Shown: in pieces, positions 1 through 24,000 of the stretch | Position numbering within the stretch: position 1 is the first letter of the stretch | Layout of the letters: each line of letters starts with the position of its first letter | From: Methanomassiliicoccales archaeon | GTDB lineage: Archaea > Thermoplasmatota > Thermoplasmata > RBG-16-68-12 > SOIM01 | Direction of reading: 5' to 3' | DNA: 24,000 nt | Assembly (NCBI GenBank): GCA_004377185.1 | Contig: SOIM01000020.1 | Location: 70,931-94,930 of the forward strand | The notes under the pieces: model-generated | Databases searched by the model: none | What the model saw: the letters and a program-made list of their open reading frames with translations, nothing else | Told to the model about the DNA's origin: nothing | Program-made: the position numbers and the translations under genes

Positions 1-870
1 GATTGCTGGCGCAATGACGGACTTGCCAATCATCTCCCTTCCTTTGACCTTCCCGATGATATTCACTTCGTGCTTCTGCTCCTTCAATTTCTCCGCACAC
101 TGTTCGTTAATGATCCAGGTCTCCCCGTCCACATCAGCTTCCACGTATTCGACTTCGGGATCCAGCCAAAGGTTGGTCTGACCATACACAGTCTCCGGTC
201 TCAGGGTCGCGGCAAGAAGGTACTTCCCTTCTAACTCGAACTTGAGCAGCGTGAACTCGGAAGGGGTCTCTCCCTCTCCGCTGATCCTGTCGTGGTCCCC
301 CACCACCGTCTGATCCTTCGGACACCAGACCACCGGATGCTCACCGAGTCGGACGTAGCCCAATTCCTTCAACCGAGTGAACTGCCACCTGACGAACTTG
401 TCATAATGCGGGTTGGCACTTGTGGTAATGAATGTCCTGGACCAGTCCGTGCAGAGCCCGAACCTGGTGATGTCCTTTCTGGCCTCGGCCGGAAAATACT
501 TGACCCAGTAGTTCTCGTCCGCAAAGAGAGGTATCTGTTCCTCGGGTATTCCCGTACTCTTCATGAGCTCGATCTGTCGGGGCTCCCCTTCCTTGATCCG
601 TCTTGCTGCCGCCACGATTGGCATGCCCGTGCAGTGGAAGGCGTAAGGGAACAGAACGTTGAAACCCTTCATTCTCTTGTAACGGGACATTATCTCGGGA
701 TGCAGGTTAGTGACCGCCTGTCCTAAGTGAAGAAAACCGTTCACGTAAGGGTAGGGTGTGTTCGCAAAATACTTGGGTCTACTATCGTCTGCTCGGACCT
801 CAAAGACCTTGTCTTCCAGCCACTTCCTCTGCCATTTCTCTTCTGCTTTTCTTGGATCGTATTCCGTCAT
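1..870 (-). CDS. leuS: Leucyl-tRNA synthetase, N-terminal part (partial, continues beyond base 1)
   Basis: Absent from the ORF track because there is no stop inside the window. Manual minus-strand translation from ATG 870-868 stays open to base 1: MTEYDPRKAEEKWQRKWLEDKVFEV..KYFANTPYPYVNGFLHLGQ..FPYAFHCTGMPI..ATLRPETVYGQTNLWLDPE. It shows the class I HIGH-region and the TLRPET motif typical of archaeal/eukaryal LeuRS. Plus-strand ORFs 292..726 and 727..945 are antisense shadows. Confidence 0.85.
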   Translation of the reverse strand, partial: MTEYDPRKAEEKWQRKWLEDKVFEVRADDSRPKYFANTPYPYVNGFLHLGQAVTNLHPEIMSRYKRMKGFNVLFPYAFHCTGMPIVAAARRIKEGEPRQIELMKSTGIPEEQIPLFADENYWVKYFPAEARKDITRFGLCTDWSRTFITTSANPHYDKFVRWQFTRLKELGYVRLGEHPVVWCPKDQTVVGDHDRISGEGETPSEFTLLKFELEGKYLLAATLRPETVYGQTNLWLDPEVEYVEADVDGETWIINEQCAEKLKEQKHEVNIIGKVKGREMIGKSVIAPAI

Positions 871-1059
871 TTCCGCGTCTTCGGGAGTAATGAAATCTCG
901 GGTTATAGTTTTTGTTCGGAGGGACCTCTTTGTCACACAAAATAAGACAAAAGCAACTCTTATATACCACGTCTCCTATACACCTTTGAACGTCCTAATC
1001 TTCTAAAAAAATGGTAGGACAATCGTCATACTGAACCTTGAGATTTCGGCGGTGGATGA

Positions 1060-1443
1060 ATGGAGCAACCTAAAGGCAGAGTAACACTTCGCATGGAATC
1101 CAGTAACGTGAAAAGGATGGACACGTTCTTGGACGAGAACAGGGACTTCGACAGCAGGTCACAGCTCATGAGAGCGGCTCTCGAGAACTACATCGACCTT
1201 TTGGAGAGGAAAAGTGACGAAGTGGTTGTCAAGCTCGGTGGGTCTTCCCTGGAGATCATAGACGAGTTCGTGGACGCGGGATATTACGTCTCTCGTTCCG
1301 AAGGGGTCGCGGAAGCGGTAAGGAAATATTTTGACAAGAATATCGTGAACAAAATCCGCGAGGACCTCATTGCAATAGGGAAGGCAACAAACAAAATCCC
1401 CACTGTCAGGCTCAGGGACAGAGATGGATACCTTTCCCCATAA
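1060..1443 (+). CDS. Tandem ribbon-helix-helix (CopG/Arc/MetJ-like) DNA-binding protein
   Basis: Two consecutive RHH-like units: VTLRMESSNVKRMDTFLDEN..SRSQLMRAALENYI and VVVKLGGSSLEIIDEFVDAGYYVSRSEGVAEAVRKYF. GGTGG Shine-Dalgarno-like motif 4 nt upstream of the ATG. Confidence 0.6.
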   Translation: MEQPKGRVTLRMESSNVKRMDTFLDENRDFDSRSQLMRAALENYIDLLERKSDEVVVKLGGSSLEIIDEFVDAGYYVSRSEGVAEAVRKYFDKNIVNKIREDLIAIGKATNKIPTVRLRDRDGYLSP

Positions 1444-1517
1444 TTCATTGGGACGTTAACACACACTCGCCAGAAAGTTTGGAAGGATCGAACATCCCGA
1501 AAAAAAGGGATTGTGTC

Positions 1518-1561
1518 GATGGGATGCACTCTAGGCAGAAACTAGGGATGGGATGCACTCT
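1518..1561 (+). promoter_or_regulatory. Two perfect copies of the 15-mer GATGGGATGCACTCT (1518-1532 and 1547-1561), 29-nt period, candidate operator
   Basis: The exact repeat was read directly in the 190-bp spacer between the RHH gene and the FtsZ-like gene. A regulatory role is inferred only. Confidence 0.45.
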
Positions 1562-1634
1562 TCCGGACCCGAACTTTCTGGCTCCCTAACCCCACCGGCC
1601 GAAAGGCACAGAAACACCTACGTGGAGGCAATGG

Positions 1635-2429
1635 ATGAACGCAGTAACGCAAGAGAACATGGTCAGCAGAGTGGTCAGCACGCTGTATACGGACACACTG
1701 GATTCCAGTGTCTGTGTGTTGGGATGTGGCGGTGCTGGTTGCAACATAGTGAGCTCAGTGCACGAGAAAGGCATTGAAAGCGTTCGGACGATAGCAATGA
1801 ACGTGGACGGACAGGCCCTTGAGAGGACGCAAGCGGATGTAAGGATATGCCTCAATAGAAAGAGGAAGCCCAAGCCCGGGACGCTCGACTATTATGACGA
1901 CTACACCTGGTTGTGCGATGCGGCTAGTGCAGAAGCGATGGAAGCCGTGGAGTCCGGAATCCTTTTCCTCGTGTCGGGAATGGGAGGGAAGACGGGAACT
2001 TCGCTGGCGCCCGCGATTGCCAAGGCCGCGGAGAGAAAGGGCATAGTGACGGTTGTAATCGCGATTGCTCCGTTCTCTGTCGAAGGAAGGTCCGAGACAT
2101 CGGAAAGGGGAATCCAGGAGCTGCAACAGCACTCGGAATGTCTGGTTACTCTGGAGAACGACTCGCTCCTCGAGATCGGGACGGATCTGCCCTTCAACCA
2201 GTTGATGCACGTCATCGACGAAATGGTCGTAAAGATAGTGGAGACCGCGGTGAACTGGATATCCCGCTCCTTCTTGGCAACGATCTTCGGTGAAGCGGAT
2301 TCGGTCGCAAAGGAGATGGTCGGCAGACAGGAAATCGACAGCGGTCTGATAAGACCTCCTGTTGGTTCAGTTGAGGCTCGAGTAGACCCGATCGCAATCG
2401 AATCGAATGGACAGATACTCAGGAGATAG
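1635..2429 (+). CDS. Short, divergent FtsZ/tubulin-family GTPase-domain protein
   Basis: VCVLGCGGAGCNIV (G-box), NVD, GMGGKTGTSLAP in place of the tubulin signature GGGTG(T/S)G, APFSVEGRS (cf. PFxFEG), ENDSLLEI (cf. NDxLL). At 264 aa it ends about 45 aa after helix H7, with no recognisable C-terminal domain. GGAGG sits 6 nt upstream of the ATG. Confidence 0.7.
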   Translation: MNAVTQENMVSRVVSTLYTDTLDSSVCVLGCGGAGCNIVSSVHEKGIESVRTIAMNVDGQALERTQADVRICLNRKRKPKPGTLDYYDDYTWLCDAASAEAMEAVESGILFLVSGMGGKTGTSLAPAIAKAAERKGIVTVVIAIAPFSVEGRSETSERGIQELQQHSECLVTLENDSLLEIGTDLPFNQLMHVIDEMVVKIVETAVNWISRSFLATIFGEADSVAKEMVGRQEIDSGLIRPPVGSVEARVDPIAIESNGQILRR

Positions 2430-2516
2430 GATAGCGGAACTAGCAAGACCATTCTTCTAGCTCGCTCCAGGCATTACTATTTATGCTATTTTGTCTATAG
2501 CAGTGGGGGTGATGGA

Positions 2517-2936
2517 TTGGCTTTTTATGCCGATACAATTGAGTTCCATACCAAGGGAGAAGTGGACATAAAGGACATCACGAACGATGTTGTTGGGATT
2601 GTGAAAGAATCAGGACTGAACAACGGCATTGCCTGTGTCTTCACACCGAGTTCTACAAGCGCAATTACCACGATCGAATACGAACCAGGGCTTCTGAGGG
2701 ACCTTCCCGACGCTCTGGAAAAGCTGTTCCCGAAGAAGGCTCGGTATGAACACGAGATGAGATGGCATGACGGTAACGGGCATTCGCACGTGAGGGCTTC
2801 CTTCATGAGCCCCAGTCTCAGCATTCCTTTCGTTGATGGGAATCCGGTCCTGGGCACATGGCAGCAAATCGTCTTCGTGGAACTCGACAATAAGGCGAGG
2901 AACAGGAAATTGCTCGTTCATCTGGTTGGGGAATGA
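2517..2936 (+). CDS. YjbQ/UPF0047 family protein (secondary thiamine-phosphate synthase-like)
   Basis: HDGNGHSHVRASFMSPSLSIPFVDGNPVLGTWQQIVFVELD matches the UPF0047 core pattern. TTG start preceded by GGGGGTGA. Confidence 0.75.
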   Translation: MAFYADTIEFHTKGEVDIKDITNDVVGIVKESGLNNGIACVFTPSSTSAITTIEYEPGLLRDLPDALEKLFPKKARYEHEMRWHDGNGHSHVRASFMSPSLSIPFVDGNPVLGTWQQIVFVELDNKARNRKLLVHLVGE

Positions 2937-3067
2937 TGTTGGTCAATTCGGAAAGAGAATCTTTTTAAGAAGTTAGGGAATAGGGCCAAGTGGAATAGGG
3001 GAGGTGTCCGGGAACGACAGAGGACGTACAGAACCGGAAAGCCGAGAAAGGGTTCAAGCTGACGAGA

Positions 3068-3880
3068 GTGGGTGTCACTGGTGTAAGAAAACCGGTACAG
3101 GTACAGAGACCGGACAAGGCCGTGACGCTGAACATTGTCGTAGATGCGTTCGTGGACCTTCCTTCCAACATGAAAGGTTCTCATCTGTCGAGAAACGTGG
3201 AAGTAATCGGGGAGATAGTGGACGAGAGCGTGAGGGAGCCCGTTTCCAGCATCGAGAATCTGACTCTACTGATCTGCCGTTCGCTTCTCGAGAGGCATGA
3301 ATACGCTTCCCTGTCCGAGGCCAGGACCATAGCCGACTACTTCCTTGAGCGGAAGACGCCCATGGGCAAGAAGAGCCTGGAGGGTTACAAGATTTTCGCT
3401 TGTGCCAAGGTGAGAAGGGGGGATGGCCTGACCGCTGAGAGAAGGATAGGCGTTGAGGTGGTGGGAATGACGGCTTGTCCCTGTGCCATGGAGACAATCA
3501 AGGATTCCCTGTCCGTCCAAGTGGAGAACCTACCCATAATCACACATAACCAGAGGAACAAAACGACAATCGAAATGGACGTTCCAAACGGCTTCGAGAT
3601 TGAGGCCGATGACCTGATTGAGATGGTGGAGAACGCCATGAGCAGTCCTACCTATGAGATTCTGAAAAGGGAGGATGAAGCCGAGGTCGTTCGGAGGGCG
3701 CACGACAATCCGAAATTCGTGGAGGATGTCGTCAGGGACATTCTTTCATCTATTCTGGACAAGTATGCTGATTTTCCAGACGATGTTGCTGTCCGTGTGA
3801 GAAGTGAGAGCGAGGAGTCCATCCACAAACACAATGCATTTGCTGAACGGGATACGACTTTTAGGGAGTTGAGGCTGTGA
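3068..3880 (+). CDS. mptA: GTP cyclohydrolase MptA/FolE2 family (COG1469). The true start is probably upstream of the track start.
   Basis: LPSNMKGSHLSRN, GMTACPCAMET and the overall length fit FolE2/MptA. The same frame is open from 2999 and encodes EDVQNRKAEKGFKLTRVGVTGVRKPV, the family's N-terminal DVQ..RVGV..P motif, upstream of the GTG at 3068. Confidence 0.75.
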   Translation: MGVTGVRKPVQVQRPDKAVTLNIVVDAFVDLPSNMKGSHLSRNVEVIGEIVDESVREPVSSIENLTLLICRSLLERHEYASLSEARTIADYFLERKTPMGKKSLEGYKIFACAKVRRGDGLTAERRIGVEVVGMTACPCAMETIKDSLSVQVENLPIITHNQRNKTTIEMDVPNGFEIEADDLIEMVENAMSSPTYEILKREDEAEVVRRAHDNPKFVEDVVRDILSSILDKYADFPDDVAVRVRSESEESIHKHNAFAERDTTFRELRL

Positions 3881-4173
3881 GTAAGAAATTGCTGGTTCGC
3901 GTGAGAGAGATTAAGGGCAGTTGTAGCATGTTCAAAGAAGGTGATGAGTTCACAATCGAAGGGGCGAGCTTGAAGATCGAGACCGGAAAAGCTGTGTGCA
4001 TTCATTCGTTGCCAACGCTTCTTCATTTCTCCATGGCATTGAGGGAGGGCGCTGATCCGGTGGAATTGGGTCTTGCCAAAGAGGGAAACAAGGCCTACCT
4101 CCGATGTCCAGATCCGGGTGAACCGTACACCAACGGCGGAGGAGTCATCTTCGAGATTGAACGCGTGGACTGA
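3877..4173 (+). CDS. Small Cys-containing protein, TIGR04076-like
   Basis: Pattern G-x-C-x2-FKEGDEF..C..L..L..G..CPD..V-FEIER resembles the TIGR04076 family. The GTG start overlaps the mptA stop by 4 nt (GTGA). Confidence 0.5.
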   Translation: MSKKLLVRVREIKGSCSMFKEGDEFTIEGASLKIETGKAVCIHSLPTLLHFSMALREGADPVELGLAKEGNKAYLRCPDPGEPYTNGGGVIFEIERVD

Positions 4174-4212
4174 GAAAAAGTAATATCTATCAGTTGTGCA
4201 TAGGTGACTGAG

Positions 4213-4377
4213 ATGTCACTCGTAGGGGTTTGCTCAATCTGTTCGGGTCCTGCTATGAACACCTGCCGAATGTGCGGCAAGCTCGCTTGTAGGGGGCACT
4301 ACGATCCAGCGACCGGACTGTGTGTGAACTGCGCACAGAAGAAAGGACCTGGTGAACCAATGGTCCCGTTGAAATGA
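4213..4377 (+). CDS. Unannotated 54-aa zinc-finger protein with 8 ligands (cross-brace/HIT-like spacing)
   Basis: Below the track's length cutoff. Manual translation: MSLVGVCSICSGPAMNTCRMCGKLACRGHYDPATGLCVNCAQKKGPGEPMVPLK. Ligand spacing is CxxC-x7-CxxC-x4-C-x2-H-x7-CxxC. GGTGA lies 5 nt upstream of the ATG. Confidence 0.6.
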   Translation: MSLVGVCSICSGPAMNTCRMCGKLACRGHYDPATGLCVNCAQKKGPGEPMVPLK

Positions 4378-4410
4378 TTCTTTTTGGGGAATGTTTGCAG
4401 GAATTCTCCG

Positions 4411-4899
4411 TTAGAGCAATCTCTTGGCTTCTTTGGGTTCTAGGTCTATCGCTTTCAGAAGGTAGGTCAACGCCTTAGAGACAATTATGTCCTTTGTCTG
4501 GTCGTCCAGGTATTGCTCCATTATGACGGGTGCCATACTGGAATACTGGATTGCGAACTCGGTGTAGTAGTAAGGAGCGTTCTCCGGATCCACTTGTGCG
4601 GCTTCACTCAGAAGTCTCTCGGCCTCGTTGAAATGACCGTCGTTCATGCAGTAGAGCGCGTAGGCTTCCATGTACTGAGGGTTCTTCGGATCCAGCTGGA
4701 TCGCCTTCTGATACCAGGTCCCCACGTTCTCCTTCTTGACCTTCGGCATTCCAATAGCAGACTCCGCTTTCCCGAAATATGCAAGGGCGTTGCTTTCATC
4801 GATCTTCACGGCCTTGTCAAAATGCTTGTATGCGCTCTTATAATCCAAACCGTTCAGGAATCTCTCCCCTTTTGCTATTTCCTCGTCCGCCGTACTCAT
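4411..4899 (-). CDS. TPR-repeat protein
   Basis: Repeated 34-aa A/Y/G pattern, e.g. AYKHFDKAVKIDESNALAYFGKAES and WYQKAIQLDPKNPQYMEAYALYC. Confidence 0.75.
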   Translation of the reverse strand: MSTADEEIAKGERFLNGLDYKSAYKHFDKAVKIDESNALAYFGKAESAIGMPKVKKENVGTWYQKAIQLDPKNPQYMEAYALYCMNDGHFNEAERLLSEAAQVDPENAPYYYTEFAIQYSSMAPVIMEQYLDDQTKDIIVSKALTYLLKAIDLEPKEAKRLL

Positions 4900-4981
4900 T
4901 TGAAACCCTCAGACATGAATGAAAATTCTTTGAAGATAAAGGTTTTGCTGTTGGTTCTCGGATGTGAGAATACCTTCTTTG

Positions 4982-6523
4982 CTACACGCGGGGCAACCTG
5001 GAGTTCCTGAGCCAGTCAATGTCGCTTACGTAGATGTCCCTTATGTCCTCGATCCCTTCGCTCGCCATCACGATCCTTTCCAGCCCCAACCCCCAGGCAA
5101 GTACTGGGTGCTTGATCCCGAAAGGATGCGTCACCTCGGGCCGGAAGATGCCAGATCCTCCGAGCTCCATCCACTGGTCCTTGAAATAGACCTCCACCTC
5201 CATGCTGGGCTCGGTATATGGAAAGAAACCGGGTCTAACTCGTATCTTCTCGAAACCCATCTTCCTGTAGAACTCCCTCAGGATTCCTATCAACATGGCA
5301 AGGTTCGCATTCTCCACCATCACGATGCCTTCCACCTGTTGGAACTCATCCAGGTTCTTCCAGGTTATCGTCTCTCTACGGAATATCCTGCCGATGGTGA
5401 AGACCTTGACAGGGGGATCGGGGTGCTCAGAGAGATACTTGATGCTGTTCACCGTTGTGTGGGTCCTCAAGATGGTCTTCTCCGCCTCCTGGACATCCCA
5501 GTCATAACCCCATCCATCCGAATCTATGTCGCCTCCCTTCTCGTGCATTTCTTGGACTCTCTTGACTAGCTCTGCGTCAGGGAGTGGGAGCTTCTCTGGG
5601 TTCTGGACGTAGAAGGTGTCCTGCATGTCCCGTGCCGGATGGTCCTGTGGCTGGAAGAGTGCATCGAAGTCCCAGAATGCCAGCTCTACGAAATCTCCTT
5701 CAATCTCTTTGAAACCCATCTCAGAGAAGACCCTTCTGACCTTCTCAATGTACTGGCTGAGGGGGTGCTTCCTTCCTCCGTAGAGTGATGGTGCGAATGT
5801 TCCTACGTCATACTTCCTGAAACCGACCTCCTTCCACTTTCCAGATGATATCAATTCGGGCGTGAGCTGTGCTACTTCTTCTTTGAGTTCGATCCCTATC
5901 GACAGCACTTCCTTTCCCAGCGGGGTCAAGGCCACCTCCCTTCGTACGATCTCTCTTTCCTTGACCACGTCCTTACGGGACAAAAGCATCTTGATGATGA
6001 CCGGTTCGACCTCCAGTTCCGTCACCTCACCCTTTCCGAGTGAACGGATGAGCTCCTCGTCCTTTCCGACAGTCGAGACTGACTCTTTGCCTTTCTCGGT
6101 TATCTTGATGACGGTTGCTCCGTCCTCCCTCTCCACCGTCGCCCATCCCTTCTTCCTCATCCAACCGACCGCAATCGGAACCTCGTTCTCGGTGACTTTG
6201 CCGCTTCTCTTGAGCTCGTCGATTGTCAGTACGCCATGCCTCTTTCTCAGAAGTTTCAGAGCTCTACGCTCTGGAAGGTTCTTGGTCGCCCACTTCTTCT
6301 TCGCGAGGGAGTATCTTCGGGTGGGTTTCTCTTCCATTGTTACGAGGTTCTTGGACCTGAGCCAGGAGGATGCGTTCATGACCTCAACCAGTTCTTTGAA
6401 CTTACCCTCTCTCTGTATCTCCTCGGGCGTGGCTTTCTTCAAATCCTTAAGCGTGAGAAGGACCTTCTTCTCCAGATAGCTGAGTTCCTCAACAATGTCC
6501 TCAAGGTCAGGTTTGTCAGTCAA
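4982..6523 (-). CDS. pheS: Phenylalanyl-tRNA synthetase alpha subunit (archaeal type)
   Basis: 513 aa. N-terminal wHTH repeats plus a class II core: HPLSQ, FQPQDHPARDMQDTFY, LRTHTT, GRIFRRE, GGSGIFRPEV, AWGLGLERI. Confidence 0.92.
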   Translation of the reverse strand: MTDKPDLEDIVEELSYLEKKVLLTLKDLKKATPEEIQREGKFKELVEVMNASSWLRSKNLVTMEEKPTRRYSLAKKKWATKNLPERRALKLLRKRHGVLTIDELKRSGKVTENEVPIAVGWMRKKGWATVEREDGATVIKITEKGKESVSTVGKDEELIRSLGKGEVTELEVEPVIIKMLLSRKDVVKEREIVRREVALTPLGKEVLSIGIELKEEVAQLTPELISSGKWKEVGFRKYDVGTFAPSLYGGRKHPLSQYIEKVRRVFSEMGFKEIEGDFVELAFWDFDALFQPQDHPARDMQDTFYVQNPEKLPLPDAELVKRVQEMHEKGGDIDSDGWGYDWDVQEAEKTILRTHTTVNSIKYLSEHPDPPVKVFTIGRIFRRETITWKNLDEFQQVEGIVMVENANLAMLIGILREFYRKMGFEKIRVRPGFFPYTEPSMEVEVYFKDQWMELGGSGIFRPEVTHPFGIKHPVLAWGLGLERIVMASEGIEDIRDIYVSDIDWLRNSRLPRV

Positions 6524-6524
6524 C

Positions 6525-7643
6525 TCAATCCCTCAGCATGAAATCCTCCAGGACGTCCCTGGCTTTCTCTCTCTTCTCTTGATGGTCCTTCAAGAACCCC
6601 CAGACGAGCGATATCAAGTGCTGCTTGCACTCTCCGCACATTATGTTGCCCGAACGGCACTCTTCGTACCTGTCCTGAAGCTCCTTGTCGTCCGGAATGA
6701 ATAGATATAGATAATATTTGTAAACGGAACAGATATCAGGATCACCTCCCAATTTCTTCTGCTCCTCGATTGACACCCTGCCGCCCGTGAAGGCATTCTG
6801 CACGCTTTTCTTGATATCATCTTCGGAATCTGTCGTGAATATGCTCGACCCAGGTATGGAAGCCGACATCTTGTCAGAGCCGGTGAGGCTTGGCAACAGT
6901 TTATTGTGCAAAAGCGCTGGCTTGTAGTATCCGAGGTGCTCTGCCGCGTCCCTGGCGATTCGGAAATGGGGGTCCTGGTCTATTCCACACGGGATGAGAC
7001 AGGGTATGTTCTTTCCCTCCAAGACGCTTCCCAGGAAAGCCGGGGCCGCCTGTATGCTGGTGTAGAATATCGAACCTATGTTGTTGCTTTGGGTGAATCC
7101 GAACACCGCCCTAACAGTGGAGAAGGTGACCCTTTTGGCGACCTTGATTGCAATCGGGTAGAGATGATGGATGTACTCGGTATCCAGGAATATGTTCGTC
7201 AGGGACGGATCGAAGCCCAGGGCGATGACATCCAGCGCGTTCTCGTACGCGTATTTCTTGGTGTCCTCCAGAGTCTTGGACTCATCGAACATGAACTTCT
7301 CGTCCTCGGTGAGCTGGAAGTAGAACTTGTTCTTGAAATTGTCCTGAAGCCATTTGCAGAGAATCCAGGGAACGAGATGGCCGATGGTTGTGTGTCCCGA
7401 AGGCCCCCTGCCTGTGTACAGGTAGAAGGTGTTGCCTTTCTCATGCTGCTCCAATATCCAGTTCATGTCTCGATGGGAGTAGAATAACCCTCTTCTGAGC
7501 ATCACATGTAATGGGGATGCGTGCTTCTCGATGTGTTTAAGCAGATCATCGGTCACCTTTTGGGTACCGAATTTCTCGATCAGCTTGTCGTAGTCCACTT
7601 CCCCTCTGACTTCCCATGGGGTTACTATGAAATCCTCTGGCAT
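6525..7643 (-). CDS. trpS: Tryptophanyl-tRNA synthetase (archaeal/eukaryal type)
   Basis: GRGPSGHTTIGHLVPW (HIGH-like), KMSAS (KMSKS variant typical of TrpRS), C-terminal CGECK. Its stop is 1 nt from the pheS start, indicating an operon. Confidence 0.9.
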   Translation of the reverse strand: MPEDFIVTPWEVRGEVDYDKLIEKFGTQKVTDDLLKHIEKHASPLHVMLRRGLFYSHRDMNWILEQHEKGNTFYLYTGRGPSGHTTIGHLVPWILCKWLQDNFKNKFYFQLTEDEKFMFDESKTLEDTKKYAYENALDVIALGFDPSLTNIFLDTEYIHHLYPIAIKVAKRVTFSTVRAVFGFTQSNNIGSIFYTSIQAAPAFLGSVLEGKNIPCLIPCGIDQDPHFRIARDAAEHLGYYKPALLHNKLLPSLTGSDKMSASIPGSSIFTTDSEDDIKKSVQNAFTGGRVSIEEQKKLGGDPDICSVYKYYLYLFIPDDKELQDRYEECRSGNIMCGECKQHLISLVWGFLKDHQEKREKARDVLEDFMLRD

Positions 7644-7829
7644 TCAGTTCGCCCTCTTAATAAGCTCACCAATAATAATCCTTCGCCTTTGGTTGGCTCG
7701 GAACAAGCTGGTGATTTCGCTCGGGGATAATTGTGAAGATACTGATTTAAGCATCAGACAAGCTTGTTCTTGGATACGAGCAGGGAACAGATTTGCACCG
7801 ATGTTCGTACAAGAGAAGAAGGTGAAAGA

Positions 7830-8693
7830 ATGAGTGAATGTCCTACGTGTTCAGGTCAATTGGCCTATGTACAACAGTATGAACAGTGGTATTGTTACCA
7901 TTGCCAACAGTATTTCCAACCGGGACCACCGCCAACGCCGGAGCATCAACAACCGCAGCGAGATCCGTATCCAGAGCCACAACCAGATACTCCCACGCCA
8001 CATCCAGGGCCTCAACCACAGACGCCACCGCAACCGGCGCCCGAGTTGCAGATGCAGCCACAACAGCCCCAGATTCAGGTTCAGCAACCGGCGATGCAAC
8101 CGCAACAGCCAATATCTGCCCCCATCTGGTATCAAAACACCTACCGTATCAGGAAGAAAGTCTTGACCATCGGGAACAAGTACTGGATCGAGGACGAGAA
8201 GGGAAACATGTTGGGATTCTCCAAGCAGAAGCTCTTCAAGCTCAAGGAAGACATACGCATATACACGGACGAGACCATGAGCACCGAACTGTTCAGGATT
8301 CAGCAACAGCAAATCCTGGACCTGTGGGGATCCTTTGCGGTCATCGACTCCCAGACGAACCAGAGTCTCGGCACAATCAGAAGAGGTGCTTTGTCTTCGA
8401 AGTTCGTGAGGGATGAATGGGAGGTCTATGACGCTAACGGCCAACTTGTGGGTGGGATATACGAGTCCACGGGGCGAGGACTTGCCAGGAAGTACCTGCC
8501 CGGAGGCGGACTGATACCCGAGAAGATGTCCTTCTCATTGCAGGGTCAGCCCGTGGCCCAGATAAACCAGAAGTTCAAGATCATCGGAGACATCTGGCAT
8601 TTGCACTGCACGCATGTACCTCAGTACTTCGACCGCAGGGTGTTGCTGGCCTGTCTGTTGTTAATGGGAATGATAGAGCGCGACCGCAAGTGA
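7830..8693 (+). CDS. Zinc-ribbon + P/Q-rich linker + Tubby/LURP-one-like (DUF567-type) domain protein
   Basis: Preferred start is ATG 7830 (GGTGA upstream); the track start is 7764. N-terminal CPTC..x14..CYHC. About 65 aa of P/Q low complexity at roughly 7915-8125. The C-terminal ~190 aa begin YRIRKKVLTIGNKYWIEDEKGN and end in a hydrophobic helix, RRVLLACLLLMGMIER. Confidence 0.6.
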   Translation: MSECPTCSGQLAYVQQYEQWYCYHCQQYFQPGPPPTPEHQQPQRDPYPEPQPDTPTPHPGPQPQTPPQPAPELQMQPQQPQIQVQQPAMQPQQPISAPIWYQNTYRIRKKVLTIGNKYWIEDEKGNMLGFSKQKLFKLKEDIRIYTDETMSTELFRIQQQQILDLWGSFAVIDSQTNQSLGTIRRGALSSKFVRDEWEVYDANGQLVGGIYESTGRGLARKYLPGGGLIPEKMSFSLQGQPVAQINQKFKIIGDIWHLHCTHVPQYFDRRVLLACLLLMGMIERDRK

Positions 8694-8784
8694 GGTCCTG
8701 GAAACGGGACTTCATCTCTTCAGTTTTCTTCTCCCGAAAGCCTGAAATAGCCTGCGAGAGTTGTCATTCTGGGGTGACGAGCAC

Positions 8785-9372
8785 ATGGCAACTTTGACCT
8801 CTTTGTGGTTTCAGAATTCCTATCGAATAAGGAAGAAGGTTCTGACCATATGGAATAAGTACTGGATCGAGGACAAAAGGGGAAACAAATTGGGGTTCTC
8901 CAAGCAGAAGATGTTCAGGCTCAAGGAAGACATACGCATCTACACGGACGAGAGCATGAGCAATGAGCTGTTCAGGATCAAGCAGAAGCAAATATTGGAC
9001 TTGTGGGGCTCCTTTGCGGTCACCGACACCCAGAGCGGTCAAGTGCTCGGGACTATCAAGAGGCGTGCTCTCTCCTCGGCGTTCGTAAGAGATGAGTGGG
9101 AAGTCTATGATGCGAACAACCAGCTCGTTGGTGGATTGTATGAGTCCACAAGACGAGGATTGGCCCGAAAATACATACCTGGAGGCAAACTGATACCCGA
9201 GAAAATGACGTTCTCATTACATGGCCAACCTATTGCGAAGATCAACCAGAAGTTCAAGATAATTGGCGATATCTGGGAGCTGAAGTGCACCAACGTGCCA
9301 CAGTACTTCGACCGACGTGTGTTGCTGGCATGCATGTTGTTGATGGGAATGATCGAGCGCAGCCGCAAGTGA
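8785..9372 (+). CDS. Tubby/LURP-one-like (DUF567-type) protein, paralog of the previous gene
   Basis: Preferred start is ATG 8785 (GGTGA 8 nt upstream); the track start is TTG 8761. By-eye alignment gives roughly 80 percent amino-acid identity to the C-terminal domain of 7830..8693. It lacks the zinc ribbon and P/Q linker. Confidence 0.6.
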   Translation: MATLTSLWFQNSYRIRKKVLTIWNKYWIEDKRGNKLGFSKQKMFRLKEDIRIYTDESMSNELFRIKQKQILDLWGSFAVTDTQSGQVLGTIKRRALSSAFVRDEWEVYDANNQLVGGLYESTRRGLARKYIPGGKLIPEKMTFSLHGQPIAKINQKFKIIGDIWELKCTNVPQYFDRRVLLACMLLMGMIERSRK

Positions 9373-9450
9373 GGCGGACCAGAAATTCATTATCATTTAG
9401 CATACTCTTACAGTCAAGTTATTAATAGGTCAGCCTAGGTGTTTTCTTGA

Positions 9451-10248
9451 ATGGCTGAAACTGTAAAGCCAGGTGACTTGGACGAGGACAAGTACGAGAG
9501 GTCCAAGAGATTGGAATGGTTTGATTTGGATAAGATCCAGAGAACGAGGGTGTTGGTTGTTGGAGGGGGTGCGATTGGGAATGAGACCGTCAAGAACCTG
9601 ATACTGGCTGGTTTTAGAAAGATCACCTTGGTGGATATGGACCGTGTTGTTCGCTCCAACCTGAATAGATGTATTTTCTTTGATGAGGAGGACGCAGAAA
9701 GACGAAGGTTGAAAGTAGAGGCAATTGTTGAGAAAGCACGGAAGCTGGACAAGGAAGTGGATATCGACTACAGGACCGAGATGATTCAAAAGCTGCCGGA
9801 GGATTTCATTCCTTCCTACGACTTGGTCTTGGGTTGCCTGGACAATGTGGCTGCGAGGCTACACCTCAATGCTCACTGCTACAGGCACGGGATTCCTTAC
9901 GTCGATGCCGCCACGCAAGGGTTTGTGGGAAAAGTCCAGGTGGTGCTTCCTAAAGAGACCCCATGCTTGGAGTGTGGGATGAACAAGACCCATGTGAAGA
10001 TAATGGAGGAGAGGTTCAGTTGCACCGGTGAGGACGTGACTTTCCATGTTCCGAAGATGGCTGCTGAGATAACCACCACAAGCGTCGTTTCAGCCATACA
10101 AACGAGGGAGTCCATCAAATTGGTGCTAGGGATGGAGAAGGAGTTGATACGGAACGTTTTCTACTATGATGGGATGAGAAATGTGTCGGAGATTTTGGAA
10201 CTGGACAGGAATCCTGAATGTGCACATCATCCAGTTTCTGAGAAGTAA
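9451..10248 (+). CDS. Ubiquitin-activating E1-like adenylyltransferase (ThiF/MoeB/UBA superfamily), minimal 265 aa
   Basis: VLVVGGGAIGNE (GxGxxG), DMDRVVRSNLNRC (R-x-N-L-x-R arginine-finger motif), LDNVAAR (ATP/Mg Asp), CLEC plus C-terminal ECAHH (zinc-site-like). A Cys in FSCTGED precedes PKMAAEITTTSVVSAIQ (crossover-loop-like position). Confidence 0.85.
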   Translation: MAETVKPGDLDEDKYERSKRLEWFDLDKIQRTRVLVVGGGAIGNETVKNLILAGFRKITLVDMDRVVRSNLNRCIFFDEEDAERRRLKVEAIVEKARKLDKEVDIDYRTEMIQKLPEDFIPSYDLVLGCLDNVAARLHLNAHCYRHGIPYVDAATQGFVGKVQVVLPKETPCLECGMNKTHVKIMEERFSCTGEDVTFHVPKMAAEITTTSVVSAIQTRESIKLVLGMEKELIRNVFYYDGMRNVSEILELDRNPECAHHPVSEK

Positions 10249-10253
10249 TTCTC

Positions 10254-11081
10254 TTACAACAGGCCAGCGTTCTTCAGACCGTCCAGAACCAAGAACGTTT
10301 GAGTCTCCGGCTCTTTCTTGCCCCAACTTCCGTCTTTGTTCTGCCTTCTGATGATTGATGGGAGAGTTCTCTCCAATTGCTTCTTCGCGGCGGTTTGCTT
10401 CGCCCTGGATAGCGCATGGAACGTGTGGTAGAAGGGGAATCCTTTCCATGATCCAGTCTTTGTCTGAATATCTGCGAGATACTTGATTCCGTTCCTGACC
10501 CGCTTGGTGTTCATGCTCTTTGGATGTTCTATCAGCATGCGCAGAACGTTGATTGTGCACCATGAACCACACCAGTCTGGAGTCCAGAACTTGAGGTAAG
10601 AGTCAACTGTCTTCTGAACCTGTTTCCTTTTGTCAAGGCCGTACATGTGGAACAGGTGAACTGCATAAGGTGTCGTGTAGAATATCGTGCAGCCAGGTCC
10701 GAATTCTCCGTAATGGGTCGAGCGCATTGTGCTGGATTCCTTTCTATTGCCGGAGTGGAAGAAGCCAGGGTAGCCTCTGTATTCGTATTTCTGGGTAGAG
10801 AATAGCCAGTCCAGACCTTTCTTGACGTTCCTGTCCTTTGCATCGTAGCCCAGGAGGGCAAGGTTCCAGAGATTGTTTGCTGTGCTGACAAACAGATTGT
10901 CCCAACTGCCGTCTTTTGATTGGCGGGAAACGATTCTGCTGTAGAGTTTCTTCCTCAGGGCACCTTCAGACTTCGTTTTCTCATCAAACACAGATTGCCG
11001 GAGGTAGAAACCAATAGGTGACTTCAAATCGCCTGCATAATTCAGTGGGTCAACTCTCAGTTCTCTAGCGATGTCTTTCAT
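10254..11081 (-). CDS. QW-repeat protein (prenyltransferase / squalene-hopene cyclase-type alpha/alpha toroid repeats)
   Basis: Three QxxDGSW-type motifs: RQSKDGSWD, IQTKTGSWKG, RQNKDGSWGK. No signal peptide seen. Its stop is 6 nt from the E1 stop (convergent), and it is divergent from the Ubl gene across a 134-bp spacer. Confidence 0.6.
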   Translation of the reverse strand: MKDIARELRVDPLNYAGDLKSPIGFYLRQSVFDEKTKSEGALRKKLYSRIVSRQSKDGSWDNLFVSTANNLWNLALLGYDAKDRNVKKGLDWLFSTQKYEYRGYPGFFHSGNRKESSTMRSTHYGEFGPGCTIFYTTPYAVHLFHMYGLDKRKQVQKTVDSYLKFWTPDWCGSWCTINVLRMLIEHPKSMNTKRVRNGIKYLADIQTKTGSWKGFPFYHTFHALSRAKQTAAKKQLERTLPSIIRRQNKDGSWGKKEPETQTFLVLDGLKNAGLL

Positions 11082-11215
11082 AGTAGGTCACGAATGGTAA
11101 TGGTCTGCGTTTTGCATAATGCTTTCTGCTGACTCTTGAGTTATGTCAGATTCACTTCCGATACCCAGAACGAAACCGTTTTATCTTCCACTCAGATATT
11201 CCCTCACCGAGGGAT

Positions 11216-11458
11216 ATGACAACCAGAATCAAAGTCAAGAACGCGGAGACAGGGGCATCTGTGGACATGGACTTGGAACAGGACAACACCGTCGAGGAGA
11301 TCATAGAGAGTGCCGCATCGTACTGGGAAAAGCCTCCAGGCGCTTACGTAATCAGAAAAGGTAAACAGGTTCTCAGAGGCCAGGCAACCATTTCAGATTC
11401 CGGAATCATGCAAGATGATGTCCTAGAATTGATCCCCGACCCAGAAGGCGGTCATTAG
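11216..11458 (+). CDS. Ubiquitin-like beta-grasp modifier precursor, C-terminus ..PEGG-H
   Basis: 80 aa with an alternating beta-grasp-like pattern (TRIKVKNAETGASVDMDL..VEEIIESAA..YVIRKGKQVL..DDVLELIP). Di-glycine at residues 78-79 is followed by a single His and the stop. It lies immediately upstream of E2. Confidence 0.8.
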   Translation: MTTRIKVKNAETGASVDMDLEQDNTVEEIIESAASYWEKPPGAYVIRKGKQVLRGQATISDSGIMQDDVLELIPDPEGGH

Positions 11459-11472
11459 TCAAAGGAGATTCA

Positions 11473-11988
11473 ATGCCCCTGCCCAAGGATGTGCTTAGAG
11501 ACAGAGTACATAATGAGATCCTGATGTGCCAGCGTCAGTTGCACCACTTGATAGAAGTCTCAGACCCAAACTTCAATGAATTCCCTGTCGAGGTGAACCT
11601 GACTCTCACAAAAACCCCCGGCCCGATAATGCTGGACGGAAAGATATCCCACCTCTTCAACCACAAACTGAAGATGATAATCACCGAGGACTATCCCTAC
11701 GAGAAACCGATCGTAAAATGGCAGACCGAGATATTCCATCCAAACATTATGCTTCCAGATGATGGTGGGTATGTCTGTACCAAACTCCTGGACGACTGGA
11801 GCTTCTCCTCGAACCTCCTCACCTTCATAAAAGGTCTGGAATCCCTTCTCGTCAATCCCAATCCCAAGAACCCGTACGGAAGCGATTCCTGCACCAGGGC
11901 CGCGGAATACTTCAACACTCACGAATACAAGTCGCCTGTGGTCATCAAAAAGAAGGACCCTCCAAAGATCGTCGGGGTAATCCAATGA
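11473..11988 (+). CDS. Ubiquitin-conjugating enzyme E2 (UBC fold, eukaryote-like motifs)
   Basis: DYPYEKPIVKWQTEIFHPNI (H89-P90-N91), catalytic-position Cys102 (codon 11776-11778), W109, LESLLVNPNPKNP. These are colinear with eukaryotic YPFKPP / HPN / C / W / PNPxxP. AAGGAG lies 6 nt upstream. Confidence 0.9.
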   Translation: MPLPKDVLRDRVHNEILMCQRQLHHLIEVSDPNFNEFPVEVNLTLTKTPGPIMLDGKISHLFNHKLKMIITEDYPYEKPIVKWQTEIFHPNIMLPDDGGYVCTKLLDDWSFSSNLLTFIKGLESLLVNPNPKNPYGSDSCTRAAEYFNTHEYKSPVVIKKKDPPKIVGVIQ

Positions 11989-12635
11989 GTGCACCAAAAG
12001 TTGTCAGTGAGACGAAGAAGGAGATAGAAGAGAAGTCCCCTCCGTCAATCATAAACATTCGCCAGCACTACTGGCTGACGGCCGAGAGCAAGGAGCTGTA
12101 CAAGGGAGTAGTCCTCTCTTCCGGAGTGTTTCCCGTATATATCTCAAGAAAGGCGGAGGAAAAGATCAGGAACCACGCGATGGAATACGGGGATGACGGT
12201 ACAGAGGTCATGGGCTTCCTTCTGGGTGAGGTTTTTGAACACAATGGGGTGAGATACGCGGTTGTGAAGGATGTCGCCACCACCAGCTTGGACGCCTCGG
12301 AAGTCTCGGTAAGATTCGACAAGGACAATATGGAACAGCTCTTCAGCCAGATGGACAGTTCGGGCTTTGACTACATGATCGTGGGATGGTACCACTCCCA
12401 CCCAGGTCATTCCTGCTTCATGTCCCCAACGGATATGCGGACTCAGAGGGCGATGTTTCAAGAAGACTACCACTCCGCGATCGTCGTCGATCCTTTGAAA
12501 ATGGAGATTGAAGCTTACGGACTGGATGGAAACGATTACAAACCCATTCCATTCGCCGTTTTCTGGGAAGAGTTCGAAGACCCGTATGGAAAGAAAACCA
12601 AGAAGAAAAAGATGAAGAAGCTAAACCCAGATTGA
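11985..12635 (+). CDS. JAMM/MPN+ metalloprotease (Rpn11-like deubiquitinase / Ubl-processing peptidase)
   Basis: EVMGFLLGE (catalytic Glu) and HSHPGHSCFMSPTD (HxHx7Sx2D). The ATG overlaps the E2 stop (ATGA). Lys-rich tail KKTKKKKMKKLNPD. Confidence 0.9.
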   Translation: MSAPKVVSETKKEIEEKSPPSIINIRQHYWLTAESKELYKGVVLSSGVFPVYISRKAEEKIRNHAMEYGDDGTEVMGFLLGEVFEHNGVRYAVVKDVATTSLDASEVSVRFDKDNMEQLFSQMDSSGFDYMIVGWYHSHPGHSCFMSPTDMRTQRAMFQEDYHSAIVVDPLKMEIEAYGLDGNDYKPIPFAVFWEEFEDPYGKKTKKKKMKKLNPD

Positions 12636-12644
12636 GTGTCGCGA
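12612..12644. repeat. Left 33-nt direct repeat (att-like): ATGAAGAAGCTAAACCCAGATTGAGTGTCGCGA
   Basis: Identical to 16261-16293 except for one mismatch (T12639 versus C16288). Covers the last codons and stop of the JAMM gene. Confidence 0.85.
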
Positions 12645-12672
12645 TTCTCACTCCCAAAATCTTCTCTCACCC

Positions 12673-12680
12673 TTTTTTTT
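12673..12680 (+). terminator. Oligo-T tract (T8), candidate archaeal terminator for the Ubl-E2-JAMM transcript
   Basis: CCTTTTTTTTGC lies 38 nt after the JAMM stop, inside the inserted element. Confidence 0.35.
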
Positions 12681-12989
12681 GCGAATCCCTAACCAATTCT
12701 GGTGCTGGGGTGTTGGAAGTGCTTTTGATATGTGCACGCTTTGTCTCACGGATAAGAGGTGAGGATAGTCTCTTCTCGATACGTGGAGAATCTCAAATCG
12801 CTAGTTCAGTCTTAAGCAGTCCCCAATAGGTGTGAAGCTGAACGAATCTCAAAAACACCAACGGCTTCGCCTTCTCATCCGCAAGTGTAGGACGAAGGAT
12901 GGTTTCGAGAGCTACTCAGCCATAAATCTCACAAACTACTTCGAAAGTTTTATGTGATAGCAGGTCATATTAGTTATTGCGTTGGTAGT

Positions 12990-13032
12990 AACCAACAAAA
13001 AGAGGGGATGTGGCGAGTCGCCTCTTACCCTC
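12990..13032 (-). terminator. Hairpin plus T-run downstream of the DUF3800 gene
   Basis: The minus strand reads AGAGGG-n20-CCCTCT followed by TTTTGTTGG. The loop contains the palindrome GGCGAGTCGCC. Confidence 0.35.
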
Positions 13033-13037
13033 TGCTT

Positions 13038-13787
13038 CTATGGAAAAATCTTCAAGCCAGGACCCATATACTCTCCTTCATCATTTTTGTTGAACCTGTC
13101 AACAATCCTCTCAAAGAAAATATCGAAGTATTCGTCCCTCCATGTGTTTGAGGGTCTGAGTTTCCTTCGAACGCAATAAGCAACACAGTCGGCCAATTGA
13201 GAGAGGTTCCGGAAATGGGATTCAACAAAGAGAATGTCCTCAATCAGGAATTCGGTTCTCCCAGTAAACATCGTTCCTTCACGGAAGTACTCTGTCATTT
13301 TCTTCCGAACCTTGAGATCAAATGCCGGCTGCACTCTTTCAACCAACATAAGTCCAAATTCCCTTGGTCTTGATGTTCCCTCAGCTTCTCTGTTAACTCT
13401 CTTCAGGAACATATTCAAGCGTTCGTAAAGGAGGCGCAGTGCCCAACTCTCGATATCGAAATCCTTTTTTCTTATCTTGTTCTTGACTATGACGACACTG
13501 ACGATGCTCATCGTGGATTCTTCGATTAACTGGTAGATGTCTCCCAGCAATTCAAAGCACTTCGGCAGTTTCAAGCCACAGAACTCCTTGCTTGAATGGA
13601 CAATGTCCTTCGCGTGTAGTTCTACTTGGTCAGGATCCGTATCTGGGAACCACTTCTTCTTCAAGTCTAAGACCTTCTCATTGACCTCATACCACTCACC
13701 CTCATTGACAATCAGCGAAGACAGTACGAAGTTCTCTTTATCGCCGAAGTGCGGTTTCCCCGACTCATCCACATAGATTATGTACAT
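13038..13787 (-). CDS. DUF3800-family protein
   Basis: N-terminal MYIIYVDESGK (the family's YxDESG start), about 250 aa, C-terminal ADCVAYCV-type segment. Confidence 0.65.
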   Translation of the reverse strand: MYIIYVDESGKPHFGDKENFVLSSLIVNEGEWYEVNEKVLDLKKKWFPDTDPDQVELHAKDIVHSSKEFCGLKLPKCFELLGDIYQLIEESTMSIVSVVIVKNKIRKKDFDIESWALRLLYERLNMFLKRVNREAEGTSRPREFGLMLVERVQPAFDLKVRKKMTEYFREGTMFTGRTEFLIEDILFVESHFRNLSQLADCVAYCVRRKLRPSNTWRDEYFDIFFERIVDRFNKNDEGEYMGPGLKIFP

Positions 13788-13788
13788 T

Positions 13789-13893
13789 TCAGAGGAACAT
13801 CAGACAATAGATATTTCTATCCTCCCTTGCCGAGAAACTTTCTAGGTGAAGATCAATCTCCAGGACATCTTTCCGTTTCTGTTTGCTGGACAT
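13789..13893 (-). CDS. Possible 34-aa leader ORF coupled to the DUF3800 gene (MSSKQKRKDVLEIDLHLESFSAREDRNIYCLMFL)
   Basis: Its TGA stop is 1 nt from the DUF3800 ATG. There is no homology signal, and the track's longer 78-aa version starts at TTG. Confidence 0.2.
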   Translation of the reverse strand: MSSKQKRKDVLEIDLHLESFSAREDRNIYCLMFL

Positions 13894-14092
13894 CTGTGAA
13901 CCGCCCTGATTTGGAGACGGCGATCTATGTCGGGGAATCGGAGCCCTCACTGGGTAGCCACATAGAGATGCAACCCTGTGGTTCCGCGCGTGCCATCTGC
14001 TTCCTCCGATTGACCATTTTGCCAATGCTTGATAATGTCTCTGCTCTTTTCAGAGAGAGACTTATCATGTTTTCTTTCTTATTGGAGTTTAG

Positions 14093-15340
14093 TCACTGAT
14101 CTCTCTTCATTACTCTTGCTAAGGTACGTTCCATGCGTTCAAAGATCTCGTTCACCTCCTCTTGCGTGAGGGTCCCCTTTTTTCCCCATTCTTCAACAAG
14201 TCTCTTTGATATCTCTTTCCGCACACTTCTTTCTTTGGGGTCTGGAACATTCCTCTCCAATATCTCATCTGTAATGAGTTCTAACACATGGAGATTTGTG
14301 GCATACCATTGTTGATACAACACCTGGGCAACATCTGTAACATAATCTTCTCCAAATGGTCTGTCAAGGACACCTTTGGGGAGAGCCATAGCGGGATTGT
14401 CTGGCCACCTCGCCCAGACAAAGTGTGGGTTGAACTGGGTCCATAATAGCTCAAGGAACTCTCGAAACTGCTCAAGGAGATCTTGACTGACGCCGAACTT
14501 CCCAAATACCGTGAATATACTCTTCTCTCTCTTCTTCCCTAACTCTCCCTTGATGAATCTGTTAAGGAGTGAACACACCTTGATGGTCTTCTGGTCTAGA
14601 TAATTCTCTAGATTCTCTATCAGCCATTGGGCGAACTGGCTCTCACTCCTTTTGGACTCTTTAACCCTTGCGGGGTCAGTTGTAGCAAGTGCATACGACC
14701 AATAGGCTAACGGATCAGTCACCCTTCCAGCGGATTCGATGAGAACGACAAAATAGTCCCTGAGTTTCTTGGGTAGCTGTGTCTTCTCTATCTCTTCGAC
14801 CAGATAATCCTTCACCATCTCCAGGGGCATGACAAGAAACCGGTATAGATTCTCCAACTCCCTGCATGCGATCTGCCGTCGTTCCTTGACCTGATTCTCC
14901 CAGCCCTCTGGCATTTTCACGACATGGGGTATTCCATAGACAGTAAGTGATGCTGACCACAACTTGGAAAGAGCATCTGATTGTGCCATCTTCATGACTG
15001 TTTCCATGTCCTCTGCCACCACTGGCCAACAGTGGTCTATATCAGTCCTCCTGAGTGATTCGGTCTGCCCATCCCGTAGTCTTTCTCCCCGTTGCTCCTT
15101 CGTAACATAGTATATGCACTCTTTCCCATTTACCTTCCTTCTCTGGACCGCGCCTATATCACACAGTTTGCTAAGATACTTGTACAGAGCCTTGGCCTTC
15201 TCTTTGTTGTAACCAAATTCTTTCCTTATCTGACGTTGTGTGATTCCCTCCCATCTTTCCTCAATGATTCCAAGGATGCGGTCATACGGCTCTCTCTCCT
15301 TGATGTCCTCTATGTCTTTTATATAACTACCTCGCGACAT
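14093..15340 (-). CDS. 415-aa protein with N-terminal winged-helix domain, remainder alpha-helical, function unknown
   Basis: ITQRQIRKEFGYNKEKAKALYKYLSKLCDIGAVQRRKVNGKECIYYV looks wHTH. No Walker A, no recombinase R..HxxR..Y pattern and no nuclease motif could be identified. Confidence 0.5.
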   Translation of the reverse strand: MSRGSYIKDIEDIKEREPYDRILGIIEERWEGITQRQIRKEFGYNKEKAKALYKYLSKLCDIGAVQRRKVNGKECIYYVTKEQRGERLRDGQTESLRRTDIDHCWPVVAEDMETVMKMAQSDALSKLWSASLTVYGIPHVVKMPEGWENQVKERRQIACRELENLYRFLVMPLEMVKDYLVEEIEKTQLPKKLRDYFVVLIESAGRVTDPLAYWSYALATTDPARVKESKRSESQFAQWLIENLENYLDQKTIKVCSLLNRFIKGELGKKREKSIFTVFGKFGVSQDLLEQFREFLELLWTQFNPHFVWARWPDNPAMALPKGVLDRPFGEDYVTDVAQVLYQQWYATNLHVLELITDEILERNVPDPKERSVRKEISKRLVEEWGKKGTLTQEEVNEIFERMERTLARVMKRDQ

Positions 15341-15404
15341 ATTTGACGCCTCTTTTCCGCTTAGGGGACTTGAATGTCCATTTCGGGTATCCTATATCTC
15401 CCTA

Positions 15405-15412
15405 TTTATATA
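15405..15412 (+). promoter_or_regulatory. TATA box (TTTATATA) for the AbrB-like gene, probably leaderless
   Basis: Centre is about 28 nt upstream of ATG 15437. It sits in the divergent spacer shared with the 415-aa gene. Confidence 0.45.
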
Positions 15413-15436
15413 AGGGGTTGTATTTTCTTTTATAGT

Positions 15437-15628
15437 ATGTTGGAAGGTTGTGTTCCGATTGGAAAGGGAAGAATTCAGTCAATTGGTGGGTCGCTATGCT
15501 CACTTGTGCCAGCCGTTTATCGGAAGTTTGTCAGGCTGGAGAAGGGCGATACCGTGGATTTGTTCTTTGAGGGTAATAACAAATTGATAATCAAGCCAGC
15601 GAAAGATGATGGGGAGGGAGCAGACTGA
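15437..15628 (+). CDS. AbrB/MazE/SpoVT-type (swapped-hairpin) DNA-binding protein
   Basis: SIGGSLCSLVPAVYRKFVRLEKGDTVDLFFEGNNKLIIKP matches the SpoVT-AbrB pattern. The internal ATG 15437 is preferred over track start 15374 because of the TATA position. Confidence 0.6.
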   Translation: MLEGCVPIGKGRIQSIGGSLCSLVPAVYRKFVRLEKGDTVDLFFEGNNKLIIKPAKDDGEGAD

Positions 15629-15669
15629 AAAAGATAGCCTGCATAAGCGTCTTCCTCCTGCTCATAACG

Positions 15670-15930
15670 ATGATCCTTCTCCCCCGCTATTTTTTCGGAC
15701 CCAAAGTAGTCGCACAAAAGAAGGAGACAACTTATCCCGGTTCTATTTCAGTGACATACGGAACCGCAACTGGCATCCTTCATTATGTAGTAGGTCAGGA
15801 TGGAGTCAGTTATCAGGTCGCGGAGGAAGATACGAACTCTGGGAGTATCCTCTGGAATGACACAATAAACACACAGATCTTTGAGGAATGCTTGAGCAGG
15901 GCAAAGCTGGCAACGGAGGTTGCAACTTGA
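15670..15930 (+). CDS. Small hypothetical protein, possibly with an N-terminal hydrophobic anchor if it starts upstream
   Basis: The frame is open from 15610 and encodes LKKIACISVFLLLITMILLPRYFF before the track's ATG, but there is no canonical start in that stretch. No homology recognised. Confidence 0.3.
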   Translation: MILLPRYFFGPKVVAQKKETTYPGSISVTYGTATGILHYVVGQDGVSYQVAEEDTNSGSILWNDTINTQIFEECLSRAKLATEVAT

Positions 15931-16163
15931 ACGGTGTCTTTGGAAGTGAGGGGATTCCCCCACCGTCTAGCACTGTCTTTGGCCGAAAGCTTCACCCTAT
16001 TCATGCGCTATTATTTGCTGCATTCGTTCTGATTCTGTTGACTGTCCTCTTTGTCTTCATCCTGATAGTCACAGGTGAAATGAGCCAAGTTGTATTGACT
16101 CTTATAACGGATGTCGTTGCGCTTGTTATTGGTGCTCTGTTCGGATCGAAACTTGTCGAGTAA
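15888..16163 (+). CDS. Small two-TM membrane protein (start uncertain)
   Basis: Hydrophobic segments ALLFAAFVLILLTVLFVFILIV and VVLTLITDVVALVIGALFG. Confidence 0.35.
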   Translation: MLEQGKAGNGGCNLNGVFGSEGIPPPSSTVFGRKLHPIHALLFAAFVLILLTVLFVFILIVTGEMSQVVLTLITDVVALVIGALFGSKLVE

Positions 16164-16260
16164 TCGGCCCTGTAGCACGATTCGCATGGATCCAATATTA
16201 GAGATTGCAGATGGAAACCTTCTCCCGATGCCATAGGAGTGGACAACTTCAAGGAAAAGA

Positions 16261-16293
16261 ATGAAGAAGCTAAACCCAGATTGAGTGCCGCGA
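16261..16293. repeat. Right 33-nt direct repeat (att-like)
   Basis: ATGAAGAAGCTAAACCCAGATTGAGTGCCGCGA. On the minus strand it covers the last codons (..SRHSIWV) and stop of the SIS/PHI gene. Confidence 0.85.
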
Positions 16294-16818
16294 CCTCATC
16301 TTCTTATCGTCCTGATCCATTCTGACCATGAGCTCTGCGATTATTCCATCCAGTAGGATCATAGCCGCATCCTCGAAAAGAGTGCCCAAGGGTGCCAACT
16401 TCTTAGATTTCTCATTCGTATCCGTCCTGAGAGGAAACACCACGTTCCCGGCATGTGCGAGTTTCGAGGATTCCCTACTGGTGATCACGACCACGTTGGC
16501 TCCCACCCTCCTGCAGATGTTGGCCGTTTGAATCGCGGACATCGTCTCCCCTGTGCTGGAAATTGCCAAGACAAGACTCTTGTCATCCACTATCGGCGTG
16601 GCTATGTCCCCAATGAAATAGACGGACATGCCCAGCTGGACGAGCCTGATGGCAAAACCCTTCGCGACCAGACCCGATCTCCCCACTCCATAAACGAAGA
16701 TCTTCTCCGCCTTCATTATGAGATCGATGACCTCCTCCACCTGGCCCTTGTGGTCCTCAGTGAGAACCTTCTCAATCTCTTTGAGTATATACTTGGATGA
16801 TTCCTCGAAGATGGTCAT
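16270..16818 (-). CDS. SIS-domain sugar-phosphate isomerase, 6-phospho-3-hexuloisomerase (PHI)-like
   Basis: KIFVYGVGRSGLVAKGFAIRLVQLGM..LAISSTGETMSAIQTANICRRVGANVVVITS is the typical PHI/SIS pattern at about 180 aa. Confidence 0.75.
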   Translation of the reverse strand: MTIFEESSKYILKEIEKVLTEDHKGQVEEVIDLIMKAEKIFVYGVGRSGLVAKGFAIRLVQLGMSVYFIGDIATPIVDDKSLVLAISSTGETMSAIQTANICRRVGANVVVITSRESSKLAHAGNVVFPLRTDTNEKSKKLAPLGTLFEDAAMILLDGIIAELMVRMDQDDKKMRSRHSIWV

Positions 16819-17846
16819 TTCTTGCCCTCTTTCTTCTTCTTGTCGGCTTTGGTCACCCTTCTTGACAAGACCCTCTCCAATATCACCTTCATGTACATCG
16901 CATCGTGCTCAAGCAAAGGAGAACTGGATATTACCGTAATGTCCAGGTTGTTATCCAAAATACACTCAGCCAAGGGCTCGAACTTCAAATCACCTCTCTT
17001 AATCGGCGTGTACCTGAGCTCATTGCCACCCTCGTGCTCCACCCCGGAGAAATGCGTATGAAGATGTTTCTTGACAAAGGGCTCTGCCGCATCGATGACC
17101 TCCTGAAAATCCTCCTTTTTCCTCAGAGATCCATTCCCCCGTGAGTGAATATGAGAGAAATTGAGCACCGGGACGATGTCCTTGACCTTCTCGCACACTT
17201 TCAGTACCTCGTTCAGGTCTCCGAAGACCTCCTGTCTCCCGCTGGTTTCCAATCCCAGTTTGGCCTTGATCTTCCTCTTCTTGAGCCAGTTCCCGAGTTC
17301 ACTCAGGTTCTTGACGACCCGATTCATCGTCACTCTGGAAGTGAGTTCGCCGTACAGTCCCACGTGAGTGACCACGACGCTAGCTCCCATCTGGTTTGCC
17401 ATCAAGGCCCCCCACTTTATGCTGTCAATGCTCCTCACGGTGAGGTCACCGCCTCCCACCAGGTCCATGTAGTAAGGTGTGTGAAGCGTCAGTTCAATAT
17501 CCAGCTCCCTTGCCAGATCACCCAGACCGTCCAATTCCATATAGTCCTTGGCAAGGCCTGAGGTAAGAGAGTTGATCACGTCCCCTTTCCTTATCTTGAC
17601 GTCCAGGTTGGTGATGGCTTCCTCCTTGTCCCCCGTCCTCCTCGAGATCTCAACGATAAGTTCGCCCTCGATTTCTTTGGGTGCAAGCCCAATATCTTCG
17701 TCCTTGGCATACCTCTCGTTGAGGTTCGCCCTGACAAGCTGGACCTCCATCGCTGTAAGGCCGAGACGGTGTACGTCCTCGATACCGTCCTTAAGAGTGC
17801 GACCCTTGCAAGAAAGAGGAATACCAGAAGGGCCGAAACGAATCAT
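16815..17846 (-). CDS. Xylose-isomerase-like TIM-barrel protein (AP endonuclease 2 / endonuclease IV-related family)
   Basis: IRFGPSGIP..GLTAMEVQLV..LTLHTPYYMDL..VVVTHVG..LGLETSG..NFSHIHS..THFSGVEH, a metal-ligand-like H/E/D pattern. It overlaps the PHI start by 4 nt. Lys-rich tail KADKKKKEGKK. Confidence 0.6.
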   Translation of the reverse strand: MIRFGPSGIPLSCKGRTLKDGIEDVHRLGLTAMEVQLVRANLNERYAKDEDIGLAPKEIEGELIVEISRRTGDKEEAITNLDVKIRKGDVINSLTSGLAKDYMELDGLGDLARELDIELTLHTPYYMDLVGGGDLTVRSIDSIKWGALMANQMGASVVVTHVGLYGELTSRVTMNRVVKNLSELGNWLKKRKIKAKLGLETSGRQEVFGDLNEVLKVCEKVKDIVPVLNFSHIHSRGNGSLRKKEDFQEVIDAAEPFVKKHLHTHFSGVEHEGGNELRYTPIKRGDLKFEPLAECILDNNLDITVISSSPLLEHDAMYMKVILERVLSRRVTKADKKKKEGKK

Positions 17847-18010
17847 TTGTTATTCTCCCCACTAAATGAATATTTGGACTATTATATTAATTGCTGAACA
17901 TATAAGTATCTTTCGATGTTTCGTTTTTCTGACATACGTCCATGCCCCCATCCAGAACAAAAAGGTTTATAACACGAGCTTTCATTATATCGCGCTCAGA
18001 GGATCTCCAT

Positions 18011-18373
18011 ATGGGAAAGCTCAGGAAAAGGAACGAACACCTCATCAAGCTGATCGAGGAGCTGAAGATACTGTCCTACAAGAAGAATGCCCGGATATGG
18101 AAGGACATAGCCAAGAGACTTTCCAAGCCTTCCAAGAACTGGGCGGAAGTGAACATCAGCAGGATTGCTAGACATGCTAAGAAGAAGGAGACAATCCTTG
18201 TTCCCGGAAAGCTCCTGGGCGCGGGAAGCATCGATATTCCTCTGACCGTCGCTGCTTTCAATTCTTCCGAGTCCGCCAAGAAGAAGATCGAGAAGGCTGG
18301 CGGGAAGGCAATCACAATACAAGAGCTCATGAAAGCCAATCCGAAAGGAAGCAGTATCAGGATAATGGGCTGA
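18011..18373 (+). CDS. rpl18e: Ribosomal protein L18e
   Basis: MGKLRKRNEHLIKLIEELK..ARIWKDIAKRLSKPS..VNISRI..VPGKLLGAG. The internal ATG 18011 is preferred; an AT-rich TATA-like CATTATAT lies about 25 nt upstream. Confidence 0.88.
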   Translation: MGKLRKRNEHLIKLIEELKILSYKKNARIWKDIAKRLSKPSKNWAEVNISRIARHAKKKETILVPGKLLGAGSIDIPLTVAAFNSSESAKKKIEKAGGKAITIQELMKANPKGSSIRIMG

Positions 18374-18378
18374 AGGAA

Positions 18379-18792
18379 ATGGTCGTCATAGATGCCACTG
18401 GTCACATCATCGGTCGCCTCTCCAGCTTCGTTGCCAAACGCCTGCTGAACGGTGAGGAGATTCACATCGTGAACGCGGAAAATGCTATCATCACGGGGGA
18501 CAGCGACAGTATCTTTCAAGAGTACAAGGAGATGAGGGACATCGGTAGCCAGAGAAAGGGCCCGTTCTACCCCAGGATGCCAGACAGGATTCTGAAAAGG
18601 ACAATCCGGGGAATGATCCCCTACCAAAAGCCCAGAGGGAGAAAGGCGTTCAAGAGGTTGAGGGTCTACATTGGGGTCCCGACCGAATTTGAGAAAGAGA
18701 AACTCGAACGGATTGAGAAGGCGTGCCAGATCACTACTCCATATTACATCCAGCTTTCGGAGCTGAGCAGGAGGCTGGGTGCCAAGTTCTAG
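18379..18792 (+). CDS. rpl13: Ribosomal protein L13 (uL13)
   Basis: VVIDATGHIIGRLSSFVAKRLLNGEEIHIVNAE..RMPDRILKRTIRGMIP. Confidence 0.92.
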   Translation: MVVIDATGHIIGRLSSFVAKRLLNGEEIHIVNAENAIITGDSDSIFQEYKEMRDIGSQRKGPFYPRMPDRILKRTIRGMIPYQKPRGRKAFKRLRVYIGVPTEFEKEKLERIEKACQITTPYYIQLSELSRRLGAKF

Positions 18793-19230
18793 GTGGTTCG
18801 ATTGGTAAAGGCGGTGAACACAAGCGGGAAGAGGAAGAGTGCGATCGCAAGAGCGACCGTCAAGAAAGGCTCGGGAAAGGTCAGAATAAACAAGAGACCG
18901 CTGGAACTGCATGACCCGTTGCTCGCAAGGCTGAAAATATCCGAGCCCCTGTCCTTTGCGGAGAAATCACTCGTGGCCAAGGTGGACATTGATGTGATAG
19001 TCAGGGGCGGAGGCGTGATGGGCCAGGCGGACGCGTGCAGGACGGCCATCGCAAGGGGACTGGTGGAATATCTCAAGACCAACAAGCCCAAAAGCAGCGA
19101 CTACGAGGACCTGGAAACCCTCTTCAGAGAGAGGGACAGGAGCCTGCTTGTGAACGATCCAAGAAGGAAGATGCCCAAGAGGCCCATGGGGCGGGGCGCA
19201 AGAAAGAAAAGGCAGAAGTCCTACAGGTGA
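18793..19230 (+). CDS. rps9: Ribosomal protein S9 (uS9)
   Basis: [67 protein letters not shown] start directly after the L13 stop. Confidence 0.92.
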
Positions 19231-19234
19231 ATGT

Positions 19235-19426
19235 ATGATAATACCGGTAAGATGCTTCACTTGCGGAAAGGTTGTGGGTTCAGTCTGGGAGGAGTACAGC
19301 AAAAGAACCCAGGAAGGCGAGGATCCGAAGGCTGTTCTGGATTCACTCGGAGTGAAGAGGTATTGCTGTCGCCGGATGCTCATCTCCAATGTTGAGCTGA
19401 TAGATGAGATCATGCCCTTCGGCTAG
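19235..19426 (+). CDS. rpoN: DNA-directed RNA polymerase subunit N (Rpo10)
   Basis: [30 protein letters not shown]. Confidence 0.92.
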
Positions 19427-19497
19427 CGCTCACAGCATTTCGTCTGGAGCTCATTTCACATCTTTCAGATATGTCGCTTTGTCAGTGCGGCAAACAT

Positions 19498-19507
19498 CTT
19501 TTTATCT
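19498..19507 (+). promoter_or_regulatory. TATA-like box (CTTTTTATCT) for tRNA-Pro
   Basis: Centre is about 27 nt upstream of the tRNA 5' end at 19530. Confidence 0.45.
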
Positions 19508-19529
19508 AGTAATACATTCCGCGTCAAAA

Positions 19530-19602
19530 GGGCCCGTGGGGTAGCTTGGTATCCTTCCAGCTTGGGGTGCTGGTAACTCGAGTTCAAATCTCGGCGGGCT
19601 CA
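19530..19602 (+). tRNA. tRNA-Pro (anticodon GGG), no intron, CCA not encoded
   Basis: Hand-folded. Acceptor GGGCCCG/CGGGCTC, D-loop AGCTTGGTA, anticodon stem CCAGC/GCTGG with loop TT-GGG-GT, T-arm TCGAG-TTCAAAT-CTCGG, discriminator A. Confidence 0.85.
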
Positions 19603-19621
19603 CTGTTTTCCCACAAAAACT

Positions 19622-21013
19622 CTAGTGATGGTGGTGGAGCCCTCCGGGAGGCGCCAGGTTTGCGAACGCCCCAGTGACAACTTCGCTGAGCGCTGGATGT
19701 ATCACTTGTGTTCTGGTCAGCGGCAGGTAGTCCCCCCGCTCTGCATTCATCAGATCCACAACCAACTGAACCAAAACTGAGGCCTCTGGCCCCACGATAT
19801 GAGCTCCAAGAATCCTCTTACTGCCTGCATCCACGATGACCTTCACCACACCGTCCTCCTCTGCCATCGCATACCCCTTGGCAGTGTCGATGTACCTCTT
19901 GATGCCCACAAGTATCTGGTGCTCTTTCTTGGCCTCCTCCTCGGTCAATCCGACTGAACCGATCTGGGGATGTGTGAAGATCGCATGTGGCACTGCATGT
20001 TCGTCTACCATCTTCCTGCGGTTCTCGAAGAGATTTGCCCAGACTATCTCGGATTCCATGTTGGCTGTGTGGCGGAACTGATGGCGGCCTGTCGCATCCC
20101 CCAGCGCGTAGATGTATGGTTTGGTCGTTTGCAGGTATTTGTCAACGAGTATCCATCCCTTCTCGTCCGTCTCCACTCCGCTTTTTTCGGGTTTCAGAAG
20201 ATCTGAGTTGGACCTTCTTCCGGCCGCAATGAGGATCTCGTCCGCCTTGAACTTGTAGTGCTTGCCATCTGCCCTGTTCTTGGCTATCAATGTCTTTCCT
20301 CCGTTTTCCTTGTTTGCCGATGTCACTTCGTGGTTGGTGTATATCCTCACGTACTTCGATAACCTGAGCTTCAGGATCTCGGAGACAAGCGGTTCCTCGC
20401 TGGGAACCAATCTTGGATTGCGACCGATGACGGTCACCTTGGTCCCAGCGCTGGAAAAGAAATGAGCGAACTCGACCGCGATGTAACCCCCTCCCACGAT
20501 CAAGAGGCTGTCTGGAGGTTCCTTGATGTTGAAAACGTTCCTGCTGGTCAGGAAGCCAACACCTCCAATCTCCTTGATGCGTGGAATGTGAGGTCTGGCT
20601 CCAGATGCGATGACGATCTTGGGGGCTGTCATTGTCTTTGTTCCCACCCTCAAGGTATAGTCTGCGATGAACTCCCCAACCTGCGGATGAAAATCAACGT
20701 TGGGGTCCTGGCTCACGCCTTTCTCCATCTCGCGCCTGTCTCCCAGCACTATCTTCCATACCCTCTTCATCAGGAGTTCGAAATCGATGCCCTCAACGGA
20801 GGCGAAGACACCGATGTTCTTGGCTTCCTGAATCTGCTTGATGAGGTCCGCAGGATGGATCATCACTTTTGAAGGTATACAACCTCTGTTGAGGCAGGTA
20901 CCACCGATTGGATCCCTGTCCAAAACCGCAACTTTCATGCCGCTCGCGGATGCCTTTGCGGCGACATTCATGCCCGCTCCAGACCCGATTATTATCGTGT
21001 CATACTCGATCAT
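19622..21013 (-). CDS. Class I pyridine nucleotide-disulfide oxidoreductase (dihydrolipoyl dehydrogenase / glutathione-mycothione reductase-like)
   Basis: IIIGSGAGMN (FAD GxGxxG), redox-active GGTCLNRGCIPSK, second Rossmann VGGGYIAVEFA, C-terminal HPALSE (His-Glu dyad). Ends ..GGLHHHH. Confidence 0.85.
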   Translation of the reverse strand: MIEYDTIIIGSGAGMNVAAKASASGMKVAVLDRDPIGGTCLNRGCIPSKVMIHPADLIKQIQEAKNIGVFASVEGIDFELLMKRVWKIVLGDRREMEKGVSQDPNVDFHPQVGEFIADYTLRVGTKTMTAPKIVIASGARPHIPRIKEIGGVGFLTSRNVFNIKEPPDSLLIVGGGYIAVEFAHFFSSAGTKVTVIGRNPRLVPSEEPLVSEILKLRLSKYVRIYTNHEVTSANKENGGKTLIAKNRADGKHYKFKADEILIAAGRRSNSDLLKPEKSGVETDEKGWILVDKYLQTTKPYIYALGDATGRHQFRHTANMESEIVWANLFENRRKMVDEHAVPHAIFTHPQIGSVGLTEEEAKKEHQILVGIKRYIDTAKGYAMAEEDGVVKVIVDAGSKRILGAHIVGPEASVLVQLVVDLMNAERGDYLPLTRTQVIHPALSEVVTGAFANLAPPGGLHHHH

Positions 21014-21174
21014 CCAAACCCTCGTGCGACATTGGTTCGAGCGATAAAATGCTTTCGTTCTTGTGTCAGAGGACTTTCATCGATTGTCGAGAACGGGCGA
21101 GCATTGCAAGACTGGGTAAGGAATGTTCCATCTCTCCGAAAGAATTATATTGACTTGGTCTGATTCTTTTCTCG

Positions 21175-22077
21175 ATGAAGAAGATAAGGAGCGGAGTCTA
21201 TGGACTCAACGCTCTGATGGATGGGGGAGTTAATGAACACACTACAACGGTTGTCATAGGTTCCTCCGGTGCCGGAAAGACCACCTTTGCCACTCAGTTC
21301 TTGAGAAGGGGTCTGGAGGAGAACGAGGACGCCATCTTCATAACCCTGGACGAAACCCCTGAACAGATAATCAAGGAAGCGAGCCTGATGGGTTGGGAGG
21401 ACGTTGAAAACTACATGGAAGAAGGAACCATGGTTTTCGTGGATGCGGGAGGGAAGCAGTTCTCGCAGTTCATTCAGAAGGAGCTGGCTGAGTTCGTGGA
21501 CGACTGGGCGGGACACAAGGCCAGGATTGTGATTGATCCCCTTACTCCAGTTCTGTGGTCCGTGAAGGAGAAGTACGAGCAGAGGGAGCTGGTCTCCTTC
21601 CTGTTGAGGGAGACAAGGAAGATTGGAACGGTTCTCTGCACTCTTGAAGAACATGGAACGGTCGGTGACCTGAGCGGTCCCGAGATTGTGATTCCCATGT
21701 ACCTGGCGGACAACGTCATCCATCTGAGGTACGCGAGCCACGAACATCCGGAAAGGAGGGAGTTGAAGATCGTCAAATGCAGGAGCAGTAAGCACAGCAG
21801 GTTCTGGCATCCCTATGGGATAATGAAAGGCGCTGGTCTGTACATTCGGAGGAAGGAGAACGATACCACTAAGATGGTGGTCGAACCTGATCTGACCGCC
21901 TTGCTCAAGGAAAAGCTGGAAGCGTCCGGGAAAGGAAACGCCTCAAGACTCTCGGGAAAGGCCCTCACGAACATCCTCAGAACGACCGAGCTTCTATCAA
22001 GAGAACCTTTTTCCGACATTACTCCAGAGGAGCTGATTCATCTTATCCTTGAAGAGTATGGCTTGAATGAGGACTGA
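21175..22077 (+). CDS. KaiC/RadA-like RecA-superfamily ATPase
   Basis: SGVYGLNALMDGGV..VVIGSSGAGKTTFATQFL (Walker A), RIVIDPLT (Walker B-like). The C-terminal ~80 aa extension has unknown function. Confidence 0.75.
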   Translation: MKKIRSGVYGLNALMDGGVNEHTTTVVIGSSGAGKTTFATQFLRRGLEENEDAIFITLDETPEQIIKEASLMGWEDVENYMEEGTMVFVDAGGKQFSQFIQKELAEFVDDWAGHKARIVIDPLTPVLWSVKEKYEQRELVSFLLRETRKIGTVLCTLEEHGTVGDLSGPEIVIPMYLADNVIHLRYASHEHPERRELKIVKCRSSKHSRFWHPYGIMKGAGLYIRRKENDTTKMVVEPDLTALLKEKLEASGKGNASRLSGKALTNILRTTELLSREPFSDITPEELIHLILEEYGLNED

Positions 22078-22088
22078 CGGGTATTTTC

Positions 22089-22814
22089 ATGCCGAAGAAG
22101 ATGGGGGAGGCGCTGAAGACCGTTGTCGGGGAAGGGTATGAGGGAGAAGAGGAGAAGAAGGGAAGAGTTGAGTCCGTTCTGATGAACCCCAACAGGGAAC
22201 AGATCTTCCAGTTCCTGATATTTCATCCCTGCAGTCACATGCGAAAGGTTGCTAATGAACTCAACATGAGCCCACCGACGGTGAAGTGGCACTTGGAGAA
22301 GTTGAGGACTGGCGGCTACGTGAACTCAGCCCTCATCAAGAACAAGAAGGTATTCTATCCCCGGAGGATGGTGGCGGAAGGGGAGGCGGTTTCTTTGCTC
22401 GAGGCAGTGAACCGGGACAGGATTGGCATGACCTTCCTCGTCATTCTGGAGAACCAAGGCTCGACCCAGAGCGAGATCGCGGAGATATTGGGGTTGAGTA
22501 CCCAGTCCGTGAGGGGTTACATCGCAACACTGGAAAGGGTTGAGCTGATTACTACGATAGTTGACGGCAAGCACAAGAGGTACTTCCCCTCAGACAAGCT
22601 GAAGAAAATGGAAAAGAGCATGAGGAAGAGGATAAGGACCTTCAGGAGGTTCCTGATCAAGAAGCTTGAGAAGGACAGACTGAACCCTTCCATCGACCTG
22701 TCCAGGAGGAGGGAGGCCGAGATAACGATACACGTCTCAAAAAGAAAGAGCAAGATAAGGATTCCGGACGAACCTTTTACTTCGTCAGTCATATCCATGA
22801 TAGGTGGTGAGTGA
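22089..22814 (+). CDS. Double winged-helix (ArsR/TrmB-like) transcriptional regulator
   Basis: Two wHTH units: REQIFQFLIFHPCSHMRKVANELNMSPPTVKWHLEKLRTGGYV and FLVILENQGSTQSEIAEILGLSTQSVRGYIATLERVELI. Confidence 0.65.
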   Translation: MPKKMGEALKTVVGEGYEGEEEKKGRVESVLMNPNREQIFQFLIFHPCSHMRKVANELNMSPPTVKWHLEKLRTGGYVNSALIKNKKVFYPRRMVAEGEAVSLLEAVNRDRIGMTFLVILENQGSTQSEIAEILGLSTQSVRGYIATLERVELITTIVDGKHKRYFPSDKLKKMEKSMRKRIRTFRRFLIKKLEKDRLNPSIDLSRRREAEITIHVSKRKSKIRIPDEPFTSSVISMIGGE

Positions 22815-23283
22815 GTTACCTAGTGCAGACCGCAAATCCAAGACAGACGAGATACTGGAGTACTTCGTGTCCAGAAGTAACGAAGAGGTCTCAATCGAAA
22901 GGTTGGCTACGGACCTGAGGATGAACCAGAAGATAGTGGGAAGCATTGCTAGCAGGCTTGCCGCCCGAGGAATAATCGCCAGGCAATCCAGAGGGGTCTA
23001 TGTCCATAAGGAGGAAGAGGTCAAAGCCTCCACCGTCAAAGGGATTCTCAATCATTTGGAGGAAACGATTGGCAGGACTTTCGGGCATCAGATAGGGGGG
23101 AAGATTGGCATATCCAGTGTCAAGGACAGGGATGGCCTGGCCGGGCTCGAGGATGCCTTAGAGAGGATGGGGGATGTCATCGGGAAAGGGGGCGCTGTCA
23201 ATCTAATGAGGGCTGTTGCTAGGAAGGTGGCCACACCGAGCGAGTACAACTACATCTTAGCAAAGATGGACATCTCTAGCTGA
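22804..23283 (+). CDS. Winged-helix domain protein
   Basis: EILEYFVSRSNEEVSIERLATDLRMNQKIVGSIASRLAARGIIARQSRGVYV. The GTG start overlaps the previous gene by 11 nt, so the start is uncertain. Confidence 0.5.
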   Translation: MVSELPSADRKSKTDEILEYFVSRSNEEVSIERLATDLRMNQKIVGSIASRLAARGIIARQSRGVYVHKEEEVKASTVKGILNHLEETIGRTFGHQIGGKIGISSVKDRDGLAGLEDALERMGDVIGKGGAVNLMRAVARKVATPSEYNYILAKMDISS

Positions 23284-23293
23284 TTTGAAAACA

Positions 23294-23301
23294 ATTATAA
23301 A
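23294..23301 (+). promoter_or_regulatory. TATA box (ATTATAAA) for tRNA-Leu
   Basis: Centre is about 27 nt upstream of the tRNA 5' end at 23325. Confidence 0.5.
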
Positions 23302-23324
23302 GTCACGGAGAATTGGGTTTTACT

Positions 23325-23496
23325 GCGGGGGTAGCCAAGCATGGCCAAAGGAAAGGGCTGTGTGACGGCCCCTTCCGGCCAACGGCGCAGGACTTAAGAT
23401 CTGGAGCATTCCAGAGGGGACATTCTGTCTCGAAGGAGTCCGTGGGTTCAAAATAGCTGCTCGGTCAGAGCTGTGATGAAAATCCCATCCCCCGCA
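23325..23496 (+). tRNA. tRNA-Leu (anticodon UAA) with three introns: about 23349-23382 (34 nt, D-loop), 23399-23421 (23 nt, canonical 37/38), 23453-23482 (30 nt, T-loop 59/60)
   Basis: Hand-assembled exons total 85 nt: GCGGGGG-TA-GCC-AAGCATGGCCAAC-GGC-G-CAGGA-CTTAAGA-TTCTG-TCTCGAAGGAGTCC-GTGGG-TTCAAAT-CCCAT-CCCCCGC-A. Every stem pairs, the long variable arm fits class II Leu, and the discriminator is A. Bulge-helix-bulge elements are described in the findings. Confidence 0.8.
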
Positions 23497-23519
23497 CTTT
23501 TCACCTTTGACTGCACATT

Positions 23520-24000
23520 CTATCTGAAAAACCCGAACTTCTTCTTTTTCTTCTTTTTGACCTTCTTCACTGGGGCTTTCTTGGGAGTTTCTTCCTCCTC
23601 TTCGAATTCCTCCTCGGGAGGTTCCTCCGGAATCAATCCTGTCTCCTCCCAAGACTTATCCTCAGGAGGCTCTTCCGGGATCGACTCTCCAGCGTCAAAT
23701 AGGTTCTCGAAATCGTCTTGTATGGTCTTCTCAGCCTCCACAGGTGTTCTTGCCTCCTCGGGAGCCGCATCAAGCTTCTCGACCGACTCGGACAATTCCT
23801 TCATCCTTTTCTTTTCCTCAGCGACCTGGGCGGCGATCTTCTTGACCTCGCTTTCCCAAATGGTAAGATGATTCTCTTTCTTCCTTATCTCTTCCTCTCT
23901 TTGAGATAGCCTCTCCTGCAATTCGCGAAGCTCTTCCTCCCTTCCCTGCAGTTCGGTCTCGAACTGGGAGAGCTCGGCAAGTTTCTCCACGACTTCCTTC
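23520..24000 (-). CDS. Acidic coiled-coil protein with poly-Lys / FGFFR C-terminus (probably partial, frame open to window end)
   Basis: Heptad-like E/K/L-rich sequence (ELQGREEELRELQERLSQREEEIRKKE), an acidic PEEPPE repeat, and the tail KKVKKKKKKKFGFFR. The track's start is GTG 23990, but the frame continues (KEVV..) to base 24000. Confidence 0.5.
   Translation of the reverse strand, partial: KEVVEKLAELSQFETELQGREEELRELQERLSQREEEIRKKENHLTIWESEVKKIAAQVAEEKKRMKELSESVEKLDAAPEEARTPVEAEKTIQDDFENLFDAGESIPEEPPEDKSWEETGLIPEEPPEEEFEEEEETPKKAPVKKVKKKKKKKFGFFR

Follow-up and report, generated by a model that had tools for sequence, protein, structure and literature searches.

A tandem pair of LOR/DUF567 genes beside an archaeal ubiquitin-like cluster: probable Tubby-like superfamily members in a lineage-specific neighbourhood

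Two adjacent genes upstream of E1

The window analysed here is a stretch of 24,000 nt from a Methanomassiliicoccales archaeon (assembly GCA_004377185.1, contig SOIM01000020.1, positions 70,931 to 94,930). It carries a pair of genes, LOR-A and LOR-B, adjoining genes for E1, Ubl, E2 and JAMM; no RING E3 gene is encoded in the cluster. The stop codon of LOR-B ends at 9372 and the E1 ATG stands at 9451, which leaves the 78 nt given in the original prediction. The features of the region, in window coordinates, are as follows.

7830..8693, + strand: LOR-A, the full-length member; ATG ORF of 287 aa plus stop that encodes a zinc ribbon, then the P/Q linker and the LOR/Tubby-fold domain
7830..7919, + strand: N-terminal C4 zinc ribbon of LOR-A, aa 1-30 (C4, C7, C22, C25), with the conserved motif QYxQWYCxxC
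7920..8120, + strand: low-complexity P/Q-rich linker of LOR-A, aa 31-97, predicted to be disordered
8121..8690, + strand: LOR/DUF567 domain of LOR-A with predicted Tubby fold, aa 98-287, pI 9.4; C-terminal central helix at aa 269-281
8694..8784, + strand: LOR-A/LOR-B spacer of 91 nt, read directly from the sequence
8785..9372, + strand: LOR-B, the domain-only paralog; ATG ORF of 195 aa plus stop, without ribbon or linker, pI 10.0
9389..9418, + strand: candidate regulator-binding element of ~30 nt, intergenic, abutting the E1 TATA box on its upstream side
9419..9427, + strand: E1 TATA-like box, TTATTAATA; the E1 ATG at 9451 follows after 23 nt

The two same-strand ORFs had been estimated to share about 190 aa at roughly 80 percent identity, and BLASTP agrees closely: 154 of 191 residues are identical (81%) in an alignment without gaps (E 7e-123). 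Judged from this alignment, the similarity is beyond chance. The motifs quoted earlier for the two ends of the shared domain, YRIRKKVLTI.NKYWIED and RRVLLAC(L/M)LLMGMIER, are present in both copies. The first copy does begin with the cysteine pairs described for it (CPTC...CYHC, that is C4-x2-C7-x14-C22-x2-C25), followed by a linker in which 24 of the 67 residues are P and 18 are Q, with P, Q, T and E together making up 73%.

A genome search yielded two LOR copies, LOR-A and LOR-B only. Over its full length LOR-A shares 81% identity with the one LOR protein encoded by a same-genus genome (G078), and LOR-B is 98.5% identical to its copy in a near-identical assembly (L006). The reading frame extends no more than 13 codons ahead of the LOR-B ATG (open frame of 208 aa), so LOR-B is genuinely short. 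Direct reading of the spacer finds a pyrimidine/T-rich run downstream of the LOR-A stop and a Shine-Dalgarno-like GGGGTGA 7 nt ahead of the LOR-B ATG; both motifs may have a functional role.

Family and fold assignment

Both proteins probably belong to the LOR/DUF567 family (COG4894, 'YxjI-like'), which branches within the Tubby-like superfamily, and are probably not components of the cascade. LOR-B scores 25.4 bits (E 1.2e-5) against the Pfam LOR profile (PF04525), above the gathering cut-off of 24.5 bits. LOR-A, at 19.9 bits, is under the cut-off by itself, yet it is the close relative of LOR-B described above. The same profile matches 55 of 66 homologs (best E 9.4e-7), a precomputed PF04525 assignment is present on every homolog listed, and the JGI name for these proteins is YxjI.

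In the AF2 model of LOR-B (pLDDT 81.6, pTM 0.82), 12 barrel strands are followed by a helix at residues 177-189. The LOR-A model (pLDDT 78) combines the ribbon and a disordered linker with 12 strands and a helix at the C-terminus. The core of the barrel reaches a pLDDT of about 90 in both models; the ribbon of LOR-A is predicted at about 90-95 with three short strands, and its linker at 42-67 with no secondary structure. Foldseek searches found the best solved-structure matches in Arabidopsis At5g01750 (1zxu) and human TULP1, each with probability 1.00, the rest being unconvincing; for 1zxu the E-values were 1.2e-4 with LOR-A and 4.8e-5 with LOR-B (TM 0.56/0.65). The prediction of a 12-stranded beta-barrel around a C-terminal hydrophobic helix is thus supported. 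DUF567 proteins, scramblases and Tubby are related families in which this helix is buried (PMC2639001). The Tubby/LURP-one-like assignment made from the sequence has held up, as has the expected structural resemblance.

Searches by sequence against the PDB gave no significant match: LOR-B alone retrieved only 1zxu at E 1.4, and the family profile missed 1zxu too, its hits to uL3 and to the ribbon of eS31 being generic or due to chance. The evidence for the fold therefore comes from Pfam and structure prediction.

The original prediction had proposed comparison with the Scramblase and Tub profiles as well as LOR; the LOR part succeeded, with LOR-B above the cut-off, and the other two profiles went unmatched. 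Neither Pfam Tub nor Scramblase (PF03803) matched LOR-A, LOR-B or their homologs (66 in the Tub search) at E up to 1, and Tubby_C_like (PF23728) gave weak matches in 4 of the 66 homologs, at 0.034. Kinship with the Tub family is accordingly placed at the superfamily level, that of the predicted fold. Direct reading shows neither a cysteine-rich palmitoylation cluster nor a Ca-binding loop ahead of the helix, where the segment is the short VPQYFDRR. The earlier analogy with F-box proteins also fell away: F-boxes belong to the plant Tub family and not to LOR proteins, and no F-box profile matched LOR-A, LOR-B or the homologs; the N-terminus of LOR-A is the C4 ribbon followed by the disordered linker. 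NCBIfam, PADLOC and PHROGs gave zero matches for either protein, and nothing in these collections points to an origin in a defence system or a virus.

Architecture in Thermoplasmatota and the origin of LOR-B

The fusion of a ribbon to one copy had been singled out as a special trait. LOR-A does have the ribbon, but this is the family norm: a ribbon with the consensus CPxC...QYxQWYCxxC opens every homolog in our alignment, as well as the orthologs at 18 loci, and 37 columns are invariant across the 66 LOR homologs. Generic zinc-ribbon Pfam hits among the homologs are weak. To judge from these sequences, ribbon, linker and LOR domain form the normal architecture of the family in Thermoplasmatota, and the ribbon-less copy is derived. 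The low complexity of the linker, described earlier as unusual, is so in one respect. By pattern measurement, the linkers of the 34 aligned homologs whose ribbon is recognisable span 16-71 residues (median 32) vs the 67 residues read directly in LOR-A; P/Q/A-rich composition is customary in the family, and the linker of LOR-A is unusual only in length. Two short homologs (P0006 and P0008) were considered as orthologs of LOR-B and rejected as mis-called starts of ribbon-bearing genes.

Sequence comparison identifies LOR-B as an old tandem duplicate that lost ribbon and tether and is kept by purifying selection (dN/dS about 0.1). In the tree LOR-B is sister to a clade of LOR-A and the G078 protein (support 87/87), and dS is 1.32 between LOR-A and LOR-B vs 0.95 between LOR-A and the G078 gene. 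The idea that LOR-B is a decaying, non-functional duplicate or an annotation artefact, so that LOR-A alone matters, could draw on its lack of an N-terminal module that essentially all orthologs carry, on the single copy in G078, and on a dN/dS of 0.46 against the L006 copy, a value derived from very few substitutions. We find it scarcely credible, since the frame of 195 codons is intact, all family-invariant residues align, the gene has its own Shine-Dalgarno-like motif and the AF2 model is confident. Between LOR-B and LOR-A, dN/dS is 0.095 at a dS of 1.3, and LOR-B has therefore long been kept under constraint.

The LOR-E1 spacer and the promoter of E1

A TATA box belonging to E1 itself had been suspected about 25 nt upstream of the gene, and the box listed above is conserved in relatives. 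Whether or not LOR precedes E1, relatives have the A/T box at the same distance from the E1 ATG, and so does family f5, in which E1 directly follows TrpRS. On these sequence grounds E1 keeps its own promoter, and the distance from TATA to ATG would fit a leaderless or near-leaderless E1 mRNA.

The ~30-nt element upstream of the box is conserved in all LOR-to-E1 spacers of the window's own family (the window, L007, L008, L009, L010 and L033), is missing ahead of E1 in family f5, and occurs once in a search of the window and the whole genome. It is a candidate regulator-binding site. There is no oligo-T or other clear terminator between LOR-B and E1, and most own-family members have a purine-rich Shine-Dalgarno-like motif 5' of E1; read-through co-transcription from LOR into E1 is therefore possible.

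Genomic neighbourhoods of LOR genes

The original prediction saw in the pair possible partners or substrates of the adjacent cascade, and looked to a non-random association of the genes in related genomes. In its fullest form, this reading would make LOR-A and LOR-B substrates, sensors or substrate-recruiting adaptors that replace the missing E3. The window itself speaks for it, with genes on the strand of E1, 78 nt away and with no oligo-T terminator between, in a cluster without a RING E3 gene. So does the order TrpRS, LOR, E1, kept in every own-family genome with LOR (G000, G074, G075, G076, G078) and in metagenomic contig L033; a further contig, L036, stops right after LOR. LOR-cascade adjacency is stable in two genera of the family and the two contigs. 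At a decayed locus, in G012, LOR still stands beside Ubl after E1 and E2 were lost.

Wider surveys told a different story. The cascade lies beside LOR at four of 80 species-level loci, with the decayed remnant as a fifth, and is absent within 4 kb of LOR at the other 75. In an order-wide survey of 79 genomes, LOR was found in 23 and E2 in 13, the two being adjacent in the window's family (f1) alone. A sample of 301 genomes from the class contained both genes in 39, LOR only in 33, E2 only in 78 and neither in 151. Among the 39 genomes with both, the genes are adjacent in four, all of family f1, and unlinked in 35; in a one-contig assembly (G111) they are 278 kb apart. The odds ratio for co-occurrence of LOR and E2 is 2.3 and drops to ~1.05 when two large families lacking both genes are left out. 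LOR occurs without E2 in families f7, f3 and f4, and E2 without LOR in f11; the two genes are distributed independently across families.

Ubiquitin-like clusters also do without an adjacent LOR. In family f5 (loci L021-L024) TrpRS runs directly into E1 and LOR is absent, and the f10 clusters likewise have no LOR beside them.

The conserved order within the family has another explanation. Synteny extends throughout the family over the entire block between PheRS and AP endonuclease, and the order is therefore expected without any functional link. PheRS-alpha, with or without TrpRS, is the commonest neighbour of LOR (12/80 loci), and TrpRS immediately adjoins the ubiquitin-like cluster in families f1 and f5; LOR and the cluster therefore come to stand side by side in the former. 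Clustering of neighbours at 16 and then 80 loci brought up PheRS-alpha as the only recurrent gene, and no operon partner proved to be conserved with LOR outside the family. The placement of LOR ahead of E1 reflects synteny within one family and not a conserved partnership.

Several apparent exceptions were examined. In families f2 and f7, ThiF-like and JAB-like genes occur at a distance of 3-8 kb from LOR and were rejected as incidental; by Pfam, the two f7 loci contain a ThiS-ThiF-rhodanese fusion, cysteine desulfurase, NifU and SufBD, a gene set for sulfur carriers and Fe-S assembly. Reading the contig ends ruled out that a contig break in G008 hides a LOR-cascade adjacency. The apparent truncation of PheRS-alpha in G078 is due to a run of N in the scaffold.

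With adjacency at 5/80 LOR loci and in 4/39 genomes with both genes, confined to one family and a single decayed locus, the association that the original prediction looked to did not emerge, and a partnership with the cascade is improbable. The conserved TATA box of E1 points the same way, and no profile for F-box, RING, U-box or ubiquitin-binding zinc fingers matched LOR-A, LOR-B or their homologs. A narrower version, in which a ribbon LOR and a ribbon-less paralog were recruited in this family to an E3-less cascade as an adaptor (substrate-recruiting or membrane-localising) or as its main substrate, is highly improbable too; we retain it because the adjacency is stable over two genera, two contigs and G012. 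If true, it would describe a prokaryotic counterpart of Tubby-type ubiquitin-ligase adaptors that evolved independently. For the archaeal ubiquitin-like cascade the result, on the synteny reading that we prefer, is a useful negative: LOR genes should not be counted by position alone as cluster components or as E3 or adaptor candidates. The neighbouring E1, Ubl, E2 and JAMM genes are of the same kind as the archaeal ubiquitin operon of the Caldiarchaeum type. That operon reportedly comprises Ub, E1, E2, a small RING and Rpn11, with no LOR/Tubby-like gene among them; the LOR genes of the present locus differ as lineage-specific neighbours of the cluster.

Comparison with known proteins and possible function

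Among characterised structures, the nearest is At5g01750, a LURP-one-related protein (PF04525, 1zxu) that shares its Pfam family with LOR-B and gave the best structural match (probability 1.00, TM 0.56-0.65). It has a 12-stranded barrel and a C-terminal central helix, as in the models of LOR-A and LOR-B; its identity to the archaeal proteins is only about 14-15%, however, and the archaeal family profile misses it. The zinc ribbon and P/Q tether of LOR-A are missing from the plant proteins. Plant members are tied to pathogen defence and stress, which is uninformative for archaea.

YxjI of Bacillus subtilis (COG4894, DUF567), the namesake used by JGI, is a small stand-alone LOR-domain protein likened to the archaeal ones by name. 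The yxjI gene belongs to the core sigma-W envelope-stress regulon and is transcribed with yxjJ (PMC3498285), a context that has no counterpart at the archaeal locus.

The C-terminal domain of Tubby/TULP proteins (3c5n, 2fim) has the superfamily fold in common with LOR (probability 1.00, TM 0.44-0.51), with longer loops, and Pfam Tub misses LOR-A and LOR-B. TULP1 binds inositol phosphates. The basic surface of Tubby/TULP may be likened to LOR, for which the overall domain pI is 9.4 in LOR-A and 10.0 in LOR-B. In plant Tubby-like proteins an F-box makes the link to ubiquitin ligases; LOR-A and LOR-B are without one. Eukaryotic phospholipid scramblases (PLSCR1-5, PF03803) parallel LOR-A in layout, a proline-rich N-terminal region leading to a Tubby-like barrel and a terminal hydrophobic helix. 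They have no zinc ribbon, whereas LOR-A and LOR-B lack the Scramblase profile hit, the palmitoylation cysteines and the Ca-binding loop.

We know of no prokaryotic member of the superfamily with an established function. The LOR proteins are conserved about as well as tRNA synthetases: against G015, identity is about 72% for LOR, 69% for TrpRS and 58% for E1, and across the class LOR identity is 55-80%. As the likeliest mechanism we tentatively suggest that the strongly basic, highly conserved barrel might bind an anionic ligand, for example a lipid head group, at the membrane or close to it. The tethered zinc ribbon could then give a second contact, to protein or nucleic acid, and the ribbon-less LOR-B might serve as a competitor or as an untethered version. 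The suggestion draws on charge and on analogy with phosphoinositide binding by Tubby/TULP and with membrane-associated scramblases; the strong conservation of LOR and the place of yxjI in an envelope-stress regulon are further hints. We hold the membrane and anionic-ligand part to be possible rather than probable.

The basic barrel might alternatively bind DNA or RNA, and with a ribbon resembling those of TFIIB, RPB9 or ribosomal proteins the LOR proteins would then bind nucleic acid or act in transcription. Some homologs give zinc-ribbon profile hits of the TFIIB, RPB9 or Nudix type, and the ribbon resembles that of eS31 at E 0.12; all these matches are weak and generic, and no helix-turn-helix or other DNA-binding profile was matched. 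A 'membrane-tethered transcription factor' role has been proposed for the Tubby/scramblase superfamily (PMC2639001), but whether Tubby and scramblases bind DNA is itself a matter of debate. tRNA synthetase genes, the commonest neighbours of LOR, are transcribed divergently and adjoin it in just 12/80 loci. On these points, a role in nucleic-acid binding or transcription is unlikely. Whichever ligand the barrel may bind, tethered LOR-A and untethered LOR-B offer a natural comparison for the role of the ribbon, and the ribbon-LOR family, present in about one quarter of the Thermoplasmata-class genomes sampled, merits biochemistry.

Two LOR genes upstream of the E1 gene

In a 2.64 Mb Thermoplasmatota metagenome-assembled genome, two tandem genes, LOR-A and LOR-B, are located beside a ubiquitin-like cascade (E1, Ubl, E2 and JAMM). 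We find both to be newly seen members of a known, uncharacterised family, LOR (LURP-one-related, DUF567).

Features at the locus (window coordinates)
6525-7643, minus strand: TrpRS, divergent gene flanking the LOR pair on one side
7830-8693, plus strand: LOR-A, ORF of 287 aa
8785-9372, plus strand: LOR-B, ORF of 195 aa
9451-10248: E1 (ThiF-type), flanking the LOR pair on the other side

The two proteins are 81% identical over 191 residues without gaps (E-value 7e-123); the genome contains no third copy. The N-terminus of LOR-A carries the motif C4-x2-C7-x14-C22-x2-C25, followed by a stretch of 67 residues with 24 P and 18 Q (P, Q, T and E make up 73%). The LOR-B stop codon is separated from the E1 ATG by 78 nt. 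The paralog pair, the Cys motif, the P/Q-rich stretch, the 78-nt gap and the TTATTAATA box, all described in the original prediction, are present in the sequence.

The assignment to the Tubby/LURP-one-like family and fold, proposed there as well, is supported by profile matches and predicted structures. The Pfam LOR profile scores 25.4 bits against LOR-B and 19.9 bits against LOR-A (cut-off 24.5); of the 66 homologs in the alignment, 55 match it. Among 5.8 billion proteins searched, 756 relatives were retrieved; the best 120 of these are 62-100% identical to LOR-B and all carry a precomputed PF04525 label, with Thermoplasmata-type archaea as the source wherever the source name gives a taxon, and with the JGI name 'YxjI'. 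The wider family is large, since 836 representatives of 50%-identity clusters match at E ≤0.001. In the AlphaFold model of LOR-A (pLDDT 78) the zinc ribbon is predicted with confidence, the linker is disordered, and twelve strands are followed by a C-terminal helix; the model of LOR-B (pLDDT 81.6, pTM 0.82) has the same barrel. The only convincing matches of the models among PDB structures, all with probability 1.00, are the DUF567 structure At5g01750 (1zxu; E-value 4.8e-5, TM 0.56/0.65) and human TULP1 (3c5n and 2fim; TM 0.44-0.51). This agrees with the fold described by Bateman et al. (PMC2639001), from which it follows that the hydrophobic C-terminal helix most likely forms the core of the barrel rather than a membrane anchor. 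The Tub, Scramblase and F-box profiles did not match the LOR proteins, and a PDB search by sequence alone gave nothing that reached significance.

Architecture and duplication

In the alignment of 66 homologs, and in orthologs read at 18 genomic loci, the usual form is a ribbon, a P/Q/A-rich linker and a barrel, with the motif QYxQWYCxxC conserved in the ribbon. Linker length, measured by pattern in the 34 homologs whose ribbon could be recognised, is 16-71 residues (median 32), the longest being those of LOR-A and its same-genus ortholog. As the frame upstream of the LOR-B ATG is open for only 13 codons, the ribbon module is truly absent from LOR-B. Two database homologs apparently devoid of a ribbon were rejected as such, being mis-called starts.

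In a tree of the barrel domain LOR-A pairs with the single LOR of a same-genus genome (G078), with LOR-B as sister to the pair (support 87/87). The dS values are 1.32 between LOR-A and LOR-B and 0.95 between LOR-A and the G078 protein, with dN/dS of about 0.1 in both comparisons. Tree position, dS and dN/dS together indicate that the duplication is old and that both copies are under purifying selection. The tandem pair is also present in a near-identical assembly (L006).

Several orthologs from family f7 (loci L015, L016 and L026) have a degenerate second knuckle in the zinc ribbon, WWC followed by a non-Cys residue, which leaves three Cys; zinc binding may have been lost in this lineage. Locus L033 (GCA_046759025.1) is close to the window in TrpRS (97% identity), PheRS-alpha (95%) and E1 (88%). 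Its LOR gene (2230-2934), at the TrpRS/E1 site occupied by 7830-9372 in the window, is of a different type: it has a short linker, is ∼72% identical to the window's and clusters with the other genus, which suggests allele replacement or accelerated change.

Association with the ubiquitin-like cascade

The original prediction regarded the LOR pair as possible partners or substrates of the cascade. We examined this link in an order survey, a class survey and a set of species-level loci.

In the order survey, LOR is present in 23 and E2 in 13 of 79 genomes; a separation of ∼3 kb or less is confined to f1, the family of the window (G000, G074, G075, G076 and G078). Family f5 shares this syntenic block of PheRS-alpha, TrpRS, E1, Ubl, E2, JAMM, SIS and AP endonuclease genes, but E1 there directly follows TrpRS, and the block contains neither a LOR nor a QW-repeat gene (L021-L024); where these genomes have LOR, it is located elsewhere (L012, L025 and L028). 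In one f5 genome, G012, LOR occupies the TrpRS site beside an intact Ubl gene and a truncated JAMM gene, E1 and E2 being gone.

Among the 301 genomes of the class survey (at least 80% complete), 39 have both LOR and E2, 33 LOR only, 78 E2 only and 151 neither. The genes are adjacent in 4 of the 39, all four from f1; in G111, assembled as a single contig, 278 kb separate them. The raw odds ratio for co-occurrence is 2.3, and ∼1.05 when two large families lacking both genes are left out.

The species-level set comprised the best 80 of 318 LOR loci, 73 of them with sequence extending 1.5 kb or more past the 3' end of LOR. In four of these 80 the cascade is no more than 4 kb away, and a fifth has the decayed remnant. 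One neighbour alone recurs, a PheRS-alpha gene in divergent orientation (12 of the 80), and seven of these 12 loci belong to a separate clade in which neither TrpRS nor E1 adjoins LOR.

The three surveys thus make the adjacency a gene-order feature of one family, an outcome which the original prediction had itself named as speaking against it, and a functional link between LOR and the cascade is not supported. The simplest reading is that the two are neighbours because both adjoin the same tRNA-synthetase genes; to lineage-specific recruitment of LOR to the cascade we assign a small probability.

A QW-repeat (squalene-cyclase-like) gene (10254-11081, minus strand) lies between E1 and Ubl. Like LOR in the cluster, it is confined to the window's family; clusters of f5 and f10 (L021-L024 and L030) have E1, Ubl, E2 and JAMM without it. 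The decayed cluster of G012 (L013, G012:C39, 8736-10626) lacks E1, E2 and the N-terminal part of JAMM, and has a ribbon-bearing LOR gene between TrpRS and Ubl. Its intact Ubl gene encodes a product ending exactly in GG (the window's ends in GG-His), and the Ubl promoter region matches its counterpart after E1 in the intact clusters of f5.

Transcription signals upstream of E1

By direct reading, TTATTAATA is a TATA-like box at 9419-9427. The LOR-to-E1 spacer of every f1 genome contains such a box, with 23 nt between its end and the E1 ATG, and in f5, with no LOR upstream, an A/T box stands at the matching distance (21-22 nt). Since the distance is kept with or without LOR, E1 has its own promoter, in keeping with the separate TATA box originally proposed for it; the spacing points to an mRNA that would be leaderless or nearly so. 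LOR-B is not followed by an oligo-T tract, and most f1 genomes have a purine-rich Shine-Dalgarno-like motif ahead of E1 (broken in G078, distant in the other genus), so read-through from LOR-B into E1 is possible.

An element of ∼30 nt directly upstream of the box (9389-9418) is conserved in all f1 genomes, from two genera, is absent upstream of E1 in f5 and occurs only once in the window's genome. A regulator of E1 might bind there.

Possible function

The barrel has a strongly basic character (pI 9.4 in LOR-A, 10.0 in LOR-B). The conservation of LOR is close to that of the adjacent tRNA synthetases; in comparison with G015, for example, identity is ∼72% for LOR, 69% for TrpRS, 58% for E1 and 50% for JAMM. 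Phosphoinositide binding is known for Tubby and TULP, and action at membranes for scramblases (PMC2639001). Bacillus subtilis yxjI belongs to the core sigma-W envelope-stress regulon (PMC3498285). On these grounds we favour, tentatively and at rather less than an even chance, a peripheral module whose barrel would bind an anionic ligand, with the tethered zinc ribbon making a second contact and LOR-B serving as an untethered variant. The main alternative is that the LOR proteins bind nucleic acid. Libraries of defence-system and phage proteins gave no match to the LOR proteins.

Other observations in the neighbourhood

Between the JAMM and SIS-domain genes, ∼3.6 kb of lower-GC DNA (12636-16269; 0.46 versus ∼0.51) looks like an inserted element; it is absent from L006 and L003, where the two genes overlap end to end. 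In the f7 locus L026 (88-1548 and 7026-9560), a ThiS-ThiF-rhodanese triple fusion stands beside a small JAB protease, and a SufB/D gene contains a LAGLIDADG domain, probably an intein; the fusion and the SufB/D gene lie among Fe-S assembly genes, each 6-8 kb away from LOR.
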